In this document: in pieces, positions 1 through 36,057 of the stretch
Layout: each line of letters opens with the position of its first letter
Position numbering within the stretch: the first letter of the stretch is position 1
IMG/VR virus record: IMGVR_UViG_3300032212_000687
Coordinates: 1 to 36,057 of that record
Source of the DNA: a virus
Taxonomy: Duplodnaviria; Caudoviricetes
Strand: one strand, 5' to 3'
DNA length: 36,057 bases
Made by a program: the position numbers and the translations under genes
Notes under the pieces: generated by a model
What the model was told of the DNA's origin: nothing
The model's database searches: none
Seen by the model: the letters and a program-made list of their open reading frames with translations, nothing else

Positions 1-450
1 TTATACCTTCACGAGCTCAAAGTGTGGCAGATCATCAAAACTTTGATCTTCAAACTCTTTATCCGCATCCCAATCGCCGCCCCATCTTATCTTATGTGTG
101 ATTTTTCCTTCTTCGTATAAGTCCTCTACAGCTTGAAAAAAATACCCTGCCATCAGGTAGAATCTTGCCTTTGCTTTATGGGTGTCCTTGAAATCTATGG
201 GATACGGGGCCGCGTCAACCGCTTTTGACTTTGGATCATCTTCTGTTACTTGGTGTTTTGATCTTTCTTTGATTCCATCGAGTGTTGTCTTTGGCGGCAC
301 TGCATTAAAATATTCTTGTTGCTTTGCAAGTGTTCTTGCCCCTTCCAGTATTGAGATATCAAAACTCTCAACCACCCGGTTACAAATAGCAATGATGTCA
401 TCATGGCAAGTATCAAGTTTGCTCTGTGACTTTGTTCCGAAACTAGGCAT
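1..450 (-). CDS. Endolysin, peptidase M15 (L-Ala-D-Glu peptidase-like)
   Basis: EGART..KQ, SKH, AVDAAPYP, IRWGGDW and DLPHFEL motifs; likely start at MPSFG (450) rather than 459. Confidence 0.9.
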   Translation of the reverse strand: MPSFGTKSQSKLDTCHDDIIAICNRVVESFDISILEGARTLAKQQEYFNAVPPKTTLDGIKERSKHQVTEDDPKSKAVDAAPYPIDFKDTHKAKARFYLMAGYFFQAVEDLYEEGKITHKIRWGGDWDADKEFEDQSFDDLPHFELVKV

Positions 451-991
451 GACCAACACCTTTTTTATCTTTTATCTTAGATCCGATACTTGAACCAAAG
501 AAGAAGTTAACGATTGCTTGACGTTCATTAAACAAGTTTGCTATCGCTACACCTATAATATTGCTCGCAATTGCAATCAAAGAAGGCTTATCGCTCATAA
601 AATAAACCAAGGAAACATTGACGATTACCAGCAACCCGATAATAGGCAGGTTCCTATCTATTATCTGTTTTGCTACACTGTCAGCCATTCCATGATTTAC
701 CTGATATGTTTCATGAGCCTTGCTTCTGTTTGCCTCATCATGACGATTCTCTTCTTTTACAGATTCAAATTCCAACTGAAGCTTTTTGAAGTCCAAGTTC
801 TGAATTTCCAACTTATACGTATTGATTTTATTGACTTCTTCTGGCGTTAGGTCCTTGGGTTTTTTCTTTGATAGATCGATGCCCGTAACTTTTTTAATGC
901 CTTCTTTTACTAAGTCTTCGCCATTGTCCATGATTAAGTCTTTTACAAAACCCAATCCCATACTGACAAGTGCTGCTCCTATTCCTATCAT
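443..991 (-). CDS. Holin-like membrane protein (3TM-type)
   Basis: Hydrophobic N-terminus, two C-terminal TM segments, NFFFGSS motif, next to endolysin. Confidence 0.65.
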   Translation of the reverse strand: MIGIGAALVSMGLGFVKDLIMDNGEDLVKEGIKKVTGIDLSKKKPKDLTPEEVNKINTYKLEIQNLDFKKLQLEFESVKEENRHDEANRSKAHETYQVNHGMADSVAKQIIDRNLPIIGLLVIVNVSLVYFMSDKPSLIAIASNIIGVAIANLFNERQAIVNFFFGSSIGSKIKDKKGVGHA

Positions 992-1335
992 TTAATCTCC
1001 TTTTCTTTAATATTAATCTCTACGATACTTTTGCCTGAGACAAAGGTACGTGCCAGATTTAGTCCATACCCTCCTGCCATGCCAGCTGATCCGCAAGTGA
1101 AACCGATAAGAGGATCAGGAAGAGCGTAATAAATACATAGATAGTAAGTCATCATCCCTACGAAACCTGATGTACTTGTGTCATAGGCTAGTTCTACCCA
1201 TCTGAATCTTTTCAACTCCCCTTTTTTAATGCGGCGAAAGTTATGAATTATCCCGCCTGCAACAGATATAATAAGTACCCAAAGGTTCTTGAAGATATCA
1301 AACAGTCCTGTGTATGTGTTAGGGTCTTTTTCCAC
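988..1335 (-). CDS. Phage holin (LydA-like)
   Basis: MEKDP start, about three hydrophobic segments, first gene of lysis cassette, GTG start after AAGGA. Confidence 0.7.
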   Translation of the reverse strand: MEKDPNTYTGLFDIFKNLWVLIISVAGGIIHNFRRIKKGELKRFRWVELAYDTSTSGFVGMMTYYLCIYYALPDPLIGFTCGSAGMAGGYGLNLARTFVSGKSIVEINIKEKEIK

Positions 1336-1412
1336 GTTAATCCTTAATTTGCTTCATTATTATTCCTAATCTCAACTATTTTTTATTTAGTTTATAAGAT
1401 ATTGTTTTTTTC

Positions 1413-1430
1413 AAAAAGGGATTCATCCCT
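1413..1430 (-). terminator. Possible weak intrinsic terminator after the tail operon
   Basis: Minus strand AGGGA-TGAA-TCCCT followed by TTTT, at the stop of the 1040-aa gene. Confidence 0.4.
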
Positions 1431-4400
1431 AACCTACCTTGCTAACTATTCCAGATCCATTAGCTGTGAACCCTTTGACATTGCTTGCCATAGTTCCTAA
1501 TGATGCAGTAAATATCTTGTTATAAAACCATAAATCAAAATGCCAGGCATTATTTTCTGATCTTAATCTCCAATGCACTACATCTTTTCTCCATGCAGGA
1601 GCAAACCTGTCATGGTTTAACTCTATAGTTGGGAATACATAACTATAATCTACCCCGTCAATATTCCACCTAAGCCTAAAATTACCATTTGCGGAAAAGT
1701 CAGAGTATGTAGTAAGATCCAAATAATTTCCATCAGCTGTAGCTTCAAACGTTAATGACATAGAATTTAATTGAGACATAACATCTACATTAAAAGATAA
1801 AACTGTAATCTCTCCATTGGTTGCTTGTTGACTCCCCCACATCGGAGAGAACACACCATCAATCGAGTTATTTCCAGAGATAGGCTCATTAAATATTGCT
1901 GTTAAAATATCTGAAGATTTACCACCTTCCGGCACAATAACTCCATGTAAGTGGTTTTTAGTAATTTGCATAGCTCCGACAAGAAGTCTTGTACCACTTC
2001 CGTAGTGTCTAATGTATGATCTTACTTTTCCAGTAAACCCTGTATGCACTTGCACCGGAACCGAATACACATGCCATCCATTATCTGGAGGCACAGAATA
2101 TCCAAGCCTAACCTTTCGCATTGGCTCTCCCCAATCCCCAACATAGATCGATGGCCTAATGTATGCGTTTATACCGCTTGTAGGGTCAAGTCTTCTTACT
2201 GCCATAGTTGCAACATATACTTCTCCTGATATTGCAGAAAATACAGAATTTGGCCTAATGTAACCCCATCTTACATCATTTGTTTTTCTTCTTGACACAT
2301 AATCGGAGCTTGTGTCAATAACATATACATCACTATTAAAATCTGATGTTGTATTCCCTCCCCCGATTAGCAGAAGTTCTTCTGATACGGGGTTTAATGC
2401 TAACAGTGGCAATTTCTTATCAGGTGGGGGTATTGTCACAGTGTTCCCGTCTTCATCTACAAAACTGTCCAGTTCATATGTAACATTTTCCCATTGTGAT
2501 AATGTTAAATCGTATGCATAAGGTGCTAAATAATCAGGAGTAGTAGTTGACCCTGCGCACCCTCCAAAAATATAAATTTTATTGTCTGTTGCGCTATATA
2601 CAGCTGAAGCTTGCCGTCTTGAAAACTGCATAGGTATATATGATGATACTGAGCTTATTAAGTTGTATTTATACACACTTAATAGTGTTGTTGACCCGGT
2701 CCATCCCCCTATCACCCATATATCGTCTCCAACAATTACCGTCGAGTGCCATCCTCTAGCCGAAAAAAAATCGTCTATCCCATTTGTTTTCTTTAGTACG
2801 GTCTCCGACCATGTAGCGATATCTATAATTAGTGTTTCTGAACGATACCCTACGCTAGTTCTTCCTCCGGTTATTACCAGTTTTCCATTCCAGTAATTCA
2901 TCCTATGACGGTTTAACCCTTCTCCATAGAATGCAACCGTATGAGCTAGTTCCCAGGAATTTGTTTCGATTCCACTAATCAGTATTTTGTATATCTTATC
3001 TTGGTAAACGCCGTTATATCCACCAAATGCATATATGTATGTACCATCATTTACTATTTGAATACCTTTTGCCGCATAGGGAAGACTTGGTAAACTGATC
3101 TGTACTAATGAAGGCTTGTAAATACCAAACATATTGTCTCCAATGGCTGGAGGTGGCGGTGGCTGAAGTTCTTCTGCATAAAATTTTGAACTATATCCTA
3201 GCTGTGTTTCTCCCCCTGCTGTAAAAATATATCCCTTGCTATCTAGCAAAGGATCATAATGAACAGTTACCCCACCATTGTTAAATGCATAAGGCCAACT
3301 AGACGAATCAGGTCTGTTTATTACTATTGATGTTTCTGTATAGTGTGGATTTGGAAGTACATTGTTTTGCACAGCTAAATTATTATAATTAAACCAAGGA
3401 GGTCTGTTATCAGTAAAATTCCATGCTTGTGTAAAGTGAGAATTATTATTAACTACTTCCGCACTTAGTATTTCAGGAGCACAAACAATACCTACTCGTT
3501 CCGCTGCTAAAGTATCTCTGGCGGACATAACTACTCCGGTTATTGCATCTAAAACGGATGTTCCGCCAACACCCACGTTTTCGTTATGAGTGTACTCAAA
3601 CTGTCCTGACCACGCATCAGGTCGAAACTCTCTTCTTAATGCATAGCTAATGTATGGCTTTCTGCTTGATCTCCGCTCTACTGGAGTAGGCTGTGCATTT
3701 GCTATTGTAAACTGTGTATTCCAATCTCGTTTTTCCATTATTGATTTCATATAAAGATAAGATGCTCTCTGCTGCTTATAGGCTCTTATATCTCCATCCC
3801 ATATCTGATCGGTTAAGAACCCATATGTAGTCCTAGAAAACCATCCATGAATATCCAAAAAAGATATTATTCTTGATTTTCTATCAATAGTTAAAAAATT
3901 ATCTGTGTTCTTATTTTCAATTTCTGAAAGTGCTGATACTCCTTTATCGGGGTCAGCTGAATAATCCCAAAAATACCCCCAATTTCTATTTAAATTTATA
4001 TTGTTTGCATTGCGTCTTTCATTTATCATAAATCCATCTGGGTTAGGTATCGCTATCCAAAATAGCGATATATTATTACGCATCCATACGGATAGTTCAT
4101 CTGTGCTTGACAAGTAGTGATTAATGAATTCTATAACCCCATGATAAGAATGATTTTCCCCGCCATGCGTAGCGGTATGCAAGCAAACTATAGGTTTATT
4201 ACCATCATCGTTTATTCTTAGTGTTCCCATCTCAAGAGCACTTGGCAGTACCGTACCTCCAGCAATACGAGAAGCATCCTCATAAATAACATTTGTATTT
4301 GCCGTGTCTAAGGCTTTAAGGCTTGCTACTACATCCGCATATGTTGGCCTGATTGTTGTGTCATTAAGTGTTGATACATAGGGCAATACGTCTTGAAAAG

Positions 4401-4551
4401 CCATTGGCGATTCTTGAACTCGTTCATAGCATGGCTCATTTACTTGAACTTCTTTGTACTGCATAGTAAGAGCTGTTGAGCTTCTGCTTAATGACCAAGA
4501 TACAGGGTAGTCTTTCAACTTGTCAGACTTTGAAACATCCTTTAGTGTCAT
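1429..4551 (-). CDS. Tail-tip/receptor-binding protein with M14 zinc-carboxypeptidase domain and Kelch beta-propeller
   Basis: HGGE, NPDG, RRNANNINLNRNW and DIHG M14 motifs; six hydrophobic-GG Kelch motifs; last gene of tail operon. Confidence 0.8.
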   Translation of the reverse strand: MTLKDVSKSDKLKDYPVSWSLSRSSTALTMQYKEVQVNEPCYERVQESPMAFQDVLPYVSTLNDTTIRPTYADVVASLKALDTANTNVIYEDASRIAGGTVLPSALEMGTLRINDDGNKPIVCLHTATHGGENHSYHGVIEFINHYLSSTDELSVWMRNNISLFWIAIPNPDGFMINERRNANNINLNRNWGYFWDYSADPDKGVSALSEIENKNTDNFLTIDRKSRIISFLDIHGWFSRTTYGFLTDQIWDGDIRAYKQQRASYLYMKSIMEKRDWNTQFTIANAQPTPVERRSSRKPYISYALRREFRPDAWSGQFEYTHNENVGVGGTSVLDAITGVVMSARDTLAAERVGIVCAPEILSAEVVNNNSHFTQAWNFTDNRPPWFNYNNLAVQNNVLPNPHYTETSIVINRPDSSSWPYAFNNGGVTVHYDPLLDSKGYIFTAGGETQLGYSSKFYAEELQPPPPPAIGDNMFGIYKPSLVQISLPSLPYAAKGIQIVNDGTYIYAFGGYNGVYQDKIYKILISGIETNSWELAHTVAFYGEGLNRHRMNYWNGKLVITGGRTSVGYRSETLIIDIATWSETVLKKTNGIDDFFSARGWHSTVIVGDDIWVIGGWTGSTTLLSVYKYNLISSVSSYIPMQFSRRQASAVYSATDNKIYIFGGCAGSTTTPDYLAPYAYDLTLSQWENVTYELDSFVDEDGNTVTIPPPDKKLPLLALNPVSEELLLIGGGNTTSDFNSDVYVIDTSSDYVSRRKTNDVRWGYIRPNSVFSAISGEVYVATMAVRRLDPTSGINAYIRPSIYVGDWGEPMRKVRLGYSVPPDNGWHVYSVPVQVHTGFTGKVRSYIRHYGSGTRLLVGAMQITKNHLHGVIVPEGGKSSDILTAIFNEPISGNNSIDGVFSPMWGSQQATNGEITVLSFNVDVMSQLNSMSLTFEATADGNYLDLTTYSDFSANGNFRLRWNIDGVDYSYVFPTIELNHDRFAPAWRKDVVHWRLRSENNAWHFDLWFYNKIFTASLGTMASNVKGFTANGSGIVSKVG

Positions 4552-4949
4552 ACAGCAAACCCACCGTTACCTTTTACGCCATACCATTTAGTATGACCGC
4601 CAAAGGACATTAAAGTGAATGTAGATACGGTATTGGCTCTCAGGTCTGGGATGCCGGCATCTCCCCAATCTATATTTGTACTGAACCCAACTGCATGAGC
4701 ACCCGGGGATACAAAAAAAACTGCCTTGATAGTAGTAGTTTGGAGTGTTGCCGGTGGGGCCGATACATCAAGCGTAGCATCTCCTGATACTGTGATATTC
4801 CACAATCCTGTTTTATCTACGGCTACAGGCGTATTGCCTATAATACCTGTAAGGCTTGTTACAAACAAAAATAACTCTTTGAACTGATCATTAATTTTGG
4901 TTCGGATAGAACCGAGTGATTCTTTGTCCGCATAAGGGGTATATGGCAT
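4548..4949 (-). CDS. Tail fibre/tip-associated protein
   Basis: SLGSIRTKINDQFKEL motif typical of tail appendage proteins; beta-rich C-terminus; position. Confidence 0.55.
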   Translation of the reverse strand: MPYTPYADKESLGSIRTKINDQFKELFLFVTSLTGIIGNTPVAVDKTGLWNITVSGDATLDVSAPPATLQTTTIKAVFFVSPGAHAVGFSTNIDWGDAGIPDLRANTVSTFTLMSFGGHTKWYGVKGNGGFAV

Positions 4950-4958
4950 GTTTTATCC

Positions 4959-5429
4959 TTATATTATTTGCGTGTAATTTAAAATGACTGTTACTGGGTC
5001 ATTCAGAGTATATGCTTTAATCCTGATGTTAGTACCTGTAGATAATATCATTCCTGAAGCTGCCACAGTCTTCCAAACACCATCTGAATATAATTCTACT
5101 TCATTAAAACCACCTCCGTTTCCGTCATGTCTGTAAAATATAAGTCCGGTTACAGCAACAGTTTTATAAGCAATACCAGATGTTGATGTTACTGATTCAG
5201 ATCCGCTTGATCCAAGTATATAATTCATTTTAGATTGTGAGATTGAAGCATTAGCCAATTTTGCATTAGTTACGTTAAAATCTGCAATTGCTGCAGTTTT
5301 TATTTTTGGTGCGCCTAGGGCACCTTCACTTATTGCAATAGGGTTTGACGCAAGGGATTCCATTAAAGCTTGTGTAATCGGAGACTCAGCATCTAAATCA
5401 CTATTTGGAATATTTGTATAGGTTGCCAT
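4959..5429 (-). CDS. Short tail fibre-like protein
   Basis: IADFNVTNAKLANASIS fibre-type repeats; position. Confidence 0.55.
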   Translation of the reverse strand: MATYTNIPNSDLDAESPITQALMESLASNPIAISEGALGAPKIKTAAIADFNVTNAKLANASISQSKMNYILGSSGSESVTSTSGIAYKTVAVTGLIFYRHDGNGGGFNEVELYSDGVWKTVAASGMILSTGTNIRIKAYTLNDPVTVILNYTQII

Positions 5430-5656
5430 TACTCAAATACCTCAAAAATCATAGTCCTTCTCTCTATAACATGAGAACATCTGACCGCATATCTCTTATC
5501 AAAGGGCAGGCTTTCATCTTTTGACATAATCCCAAATCCGTTAAAAAATTTACACGTTAAACATGCTGTGACTCTCCTTTGTTTAAATCCAATATCAGGA
5601 CACGGTATTATCGTTCCATCTGGTATCTTTGGTTGTTCTTCTAATACTTCTAACAT
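5429..5656 (-). CDS. Small Cys-rich tail-region protein
   Basis: CP, CxxC and C residues; AAGGA RBS; translationally coupled. Confidence 0.55.
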   Translation of the reverse strand: MLEVLEEQPKIPDGTIIPCPDIGFKQRRVTACLTCKFFNGFGIMSKDESLPFDKRYAVRCSHVIERRTMIFEVFE

Positions 5657-5665
5657 CTTGTTTCC

Positions 5666-7471
5666 TTATATGATTTTATAGGATTCGCTGCCATCTGAAA
5701 ATATCCCGCTGTTCGGCGATATAAAAGCCATAACCCTCTTTTGTTCGTCCGTTGCTGCTGAATAATCAGGTGTGACATTTGGTGCGATATACCCATACCT
5801 AACATCCAGGGCAAACCCCGAAGTCATAGCGGTAATCTGGTGCTCTTGCCCAATTTTGTTCTCTTTAACTTCTGTTACGTGATATCGACTTGCTAGGCTG
5901 GCCCCCGTCTTATCTAACACTAGACGCGTGGATATATCCAAGAAATTTCCCGTATTAATATCACTGTCTTTCGCATCTACCTTCAAAGTTATGATTCTGG
6001 GCGTATCTTTACTCATAAGCATGTATCTGTCAGCCGTTACCGATGCGTGTGAATCAGATGTGTACCATCGAGATTTGATTTTCTTAATGCGCTTGTCGCC
6101 GTATTGGTCCGCACCCTCTTTATCGAGTTCGGCTTTTATGTATAGGGTGCTGTAATCGTCTTCGTCTTTAACTTCGGCCCAGTTTTTAACCCCGTAATAA
6201 ACCCACAATTCGCTGTATCTTTTTGAGTTGTCGTTTTTAATCCTCACAGAGTTTTCAAGGATGTGTGAATCTTCATTTATAGACTTAACCAGCTCCCCCT
6301 GCTGAGGCGGTGCAATTACTCTAAGCTTAATCTTTTGTGCGAGTTCATCCCACCAAAATAGGATAAGCGATTGCTCGGTCAATTCTTCTATTAAATCCTG
6401 AACGCCTGTAGGCTTGGAAAGGACCGTGTAGTAAGTCTTTAGTGACAACCAGTTCTCTTTTTCTGTATCCCACTCGTCTTTGTTTAACGGGTCATTGTTA
6501 TAAGGTATATATTTGGGATCAATATTGGCATAGTTAACAAGCAGATCATAGATAATATCTACTACGTTTACATTATAAACCTTGCAGAGTTGAACGCTAT
6601 CATCTGCAGTATGGGATTCGGCCGTCGTGCCGTAACCGTTTCTAGTGATTCCCGATATCACATCACCTGTGAGGGTTGTGTAGTCCATAATCTCTTTACC
6701 TATTCTTATCGTTCCGCTTGTTGTGTATTCAGAACCTATACCGGCAGGTAGAAGAGTTAATGATGTTGCAATATCGGTCAAGTCTGCAGAAAGAACACCG
6801 CTGCTTGGGCTCGGGCATTGTGAGCGCTTATTGTCTATCTTTTTAAGTATATCAAGCGCGGTTATCTTTACAATCCCGTTTGCGTCTATGTCAATACTAC
6901 TAATGATGTATTCTCTTGTGTTCAAGTTTGATAAGAAGTCTGTAGTATCGTTCCATATTGCAGCATCGTCCCATAAAGTAGCATCATTCCACAAGCTTTC
7001 CACTCCTGTGTAGCCTGTTCTAACTCTTATAGTACGCCCGTTGTAATATGAGTTTCTAGCTATAAGTTTCCCGAAGAAAGTACCCTGTGTTGTGTCGTAT
7101 GCTCTTTGTGACTGATAAGGGTCTATGCCTCTATCGTGATGGTTGAAATCTTGTAGCGTGATAGACACTTTACTTCGGTATGCCAGACCCTCACCGAAAG
7201 TTAGTTTAGTAGGGGAATAGCTCACAGATTTAACACATGGGTACATGATCTCGCCGATGGGTATGTTTGCTTCCTGATCTATCATTCTGTATGTTTTAGT
7301 TGTCTTAGTATAATTTACGGAATCTTTACAGGTAGTAAGCGTGTTGTAACACGGTTCACCTGTTGCACTACAGGGCGAAGCTCCAAATCCCAAAGAACAG
7401 TAATCAAGATCTAGTTCGACTACTACAGTAGGTTCTCGGCCTAGCATCTTTTTCTCAGTATCGTAACTCAT
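5666..7471 (-). CDS. Tail tip/baseplate hub protein
   Basis: About 600 aa, after distal tail gene; N-terminal 4-Cys cluster; likely start MSYDTEKK overlapping the upstream stop. Confidence 0.65.
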   Translation of the reverse strand: MSYDTEKKMLGREPTVVVELDLDYCSLGFGASPCSATGEPCYNTLTTCKDSVNYTKTTKTYRMIDQEANIPIGEIMYPCVKSVSYSPTKLTFGEGLAYRSKVSITLQDFNHHDRGIDPYQSQRAYDTTQGTFFGKLIARNSYYNGRTIRVRTGYTGVESLWNDATLWDDAAIWNDTTDFLSNLNTREYIISSIDIDANGIVKITALDILKKIDNKRSQCPSPSSGVLSADLTDIATSLTLLPAGIGSEYTTSGTIRIGKEIMDYTTLTGDVISGITRNGYGTTAESHTADDSVQLCKVYNVNVVDIIYDLLVNYANIDPKYIPYNNDPLNKDEWDTEKENWLSLKTYYTVLSKPTGVQDLIEELTEQSLILFWWDELAQKIKLRVIAPPQQGELVKSINEDSHILENSVRIKNDNSKRYSELWVYYGVKNWAEVKDEDDYSTLYIKAELDKEGADQYGDKRIKKIKSRWYTSDSHASVTADRYMLMSKDTPRIITLKVDAKDSDINTGNFLDISTRLVLDKTGASLASRYHVTEVKENKIGQEHQITAMTSGFALDVRYGYIAPNVTPDYSAATDEQKRVMAFISPNSGIFSDGSESYKII

Positions 7472-8232
7472 AGCTCGTGCCATGCCTCGACTGACAGGCT
7501 TATGCTCATATACATAGAATCTGAGTAAACGGGAGGAGATATCTTTTTACTAGTTGTACAAAATACGGCCTCATCTGGATAATCAACATGGTTCCAAGAG
7601 AAAAAGAATGGTTTAGCCTCTGCATGTTTTAGGAACGGCATCCAAGATGACCTGACCCATGCAGGAGTCACATACTTAGCCTTAATAGTGCTACCGTTTG
7701 ATTTTCTTATTAGGGATCGTCCTAGAAGTAATCCTGAATCGCTTTTATTGTTAACGTAGTCGCTTTGCGTTCCCATGTGTGGAGGAATAAACCCTGACGG
7801 CAATCCATTTTCCATCTGCATAGATTTACCTATTGATACTATACCGATCATAGGCAAAGCAGAAGGTGCAACTATCTCTATTCTAAAAATCTGTTTTGTT
7901 ACCTCCGAAAACTTCTCAAATATAACCCGTCCATTGTCAGAAGTTAAAGCCGTAGTAGCATCAATCCAATTCCCTAACCCTGTATTATCATATTGAAGTT
8001 TTACAGTTGCCCCGGACTTGCCTAAATCATGTGAGAATATTGCAAAATAATCTACTTCTTTAGCTACACCTATATCAATGTTTATATAGTTAGTGCCTAA
8101 TGTTGAAGGCGAATACCAATCGTACGGAAGCCAATCAGCAATATTAGCCGCTTCAAAGCCTATTGATTCACTTGTAGCAGTGATAGATGCATTTTCTAAT
8201 ATATTGTCGTACCCGAACAGCGATAAACTCAT
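7468..8232 (-). CDS. Distal tail protein-like
   Basis: Directly after tape measure; discoidin-like N-half; PFFFSW C-terminal motif. Confidence 0.6.
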   Translation of the reverse strand: MSLSLFGYDNILENASITATSESIGFEAANIADWLPYDWYSPSTLGTNYINIDIGVAKEVDYFAIFSHDLGKSGATVKLQYDNTGLGNWIDATTALTSDNGRVIFEKFSEVTKQIFRIEIVAPSALPMIGIVSIGKSMQMENGLPSGFIPPHMGTQSDYVNNKSDSGLLLGRSLIRKSNGSTIKAKYVTPAWVRSSWMPFLKHAEAKPFFFSWNHVDYPDEAVFCTTSKKISPPVYSDSMYMSISLSVEAWHEL

Positions 8233-10241
8233 CCTATTTGTATCCTTAAACCATCTCCGATTTCTTCATTAAGTATTTCCGCTAACCTTCTGACTGCATT
8301 AGTTTCAGTAAATATTGAATCTCCCATATTAATGTTGATTGTTTTTTGGTTTACAAGCTCGCTTGTGCTGTCATCGTGATATTCTGAGCCGATTCCGATA
8401 TCAGAAGGTATTTGTCCACCAGTTGTTGAATACCCACCGGTAATTGATGGGGTAGAAGTAGATCCTCCTCCTCCAAAAGATGCACTTGCTATCGAAGATA
8501 TTTGTGCTGCTCCGGCTGCTGCTTGAAGTCCTGCCATTGCAACAGACAGTGGAAAAGGATAGTTCTCCATAGTTTTCATGATTGATGCTGGTAACTGGAT
8601 AGCTGCATTAGCAAGAGCTGCTGCTTTGTTGATCTTAAACATTGTCTTATTACTGTTTGCCATGCCAGATGTGACTTGCTGAAGATCTCCTAAGACTTGT
8701 TTAGTTTGTTCAAACCCAGTTTTATCAGAAAACTTTTGGCGTTCAGTGAGTCCTTTTTTATTAAGATCCGTTATCTTGTTTTGGTAATCCTGCTCCAGGG
8801 CTAACAATAAAGCTTTATGATCCTGTTCTGTTATCAGCTTATTTTGAAACGCCTCGTCTGCCAGCGCAATGTCATTCTCAGCTTTAATGGCCAAGGTTTC
8901 ATCTTCTGTCATTAGTGACTCTTGAAGAGCCTCCGCTTTTCTTGCAAGGGTCTCAATATATCTATCAACTTCTAATTGTGCTTTTTCATCTGCTTTACTT
9001 GTGTCTTCTTCATCATTTGCATTTGTGTACTCACCATCAATGCCACTAGATCCACCTTCTCCACCTTGATTTTCTGAAAGGTTTGTGTTGAATGCGTTAA
9101 TGAACTCGCTTGCTTTTTCTCTTCCATTGGTTAATGAATTAGTAAGGCTTTCAATTTTTGCCTCACTATCAGCTATGAAAGTATCAAATGCTTCTGCCCC
9201 GTTTGCATCAAACAACTCTATCTTGTTTGTGCCTGTAACATCTGCCATCATGTTATAGACTTCAATAAAGCTGTTTATTCTGTCTATCATAAAGTCAATA
9301 ACTTCTCTTATAGACTGAGACATGTGCAAGAAACCCAACTCAATATTAGCAGTAACAAGTTGAACACCGGTCCATGAGTCAGCCACAAACCCTGCCCCAT
9401 TTGCTAGTGATGTAACAACATTAGCTGATACACTTCCAAAGTTATTCATCTTTTCTTCTGCTGAAGCTCCGAACATCTGGTCATACATTTCAAGGGCTGC
9501 CGAACTTGCCGCTTCCATTGCAGGCAACATTGAGTAAGACACAACTCTTCCTGCTCCTTCAAAACGTGCAGACAATTGATCTATACTGTCATGATAAGAT
9601 GCCGCCATCATTGCAACACTATTAGGAATCACTATTCCTATTCTTTCAGCTTCTTCACCTAGCCTTTGTATCTCTTCGGTTCCCATATTTGCAATGCCAA
9701 GGACACCAACCGCACTCTTTGAGAATAAATCTTGAGCGATTGCTGTCTTTTGGAACCCGTCAGGCATTTCAGCTAATCTAGCGACTAGGATTTCAAAGGT
9801 TTTTTCTGTGCTTGTAAAGTTTTCTCTTGCGAACTCTGCACTGATTCCAAGTTCCCCAAGTGCCTTTGCTGCGGCTCCTCCTCCGTTTCTTACGAAGTTA
9901 TTTGTCCTTCTGATCATTGCACCCATAGCAGAGTTTAACTCTGTGTTGCTTACTCCTGCCATGCTTGCTGCATATTGGTATTTGGAAAGCTGCTCGGTTG
10001 ATATTGCCATTTTTTCAGCCATCTTACTTGTGGCATCTGCAACATCAATCGAATCGCTTACCATTTCATTAAACTTTGCAACAGTAGCAAAAGAGACATA
10101 AGCAGCACCAAGAGAAAGGATGGCACCCTTCATCTTATCGACTGACTTTTTCATATTAGCTTGGGCTGAAGTCATGCCCTTGACTAACTGTGCTGTGTCG
10201 GCTTTAACATCAATAAGTACAGTGCCTATGGTTTTACTCAT
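8229..10241 (-). CDS. Tail tape measure protein
   Basis: 670 aa, Ala-rich and helical; IGTVLIDVKADT N-terminus; follows chaperones. Confidence 0.92.
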   Translation of the reverse strand: MSKTIGTVLIDVKADTAQLVKGMTSAQANMKKSVDKMKGAILSLGAAYVSFATVAKFNEMVSDSIDVADATSKMAEKMAISTEQLSKYQYAASMAGVSNTELNSAMGAMIRRTNNFVRNGGGAAAKALGELGISAEFARENFTSTEKTFEILVARLAEMPDGFQKTAIAQDLFSKSAVGVLGIANMGTEEIQRLGEEAERIGIVIPNSVAMMAASYHDSIDQLSARFEGAGRVVSYSMLPAMEAASSAALEMYDQMFGASAEEKMNNFGSVSANVVTSLANGAGFVADSWTGVQLVTANIELGFLHMSQSIREVIDFMIDRINSFIEVYNMMADVTGTNKIELFDANGAEAFDTFIADSEAKIESLTNSLTNGREKASEFINAFNTNLSENQGGEGGSSGIDGEYTNANDEEDTSKADEKAQLEVDRYIETLARKAEALQESLMTEDETLAIKAENDIALADEAFQNKLITEQDHKALLLALEQDYQNKITDLNKKGLTERQKFSDKTGFEQTKQVLGDLQQVTSGMANSNKTMFKINKAAALANAAIQLPASIMKTMENYPFPLSVAMAGLQAAAGAAQISSIASASFGGGGSTSTPSITGGYSTTGGQIPSDIGIGSEYHDDSTSELVNQKTININMGDSIFTETNAVRRLAEILNEEIGDGLRIQIG

Positions 10242-10528
10242 GTTTCTGCTCCAAAGATTGCGCTTACTTTGCTTTCAAGATTTTCTATTTTGGGCTCATC
10301 ATGTTGGCATATCATAAAGTCTTTAAGTTTCATGTTTTTACCCTTCACTGTTGCCATTGTCAGCCTTGCCATTTGTAGTTCATTTCTATCTGCCTCGAAA
10401 GGCTCTAGTTTGAAGTATTCAATCCACTCCAAAAGTTCAGAAGAGGACATACTGTTTTCAAGTTCATGTACGGTTCTCCCTAAAGACAGAGCTAGCCGGA
10501 AGAGGAAGCGTCTGTCTTGGACTTTTTT
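10238..10528 (-). CDS. Tail assembly chaperone gpT-like segment, reached by -1 frameshift
   Basis: The -1 frame from the slip site reads VQDRRFLFRLALSLGRTVHELENSMSSSELLEWIEY, continuous with ORF 10238..10450. Confidence 0.88.
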   Translation of the reverse strand, partial: KKVQDRRFLFRLALSLGRTVHELENSMSSSELLEWIEYFKLEPFEADRNELQMARLTMATVKGKNMKLKDFMICQHDEPKIENLESKVSAIFGAET

Positions 10529-10872
10529 ACAGTATCAAAGACCTCTAAAGCCTGATATACCTCATTAATAGCTGTTCTAGCATCTTCGCAGAGGGTTGAT
10601 AATTCATCCTCCGAGAACATTTGTTTTCCATTTTCATCAATCAAGGCGAAGGAAACAGCCATTGAACTTACTTTTGCAAACTTTTCAGGAGTGACCCTAA
10701 CTTTTCCGCTTTGAAGTTCTTCAAGTGTTGCACCTTCGTATAAGATTGCGTCCAAGCTCTCGCGCTCTTTGATTGTTAGTCTTTTGATGGTAACATCACC
10801 GCCCCACGCCTTTACGTGAATGCTTTTTGTTTCTACTTCTGTTTTACCTAAAATATCAGATTTGTTAAGCAT
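10492..10872 (-). CDS. Tail assembly chaperone gpG-like
   Basis: VKAWGGDVTIKRLT motif; between tail tube and tape measure genes. Confidence 0.88.
   Translation of the reverse strand: MLNKSDILGKTEVETKSIHVKAWGGDVTIKRLTIKERESLDAILYEGATLEELQSGKVRVTPEKFAKVSSMAVSFALIDENGKQMFSEDELSTLCEDARTAINEVYQALEVFDTVKKSKTDASSSG
10522..10528 (-). other. -1 ribosomal frameshift heptamer A-AAA-AAG
   Basis: Minus strand GTA AAA AAG, correctly phased near the end of gpG. Confidence 0.88.
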
Positions 10873-11324
10873 TACGCAGCCGCCGTTGTTGTAACTTTTC
10901 CGTTGATCTCTGCCGTGATCTCTGCGGTGATAATCCCATCTTGCTCAAACAATGGCTTGAAAGAAGATACATAATACAAGCCTTTGTATGTTGTTCCGTT
11001 ACCTGTTGCCGGTGTAATCTGGTTGTTTAACTCGACTTCGATCTGCACCATTTCATTTGTATCAATTGCAGTTTCTAGCTTGTTTTCACCAAGCGATGCT
11101 GTAGGATCATATGCAACTGTCAATACCACTGGCCCATATTCTAAGCGACCTGTTATAGAAGGCTGTGAATCTATATTTATTGCAGGGTATTTTTTGCTTG
11201 CCCTTGTCTTTTCCATTCCGTCAATATTTGTCAAAACACCAACTGAAGTTGGTGTTCCTGCCGGCGTTCCTCCTGGAGCACTGTCTATTGTCACCGTAAT
11301 TCCTTGAACTGCTACTTCTGCCAT
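10872..11324 (-). CDS. Major tail tube protein
   Basis: 150 aa, beta-rich; position after tail terminator. Confidence 0.8.
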   Translation of the reverse strand: MAEVAVQGITVTIDSAPGGTPAGTPTSVGVLTNIDGMEKTRASKKYPAINIDSQPSITGRLEYGPVVLTVAYDPTASLGENKLETAIDTNEMVQIEVELNNQITPATGNGTTYKGLYYVSSFKPLFEQDGIITAEITAEINGKVTTTAAA

Positions 11325-11327
11325 AAT

Positions 11328-11690
11328 CTATCCTTTTAAATTAAACTCAATTAGCTGCCTAAACAGCTCTGTTTCTGATTCATACGCTGAACGTGAGTTG
11401 AGACCATGCGCCATATGAATAAAGCTATGCATGGAACTTTGAACCATTCCTTTTAGTGCTAAAGCTTCGTCAAAATCTTTGCTGTAGCAGTCAACCTGTA
11501 CCAGGACATCAAATCCGTATGGCTCTCGAGAGTTGATGGCCTGTAGTTCTTTATTATTTACAATAGTGCAAACAACTACAGGCATCACACTGTCTTGAGG
11601 CATAAGAAGAGGGTATATCCTCTCAGCTACCAAAGATACGATACCCGTATCATTTGACAAATGAGAAAATAGATCAACTTCGATACTCAT
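11328..11690 (-). CDS. Tail terminator (DUF3168-like)
   Basis: LVAERIYP and VQVDCY motifs. Confidence 0.85.
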   Translation of the reverse strand: MSIEVDLFSHLSNDTGIVSLVAERIYPLLMPQDSVMPVVVCTIVNNKELQAINSREPYGFDVLVQVDCYSKDFDEALALKGMVQSSMHSFIHMAHGLNSRSAYESETELFRQLIEFNLKG

Positions 11691-12094
11691 TGTTTTGCCT
11701 TTTGGATCTCTTTTTCTATTCGTTTGGCCATGTATGATCTAACGGCGACTATGGACTCTTTCCCCTTGTTTTCATAGGCAGGTCTAAGAAATGGATTCGC
11801 TGCCATCTTGGAAGTTCCAAATTCAAAAAAATGTGCCAAATATCCATGTTTATTTTTCAACTTTGGTACGACACTGAATATGATTAAGTTCTTGTTTTTA
11901 CTTCTGCGCTTAACCACAGTTATCGACTTCTTAAGAGATCCGGTATCTTTAGATACATTCAGTTGTGCTTCTTTCTTAATTAAGGTCCCGCCTGCACGAA
12001 TAGCACCTGTGACAACATTTTTTTGTACATTCACAGGGAACTTCTCAAGAGACTTGATCAGCTCCTCCAGCCCTTTCACAGATGAATCAGCCAT
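11687..12094 (-). CDS. HK97 gp10-like tail completion protein
   Basis: DTGSLKKSI and EFGTSKMAANPFLRPA motifs. Confidence 0.9.
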   Translation of the reverse strand: MADSSVKGLEELIKSLEKFPVNVQKNVVTGAIRAGGTLIKKEAQLNVSKDTGSLKKSITVVKRRSKNKNLIIFSVVPKLKNKHGYLAHFFEFGTSKMAANPFLRPAYENKGKESIVAVRSYMAKRIEKEIQKAKQ

Positions 12095-12420
12095 CAAAAC
12101 ACCTCCGTAGCCATGATGTGAAGCTCTCTGTTACGTTCAAACGGATTAATAATAGAATCGATATTAAAGACTCTGAGCCCATAGACAATCTTCATCTGTG
12201 AATTCAGATCACTTCGATATCTCAGACGTATCTTATGGCTCACCTCAGTCTTTAGACCCTTAGACACATATCTCTCTTCCATTTTTAGAGGAATAATCTG
12301 CACCATCTCATAAGGATTAAGAGAAAGATCTGCCCAAATTTTTCCAACTGCACCCGTGGCACTTTTCATACCGATGTTTTCTTGGAAAGTGACCTTATGT
12401 ATTAAGTTTCCGCTTCGCAT
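12094..12420 (-). CDS. Head closure protein (SPP1 gp16-like)
   Basis: MRSGNLIHKVTFQ, HKIRLRYR and FNIDSI motifs. Confidence 0.88.
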   Translation of the reverse strand: MRSGNLIHKVTFQENIGMKSATGAVGKIWADLSLNPYEMVQIIPLKMEERYVSKGLKTEVSHKIRLRYRSDLNSQMKIVYGLRVFNIDSIINPFERNRELHIMATEVF

Positions 12421-12977
12421 TAGAACTCTTTAACCCGATATTGATTAAGCATATTGTCAATCAATGACTTAGGCATTTCTGCTACACTAACACCTACAAC
12501 AAGTTCTTCCCTATTTTCATAAAGAGTTGCCACTTTAATTTTCATCCACTGAACGATACTTTCAGGGACATTCGTATACCCACCTATAAAAGTTATCTTC
12601 ACTGACTTTTTATGATCTGCAACCGTAACGCTTGGTAATGTCTTAAACAAGATAGTTGCAACTCCATTTGCTTCATATAGATAATAGGTAGAACTGTCAA
12701 TTGTTTGATAAACTTCATTTTCATCAAGGTACTCAATTGAAACTATCGAAGACACTGGGTTTTTAGGAAGCTTTAACCCATCCATAAACCCAGTGCAATA
12801 AAGCTCAAAAGTAGCCGTCTTAAGTTGTCTATTTGTGATGTTTTCTGCAAACTCACGCGAAGCAACAATAAGAGAAGTAATTAGCGAATCGTCATCGGGA
12901 TTTAAGACACGAAGAAACTCTTTTGCGTCTGCTAATGATAAAGGCTCTATTACCGGGGCTACTGTTTGAACTAACAT
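12420..12977 (-). CDS. Head-tail connector (gp6/gp15-like)
   Basis: EPLSLADAKEFLRV and LYENRE motifs. Confidence 0.9.
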   Translation of the reverse strand: MLVQTVAPVIEPLSLADAKEFLRVLNPDDDSLITSLIVASREFAENITNRQLKTATFELYCTGFMDGLKLPKNPVSSIVSIEYLDENEVYQTIDSSTYYLYEANGVATILFKTLPSVTVADHKKSVKITFIGGYTNVPESIVQWMKIKVATLYENREELVVGVSVAEMPKSLIDNMLNQYRVKEF

Positions 12978-13264
12978 TATTTCAATAGGTCCTCAATCTC
13001 TTTAACACGTTCTTCTAGCTTTGCTTTTTCAGCTTCCAACTCTTCACGATACAGAGCGACTTCAACCTCTTTTTGTTTTTCAAGTTCGGCTTCTTCGGCT
13101 GCGATAGCTTTCTTCACAGCCACATCATGCTCTTTCTTGTTTGCAGGCATTGCGATACCTGCATCAATAAGACGCAACGCTTCCGCGTCAGGCACTTCAG
13201 CCTTGCTCCCTGATTCATGTACTCCATCGACTCCCGAAAGAGCCATTAGAAATTCAACTTTCAT
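12977..13264 (-). CDS. Small post-capsid protein with coiled coil
   Basis: EALRLIDAGIA motif common after HK97-type capsid genes. Confidence 0.6.
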   Translation of the reverse strand: MKVEFLMALSGVDGVHESGSKAEVPDAEALRLIDAGIAMPANKKEHDVAVKKAIAAEEAELEKQKEVEVALYREELEAEKAKLEERVKEIEDLLK

Positions 13265-13272
13265 GCGTCAGC

Positions 13273-14457
13273 CTATACTGCTGCATTTTTGATAGTTTTA
13301 ATCGCTTCAGCAATAGTAAGTTTTCCATCTCCACGAGAATCAACACGGAAACCAACTTGCCCTGTACCTGCGTAAAGCTCATCTAAACGTCTTACGTTCA
13401 TCATCCCCCGATCAGCAATTTGGTAATAAGAGAAATCTCCAAAAGCTCCGAAAGTGTTTCCTGCGCCTAAAGCAGATAAATCAGTAAGTGTTTCTACTGG
13501 ACGACCAAGAATAGTGTCTGGGGTAGCACCTAAGCCATCATTCCAAATATATTGTCCATCCGAACCTTTCAGCTTGCGAATCGACTTAACTGCTACATCA
13601 CTGAATGCATACGTCCCGTTAGCGCGGTATGGTTTACGAGCTGAATAGTACAGGTCGATGATATCATCTGCTGTAACTGCTGAAACTGCTGCGGTGGTAA
13701 CACCAAGCTCTGCATCTACTGTGAAGCCAGTCGGCTTAGTTGTTCCTGCGCCCGTTACAAAGCTTGTTTCTTCTAGTTCAGCCATACCTGAAACCATAAG
13801 ACTTCTAACATAGGGTTCTACGTCAATAAAAGAATCCATTAACAGTTCTTCAGAAGCTTTTATGATCCCGCCTGATTTGAATGCATCCAAGACAATTTGA
13901 CCGAACTTTGCATCAGTCTGAGGATATGCACCGTTTTCTGCGATATACCCAAAAGTAGGCTTAGTCCCTGCTAACGGTATCTTAGTAGTAGAACTTGTGC
14001 GAATCACAGTACCTAGTCTACGCATTGAAACTGTATCATTAAGAGCAGATATTACACTTGTTTGGAAGTCTTCAGGCACTAAGTAACCACCATCCGCAGC
14101 AACACCAACTTGAAGCACACGTTTTTGCTCAGGTTCTAGGCTCTGAGTACCACGAGTCATTGCTGTAAAGAAAGCGTTACGATAAGCCATTTTTTCATCT
14201 ACTGACTTGTCAGGTACGCCAATTTCACGAATTGCTTCTGTGGAAGGCTGTGCAAGTACTGCTTCAAGGTTAGACGCACGTTGCTCACGTTCGATTGTTG
14301 CTTTTACTGCATCAAAATCACGCTCCATGTTGTCATACTTAGCAACTTCATCACCTGATAACTCACGTTTTTCTTCAGAGGCTTTATCAAGCACACCTCT
14401 CATTTGTTTCTGTAGCCCACCTAGTTGTTCTTGCAGTTCAGTAATACGTTTAGACAT
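13273..14457 (-). CDS. Major capsid protein, HK97 fold
   Basis: N-terminal coiled-coil delta domain; GGYLVPE, ILGRPV and FGDFSYY motifs. Confidence 0.97.
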   Translation of the reverse strand: MSKRITELQEQLGGLQKQMRGVLDKASEEKRELSGDEVAKYDNMERDFDAVKATIEREQRASNLEAVLAQPSTEAIREIGVPDKSVDEKMAYRNAFFTAMTRGTQSLEPEQKRVLQVGVAADGGYLVPEDFQTSVISALNDTVSMRRLGTVIRTSSTTKIPLAGTKPTFGYIAENGAYPQTDAKFGQIVLDAFKSGGIIKASEELLMDSFIDVEPYVRSLMVSGMAELEETSFVTGAGTTKPTGFTVDAELGVTTAAVSAVTADDIIDLYYSARKPYRANGTYAFSDVAVKSIRKLKGSDGQYIWNDGLGATPDTILGRPVETLTDLSALGAGNTFGAFGDFSYYQIADRGMMNVRRLDELYAGTGQVGFRVDSRGDGKLTIAEAIKTIKNAAV

Positions 14458-15055
14458 TTGTTTTCTCCTGTAAAGTTAATTTACGTTCTAAGACGCTTAG
14501 AGGTACGGCATCAAACTTTGGTTGTTCAATCTCTTCTACGTCTTCATGTTGACGGCCTATAACCGCACCTGAATCGAAGCCTTTCCACACTGCTGACAAC
14601 TCAACAACTCTCATCGCTGTAACTAGCACATGGTTAGGCTCACCCTTTCTTTCCGTTTCGACTATCTCATCAATGTTGTAACCAACGGATACATCAGTGA
14701 GAAGCCCATCTCTGTACTTCGTAAAAACATCGTAAGATTGTTGGTCTGATCCGAAATACACATCAGCTTTTAGCGCGCCATCTTCCACACGAACATTATC
14801 AACTCGTCCAATTGCATTATCTACTGACGGTGTGTGGTCTTTGAATAGTGTACGAAGCCCTGAATAGTCAACACCGTTCACATCTATTTCTTCCACAAAG
14901 ATTTTGTCTTCCCACCAGTCGTAACGCTCACCCGAATTCTCATTTGAAATTAGGATGAAGGGAATCATCTTTTCATCTTCATTAATCAAAGACCTTTGCG
15001 GTTGTGCGCGCTGTTCAATCTTTCTGTTGTGTAGCTCATTAAGCAGTTTGTTCAT
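14450..15055 (-). CDS. Prohead maturation protease, HK97 family
   Basis: LFKDH, DVSVGY and ELSAV motifs; between portal and capsid. Confidence 0.9.
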   Translation of the reverse strand: MNKLLNELHNRKIEQRAQPQRSLINEDEKMIPFILISNENSGERYDWWEDKIFVEEIDVNGVDYSGLRTLFKDHTPSVDNAIGRVDNVRVEDGALKADVYFGSDQQSYDVFTKYRDGLLTDVSVGYNIDEIVETERKGEPNHVLVTAMRVVELSAVWKGFDSGAVIGRQHEDVEEIEQPKFDAVPLSVLERKLTLQEKTNV

Positions 15056-16238
15056 CTATTATCTCCTTTCCAGCTTCAACCATATTCATTGGCTGCAAAT
15101 AAATATCACCATTTTCAATAGGGTTTAAATCTTCTTTTTCTCGAATATCATTAGCACTCATTACGCCCATATTTCTGGCTAAGTTGTACGACTCATAACG
15201 ACTCTTGGTATCTCCCCTTAATAAGCCCTCCATATTAAATTTTGGGTAGTAAGTCACTCTATCAGTAGCACTAAGAAGCTGTGATGATATTGCTTGCTCA
15301 ATACGCACTAAATAAGGTCTTAATGAATGTATTGCGAACTCTATAGACTGATGCTCTATATTTGAGAATGTCGCTTTTTCAAGATCAGCGATCATGTGAG
15401 GTGGTACTCTAAAAATCCCGCATATTTCAGAGCGTTGGAATTTGCGAGTGTCTAAAAACTGACTGTCTTCATTCGATAAAGAGATCTGCTTCCACTTTGC
15501 ACCACCTTCAAGCAATGCTGTCTTATTGGAATTGGCAATGCCTCCGTGACGGTCATTCCAACTTTTACTTAATCTTTGATATGCGTCTTCTGATAGCGTC
15601 TCCGGTATTTCTAAAATACCGCTTGGCTTTGCATTGTTATCAAAGTATTTAGCACCATATTGTTCAGTTGCCTTGCTAAGCCCTAACGACTCTCTTTGAT
15701 AAGAAATAGGGCTTACACCCGTAAAACCGTCCAGGGAAAGCCCTAATACATCAAAAATTTCATGTTTATCAAAGATTCTCTTTATAGTTCCGTTCTGATA
15801 GAAGTATTTAATATCACCGTTTTCGATACGTGATTTTGTAACGCTTGCAGGGTTTAGTGGGATAAGTTCGATAATACGACCTGCCCTGTCTCTTACGATC
15901 TGTGAGTAATGGTTTCCTCTTAGACATAAGTGAGCGATTATAGTTTCGTAATAGTTGAAAGCTACTGTTTCATTGTTTGGTTGAAGATATAAAATATTAT
16001 ATAGTGGGTGATTTTTTGCTTTATTCTTTTTGCCGTCTTTTTCTTCAATAAGGTGAAGAGGCAACCCTCCGACTGATTCCCCAAGCACTCTAATACAGCT
16101 AAATACTGTACTAATCTGCATGGCATTTCCGGACGTGATAGAAACTCCGCTTGAAGTAGGACGTGCAAATAGGTCATTCGTTGCTTGTGTTGAAGCTTGT
16201 TGAATCGTAGCACGTTTGGAGAAAGGCCAAAAATTCAC
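15039..16238 (-). CDS. Portal protein, HK97 family
   Basis: VFSCIRVL, GVSPI, IFRVPPHMI and FSNIEHQ motifs; GTG start. Confidence 0.97.
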   Translation of the reverse strand: MNFWPFSKRATIQQASTQATNDLFARPTSSGVSITSGNAMQISTVFSCIRVLGESVGGLPLHLIEEKDGKKNKAKNHPLYNILYLQPNNETVAFNYYETIIAHLCLRGNHYSQIVRDRAGRIIELIPLNPASVTKSRIENGDIKYFYQNGTIKRIFDKHEIFDVLGLSLDGFTGVSPISYQRESLGLSKATEQYGAKYFDNNAKPSGILEIPETLSEDAYQRLSKSWNDRHGGIANSNKTALLEGGAKWKQISLSNEDSQFLDTRKFQRSEICGIFRVPPHMIADLEKATFSNIEHQSIEFAIHSLRPYLVRIEQAISSQLLSATDRVTYYPKFNMEGLLRGDTKSRYESYNLARNMGVMSANDIREKEDLNPIENGDIYLQPMNMVEAGKEIIDEQTA

Positions 16239-16362
16239 GGCACACCTTTTTATTGTATGCCGTATTTTTACAAAAGTTATTGCGTGATAATACGCTGTTT
16301 AGATATATTAATTATTTGTGAAAAAGAATTGATAAATTTATTGAAAATGAAGGGGTAATTAC

Positions 16363-16391
16363 TTGACAAATAGACGATTATCGTCTATAAT
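16363..16391 (+). promoter_or_regulatory. Consensus sigma70 promoter with embedded palindromic operator
   Basis: TTGACA(16363)-17 bp-TATAAT(16386); ATAGACGAT-T-ATCGTCTAT at 16370-16388. Confidence 0.85.
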
Positions 16392-16441
16392 TATACTGTT
16401 CCCACCAAGTAGGTGGGACAAATTCAACATAAGGCTAACCT

Positions 16442-16516
16442 ATGAAAAGGTTTAGACTGAAGTTGACTCTTAGACTGTGGCGGTTTAGAGTCAACCTAAA
16501 GGTTGAGAGGGTTTAA
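16442..16516 (+). CDS. 24-aa cationic amphipathic peptide, candidate type I toxin
   Basis: MKRFRLKLTLRLWRFRVNLKVERV; AAGG RBS; downstream of consensus promoter; absent from ORF track. Confidence 0.65.
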   Translation: MKRFRLKLTLRLWRFRVNLKVERV

Positions 16517-16540
16517 CCCTCTTGCCTTCCTTATGTTTAG

Positions 16541-16549
16541 ATTATAACA
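16541..16549 (-). promoter_or_regulatory. Extended -10 promoter for an antisense RNA over the peptide gene
   Basis: Minus strand TGTTATAAT (TGn-TATAAT), 25 nt past the peptide stop. Confidence 0.6.
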
Positions 16550-16594
16550 AAAAAAACATGAATAATCACTGTTTTTTATTTTACAAGGAATCTC

Positions 16595-16768
16595 ATGACT
16601 CAAGCTCAAATAGAAGAACTCTTTGGGGTATCATCATCAACTTTCAAAGATTGGAAAAATAAACCAGATCATACCAAAAGAAATTTGGCATTATTTCTAA
16701 AAAGTTTAAATTACCAAGAAGCCAAGAGCTCCGTTAATAAAATACTAAAAGACTTAGATAAGAAATGA
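16595..16768 (+). CDS. 57-aa HTH-type DNA-binding protein
   Basis: MTQAQIEELFGVSSSTFKDWK HTH pattern; AAGGA RBS; absent from ORF track. Confidence 0.7.
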   Translation: MTQAQIEELFGVSSSTFKDWKNKPDHTKRNLALFLKSLNYQEAKSSVNKILKDLDKK

Positions 16769-16941
16769 ATCCCTACCGCATCTCTATCTGCTTCTTCACA
16801 TGACCTTGAAGTTCTTTGTATGAAGAAGATCTCAAAAAAAGGTAGATGCCATTAAGCTGTAAAAGGGGATAAAGTAACATTAAACCTAACTTAATACTAT
16901 TTTAAATACAATCTATTAAATTTTGTTTAAAAGGTTGAGTT

Positions 16942-17952
16942 ATGAAGTATCTTTATCTATTATTAAGCTGGAGTTTTGGCATCTTTTTTGTTGCGTTATC
17001 TTTAGCTACAGCAATGAGTTCTATACCTGCTTCTATTGCATATTTACTAATAGCGTTATTCCTTCTTCCTCCATCTCGTAAGTTTGCATATTCAAAAACT
17101 AAAAAAGAAGTTCCTATTAAAGCTAGAGGGATTATAATTACTTCCCTAGCAATAGCTTCTTTATTTCTACTAGGAATGAGTGACGAAATAAGAAAAGAAG
17201 AAATGAGAACACAAGCAGACAAGGAAAGAGCCGAAAAAATAGCTTTTGCCAGGCAAAAGAACATAGATTATTTCAACCAACATTCCTCAAGTATACTAGA
17301 AGAAATTAAAACTGCGATAGCGGATAAGAAGTTCAATAAAGTTTTACAGCTTTCCTCGAAATACTTACCTTCCAATAATAAAGAACTCTCAAGTCTTCAT
17401 AGTAAAGCTACATTAGAATTAAAAATAATCGCTGATGCCAAGAAAGAAGCAGATGCCAAAGCTGAAAGAATTAAGAAGACTAAAGATATTTTAGCAATTC
17501 TGAAAAGGATACCATCTTCACAATATAAAGACAACATGGGACTATACAAAAAGCTTGTCGCTTACAACCCTAACAATAAAAAATATAAAGAAAAACTTGA
17601 GTACTACTCTAAAAAAGTACAAAAACAAGAAATAGAAGAACAAGCAAAGCAGGAAAAAGTCAAAGCTGAGCGAGCAGCTAGAATTGCTAAATTCGGTGAG
17701 GCCCCGATAAGGAGCGCATGGGATGGTTCTTATTCGGCTGTAGAAAGATACTTAGAAAAAGTTGCAAACGATCCTGATAGCATAAAGGTTGATAACTGCA
17801 CAGGCGTATCATACACGAAGAAAGGATGGCTAGTTGGATGTGATTACAGAGGGAGGAATGGATTTGGTGGGATGGTAAAACAATCTAACTGGTTTACTAT
17901 CGCACACAACAGAGTTATTAAAGTTGACGAGGCTTCGGCCTATCGAAATTAA
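16942..17952 (+). CDS. Membrane-anchored accessory (moron) protein, function unknown
   Basis: About three N-terminal TM segments, Lys-rich helical stalk, C-terminal YRGRNGFGG domain; antisense to late operon. Confidence 0.8.
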   Translation: MKYLYLLLSWSFGIFFVALSLATAMSSIPASIAYLLIALFLLPPSRKFAYSKTKKEVPIKARGIIITSLAIASLFLLGMSDEIRKEEMRTQADKERAEKIAFARQKNIDYFNQHSSSILEEIKTAIADKKFNKVLQLSSKYLPSNNKELSSLHSKATLELKIIADAKKEADAKAERIKKTKDILAILKRIPSSQYKDNMGLYKKLVAYNPNNKKYKEKLEYYSKKVQKQEIEEQAKQEKVKAERAARIAKFGEAPIRSAWDGSYSAVERYLEKVANDPDSIKVDNCTGVSYTKKGWLVGCDYRGRNGFGGMVKQSNWFTIAHNRVIKVDEASAYRN

Positions 17953-17963
17953 CCTAGTCATAT

Positions 17964-19643
17964 TTAAATGGTTCTAATCCCTCTGTCCTCATAAACAGAT
18001 GGTGTATCTTTCTTGCTCACCATCTGAATACCCAAGGCCATTGCCAAAGCCACCATTCCATCAACCTTCTCACTCGACTTAGACTTATCAATCTTTATAT
18101 TGTCGGCCGGGTCACGTTTAATCGCTACATTGCTCATCATCCAGGTAAGCACGGGATTGTTCCCATGATTAAGCTTTTTTTGCAACACTAACGTTTCGAT
18201 CTCTTTAGTTGGATTTGACATTGAAGCAAAGCCTTGTCCGAATGGTATCAACTCAGTCACACCTTCCTCATCTAAGCGTGTAACTAAACTTGATGAGTTC
18301 CATCTATCATAGGCCAATTGTTTAACGTCAAACTTCTCACAATCTTTTTTTATTTGATCTTCAATAAAAGCATAATCAATCACGTTTCCTTCAGTTGTCT
18401 GTATCCAACCATCACGGACCCATGTTGAATAAGGAACCTTATCGCGTCTTTCTCGTTCTCTCATGTTATCTTCAGGTATCCAAAACCTGCATAACACATC
18501 GTATTCATTATTTTCTTTTGGAAATACTTGAACCCATGCTGTAATGTCTGTTGTAGAAGATAGATCTAGCCCACCGAAAGAAATTTTCCCACGCAACTTT
18601 TCTTTCTCAATCTTATATTTGAATGACTCTTCCCATTTATTAGTTTTTATCCAGGTATCTGCCTTATCACACCACACGTTTAAATGTTTTGTTTTAAATG
18701 CTATTAATGAAGCCTCTGAATTTTCAGCAGTTGCTATTTTTCCTTCCATATATGAGTATGTAGGACTTGCCCCTAAATTTGGATTTGCTTTTTTCCAAAC
18801 CTCTTCTTTTTTCCAAAAGTCATCGTCTTCCATATCTTCTTCATCAGGCTCAAATAATACGCTGTAAAACCTATCATCTTTGATGATCCCTTTTTGAATG
18901 TTTTTAGCATAAGAATAAATATCAAGATAAAAAAAACCTTGCGTGTTATATCCTGCTGTTGACAAGTGAATCTCTAATGGTTCATTCCTCCCTGCTAATC
19001 CATCGGTCATAATTTGGTATAAGTCTTTTGATACGTGTGCATGGCCTTCATCTACTGTTAAAAAGCTTGGCCTTAGTCCGTCTTTTGTATCGGCTGAACT
19101 TGTCAGAGATTGGAACTCATCTATAAAAGCACCATCTTCTTTTGTCACTTTCGGGGGCTTTACAGTATGCTTTATAGTATTATAAAGATCATCTTCTTGC
19201 TTTAGCATTGTTAAGAATACCTTATGAATAATTTTTGCCTGCTCCACTTCTGTTGCAATACTGTACTGTTCTTTTGCCTTATCCTTGTCTATAAAGAATA
19301 TTATTGCATGGAGTAACCCTGCGAACTCTGATTTCCCGTTCTTCTTGGGTATAAAGAATAGAGCTTTTTGGTATCTTCTTAAATCTTTATGCCTCCCTTT
19401 TGCAAACTTAGTTCCAAATATATCAATAATCGAATATAGTTGCCAATCTTGGAACTGAAAATTCACCCCTGCAAACTCACCGGATGTATGTTTTAACAAA
19501 GACGAAAATTTGACACACTTCAAAGACAACTTTCCATCTAAATAGTATTCAGTTCCTGTCAGGTTCTTTGTTTGTTTATCAATGTAATCCTCTGCTAGTT
19601 TCCAATAATACTCTGGAGGGCTAAACTTTCTCTTATTTGTCAT
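17964..19643 (-). CDS. terL: Terminase large subunit
   Basis: Walker A IPKKNGKS, Walker B LTVDEGH, nuclease motifs GLDLSSTTD and KVDGMVAL. Confidence 0.97.
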   Translation of the reverse strand: MTNKRKFSPPEYYWKLAEDYIDKQTKNLTGTEYYLDGKLSLKCVKFSSLLKHTSGEFAGVNFQFQDWQLYSIIDIFGTKFAKGRHKDLRRYQKALFFIPKKNGKSEFAGLLHAIIFFIDKDKAKEQYSIATEVEQAKIIHKVFLTMLKQEDDLYNTIKHTVKPPKVTKEDGAFIDEFQSLTSSADTKDGLRPSFLTVDEGHAHVSKDLYQIMTDGLAGRNEPLEIHLSTAGYNTQGFFYLDIYSYAKNIQKGIIKDDRFYSVLFEPDEEDMEDDDFWKKEEVWKKANPNLGASPTYSYMEGKIATAENSEASLIAFKTKHLNVWCDKADTWIKTNKWEESFKYKIEKEKLRGKISFGGLDLSSTTDITAWVQVFPKENNEYDVLCRFWIPEDNMRERERRDKVPYSTWVRDGWIQTTEGNVIDYAFIEDQIKKDCEKFDVKQLAYDRWNSSSLVTRLDEEGVTELIPFGQGFASMSNPTKEIETLVLQKKLNHGNNPVLTWMMSNVAIKRDPADNIKIDKSKSSEKVDGMVALAMALGIQMVSKKDTPSVYEDRGIRTI

Positions 19644-20226
19644 TCAAAATATCCATTATTGATGTTTTATCTTTAGTTGGCTTAGCATCAAGCTTTGTTC
19701 TGCTCAAAGGGTTCAGTCCTAACCTATCCATATACATGAGCATTTGCTTCTCATGATGTTGCATTACTTTAAAATGCGGGTGGAGTGTTGACGTTCCGCT
19801 ATCATTTACGGATATACAATCGACTGAAGATGAAGCGTATAAGTATCGTTGATACATTTGTGCATTGAGAGCATACAATACTAATATCTGTCTGTCACAC
19901 TCTTCGAAAAATCCAAGATTATTTAAGTCTTTTGTGGCCTCAGCAAGATATTGATATCCTACTGCATCAAGATTTCTTGAATCAGATATATTTGTAATTT
20001 CTTCATGCACCTCTTTTGGCAATTCAATTGACTTTTTTTCTTTGGGCTCCAAACCTCTTCGCATTCTACCGTCCTCAACAGAAGGGACAAGTGCAGCAAC
20101 TTCATGTTCATCATAGTAAGCCCTGCGTCCTTTCTTTGTTTTTGTTAGCTTTCCATCTTGGGCATATCTTGATAGTGCCATCTTAGAGCAACCTAGTATT
20201 TCTAGTGTCTCTTTATGGGTATGCAT
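19633..20226 (-). CDS. terS: Terminase small subunit (P27-like) with N-terminal HTH
   Basis: HPHF..M and LGLNPLSR C-terminal motifs; N-terminal ETLEILGCSKMALSRY HTH. Confidence 0.88.
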   Translation of the reverse strand: MHTHKETLEILGCSKMALSRYAQDGKLTKTKKGRRAYYDEHEVAALVPSVEDGRMRRGLEPKEKKSIELPKEVHEEITNISDSRNLDAVGYQYLAEATKDLNNLGFFEECDRQILVLYALNAQMYQRYLYASSSVDCISVNDSGTSTLHPHFKVMQHHEKQMLMYMDRLGLNPLSRTKLDAKPTKDKTSIMDILNDK

Positions 20227-20285
20227 ACTTGTTACCTTTCTTGTTACCTATTTAAAATTTTGAAAACTCAAGCCGAGGGAAACGT

Positions 20286-20301
20286 GACTACCATAGCGGT
20301 C
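20286..20301. other. Candidate cosN
   Basis: Between HNH and terS; minus strand GAC-CGCTATGGTA-GTC downstream of GGGGGCGGTTAAATCTCT. Confidence 0.5.
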
Positions 20302-20340
20302 TTACCATCGTCAGTTTGTAGAGATTTAACCGCCCCCTTC

Positions 20341-20688
20341 CTATACACACTTAGACCTATGCTTAACTTCTTCTGCTGTCTTCTTACTGTGGCACAGCTT
20401 ACATAATGGCTGAAGGTTGTCTATGTCTAATTTGCTTCCACCATCTTTTATTTCAACTATATGATCTACTTCTTTAGCTTCACTATCTTTACATATACGA
20501 CATAATGGCTCATTAGCAATAACTTTGTTTCTCACTATCTTCCATTGCTTGCTATTATAGAACTGCTTTGATGCCTGACTTCTGTTTGTATTGTCATAGG
20601 ACCTATCACGTTTTGATTTGCACTCACTACAAACCTTACCTTCATACACACCATGCTTATTGCATAGTCTCTTGCGTATGCTAGGCAT
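20341..20688 (-). CDS. Packaging-associated HNH endonuclease (HK97 gp74-like)
   Basis: FYNSKQW, PLCRIC, VDHI and NLQPLCKLCHSKKT motifs; upstream of terS. Confidence 0.93.
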   Translation of the reverse strand: MPSIRKRLCNKHGVYEGKVCSECKSKRDRSYDNTNRSQASKQFYNSKQWKIVRNKVIANEPLCRICKDSEAKEVDHIVEIKDGGSKLDIDNLQPLCKLCHSKKTAEEVKHRSKCV

Positions 20689-20966
20689 TACTTCCAGAAC
20701 CCTATTGTGCAGCTTCGTGTTAGTTTATATAAATGCTCATACTCAGCATTGTCTTGGTCTTCAACCTTGTATGCTATATATCCATCCTCAATACGCTCTA
20801 CTACTTCATCAGGCAGTTTTACAAAGACAAACCCGTTAACGCTTCTCAAACTTGCATTGATATTCACCTTCTTTGTATACGCATCTTTGAAGTATTGATT
20901 ATGTAGGCCAAATATCCCTGCCAAGTACACGCCTAAATACTCATTAGTAATAAGTCCGCCACTCAT
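20688..20966 (-). CDS. Hypothetical phage protein
   Basis: Coupled ORF in operon. Confidence 0.65.
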   Translation of the reverse strand: MSGGLITNEYLGVYLAGIFGLHNQYFKDAYTKKVNINASLRSVNGFVFVKLPDEVVERIEDGYIAYKVEDQDNAEYEHLYKLTRSCTIGFWK

Positions 20967-20968
20967 TA

Positions 20969-21130
20969 CTATCCCTTAAACCCATCGCTTGTTACAATGC
21001 CACTTGACGCAACGAACACCCGATTAAGTTTATTGCCACACTCTTTACACGATTGTTCATCTCTATTGTCAACAGAGGATTGCCTTGTCTCTTTAGTGTT
21101 ACACTCTTTGCATTCATAGCTATATGTCAT
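20969..21130 (-). CDS. FmdB-like zinc-ribbon protein (53 aa)
   Basis: MTYSYECKEC...CKECGNKLNRVF; read manually. Confidence 0.7.
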   Translation of the reverse strand: MTYSYECKECNTKETRQSSVDNRDEQSCKECGNKLNRVFVASSGIVTSDGFKG

Positions 21131-21148
21131 AAGTTCCGCCTTCATTGA

Positions 21149-21310
21149 TTAAGATTGTTTTTTGTATAAACCCAGCAAAGAATAAGCGAGCTCAAAATTA
21201 ATCGCTCTGTCTATCTCCACGCCTCGTATATCGTAAATAATATAAACCTCTTGGTGCATTGAGTCATCAAGCTCTATTCTCCACTCACCTGATGTATGAA
21301 CAACTTTCAC
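21149..21310 (-). CDS. Hypothetical protein
   Basis: Likely starts at GTG 21310 (or ATG 21319), overlapping the upstream stop. Confidence 0.5.
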   Translation of the reverse strand: MKVVHTSGEWRIELDDSMHQEVYIIYDIRGVEIDRAINFELAYSLLGLYKKQS

Positions 21311-21405
21311 CCTATCCATCCTTTTATTGAAATAATAAACAAATAGATTATCGTTACAGATACAATTGCCGACAATGAATAAACGCATATGATTTCTTTT
21401 TCCAT
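21307..21405 (-). CDS. 32-aa single-TM peptide
   Basis: MEKEIICVYSLSAIVSVTIIYLFIISIKGWIG; AGGGG RBS; read manually. Confidence 0.5.
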   Translation of the reverse strand: MEKEIICVYSLSAIVSVTIIYLFIISIKGWIG

Positions 21406-21504
21406 CTCAATCCCCTATATAAGTAATTAAAGTTAAAGTCAGGGCCACAAAGCACCCGGCTAAATAAACAACTATCCCTATTGCGCAACACCCTCTTAAC
21501 TAAT

Positions 21505-21837
21505 TCATTTAACAATCCCTGCCTGCTGTAATAATCTGTTCCACTCTTCAGAGATGTGCTTCATCTCATGACCACTAAACCCTGCAACCCTTTCTATGAA
21601 CTGAACGTGTCTTGTCATCTGCTTACTGTCAAGCTTTGTATAGCTCATAGGAATGTTTTTATCATCTCTTGGATAACTGAGGTCTAAATGCTTAAAAAGC
21701 TCCCTCATTGATTCACTGGCTATCTGTCTCGGTCTAAACTTGAAGTTAAAATCTTTGAAGATCAATACATCTGCATTTCTTATGTCTTTTAAGATTACAC
21801 CAAACATGAACCGGTTGAAGTGACCTGATATCTTCAT
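21505..21837 (-). CDS. Possible NinB-like protein
   Basis: SYTKLDSKQMTRHVQFIE resembles the NinB C-terminus; nin-region position. Confidence 0.4.
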   Translation of the reverse strand: MKISGHFNRFMFGVILKDIRNADVLIFKDFNFKFRPRQIASESMRELFKHLDLSYPRDDKNIPMSYTKLDSKQMTRHVQFIERVAGFSGHEMKHISEEWNRLLQQAGIVK

Positions 21838-22181
21838 GAAGCTGCTTTTCCTGCTTCGTATGCTTCTTTCAACATTTCTTTCATGCGCTCACGGTTTACA
21901 TTAAGAGTAACTTTGGTATTGGAGTTTTCATCGGGTTTGCAAAAAACTTGGTTCATCTTAGCTGTATAATATCTTCCGGCCTCACTGCTTCCACCAACTA
22001 CTTTGGTGCTCATAGGTTTTGGCTTGTTTGACACATAAACAGATTCCCACTTTCCATCTACCATCTTCATTGAGTCACTTTCTATCCTGTGGCACTCACC
22101 TAATGTCATATTGTGGGCCGGCACTTCTTCCCTCACGCTGACCCTTCCTCTAAAAGCTTGATCTGGTGATCTAAATACCAC
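21834..22181 (-). CDS. Hypothetical protein, start uncertain
   Basis: Coupled ORF in nin region. Confidence 0.55.
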   Translation of the reverse strand: MVFRSPDQAFRGRVSVREEVPAHNMTLGECHRIESDSMKMVDGKWESVYVSNKPKPMSTKVVGGSSEAGRYYTAKMNQVFCKPDENSNTKVTLNVNRERMKEMLKEAYEAGKAAS

Positions 22182-22345
22182 TTGGCTTTTTTAAGGTCCT
22201 CTAATCCGTTTTTCCTTTTGTATCTGCTCACATACTTAATTACGTTTGCTATGCACCACGAAAACTCTCCTTCGTTTGCTGTTATGTACTCAAGTGGGAT
22301 TATTACTAAGTCTGTGTAATGTTTTGGTTCTATTGGATTGTTCAT
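22133..22345 (-). CDS. DUF3310 (SaV-like) protein
   Basis: PKHY, NVIKYVSR..KNGLEDLKKAKWYL motifs. Confidence 0.9.
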   Translation of the reverse strand: MNNPIEPKHYTDLVIIPLEYITANEGEFSWCIANVIKYVSRYKRKNGLEDLKKAKWYLDHQIKLLEEGSA

Positions 22346-22947
22346 ATTTGTATTCCTCTCATTTCATCTGTTTTGCATGTATTGGCTTTGCTTTTTTTAT
22401 CGATATGTGTTTTCTTTACACCATATACAGAATCATATGCAGACATTCCACTTAAATATCTTCTTCTTATCGTTACGTGTGATGCTTTTACTCCATCTTG
22501 CCTAGACCATGCAGTAGGTGTTAATTTCCTACCATCAATCTCAATAAAAACTTTCCCTTGAGTTGTTGGAGTATGCGCACGATATACATTGCAAGTTCTA
22601 CAAGTAGGTCTTAGATTTTTTAAATCGTTGTTTCTTTTGTCGTTGTCTATGTGGTCGATATGCAAGGTTTTCCAGTTAATTTCAATTCCACACATTGAAC
22701 ATTATTTAACTTCTTTATTGTGATTAAAATAAACAAATCTGTGTTCATATACATATCCAATACTGTCTGCTAGTTCATGAGAAGGCTCAAATATTTTTTG
22801 ATACCCTGCTGGGTTTTCTATTCTATATTTTCTTGATGGTACTAATTCATAAGTGCCTGTTCTCATGTGGCGAAAATAGTGCTTTTGACACACTTGGTCT
22901 TTTTTATAAACAGACTCTTTTACACACCCTTTTATTTTGCATTTCAT
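22342..22947 (-). pseudogene. HNH homing-endonuclease-like gene split by one in-frame TAA
   Basis: ORFs 22702..22947 and 22342..22695 are in the same frame: YEHR..KEVK*CSMCG..HIDHIDNDKRNN. Confidence 0.8.
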
Positions 22948-23495
22948 ATTGCAACCCTGTTGAGTTTTTTTGTTTTTTCTTTACTTATAGTGATGATCTC
23001 AATCAATTCTTCAACGGACCATCTCTTTATGGGGCTTGTTGTCTCAAGTTCTTCCACTACTTCTTCGCCAACTTTTATAAGTAATGATTTTCTATATTCG
23101 GCTAAGTTTCCGCTTAAATGTGTATTGCATATTTGGCAGCTCTTCCAAACATTTCTTTCATCAAATCTAAATCTTGAATTAGTAGCAGGACGAAAATGAG
23201 AAGCGTGCCATTGTCTGCCTGTTCCGTTATACCCGCATGAGATACAAGGAAGGTGGGCATCACGAAGGCGAATGTATTTATTGAACTCCGTTTGTGCTTT
23301 ACGCTTCAATACTGATACATCACTCATGTTAAATTTGCTTAATGCTTTCCGGTTGGCCTTCTGCTTTAGCTGCTTTGCTTTGCTCAGTGTCTTGTTTGCG
23401 TATTCGTTCATGCAATTAAACTCAGTGCAGGTCGGTTGGAGTTCTCTTGTCGGGGTGAATTTTGTCTTGCAGATCTTGCAGGATTTTTGCTTCAT
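22944..23495 (-). CDS. ninG: NinG/Rap recombination endonuclease
   Basis: CKIC..FTP, FNKYIRLRD..PCISCG and RFDERN..CQICNTHLSGN motifs. Confidence 0.92.
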   Translation of the reverse strand: MKQKSCKICKTKFTPTRELQPTCTEFNCMNEYANKTLSKAKQLKQKANRKALSKFNMSDVSVLKRKAQTEFNKYIRLRDAHLPCISCGYNGTGRQWHASHFRPATNSRFRFDERNVWKSCQICNTHLSGNLAEYRKSLLIKVGEEVVEELETTSPIKRWSVEELIEIITISKEKTKKLNRVAI

Positions 23496-24379
23496 GCCAC
23501 CCTCCCCAAAGCTTTTCTGACTCCGGCCATTACTTCTCGGTGTTGTGTATGATTGTTTTCAGAAACATCATAAGAGGATTCTTTAACCTCAAAGTTTCCA
23601 GCAAGATCAAATGATGAAGAATAAATGTTTTTAGTTCCGTACTCAACAAACACCTCTTTGAACTTAGGGTGATCCGTTAGGACTTTCTTCGTGTCCTCCG
23701 GGTTATAGTTTTTGTTGTAGCCCTTTGCATTGTTTACCCAAGTGTTGTAAGCTCTTGACCAGTCTTTAAACTTTGAGCCTTTGGCAATGTGGTGATCTAA
23801 GAATGAAGCAAATGCATAAGCACCGTCTCTTACAACTGCATAGCCTTTCAGTTTTGCTTTGTACTCTTCAGATAAGTTGTCAAATTGACAGTTTTTAGAA
23901 AGAGAGAAAGAAAAATCTTTTTTATTATTTTTATTATCTGTAGAAGTCTCTGAAGAAGTCTCTGTCAAAGATTTATCTTTATATGATGGTGCAACATCTG
24001 CACTATCGATAACCATACTTTTTGCACCTTCTGATAGTGCAACTTCTGCACTCTCGATGATACGATTTAGTTCATCGTAGTTTAGGGAGTACCAGTTGGT
24101 CTTATCCCACTTATTTATATTGAAATTTTCTATAAAAACAAGACCTGAATCTTTCAGTTTCTTAGTGATTGTCTTAATAGTTCTTACTGACCAAAAAGGG
24201 AATTGTTCATGTAGTTCTTCATAACTGTTATAAGACCACTTGCGACCGTTTTTAACATTAGTTGATTTGCTTAGCCAATAGTGTAATTGCTGTACAAATA
24301 TAGACTCGTTAAGACCTATTAAAACAGCTAATTCCGACTGAACTACAAGAGGGTGTGAATCAAGTAATAATTTACTCAT
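23492..24379 (-). CDS. Phage replication initiator
   Basis: LAVLIGLNESIFVQQLHYWL..WSYNSYEE..QFPFWS winged-helix N-domain; internal repeats. Confidence 0.85.
   Translation of the reverse strand: MSKLLLDSHPLVVQSELAVLIGLNESIFVQQLHYWLSKSTNVKNGRKWSYNSYEELHEQFPFWSVRTIKTITKKLKDSGLVFIENFNINKWDKTNWYSLNYDELNRIIESAEVALSEGAKSMVIDSADVAPSYKDKSLTETSSETSTDNKNNKKDFSFSLSKNCQFDNLSEEYKAKLKGYAVVRDGAYAFASFLDHHIAKGSKFKDWSRAYNTWVNNAKGYNKNYNPEDTKKVLTDHPKFKEVFVEYGTKNIYSSSFDLAGNFEVKESSYDVSENNHTQHREVMAGVRKALGRVA
23984..24058. repeat. Iterons of a putative replication origin
   Basis: TGATGGTGCAACATCTGCACTATCGAT and TGATAGTGCAACTTCTGCACTCTCGAT (24/27 identical); adjacent AT-rich tract. Confidence 0.7.
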
Positions 24380-24795
24380 TACGCTGCCTCTGCATAAGTG
24401 TATTCTTGGTGGTTTACCTGGATAGGTTCAAACACTCCATAAGACACATAATCACTTAACACGAAGCTTTCTTTTAATATACTATCAATGAAGCGTAAAA
24501 AGTACTTATGGCCTGTTACATGGTTAAAATGAGTTTGAGCATCTATGCAGTTTTCATATCTTTCAGAAAAAAAAGCTTTTGTTTTGTAAGGGAACTTGAT
24601 ATGTTCTTTCTTGTAAGTCATACCCATAAGCATAGGACTGACATCAAATACAGACATCCGTATAAAAAAGTCATGTATCTGCAGTATCCCTGCTAGTTGC
24701 ATGTCGTTTAGGTTGTATTTTGATTGTGCCATTAACGCTACTTTCTGCATATCATCAGAAGGCTGTCTTCCGTAAAATCTAAATGCCGTGTTCAT
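24379..24795 (-). CDS. Hypothetical protein
   Basis: Coupled ORF in early operon. Confidence 0.7.
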   Translation of the reverse strand: MNTAFRFYGRQPSDDMQKVALMAQSKYNLNDMQLAGILQIHDFFIRMSVFDVSPMLMGMTYKKEHIKFPYKTKAFFSERYENCIDAQTHFNHVTGHKYFLRFIDSILKESFVLSDYVSYGVFEPIQVNHQEYTYAEAA

Positions 24796-25091
24796 TACGC
24801 AGCCGCCTTACGGCTCAAAAGCTCTCTTGTACGAAAGAACTCTGCAAACGCCGGTATCTCAGCTACAAGCATACGAACATAGCGTGAAGTGTAGTTGTTG
24901 TTGATCTTGAATTTATCACCTTTTGATTCAACATCAATGTGCCACCTGATACGTTCCATAATAGTCTTAGCACCGTAGTGTTTATGCCCGGATTCTTTCA
25001 ATTGGATGGAGTATCTTTTAAAGAGGTCATATACGTTTGGATTTTGAGTGTGGTACTCGTTAAACTTTTGATCTAGGTTTTTAGATTCCAT
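24795..25091 (-). CDS. Conserved phage hypothetical protein
   Basis: FNEYH..NP..Y, IMERIRWH and FKINNNY..RY motifs recalled from other phage proteins. Confidence 0.75.
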   Translation of the reverse strand: MESKNLDQKFNEYHTQNPNVYDLFKRYSIQLKESGHKHYGAKTIMERIRWHIDVESKGDKFKINNNYTSRYVRMLVAEIPAFAEFFRTRELLSRKAAA

Positions 25092-25092
25092 A

Positions 25093-25365
25093 TTAAGCCA
25101 CCATCCCTACTGAAATACGTTCTATTTCATCATCCCAAACACCACCAAGCTTTTCAAGCCTTCTGATTTTTCTGTTCATTATCTTTCTGAATTCAGCTAG
25201 TCTTGCTTTCATTGATCTAATTTCTTGGAAGAATAGACTAGGAGATTCTTTTGATAGTTTGTTGTCAAGATTCTTGTGTTCTTTTGCTAGACCTCTTAAT
25301 TCATTGGTTAGAGTCTTTATTTCATATTCATCTGTAGTTTCTATCTGTTCGTTAGTCTTTTTCAT
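25093..25365 (-). CDS. Hypothetical coiled-coil protein
   Basis: ORF with AAGG RBS in early operon. Confidence 0.65.
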   Translation of the reverse strand: MKKTNEQIETTDEYEIKTLTNELRGLAKEHKNLDNKLSKESPSLFFQEIRSMKARLAEFRKIMNRKIRRLEKLGGVWDDEIERISVGMVA

Positions 25366-25573
25366 GGTTTCCGCCTTGGTAGGTTAAACATATAAAAGTG
25401 AGGCGAGGAACCTACCACGATTAACCCTCGCTTTTATATACTTGTTAAGGCTCTGTCGTTATAATTGCAGAGCGTACATAAACGTGTTGAATCGGTTTGA
25501 CTTTGGCGAGACTGCCGATTCTTCCTGATGAGTCATAGACTCGCCTAGGCCCCTCTAAAGAGACTTAGCGAAT

Positions 25574-26053
25574 TTACTGCACTGCTTCTTCTAAATCATT
25601 AACTGTTTTGTGAAGATCGAGCAATACTTTTCTGATAGATTTTTTTTCTTTATCATCAATATCATTATTTACTGCAGATTCAAGAACTTCTTTTGTAAGT
25701 TCCCCCAGCACTACACCTATTCTCATTGTCATTGACTGTACTGCACATGCGTCTTCTTGGATGCCATTGTCTTCAATCTCTGCAGCAAAGGACATTGCCC
25801 TAAGAATTCGACTGTCACCAGTAATCTTTGTAATGTCGGTAGCCAGATCAACGCTTAGGGGCCTTTGTGTTTGCATTGGGTCTAGTTTTTTATAAAGCAA
25901 AGACGGGGTTATTTCCAATTGTTCCGCGACATAATCAATCTTTTTATTTTCTTTGTCTAGGAAATCTCTTATTACTTTGTGCGCTGCCTCATAAATAACC
26001 CTGTGAGGTGCAAAATCTTTCTCATCGTATAGACCGTCTAAAAGGTTTGCCAT
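25574..26053 (-). CDS. CII-like regulatory protein (CP76/186 CII type)
   Basis: AEQLEITPSLLYKKLDP, ITGDSRIL and IDDKEK motifs; follows cro. Confidence 0.75.
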   Translation of the reverse strand: MANLLDGLYDEKDFAPHRVIYEAAHKVIRDFLDKENKKIDYVAEQLEITPSLLYKKLDPMQTQRPLSVDLATDITKITGDSRILRAMSFAAEIEDNGIQEDACAVQSMTMRIGVVLGELTKEVLESAVNNDIDDKEKKSIRKVLLDLHKTVNDLEEAVQ

Positions 26054-26181
26054 TTTCCACTTTCCTTATAATTAATATTTTGTGATAATACCCTCAGACA
26101 TAAACAAATTATGCTCTGCGGGTAACGCCTTTAAGCTCCGCTTCGTAACGAGTGATCGGGATTCCGCCCCCGGTCGATTCG

Positions 26182-26373
26182 CTAAGCTACTTTTTTGTCG
26201 TCACTTTTTAGATATGATTTAATGTCGTGCCAAGCTATTACTGGAATTTTTAACTTTGTATTTGCCTCATGCATAACAGTAATATTGGGTTTTCTTCTTC
26301 CTGAAAGAACACTTTTTGCCATATCCGACTCGTAATGCTCTAATAAGAGTTCTTTTAATTTTTGTCTTTTCAT
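26182..26373 (-). CDS. Cro-like repressor, probably leaderless
   Basis: Divergent from cI; SVLSGRRKP helix; ATG 26373 lies 6 nt after a TACAAT box. Confidence 0.7.
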   Translation of the reverse strand: MKRQKLKELLLEHYESDMAKSVLSGRRKPNITVMHEANTKLKIPVIAWHDIKSYLKSDDKKVA

Positions 26374-26381
26374 AACTAGAT

Positions 26382-26456
26382 TGTACACAATGTACTCTTT
26401 AAGTAACTTTAAATAATTGTACATTATGTATTTTTACATTTTGTACAATTAGTACA
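26382..26456. promoter_or_regulatory. OR-like operators and divergent promoters
   Basis: GTAC-N5-GTAC at 26383-26395 and 26443-26455; GTAC-N5-GTAT at 26419-26431. Confidence 0.8.
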
Positions 26457-26471
26457 CAAGGAAAATTTATT

Positions 26472-27137
26472 ATGTTTGCAGAAAATTTCAATAAAGTTTT
26501 AAAAGATGCAGGGATTACAAACAAAGCCCTTGCAGAATATATTACTGATAATGGACGTAAAATAAGTAAAGAGTCAATTGCCAAATATAGAGATGGAAGC
26601 AGAACTCCTGATCCTGATATTATTTCTTTTGCTGCTGAAATGGCAAAAGTGACTGAGCAGTCTTTTTTTACTAGTGGGCCAGTTCCAACAATACAAATAG
26701 ATCCAAACTACACAGAGCTACCAACAATCTACGCCGGCGCAGGAGCTGTTGGGTATGCAGTAGATAATGCAGAAAGAAGATCTTATCCTAACGAGCTTAT
26801 CCCCCCGCATATCGCGTTGGATGAGAACGCATTAGTGATCATTGTCGCCGGAAACTCTATGGAACCTCTTTACTATGAAAACGATGTGGTTTTTATAGAT
26901 ATGGTTAATGGCCGGGATTTTATTCAGATAGACGGTACCTATTTAGTGCGGTATGGGGAAACAGTGCAGATCAAAGATGTTAAATTTTTAGGAAACAATG
27001 ATATTATGATATCGAGTAGAAATGACAGCCACACCTTCATGGTAAAAAAAGATCTTGGTATTGATGATTGGGAGATAGTTGGTAAACCTTATGTCAACAT
27101 TCATGCTACTGTTGGTAGTAAATTGAAGATTAATTAG
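26472..27137 (+). CDS. cI: CI-like repressor (XRE HTH + S24 peptidase)
   Basis: N-terminal HTH, AG cleavage site (YAGAG), VAGNSMEP serine and QIK lysine. Confidence 0.93.
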   Translation: MFAENFNKVLKDAGITNKALAEYITDNGRKISKESIAKYRDGSRTPDPDIISFAAEMAKVTEQSFFTSGPVPTIQIDPNYTELPTIYAGAGAVGYAVDNAERRSYPNELIPPHIALDENALVIIVAGNSMEPLYYENDVVFIDMVNGRDFIQIDGTYLVRYGETVQIKDVKFLGNNDIMISSRNDSHTFMVKKDLGIDDWEIVGKPYVNIHATVGSKLKIN

Positions 27138-27243
27138 CAGATCACCTTAGAATGGTTGGGGGATAGTTGCATTACGCAATGGTATATACTATTCGGTACG
27201 AAATATGCTAGACTGTCATTATATTTAAAATAAGGAGAGGATT

Positions 27244-27750
27244 ATGACAGACACTAATGAGTACAAACAAAATTCCTTGGCTATTGCTAATTATTTTATA
27301 GAAATAAGCGATCATAAAGTAACGCCTCTTCAGCTTGTCAAACTTGTGTTTTTAACTTATGGTTGGGGACTTGCGTTTTTTCAAAAAAGACTTTTTGAAG
27401 AAAGGATAGAAGCTTGGAAGTTCGGGCCAGTCATTCCATCCGTGTATCACACATTTAAGCATTATCAGAGAAATAATATTACGGAGCAATCTACAGAGTT
27501 AAAATTTGATGACAACAACCAATTTATTACATGTCATATTCCAATTATTGGAAAACATAAGGAAAAAATTGAATCTCTCATTAGAGAGGTGTGGGAAGTT
27601 CATAAAGAATACAATGCTTACGAACTAATTGATATGACTCATGTTGAAGGCTCTCCATGGAAGAAAGTATATAAAGACCATGAACGACACACCCAGCTCC
27701 AAGATGAAGATATACAAAATTACTACACAAAGCTAATGAATGAGCAGTAG
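27244..27750 (+). CDS. Panacea (DUF4065/SocA-like) antitoxin-domain protein
   Basis: IANYFI, LQLVKLVF, IEAWKFGPVIPSVY and MTHVEGSPW motifs. Confidence 0.9.
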   Translation: MTDTNEYKQNSLAIANYFIEISDHKVTPLQLVKLVFLTYGWGLAFFQKRLFEERIEAWKFGPVIPSVYHTFKHYQRNNITEQSTELKFDDNNQFITCHIPIIGKHKEKIESLIREVWEVHKEYNAYELIDMTHVEGSPWKKVYKDHERHTQLQDEDIQNYYTKLMNEQ

Positions 27751-28147
27751 TAGTGGTGGTATTAGGGTTGTCTCTGCACATGTAAATACAGTACAAGGCA
27801 ATGGATCATATTCCGAGAAAAATACAGTTACAAAAGCAAAAGAAGAAAACGAAGCAGCAGAGCACAATGACAAACAAGATGTCCGGGGTCACATTGTAAG
27901 GATTTTTAAACGTATTCTTAGCGCTGGAAGCATCTTTATTATTGCTGTAATGTTTATATATTTTATATCTTTAGTTCTTGAGCCATTTGTTTTAAATGTA
28001 GGATTGGTAAAAAAGAATTTTGAGATGCTATTCTTTAAAATAATTGAGCTTTTGCCTTGGGTGCTTTTGTTTATATTTGGCGATAAAGCAAAAATATTTA
28101 ATTTTCTAAAACTTGCAAACTCCTCTGAAGAAGATAAAAAAGATTAA
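27740..28147 (+). CDS. Two-TM membrane protein, putative partner toxin of Panacea
   Basis: Overlaps the Panacea gene; two hydrophobic segments. Confidence 0.6.
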   Translation: MSSSSGGIRVVSAHVNTVQGNGSYSEKNTVTKAKEENEAAEHNDKQDVRGHIVRIFKRILSAGSIFIIAVMFIYFISLVLEPFVLNVGLVKKNFEMLFFKIIELLPWVLLFIFGDKAKIFNFLKLANSSEEDKKD

Positions 28148-28152
28148 ACATT

Positions 28153-28536
28153 TTATGGTCGATAATACAGGCTCATAGACTTATCCGGTGTAATAGTCCA
28201 TATAGTAATCCCCTCTTTCTCAGCTACCTTCTTTAATCGGATCAAATACTTTTCATCTTTCACATGATCTTCCATGATAAGCAACACAGCAGGTTTTCTA
28301 TTTGTCATATATCCATAGAATAGAGCTTGTCCTATACTCTCAGCCCACTTACTCGCAAAGTCTGCCTCTACTGCATATTCATCCATAAGACAATCCACGC
28401 GAGTCTTATCTTCAAGCCTGTATTCGACTATCCCCTGCTTCTCGTCACAAAATATTTGCTGATACCATTTTTCTTTATGCAAATGCTTCGCGAAACTGAT
28501 ATTGCATAGTGCTAGAAACAATATAAAAAATTTCAT
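28153..28536 (-). CDS. Exported protein with PD-(D/E)xK-like motifs
   Basis: Signal peptide MKFFILFLALCNISFA; E..RVD..AVEAD..IGQALFY. Confidence 0.65.
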   Translation of the reverse strand: MKFFILFLALCNISFAKHLHKEKWYQQIFCDEKQGIVEYRLEDKTRVDCLMDEYAVEADFASKWAESIGQALFYGYMTNRKPAVLLIMEDHVKDEKYLIRLKKVAEKEGITIWTITPDKSMSLYYRP

Positions 28537-28542
28537 ATGGAA

Positions 28543-29325
28543 TTACTCATCTTTAGGCACTATGTTGTAAAGTTTGGTGATTTCATACAATTTCGGGGAC
28601 CCGTTTACTTTATGCACCGTGACATCCACCAGGAAGTAGTTATTATATGGGTTGTCTAGTATTGCTTTACTATCATCTGCATTAAGTATCGTTGTAGCAA
28701 CTGCTTTTCGTTTCAAAATATCATCACAGTATGCCTTGTGCTTGACTTGCTTATCACTGTCTATGGTTTGATGCATCTCGATTAGAACTTTTTCATGAGC
28801 TGGACTTTCTTTTTCTTCTGCCGGAGAGGATTTTATCTGTTTTACAATATCGGCACTTTTCTTTATTTTGTCTGCCTCCTCTGAGTTGATCTGAAAAATG
28901 TTTATTTCATTATTATTTCCGCCATACACCTCTATGCTCAAAGATGATGAACTATTGTTTTCAATAGGCTTAACAATAGTTTGAACCTGGTTTGCGCTGT
29001 TTACTGTCAGTGACGCATCATTTTCTATCTCATTTATAGTTTTATCTTCCAGCCCTATATAGTTCTTTAAATACCCAGTGAAAGAGGCTACGGTATTAAA
29101 ACTCTCTACTATGGGAAGAACATGCGAAGCAAATATAAAAGACAGCTGATATATATCGCACCCCTCTTTTACCCCCTGCAACATTACTCTCGTATTTTTT
29201 AGCCCATGCTCTTTGCTGATCCTCTCTGATGCAAGCTCGCTTAATGATATTAGTGAGTTTGCCATATCTATAAGGTCAACGGGTTCATTGTGTCTAAGTC
29301 TTACGTCTATTCGTAAATTTTCCAT
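28543..29325 (-). CDS. Accessory hypothetical protein
   Basis: Long ORF in immunity region; likely start MENLRID after GAGG. Confidence 0.75.
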   Translation of the reverse strand: MENLRIDVRLRHNEPVDLIDMANSLISLSELASERISKEHGLKNTRVMLQGVKEGCDIYQLSFIFASHVLPIVESFNTVASFTGYLKNYIGLEDKTINEIENDASLTVNSANQVQTIVKPIENNSSSSLSIEVYGGNNNEINIFQINSEEADKIKKSADIVKQIKSSPAEEKESPAHEKVLIEMHQTIDSDKQVKHKAYCDDILKRKAVATTILNADDSKAILDNPYNNYFLVDVTVHKVNGSPKLYEITKLYNIVPKDE

Positions 29326-29407
29326 ATTTATAAGCACCTCTTTCTTGTTAAACATTATTATACCTCATTCGTTAATTTATGTAAGTTTAGCATAGATTTT
29401 ACATATT

Positions 29408-29459
29408 TGTACATATTGTACTCTTTTAAGCTGTCTATAAGTAGTACATAGTGTACAAT
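29408..29459 (+). promoter_or_regulatory. OL/PL-like operators and promoter
   Basis: GTAC-N5-GTAC at 29409-29421 and 29444-29456; TACAAT at 29454-29459, same layout as the cro promoter. Confidence 0.8.
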
Positions 29460-29465
29460 ACAAAC

Positions 29466-30180
29466 ATGCAAACGATTTAGACCGTTTGAGTTCAATCACT
29501 TATCAAGAACCCTCTTGTCAGGATAGAGGTTAAATAATCAAGACACAAACTTTTTAATAAGTCGTAGGAATACAGCGCACTGATACATCGGTTTCGAGAT
29601 ACGGGGAAACGCTACGACTTAGAAAGAGTTTTTAAAAAGCCACTATGAATGACCACAATCAAAAAAGATTCATCGGGACTCTTGGTCGAGGTGTCCGGTA
29701 GTGACTTAAAGAGAGTTTTTTATGAAGTGGTGTATCGCTTGCAATAACCCTAATTCTTTGACATATGGCAGACGCTTGGACATGGCAACCACTTCACCGA
29801 GAGCTTTAAAAGAAGATCGTATAAACCGAACCTGACTCCCAAAGATCTAACTCATACTTATCGAAAACAATTTAACTTTTTTCGCTTGTGGACGTGCGAT
29901 TGCGGTTTTCTTTTAAAGTTCTCATTCATATGCAACGACTAGCAAAACGAACTGAGTAAGTCAAAACTCTTAGCCTTGACAAGGTAACGGTTTGCGGTGG
30001 GTTGTGTATGTGTGAGGACTTTCCTTAGCGTGTGCCTTTGGTGGCATTTGTAGTGTATGTTTAGTTAGTGAAACGAAGTGTTGCCTCTTTTGGTGGAGGC
30101 TGAATATATAAATAAAGAATGTTCAAAGAGTCTGCTTATCTCTTCCCTAATGGATAAGTAAGCTCACTCTTTGAGGATCA
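29466..30180 (+). ncRNA. Long structured early leader / candidate ncRNA array
   Basis: No long plus-strand ORF; at least six long inverted-repeat units. Confidence 0.55.
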
Positions 30181-30194
30181 TGTAAGGGGTTTAT

Positions 30195-30374
30195 ATGAGA
30201 TATGACGAGATCAGAGACGAGCTTCGCAGATTTAAAGAAGCAGGTATCGATGTGACAGTAGGACAGTTTGCAAGATACATTGAAACGAAGTCTAAAGAGG
30301 TGGTTGTAAAACCTTACAAGTTTAAGATACTGACAGGACGAGCGACTAAACACAACCTGTCAGCAATCGCATAA
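30195..30374 (+). CDS. 59-aa basic early protein
   Basis: MRYDEIRDELRRFK...LSAIA; AAGGGG RBS; read manually. Confidence 0.65.
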   Translation: MRYDEIRDELRRFKEAGIDVTVGQFARYIETKSKEVVVKPYKFKILTGRATKHNLSAIA

Positions 30375-30468
30375 AAACGATAAGGAATGATAGCATGAAA
30401 AAACTTATTCTTAAAAAAACAAAACCTGTAAATAACATTTGGTATCCAGGTCCAACGGCTAGTTAATT

Positions 30469-30579
30469 ATGATTGTTGAATTTATATTAGCAATGTCCGG
30501 GATCATAGTTTGTGGTTTATGCATAGTTTGGTATGACCGCTATAAGGAAGATAATAGAGAATGGGGAGAAAATCCATGA
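30469..30579 (+). CDS. 36-aa single-TM peptide
   Basis: MIVEFILAMSGIIVCGLCIVWYDRYK...; ATGA overlap with recE-like gene. Confidence 0.5.
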   Translation: MIVEFILAMSGIIVCGLCIVWYDRYKEDNREWGENP

Positions 30580-31361
30580 CAAATGAAGCGTATCATGCTA
30601 GACCCGAGCTAAGTGCTTCTAGCATTAAGACTATTTTAAAAAATCCGTATGAGTTTTTGAACCCGATAAGAAGAGAGACAAAAAACTTTTCTATAGGGTC
30701 CGCTGTTCATAAGCTGATTTTAGAGCCTCATGAGTTCGATGATGAATTTGTGGTTGCTCCCGAGATCAATAAGCGAACCAAAGAAGGAAAAGATGTTTGG
30801 GCAAAGTTTGAAGAGGCAAATCAAAACAAGACCGTTCTATCTAAAGAAGATTTCTACTTATGTAAAAGCTGTTCAGAATCTGTTCTACAACATGATGAGG
30901 CTAAGTTATTCTTAACCGGTGGAGTCGCAGAGAGTAGCCACTTCGGAAAACTTGAAGGGGTGTCGGTCAAATGCCGTCCTGACTATTACCGTGAGGACAT
31001 CGGTGTTGTTGTTGACGTAAAGACAACGCAAGACGCTTCTCCTGACGGGTTTGTTAAAGACGTTGCAAACTTCGGCTATTACGTTCAGGCGAAGTTCTAC
31101 ATAGACACACTTGAGAGTATTGGCAAAAAAGCAGATAAATTTCTATTTATTGTCGTTCAAAAGACCGCCCCTTTCATGGTCGGTATGTATGAGCTTGATC
31201 CAACTGCTTTGGACTTTGGGAAAGATGAGTACCTTAGAGCGTTGGACATCTATAGTCACATAGAAGATTTTAAAATGCCTATATTTAAAGATACAGTTGA
31301 TGAAACAGTAGTACAAACACTAACCCTTCCATCATGGGTTTATTATAAGAAAGGAGCTTAA
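30576..31361 (+). CDS. RecE/exonuclease VIII-like PD-(D/E)xK nuclease (DUF3799)
   Basis: YHA..LSASSIK, GSAVH, KCRPD..DVKTT and GYYVQA..Y motifs. Confidence 0.92.
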   Translation: MTNEAYHARPELSASSIKTILKNPYEFLNPIRRETKNFSIGSAVHKLILEPHEFDDEFVVAPEINKRTKEGKDVWAKFEEANQNKTVLSKEDFYLCKSCSESVLQHDEAKLFLTGGVAESSHFGKLEGVSVKCRPDYYREDIGVVVDVKTTQDASPDGFVKDVANFGYYVQAKFYIDTLESIGKKADKFLFIVVQKTAPFMVGMYELDPTALDFGKDEYLRALDIYSHIEDFKMPIFKDTVDETVVQTLTLPSWVYYKKGA

Positions 31362-31363
31362 TT

Positions 31364-32152
31364 ATGCGTCAAGTAGCTGTAAGAGAGCAAGAGATTAAAA
31401 CTGGTCTTGTTGCTCAACAAAAGATCATCAAATCTCTTCTTGGTGACAAAGCAAAGTCTGATAAGTTTATGGCAACGGCGGTCAAAGTAGCCAATGACTA
31501 TAAGCTATCAAAATGTAATACGAACAGTATCATCGATGCATGTGTAACTGTGGCTCAGATGGGTCTTGACCTAAGCCCTATCCTATCTCACGCTTACCTT
31601 GTGCCTTTTGGTAATAACGTTCAGCTTATTGTATCTGCAAGAGGATACACGGCATTATTATCGCGTACTGGATGGAAGACTAAGACCTACATCGTAAATG
31701 AAGCCGACACCTTTGAATACAAAATAGATGGTTTTAATGAGATTGTTACGTTTGAAAAAGACATTGACGATGAAAAAGAGATCTTTAAATATGCCGTTGC
31801 TTTGGCTCAGTCACCGGACGGGACTTTGTACGTTGAAGTGATGAACAAAAAACAAATTGATAAACACAGACAGTCAAGCAGCAATCAAAAGGACAAACCT
31901 AGCGGAGTGTGGGCTGAGTGGTTTGCTGAAATGGCAAAGAAAACTGTTTTGAAAAAGCTTGTCAAGTCTCTGCCTATGGGTGAAGATGTTTCGATGGTGC
32001 TTAGTAAGGATGATAAGCCTGTTGAAGCAGAGATCATTGAACAGCCTGTTGATCTAAATGACATGGTTGCACAGAACCATGAGACAGGTGAAGTTGATGA
32101 GGCTAACGATGTCTTAGAGGATGTAGAGTATCAAGAAAAGGGAAGTGCATAA
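31364..32152 (+). CDS. recT: RecT recombinase
   Basis: GLDLSP..AYLVPF and W..WFAEMAKKTVLK motifs. Confidence 0.92.
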   Translation: MRQVAVREQEIKTGLVAQQKIIKSLLGDKAKSDKFMATAVKVANDYKLSKCNTNSIIDACVTVAQMGLDLSPILSHAYLVPFGNNVQLIVSARGYTALLSRTGWKTKTYIVNEADTFEYKIDGFNEIVTFEKDIDDEKEIFKYAVALAQSPDGTLYVEVMNKKQIDKHRQSSSNQKDKPSGVWAEWFAEMAKKTVLKKLVKSLPMGEDVSMVLSKDDKPVEAEIIEQPVDLNDMVAQNHETGEVDEANDVLEDVEYQEKGSA

Positions 32153-32631
32153 TGTATAACAAAGTAGTAATGGTCGGAAACCTGACCAGAGATATTGAGC
32201 TTAGATATGCCCAGTCCGGGAGCGCAATCGCAAACACAGCCATTGCGACAAGCCGTAAGTTCACACAGAACGGAGAGCGTAAAGAAGAAGTGTGTTTTAT
32301 GGACATTACTTTTTTTGGTCGTTCTGCTGAAGTTGCCAACCAATACCTAAGACGTGGGAGTAAAATCTTAGTAGAAGGTCGTTTGAAATTTGATCAGTGG
32401 GTTGCCCAAGATGGTAGCAAACGTTCAAAACATTCTGTGATCGTTGAAACTATGCAGATGATGGATAGTAAGTCAGATGGTCAACAACAAGATCAAGCGC
32501 ATCAATCACACACAGATTATCAACAGCAGCCTGACAATCAACAGATGCAGCAACAATCTTATGGCGGTCAACAAACCATGCCTACTCAAACTCCTGAAAT
32601 TGACATTGACGAAGACGAGATCCCCTTTTAA
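32152..32631 (+). CDS. ssb: Single-stranded DNA-binding protein
   Basis: NKVVMVGNLTRDIELRY, VEGRL motifs and DEDEIPF tail. Confidence 0.97.
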   Translation: MYNKVVMVGNLTRDIELRYAQSGSAIANTAIATSRKFTQNGERKEEVCFMDITFFGRSAEVANQYLRRGSKILVEGRLKFDQWVAQDGSKRSKHSVIVETMQMMDSKSDGQQQDQAHQSHTDYQQQPDNQQMQQQSYGGQQTMPTQTPEIDIDEDEIPF

Positions 32632-32775
32632 ATGAGAAAACTTCTAAACAAGCTGATCTGCTCCATAGCAGGTCATAAACATAAAATAAAACACAACTCT
32701 TACAGCTATGACTATACTACAATTCGTGAGTGTGATCGCTGCAGTAAGGTTGAATTTCTAACATGGAGTAAGTAA
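32632..32775 (+). CDS. 47-aa DUF1660-like Zn-binding phage protein
   Basis: LIC..AGHK...CDRC; read manually. Confidence 0.6.
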   Translation: MRKLLNKLICSIAGHKHKIKHNSYSYDYTTIRECDRCSKVEFLTWSK

Positions 32776-33228
32776 ATGACACGGATGCCAGTATACAGAG
32801 CAAAACGTAAAGATGACGGTGGATACATTGAGGGTAATTTAGTTGAAGATGAAGGGGTGTTTTACATAACTAAAAATCCAGTAATCTTTTCAAACCCTAG
32901 TCAACCTTATTTTACAGGTGAATCTCAATATTTATTTGAAATAGACCCCTCAACACTAGCAATACACTTACCTGGTATGCCATATAAAAACGACAAGCCT
33001 ATTTTTGCATCATTGAGTGAAGGTGGAAAGGGTGGGGATATTTGGAGCTACGAAGACCATGATGCGGATATTATTAGATACATAGTAGTCTTTGACAAAC
33101 AGACTTTATCTATCGGTCTAATAGACATTGATAACAAAGATTGGGAAGAGTTTTTATTTGACTTAACAGATGACTACAAAGCAAGAAGTGAAGTAACAGG
33201 CATATATGAAGGGGTAGACTATGAATAA
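32776..33228 (+). CDS. YopX-like protein
   Basis: YRAKRKD..IEGNL, EIDPSTL and KPIF..GDI motifs. Confidence 0.75.
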   Translation: MTRMPVYRAKRKDDGGYIEGNLVEDEGVFYITKNPVIFSNPSQPYFTGESQYLFEIDPSTLAIHLPGMPYKNDKPIFASLSEGGKGGDIWSYEDHDADIIRYIVVFDKQTLSIGLIDIDNKDWEEFLFDLTDDYKARSEVTGIYEGVDYE

Positions 33229-33538
33229 AAACGATGTTGAAAATATAGCCTTGATTTTAGATGATGCTAAAAACAAAGGTGTATCTGGTTTTGATTGGTG
33301 GCTTGAACGACTGAGTGAACTTGATGAACGTATAGCGGATAATGCTGAATTCTTTTTCACACTTCAAAATATGGAAAACTTTATGGACGATGAAATTGAC
33401 AGATTGATGGTTGAAAAATTCGGACACCATTGGTCTATAAGAAAATCCATATCTATTGGACATGTTAAAGAAGCTAGGGAAGAAGCAGAGCTTACTGCTC
33501 GTAAGAAATTCTTTCCTGAAGAATTTGAAGATGAGTAA
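33221..33538 (+). CDS. Hypothetical protein
   Basis: Coupled ORF. Confidence 0.65.
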   Translation: MNKNDVENIALILDDAKNKGVSGFDWWLERLSELDERIADNAEFFFTLQNMENFMDDEIDRLMVEKFGHHWSIRKSISIGHVKEAREEAELTARKKFFPEEFEDE

Positions 33539-33550
33539 AAAGGACAACCA

Positions 33551-34105
33551 ATGCAAGGGATAACATTCAACCAACAAGGCATTAAGGGTATAGAGAGTGG
33601 TACTAAGTGTATGACTCGTAGACCGATAAAGCAAAACAAAATAGAATCGTTTATAGAGCAGAATAGCTACACGTTTAACTTTAGCCATTTTATTGAAGAA
33701 CTTAATAAAAGTCTTAATGGTTGGTACATAAGCCATAGTTTCAAAAATGTTGTTAATGAGTTCCTAAAATACAAAATAGGTGAAAAAGTAGAGCTACTGG
33801 AAGTTGTTTTTATAAATGGCGAGGAAGATTTATTAATACATGGTGAAGCTGTAGTAAAGTCTATCAGGGTAGAGCGTTTGCAGGATATTAGTGAAGAGGA
33901 TTGTGTTAAAGAAGGACTTGCAGTTTATATGGGAGCAGATAAATCTGATTGCTTAAGCTATCTCGGGCAAGGGGATACAATGACACATCAAGAGTGCTAT
34001 GAAGAGTATGTTTGGAACAACCTACCATACAAAGCACCTTATGATTGGAAGAGTAACCCGTATTGTTTTATATACGAATTTGAGAGGGTACAGAATGAGA
34101 TTTAA
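33551..34105 (+). CDS. ASCH-like phage protein
   Basis: GTKCMTRR, VERLQDISEED..EG and W.SNPY..YEF motifs. Confidence 0.75.
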   Translation: MQGITFNQQGIKGIESGTKCMTRRPIKQNKIESFIEQNSYTFNFSHFIEELNKSLNGWYISHSFKNVVNEFLKYKIGEKVELLEVVFINGEEDLLIHGEAVVKSIRVERLQDISEEDCVKEGLAVYMGADKSDCLSYLGQGDTMTHQECYEEYVWNNLPYKAPYDWKSNPYCFIYEFERVQNEI

Positions 34106-34559
34106 AAAATTTATTATTGTAAATAATGAAAAACACTACCAGTGCAATAAATGCAAATGCTTTAAAAGTAATGATAAATTTTATAAGGACAAAAGAAGCC
34201 CAATAGGCATAACTTCTTCTTGTAAGCCTTGTCATACAGAAACAACATTAAAAACTAGAGACAAAGATAATGCTAGAAGACTAACTAGGGAGTCCGCTGA
34301 AAGACAAAGAAAAAGAAACCCTGAAAAGTTTAGAGAGATATGGAGAAAAGCATCTTCTAAAAAAAGGGGTAGTAAAAAAGTTAAAGCTAGAGATGCTGTA
34401 AATAAAGCTGTCTTAAAAGGAGATATTATCAAGCCTATTTTATGTGAGATATGTAGACAAGACAAAAAGCTAAATGGGCATCATTCAGACTATAATAAGC
34501 CACTAGAAGTAGAGTGGCTGTGCAACAAGTGCCATGGCGAAGAACATAGACATGACTAA
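34095..34559 (+). CDS. Zn-finger/HNH-like endonuclease
   Basis: CNKC, CKPC, CEIC..HHSDYNKPLEVEWLCNKCH; likely start ATG 34095. Confidence 0.75.
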   Translation: MRFKKFIIVNNEKHYQCNKCKCFKSNDKFYKDKRSPIGITSSCKPCHTETTLKTRDKDNARRLTRESAERQRKRNPEKFREIWRKASSKKRGSKKVKARDAVNKAVLKGDIIKPILCEICRQDKKLNGHHSDYNKPLEVEWLCNKCHGEEHRHD

Positions 34560-34671
34560 CCAACGCTCTTATGTGTTTGTGTATGAGTTTCAAAAAGCTG
34601 CCGCGTGAAAAAGTTTATGTGATCCCGTTCGGAGAAACAATCAAAACAAAAATTACTGTTAAAGGACTCCT

Positions 34672-34908
34672 ATGGAGAATGAACCACTATATCTTAGTGC
34701 AACACGCATGGCGAAGCTCATAGGTAGATCCAAAGACTACTTAAAAGAACGCAAGAGCACTGTGTTTAAAGAGGGTGTCCATTACTTCACCCCGGAAGGA
34801 GAAACACAGCCGTTTTGGAAGGTCGCAGCAATGGTTGATTGGGTTGAGAAAAAAGATCCGTCAAACAATCCGATAGCAAATAAAATCTTAGACAAGATAG
34901 CGGGGTAA
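34672..34908 (+). CDS. xis: Excisionase-like protein
   Basis: Winged-HTH with FKEGVHY motif; directly upstream of int. Confidence 0.75.
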   Translation: MENEPLYLSATRMAKLIGRSKDYLKERKSTVFKEGVHYFTPEGETQPFWKVAAMVDWVEKKDPSNNPIANKILDKIAG

Positions 34909-34916
34909 GGTATAAT
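34889..34916 (+). promoter_or_regulatory. Candidate integrase promoter
   Basis: TAGACA-16 bp-TATAAT at the xis/int junction. Confidence 0.5.
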
Positions 34917-36057
34917 GTCAGTTCCGAAAACGAGGAGGCGGAAAGGAAAATTCATCGCCTCAATAGTGAAACGCAGATCAAAACTGCACATTAGATACAA
35001 CGACCCTGACACCGGAAAGCGAATTGAAAAAAGCACAGGCTTAGACGATACGCCAGGCAACAGGAAGTTGATAAAAAACGAGGTGCTTCCAAGGCTTGAA
35101 GCCAAACTTGCTTTGGGGCAACTGGAAGACAAAAAGATTGAAGTAAAACCGTTTGATCATTATTCGGATACTTACCTGAAGTTTCAAAATGGCATTAAGA
35201 CTTATAGCGATATAAGAGCTAAAATCAACAACACTATTTTACCTGAATTCAAAGGTAAGAAGATCAACGAGATAGGCAAAAGTGATGTAAGGTTATTCGC
35301 ATCGAAGCTGCTTAAGACTCGTGAGGTGAAGACGGTTAGAAATATATTAACGGTCCTTCGCGGTGTATTTGAGATGGCAGACGATGTGGTTCTCGACAAC
35401 CCTGCGAAAAATGTAAAGCTTCCAAAGGTTGACAAAGGCGAATCAGATCGTGTTGAGCCGTTCAAGATCGAGGATGTTCAGGTGATATTGGACTCCATAG
35501 ATGATGAGTGGTTTCGAAATTTCGTTGCTATCGGTTTTTATACCGGGATGAGAACAGGTGAGATAATCGGCTTGATGCACAAAGACATTGATTATGAGAA
35601 CAAAGTGATCAAAGTCAGACGAGCAATCGCAAATGGCAAAGTCTCGACAACCAAGACGGCTTCAGGAATAAGAGATGTTCCAATGTTTGACAATATAGTT
35701 TCTTATATAAAAAGTCAGATGAAGATCTCTAACAGCCTGTATCTGTTTACAAGCAGTCGGGGTGACACTTGGTACTCGGCAGACAAGATAAGCAAGGTGA
35801 GATGGAAGAATGCTTTGAAAAAGGCGGGTATTGAATACCGTCAACCGTACAACATGAGACATACCTTTATAACGTCCATGCTAAAAAGCGGTAAGTTTTC
35901 TTTGTTGGAGATTGCAAGGATTGTCGGTCACTCGAATATTGAGATGATCATTAAAAACTATGCTCGATTTATTGAAGGTGAACAACTAAAAATAGACCGA
36001 AGCTTTGACCCTTTTGGTGGACAAAAAGGTGAACAAAAAGGTGAGCATACTCTGTAA
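34915..36057 (+). CDS. int: Tyrosine integrase with N-terminal arm-binding domain
   Basis: TGMRTGE, TKT, YNMRHT, VGH and NYARF catalytic motifs. Confidence 0.96.
   Translation: MSVPKTRRRKGKFIASIVKRRSKLHIRYNDPDTGKRIEKSTGLDDTPGNRKLIKNEVLPRLEAKLALGQLEDKKIEVKPFDHYSDTYLKFQNGIKTYSDIRAKINNTILPEFKGKKINEIGKSDVRLFASKLLKTREVKTVRNILTVLRGVFEMADDVVLDNPAKNVKLPKVDKGESDRVEPFKIEDVQVILDSIDDEWFRNFVAIGFYTGMRTGEIIGLMHKDIDYENKVIKVRRAIANGKVSTTKTASGIRDVPMFDNIVSYIKSQMKISNSLYLFTSSRGDTWYSADKISKVRWKNALKKAGIEYRQPYNMRHTFITSMLKSGKFSLLEIARIVGHSNIEMIIKNYARFIEGEQLKIDRSFDPFGGQKGEQKGEHTL
36016..36047 (+). repeat. 12-bp tandem repeats, candidate Int arm sites
   Basis: GGTGGACAAAAA-GGTGAACAAAAA-GGTGAGCA. Confidence 0.55.

Follow-up and report, generated by a model that had tools for sequence, protein, structure and literature searches.

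The final tail gene of the window (the whole stretch of 36,057 nucleotides that was analysed, IMG/VR record IMGVR_UViG_3300032212_000687) encodes, at positions 1429..4551 of the minus strand, a 1040-aa protein for which a sequence-only reading had proposed the role of a tail-tip enzyme-adhesin combining an M14 zinc peptidase with a Kelch propeller. The question raised by this locus is whether such an enzyme is indeed carried on the virion and, if so, which bond it cuts. The window represents a temperate HK97-type siphovirus. Its minus strand carries the genes for terminase, portal, capsid, neck, tube, tape measure and lysis; those for the repressor, for recombination and for the integrase lie at the opposite end. 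The gene in question follows those for the tape measure protein (8229..10241), the hub or central tail protein (605 aa, phrog_11439; 5666..7483) and two small tail proteins, namely a short tail-fibre-like protein of 156 aa (4959..5429; a weak match to phrog_28766, E 0.0015) and a putative fibre-tip adaptor of 133 aa (4548..4949), and precedes the holin gene (988..1335). The phage's own endolysin is encoded separately (1..459; phrog_465, E 6.5e-28); all these genes are on the minus strand. The DNA of this prophage recurs within a 172-kb contig in which bacterial genes lie beyond the endolysin. Because two of these bacterial genes belong to 90% clusters with Sulfurovum and Sulfurimonas among their named members, the host is likely to be a Campylobacterota bacterium.

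All the motifs noticed earlier are present in the translation: HGGE (aa 129-132), NPDG (170-173), R179-N181, NLNRNW (186-191) and DIHG (233-236), and six Kelch blades with GG pairs at aa 446-7, 510-1, 562-3, 615-6, 663-4 and 730-1. Both Pfam families match over their cut-offs, Peptidase_M14 with E 3.6e-12 and 46.9 bits (cut-off 21.6) and Kelch with E 2.6e-21. An AlphaFold2 model built from a 40-sequence alignment (pLDDT 88.4, pTM 0.82) was searched against 48,161 solved chains; an earlier model from four sequences was poor (pLDDT 41.5), and its Foldseek search matched only Kelch. The best matches for ~aa 60-350 are the digestive carboxypeptidases A/B (Z 23.8-24.2, rmsd 2.4-2.6 A), with bacterial M14 structures scoring lower (Z 20-21). 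For the propeller, the search gives Kelch domains (Z 34.1, aa 416-748), and its closest solved folds are peptide-binding ones. The protein thus comprises an M14 zinc carboxypeptidase domain at aa 60-348 (3508..4374), which retains the HxxE plus H, Arg, Asn-Arg and Glu active-site pattern, and a six-blade Kelch beta-propeller at aa 416-756 (2284..3306).

The sequence-only reading missed two further beta domains among the ~400 residues beyond M14 and Kelch (aa 1-59, 349-415 and 757-1040). The N-terminal segment, aa 1-59 (4375..4551), consists of a low-confidence tail (aa 1-11) and a short stretch of beta structure in which an F/S-x-R-x-S motif is conserved in part, and is likely to be the docking end of the protein. 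The strands of aa 349-415 (3307..3507), with conserved N368, N370, W377, R383 and P384, and those of aa 757-880 (1912..2283) appear to constitute a single beta-sandwich split by the inserted propeller; a C-terminal all-beta domain, aa 881-1040 (1432..1911), follows. None of these flanking domains has a significant family, PHROG or PDB sequence match; their look-alikes in the Atlas are CBM_4_9/LamG domains at 0.83-0.86, below the 0.9 threshold and hence a lead only. They may resemble the head-spike fibre of RcGTA, likewise a lead only, for which the PDB sequence search gave no match. In the family alignment, five Arg and four Tyr of aa 757-880 (R766, Y797, R799, R812, Y818, R844, Y846, R848 and Y850) are each conserved at 85% or more, so that the Arg/Tyr-rich side of the sandwich is a candidate polyanion-binding face. 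The propeller had been expected to bind the receptor, but its conserved residues are mainly structural Gly, Trp and Tyr, and the Arg/Tyr-rich sandwich would be the better candidate for this role.

The functional residues of the M14 domain can be assigned as the zinc ligands H129, E132 and H235 (His69, Glu72 and His196 in the customary residue numbering), R179, N188, R189 and the catalytic E319, the last of which adds to the motifs listed in the earlier reading. In a 41-sequence alignment, H129 and E132 are invariant in all 38 sequences covering those positions; R179, H235 and E319 are kept in 39/39 sequences, N188 in 38/39 and R189 in 37/39, and this conservation spans members at 25-60% identity. 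The domain also contains a family motif, E292-x2-S295-x-R297-K298-P299-Y300, with E292 retained in 36, S295 in 37, K298 in 33, P299 in 35 and Y300 in 37 of the 39. These patterns point to an enzyme maintained by selection and belonging to the type that binds a free alpha-carboxylate, with an S1' pocket that appears basic as read from sequence position only, and it is almost certain that the window protein is active. Narrower assignments to MpaA and to Csd4/Pgp1 fail. The NCBIfam profile of MpaA (NF007897) scores 11.8 bits, against a cut-off of 157; Csd4 and Pgp1 use Gln as the first zinc ligand, a position occupied by His129 in 38/38 sequences of this family. The AstE/AspA profile PF24827, at a threshold of E 0.1, leaves the window protein unmatched and gives partial matches (E 1e-6 to 1e-8) in some relatives.

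In a phmmer search of 1.84 billion representatives, 40 proteins, fragments among them, reach an E of 1e-30 or lower; the family is rare, with about 40 clusters. Both domains are matched in 32 of the 36 relatives scanned, and the remaining four are either truncated (three) or retain the motifs without a Pfam match (one). The sole full-length member among 50,697 annotated phage records, searched with three queries, is from Pseudoalteromonas phage J2-1, which is also the top viral structure match of the window protein. Scans for loci with the single window protein gave no match in viral contigs or genomes, and two of ten loci from pattern scans (L011 and L013) were dropped, having no tblastn match. 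In a tree of 101 M14 domains, computed with FastTree only and drawn with midpoint, the 40 Kelch-linked domains occupy one side of a branch with support 94. The nearest relative (60% identity) is encoded in a 347-kb viral contig, which suggests exchange between very different phages; its adaptor domain is 51% identical to that of the window.

Fusions and neighbouring genes bear directly on the location of the enzyme. A virion structural domain is fused in 11 of the 37 relatives scanned, comprising six fusions of the megatron type (PF13550+PF23666) and one each with a phrog_11439 hub, a tail tube, a minor tail, a virion structural and a tail protein, and these fusions are scattered across the M14 tree. 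In one of them (P0026), a member of the window's own hub family, the whole enzyme module is inserted between hub residues ~62 and ~65, and another (P0004) starts with the tail-tube domain. The megatron form is found at six loci, and the three scanned share the RcGTA gene order DUF2460, hub, NlpC/P60, megatron; here the enzyme module occupies the slot of the peripheral domain of the RcGTA megatron, given as aa 230-744 in PMC7296036.

Among the stand-alone genes, five of the six loci (the window, L001, L012/L016, L015 and L021/L023) have an upstream gene that overlaps the enzyme start and ends in the same ~85-aa tail-fibre C-terminal domain; in the sixth, J2-1, the enzyme gene adjoins the terminase gene. 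In the window, it is the stop of the adaptor gene that overlaps the start codon of the enzyme gene. The adaptor resembles the T4 gp9/10 N-terminus and phiTE_241_C proteins (score 0.93-0.95); its profile has no match in PDB, and a search for homologs returned only the adaptor itself. The predicted complex between aa 1-60 of the enzyme and three copies of the adaptor domain scored 0.01, a result that carries no weight either way. Docking of the window enzyme through the 133-aa adaptor seems, on balance, somewhat probable. In a P22-like podovirus, the M14-Kelch gene directly follows the head-closure gene, and at L012/L016 and L015 it lies amid head and neck genes. Thus, the gene is located in a virion module or fused to a structural protein, as would be the case for a receptor-binding enzyme.

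Lysis or membrane genes adjoin the M14-Kelch gene in the window, L001, L021 and possibly J2-1, which would be compatible with a late soluble enzyme that is freed at lysis to clear capsule in the manner of PghP, or with a lysis helper. Against such a role stand the 11 structural fusions, the coupling of five stand-alone genes to a fibre domain, the location of the L012/L016, L015 and L024 genes inside head/neck/tail modules, and the presence of a dedicated endolysin in the window phage, and we consider it very improbable. Because of the structural fusions and the overlap with the fibre-domain gene, virion location is well supported, in agreement with the virion association first proposed, and the window protein is in all probability carried on the particle. 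Gene position suggests a tail-tip placement in the window phage; the term is apt for this phage and for the megatrons, though it cannot be extended to the entire family, because two loci (L012/L016 and L015) are found among head and neck genes.

The conserved residues of this probably virion-borne enzyme call for a substrate of the type acyl-NH-CH(R)-COO-, in which an acyl-amino-acid amide bears a free carboxylate. This formula suits three candidates at the cell surface, poly-gamma-glutamate, amino-acid amides of uronic acids and murein peptides, so that the range of substrates originally listed stands, with a tilt toward a poly-amino-acid capsule and away from murein. An extracellular anionic polymer is the fairly probable class of substrate, and a specifically polyglutamate-like one is a tentative choice within it. 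The best explanation, to be held with corresponding caution, is a virion-borne zinc carboxypeptidase that cuts a poly-gamma-glutamate-like capsule. In the proposed mechanism, the enzyme would be carried on the exterior of the particle, docked at the fibre tip by the product of the overlapping upstream gene. R189 and N188 would grip the free alpha-carboxylate on the residue that follows the scissile bond; the carbonyl would be polarised by R179 together with zinc, and water would be activated by E319. Acyl-amino-acid amide bonds would then be cut in an anionic surface polymer, most likely a poly-gamma-glutamate-like capsule, where each gamma-glutamyl bond presents a free carboxylate. The Arg/Tyr face of the beta-sandwich may tether the particle during cutting toward the outer membrane, as has been proposed for esterase tailspikes.

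The conservation of E292, S295, K298, P299, Y300 and the nine Arg/Tyr residues across three host groups suggests one simple anionic substrate. An alternative enzyme-adhesin of the virion would act on O-antigen or capsule, stripping off the amino acids that uronic acids bear in amide linkage and sparing the backbone; it would be the amidase counterpart of the G7C deacetylase tailspike. Chemically, such amides are N-acyl amino acids whose carboxylate is free, in keeping with R179, N188 and R189, the three hosts identified are all Gram-negative, and the CBM/LamG look-alikes of the beta domains, a lead only, point the same way. Amides of Ala, Ser, Thr, Lys, Gly and Glu are documented in Gram-negative glycans (PMC10609480), and decoration-removing spikes are proven, according to PMC10743462 and PMC13123978. 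However, strain-variable decorations predict variable specificity loops and binding faces, whereas those of this family are strongly conserved across the three host groups, and this alternative appears rather unlikely.

A conserved substrate would suit murein, and a virion peptide hydrolase similar to MpaA might aid the tail across the cell wall. MpaA cleaves the gamma-D-Glu-diaminopimelate bond, and a weak similarity to it is detectable (E 0.085 in the window protein and 0.0057 in the relative P0003). The C-terminus of the T5 tape measure contains a zinc carboxypeptidase motif and is reported to be muralytic in bioRxiv 2022.09.20.507954. The MpaA profile score, however, is far below cut-off, the megatron loci already carry an NlpC/P60 peptidase, and a globular module of this size, placed at the baseplate periphery, the tail tube or the head/neck, would presumably not reach the periplasm of Gram-negative hosts. 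Because of this position, murein is the least favoured of the three surface candidates, and its hydrolysis by this enzyme is improbable. The resemblance of the two main domains to digestive carboxypeptidases (Z 24) and peptide-binding Kelch domains would also be compatible with a virion enzyme that shortens the C-termini of a pilus, a peptide-rich matrix or a proteinaceous surface layer while the propeller holds on to the peptide. Yet a single cut per protein end would presumably yield little penetration and propeller conservation is mainly structural, which makes this role improbable as well.

For the preferred polyglutamate-like capsule, the host test covered one genome, G001 (Magnetococcales), which carries the enzyme within a megatron, and PgsB/CapC-like genes were the only host feature tested. 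In this genome, a gene resembling PgsB (E 1.3e-52) is present together with CapC domains that exceed their cut-off; the PgsB-like gene scores 179 bits, against a family cut-off of 222.7, and is three times the length of PgsB. PgsB-like genes are found in 2/55 other genomes of the order and 4/150 of the phylum sample (3/56 and 5/151 with G001), and the M14-Kelch enzyme in 1/56 genomes of the order, namely G001. This single co-occurrence (n=1, with a chance of about 3-5%) would tilt the balance toward the polyglutamate-like capsule. A plasmid search with the PgsB-like domain returned 79 Bacillus records and one Streptomyces record, none from the relevant hosts.

Taken together, these observations indicate that the M14-Kelch protein is real and apparently catalytically intact, and very likely virion-borne, with no characterised example found. 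A full-text search of largely open-access literature found no M14-Kelch phage protein, in line with the earlier statement that none was known. M14 domains on phage tail or neck proteins are nevertheless less exceptional than implied: many Kelch-less ones occur, as annotations only, which makes an M14 domain on a tail less surprising but not the architecture. The nearest precedents are the esterase spikes, the T5 tape-measure motif and these Kelch-less proteins. To our knowledge, the enzymatic receptor-binding proteins characterised so far act as glycan hydrolases, lyases or esterases. If correct, our reading would introduce, in a virion-bound zinc amidase, a new chemical means of breaching surface barriers, along with a novel monomer-type architecture (enzyme, propeller and beta-sandwich) that fits into virion positions unrelated to one another. 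The many M14 tail proteins that have not been studied would thereby gain a function, and polyglutamate-like capsules might be indicated for Gram-negative lineages. In its boldest form, which we regard as unlikely, a mobile virion module of four domains, recruited again and again to the baseplate, tail tube, fibre tip or head of phages of the sipho-, myo-, podo- and jumbo types, would be the first virion-bound M14 depolymerase. It would mark Gram-negative hosts (Campylobacterota, Magnetococcales and Pseudoalteromonas) whose polyglutamate-type capsule, so far undescribed, would be the product of long PgsB/CapC-like synthases.

Among known systems, the metallocarboxypeptidases A/B of family M14 (PDB 1jqg, 1kwm and 7eqx) have the fold and HxxE...H zinc site in common with the window protein, in which their Arg127, Asn144, Arg145 and Glu270 have equivalents; at 15-20% identity, however, the window protein is phage-encoded, lacks the propeptide and adds the ERxSRKPY family motif, the propeller and the beta domains. 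The esterase tailspikes (G7C gp63.1 and SGNH receptor-binding proteins) are surface-polymer enzyme-adhesins rather than glycanases (PMC10743462 and PMC13123978), as is proposed here, but they are serine esterases acting on O-acetyl groups, in contrast to a predicted zinc amidase, and have no domain in common with it. The poly-gamma-glutamate hydrolases PghP/PghL (M86) resemble the M14-Kelch protein in their phage origin, carboxypeptidase-like zinc fold and proposed substrate. They are single-domain proteins of ~200 aa, with Z 8.9 to carboxypeptidase A and His/Thr/Ser at the positions of Arg127/Asn144/Arg145 (PMC6506827); because the window family keeps Arg/Asn/Arg, identity with PghP is rejected, and the difference also counts against a polyglutamate-like substrate. 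The phrog_4722 "zinc carboxypeptidase" tail/neck proteins (Staphylococcus phages IME1318_01, ARM67809, and BUCT702, UNY50238), known from annotation alone, likewise have an M14 domain encoded at the receptor-binding position, but lack Kelch and form a separate branch of the M14 tree. The N-terminal, central and fibre-binding parts of the RcGTA megatron Rcc01698, together with its gene order, are kept in six relatives, in which the peripheral domain is replaced by the enzyme module, whereas the window protein is stand-alone. No functional study of J2-1 ATN93378, annotated as "Kelch motif family protein" with the M14 domain omitted, was found in the full-text search. This protein, from a myovirus without an adaptor gene, is a full-length homolog (25% identity over 96%) with intact catalytic residues, and with both the phage and its host in culture, location and substrate are directly testable.

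The M14-Kelch family probably extends beyond its 40 clusters, judging from the sequence of P0087, a distant member of 973 aa that combines an N-terminal FSRAS motif with an M14 domain and a Kelch-like match. Predicted Kelch propellers are also found on other fibres, as exemplified by P0005 (1282 aa), in which numerous Kelch repeats accompany a tail-collar domain and M14 is lacking. Many phage tail, neck-passage or baseplate-type proteins carry an M14 domain without Kelch (phrog_4722; L018:5392-7266, L017:5408-7687 and proteins P0049-P0154), and at least 11 of the 42 proteins scanned also match structural PHROGs. No study of these proteins was found in the literature searched. In the megatron loci, a separate gene of about 200 aa that duplicates the megatron N-terminus lies just upstream of the fused gene (L005:7890-8573, L008:8166-8771, L019:6782-7402).

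A putative Gram-negative cluster (L026:4437-8870, L027:8466-11792, L028:669-18883) pairs a HEAT + PgsB-like gene (about 1400 aa) with a double-CapC gene (about 1100 aa); the two genes stand clustered in genome G044.

Among the other genes of the window, the 336-aa gene at 16942-17952 (+), which separates terminase from portal and runs opposite to them, appears moron-like: it is located in a low-GC stretch and has only weak matches of unknown function. The small terminase (19633-20226, -) contains an N-terminal, excisionase-like helix-turn-helix. A 182-aa membrane-type gene (443-991, -; phrog_1544, unknown function) is flanked by holin and endolysin. In the cultured Pseudoalteromonas phage J2-1, the large terminase (L004:7705-10211) is annotated as two pieces with an HNH endonuclease between them.

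Follow-up and report, generated by a model that had tools for sequence, protein, structure and literature searches.

The DNA analysed here (henceforth the window) is the whole of a 36,057-base virus record, IMGVR_UViG_3300032212_000687 (Caudoviricetes). From its gene content, with a CII-like gene, a CI-type repressor and then exonuclease VIII, RecT, SSB and integrase on the + strand, it reads as a temperate phage of the lambdoid type. The named close relatives of its exonuclease are from Epsilonproteobacteria, Sulfurimonadaceae, Sulfurovum and Sulfuricurvum, so the host is probably a free-living member of the Campylobacterota. The window DNA occurs again inside a 172-kb contig (L118), which was not counted as independent; since it continues there past the integrase with a 267-aa gene (11664-12467), the phage appears to be integrated. 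Between cI and the early promoter there are four accessory genes (27244-29355), namely a Panacea-domain gene with a 135-aa partner, possibly a toxin-antitoxin pair, and two minus-strand genes without an assigned function. PADLOC, run on six neighbour genes, returned a single weak match. A late protein of 1040 aa (1429-4551) combines an M14 peptidase-like stretch with Kelch repeats. The features of the immunity and early region are as follows.

26182-26424, - strand: cro-like gene (labelled cro from its position only)
26472-27137, + strand: CI-type repressor gene (PHROG 4, E 2e-22; Peptidase_S24)
29409..29421, no strand: OL2, operator-like palindrome, perfect match to GTACA-N3-TGTAC
29444..29456, no strand: OL1, operator-like palindrome overlapping the likely -10 box
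29455..29460, + strand: likely -10 box TACAAT of the early promoter, read by eye
29469..29488, + strand: 5' hairpin with an 8-bp stem (listed on the minus strand by the scan; G161 has hairpins at the same place)
29490..29505, + strand: stretch partly resembling a conserved spacer element of host rrn operons (profile from six host elements)
29547..29631, + strand: unit 1, 9+10 bp helix with a 2x1 loop, enclosing motif A subtype 1 (29568-29611)
29625..29719, + strand: unit 2, irregular, weaker helix of ~16 bp, with motif A subtype 2 and its predicted pseudoknot (29647-29697)
29711..29807, + strand: unit 3, 9+9 bp helix with a 2x2 loop, a refillable slot with its cargo at 29732-29787
29799..29923, + strand: unit 4, unbroken 22 bp helix with an 81-nt cargo
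29915..30022, + strand: unit 5, 11+10 bp helix with a 1x1 loop, enclosing a two-hairpin junction
30119..30179, + strand: unit 6, long irregular hairpin just upstream of the ribosome site of the first gene
30195..30374, + strand: first gene of the operon, 59 aa, without a family match
30561-32631, + strand: exonuclease VIII, RecT and SSB, downstream of the 59-aa first gene

The palindrome GTACA-N3-TGTAC, with at most one mismatch, has six matches in all, four in the cro-cI gap (26383-26455) and two before the leader. A prophage in the closed genome G161 has its own, different palindrome, once in the cro-cI gap and twice ahead of its leader. Because the palindromes sit in both places, with the same layout in G161, repression of the early promoter by CI, which would bind at these sites, is well supported. 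The sequence-only reading of this DNA had placed the leader at the head of a CI-repressed transcript, a position that the operators and the gene order support. A sigma-70 consensus scan missed the TACAAT box. The early transcript would start near 29464-29467, and a related contig from another study begins to match the leader at 29464. Within the leader, no + strand terminator was found. The rrn spacer element, which we take to be boxA-like, has a partial match here: over the first 16 positions of the profile, a cut chosen after seeing the data, the window site ranks 4 of 72,082, and over the full 23-mer only 334 of 72,068. The G161 copy ranks 1 of 6,170, and the element is top-ranked in four of 15 related phage loci, G161 among them. 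One locus (L399, G001:C32), whose 16S fragment and spacer seem unlike those of other genomes, was excluded from this comparison. A pattern search for the boxA-like word gave 27 matches, all dropped as chance.

The gene-free leader right behind the repressor-binding sites is a chain of stem-closed modules, and its stems are real and above chance. All six stems proposed in the sequence-only reading were located where it had put them. Between 29466 and 30180 there are four perfect non-overlapping helices of at least 9 bp (with at least three G-C and at most two G-U pairs, a filter that drops unit 2 for a mismatch and unit 4 for three G-U pairs), against a shuffle mean of 1.19; four were reached in none of 300 shuffles and in none of 96 other 715-nt tiles of the window. 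With the threshold at 8 bp or more the excess was not significant (39 of 300 shuffles, 11 of 96 tiles). Folding of the whole leader gave z = -2.49 (0 of 20 shuffles), and units 1 to 6 taken singly gave -4.27, +0.48, -1.36, -3.75, -5.28 and -4.36, which means that, taken alone, neither unit 2 nor unit 3 stands out. Folded with their flanks, units 1-5 are each closed by a helix of 16-22 bp, in a common build of outer helix, small internal loop and inner helix; the unit 2 stem contains one C.A mismatch and the unit 4 stem extends to 22 pairs. For units 4 and 6, no homologue was found among the loci compared.

Some details of that reading had to be revised. The related motif that it saw after four of the stems is present, but is really the 3' arms of the outer helices. 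The segment 29915-29923 can pair upstream or downstream, as proposed, but it is not unique in this, as all four internal linkers pair either way. Nor are the cargos a set of unrelated 35-90 nt inserts: units 1 and 2 are related, both containing motif A, and unit 6, with its 5-nt loop, is no cargo carrier. Because the 3' arm of one outer helix doubles as the 5' arm of the next, adjoining outer helices are mutually exclusive. The winning set of helices varies with the folding settings and we therefore claim no helix order; no ensemble setting gave the outer helix of unit 2 a probability above 0.00, and allowing long-range pairs abolishes units 2-3. A model in which only the odd units are cut was dropped, as it was not robust to these settings.

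The leader is very probably made of structured, exchangeable RNA units. Exchange, suggested in the sequence-only reading, is borne out by short contigs from another study (run X2), by G161 and by the unit order in other phages. Three X2 contigs lie on the leader, two of them at a depth of ~3. One (record 3) matches 29464-29545 and resumes at 29629, the missing 83 bases being exactly unit 1 plus one linker. Another (record 4) keeps the arms of unit 3 and replaces 55 nt between them with 77 other nt, the short side of the joint being only 23 letters. The last (record 5) shares only the 3' arm of unit 4, from 29907, and has a version of unit 5 that differs in 17 places; there, the nine substitutions listed and three indels sit in loops or preserve pairs, and there is a double change from U-A to C-G at 29957/29966. 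A BLAST search of the leader against 353 genomes gave 81 with E<=0.05, only G161 being strong. In the G161 prophage the leader starts as in the window, unit 1 is absent and a homologue of unit 2 is present (others are in L029 and G174). The same slot 3 arms then surround a tRNA-like RNA (Rfam tRNA, 43.1 bits), in which a longer insert replaces the anticodon loop, and the same linker leads to a different fourth unit. Compared across relatives, as that reading had advised, slot order is kept in G161 and slot contents differ. A blastn search against 50,697 phage records gave one 30-nt match, and the leaders of relatives identified by their exonuclease gave no blastn alignment. A look-up of sequencing runs listed none of RNA with this stretch.

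The order of cargo families differs between phages, being A-B-B-C in L033 and L207, and tRNA, tRNA-like units, B, B, A in G134. The G134 array (L436:10066-10860, the same as L333 and L368) lies mid-operon in a prophage and includes a complete tRNA-Met(CAT). Several of its units have T-loop and D-loop look-alikes and no normal anticodon arm, and the tRNA-Met, the tRNA-like units, the two B units and motif A are joined by repeated AAGAGCTTT linkers. Cargo family B, which does not occur in the window, consists of CATTCAACA ... GGTTTTG inside variable stems, and its order relative to motif A varies. It has seven copies in four loci (L033:6085, 6176; L207:3086, 3177; L212:3106; L436:10636, 10711). 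A third slot has fixed arms around three different cargos of ~100-130 nt (L033:6245, L207:3245, L211:3183), and two further stem-closed units are nearly unchanged between L029:6470-6720 and L119:1394-1650 while their flanks differ. Elsewhere (L492:206-9532, G174:C263), a leader, one repeat-like 30-mer and ~330 nt of stem-closed units follow a cas operon that, with labels given by eye, has the gene order of type I-B, and the units end in a subtype 2 motif at the contig end; the assembly possibly ran from the first spacer into a phage leader.

Motif A, the cargo of units 1 and 2, is by its covariation a new RNA fold, predicted to form a three-way junction. It runs from stem P1 through GAA, a variable arm, CAUCG, stem P3 and one G to P1'. 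A pattern of its core built from sequence only matched 16 viral stretches, of which six were dropped as chance and ten kept; the ten have both stems and a downstream ACGGGG word absent from the search pattern. Altogether, 14 + 4 distinct phage sequences of motif A were collected. In a seed alignment of 11 distinct sequences 96.4% of cells are paired, and 12 of the 15 stem pairs show changes on both sides (P1 10/10, P3 2/5), a covariation count biased upward because the stem filter chose the seed and L033/L207 and L199/L201 are close pairs. The covariation score was reached in none of 500 shuffles, and slid controls pair at 33-52%. The fair test is provided by three members found later by model or 3' pattern (G134, L377 and G282), in which P1 pairs at 10/10, 10/10 and 8/10 positions and P3 at 5/5, while P2 switches from A-U to U-A or G-U. 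On the + strand there are 9 G-U cells versus 2 A-C cells. Our model R1 finds unit 2 as the second-best match of the window (E 0.034), the L029 copy at E 0.016-0.039 and the G161 copy at E 0.003. Together with the G174 copy they make up subtype 2, where a predicted pseudoknot of 5-6 bp joins the 5' junction strand to the P3 loop, in the same register in 4/4 with changed pairs; as G161 and G174 are close, the four represent three lineages. Covariation, which the sequence-only reading had named as a check, is therefore seen in motif A at the level of the seed, the held-out members and the subtype 2 pseudoknot.

Motif A is rare. The model found it in 2 of 151 and again 2 of 151 genomes (32 candidates scored per genome), and pattern searches gave three genomes of 401 with a real copy and one of 353; the genomic copies had a prophage-like setting wherever looked at. 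Model R1 found no copy in those prophage loci, among 91 sources, that come from host-associated Campylobacter, and none in rRNA flanks. Rfam 15 gave no match to motif A and nothing meaningful in eight motif loci. From one pattern scan 116 of 117 rows were dropped as chance (full flanks available for 80) and from another 46 of 55; with the subtype 2 pattern 8 of 11 genomes were dropped, and a backwards control also matched in eight genomes. Genes downstream of motif A are unrelated between loci. One copy, accompanied by one further hairpin, stands alone and antisense between scaffold and head-morphogenesis genes (L200:2975-3125), with its own -10-like box, and is directed away from the scaffold and head genes on either side.

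How such a leader might be processed can be outlined from these features. Upon induction, the promoter at ~29455 would fire, and the partial rrn-like element may recruit Nus factors. Each unit would form a helix of 16-22 bp that has a small loop at its centre, and host RNase III would cut the linker helices near these loops. As neighbours share a linker, only alternate outer helices could coexist, so that cutting would have to be sequential, or else the in-between units would be freed. Each product would retain a clamp of 9-12 bp protecting its ends. Recombination at the short linkers would bring in new units, an exchange that RecT could drive.

We consider it likely that RNase III releases the units. 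The enzyme is encoded in five of five genomes of the host group, and the flanking duplexes, at 16-22 bp, are long enough for C. jejuni RNase III, which is described as accepting duplexes of 11-20 bp, a combination that fits a DicF-like mode of release. In C. jejuni this enzyme matures CJnc190 from a duplex of its 5' and 3' ends (PMC8687705). RNase III is reported to have little sequence consensus (PMC8708148), which makes helix geometry weak proof of cutting. H. pylori RNase III cuts stems around rRNA (PMC6582327), and the 16S stems of two genomes show a similar pyrimidine/purine stretch, YUUU / RRAG.

That the released RNAs then act in trans is reasonably probable, a little less so than their release. 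The stand-alone antisense copy in L200, arrays shared with a full tRNA, unrelated downstream genes and loss of units as blocks would all favour it. Given these two steps, a role as protein decoys against host defence has somewhat below an even chance. The invariant junction of motif A within variable stems, together with the loop-loop contact, would suit recognition of the shape by a protein more than pairing through a seed, and an invariant junction in free stems, tRNA-shaped neighbours without an anticodon loop and gain and loss like that of accessory genes may point the same way. So may, by analogy, the leading position in the lytic transcript and the counter-defence known from phage tRNAs, which are used against tRNA-cutting defences (PMC11555353, PMC10264068). 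ToxN is not supported as the target, since no ToxN-family toxin (PF13958) was over the cut-off in any of 111 host-family genomes, in a scan that covered ToxN and not CptN or TenpN. Taken as a whole, the reading that RNAs freed from the early transcript by RNase III act in trans, chiefly as decoys, is about as probable as its contrary.

The alternatives differ in what the units would do. That they are signals in cis, through put-like or nut-like antitermination by motif A with the rrn-like element or through stabilisation of the early mRNA, such that no free RNA matters, we regard as unlikely, even though most copies of motif A lie at the head of or inside early operons and the motif is the last unit ahead of a gene in seven loci. 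In L029, L199 and L201 it stands directly before the rrn-like element, 5-15 nt ahead, which looks like a cis signal and suggests a point against action in trans. No N-like protein is evident, as the first gene has no family match. Arguing against a cis role are the antisense copy in L200, the dispensability of the motif as a block, its presence at any rank in arrays and in arrays shared with tRNA, and the top rank of the rrn-like element in only 4 of the 15 loci. Base-pairing regulators of mRNAs from host or phage, in the manner of DicF or c4 antisense RNA, are rather improbable products. The long, weakly paired cargos of units 3 and 4 could pair in trans, and DicF itself owes its release from a PL-like prophage operon to RNase III (10.1101/2023.04.14.536235), but the invariant single strands of motif A are only ~5 nt, the big loop of subtype 2 is occupied by covarying internal pairing, and paired complements of two of these strands are near control level in seven phage regions (a weak test, with 5-nt words). 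The 29 weak host-genome matches of the leader that were inspected are scattered and mostly within open frames.

We would give slightly less credit again to motif A as a ribozyme or as an aptamer for a small molecule, perhaps one that soaks up a nucleotide signal. A three-way junction of invariant bases with a loop-loop contact is typical of both; yet self-cleaving ribozyme and riboswitch models in Rfam gave no match, there is neither an expression platform nor a consistent downstream gene, the core order differs from that of the hammerhead (compared by eye with the consensus), and the L377 copy tolerates an 18-nt insert in a junction strand. Very improbable, finally, is that the stems are recombination sites at the DNA level, chance or flanks of micro-ORFs, the RNA having no function. 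The linkers are quasi-palindromic, the units move as blocks and short ORFs exist at 29649-29747 and 29722-29835, but the one-strand G-U bias with covariation and the tRNA cargo in equivalent slots speak against DNA-level sites. As to micro-ORFs, which the sequence-only reading had named as a way to be wrong, none is conserved in the slot compared (slot 3): its ORF has no ribosome site by our filter and shares just four stem-encoded codons with G161 (37 versus 16 aa), and motif A carries indels of any length.

A chain of RNAs probably released by RNase III has partial counterparts among known systems. The closest is DicF of the dicBF operon in the E. coli Qin prophage, a small RNA that RNase III releases from a repressor-controlled, PL-like lambdoid operon (10.1101/2023.04.14.536235), as predicted here. 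DicF, however, is described as a lone RNA, encoded amid protein genes, that RNase E trims and that acts by pairing, whereas here five abutting, swapped units have common linkers and the host group is reported to lack RNase E (PMC8687705). The DicF model of Rfam gave no match; the five chance-level Rfam matches to the window region at E<=10 are all to other models. CJnc190, from the same phylum, resembles what is predicted for the units in that a duplex of the precursor ends is cut by RNase III to give a stabler RNA, but is just one sRNA, encoded in the chromosome, whose mRNA target is known, neither an array nor of phage origin (PMC8687705). In rRNA and tRNA operons, too, products are bracketed by long helices and boxA occurs (PMC6582327, PMC10250234); host 16S helices have YUUU / RRAG, the rrn element is found in some phage leaders and tRNAs in arrays. 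Unlike there, phage cargo is 40-100 nt, variable and mobile, the helices overlap through common linkers, and in the window the element is partial.

The RNA anti-CRISPRs Racr (PMC10651486), rAcrIIA1 and rAcrVIA1 (10.64898/2026.06.03.729762) are phage non-coding decoys, as our units may be, and rAcrVIA1 is reported to act by shape without sequence likeness (10.64898/2026.06.03.729762). They are described, however, as single RNAs near acr genes, and the window units showed no likeness to repeat or tracrRNA: there was no Rfam CRISPR match and none among the BLAST matches inspected, with only one host repeat seen. The c4 / CI antisense RNAs of P1, P7 and P4 are likewise processed multi-stem phage RNAs of early or immunity regions, processing being a prediction in our case. 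The c4 RNA has a multi-stem structure and is processed by RNase P. It is RF01695 in Rfam (PMC2864571). The c4, c4-2 and c4-a1b1 models gave no match, and c4-type paired a/b target sites have counts near those of scrambled controls, a weak test with 5-nt words. ARAGORN and RF00005 detected no tRNA in the window, the hits being in G161 slot 3 (tRNA-like) and one G134 unit. Window units are not tandem near-identical repeats, as a mimic of the type III antitoxin ToxI would be; nor do they form a TIGR or CRISPR array, as they vary from 44 to 81 nt, with no Nop or Cas family among 23-24 scanned proteins. By the tests made, the leader would work in the DicF mode and is not a member of DicF, c4, tRNA or TIGR, with no sign of Racr among the matches inspected.

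No description of such arrays or of motif A was found in the literature covered, which was mostly open-access. In the supplements of Fremin et al. (PMC10690425) that were searched no motif word occurs, and an earlier listing among its alignments is possible. The accessible text of PMC13728456 holds no passage on RNA counter-defence. More speculatively, and with a probability we put well below even, the arrays could correspond, at the RNA level, to clusters of anti-defence genes, as a plug-in operon of Campylobacterota phages in which tRNAs, tRNA-elbow mimics and new folds like motif A would each neutralise one RNA-reading defence protein, the units being gained by linker duplication and freed by one host nuclease.

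The RNA counter-defence so far described in phages consists of a few single RNAs, and an array of this kind shows which pieces are mobile units. The function of gene-free starts of early operons in phages becomes a testable question, with motif A as a short fold defined by covariation for which there are clear mutants to make. Prophages of this type are present in the closed genomes G161 and G333, which may allow RNA mapping if a strain is available. Should motif A act in cis instead, it would be a new antitermination RNA; if it is a decoy, it would represent a novel type of RNA inhibitor, and its partner would reveal an unknown defence system.
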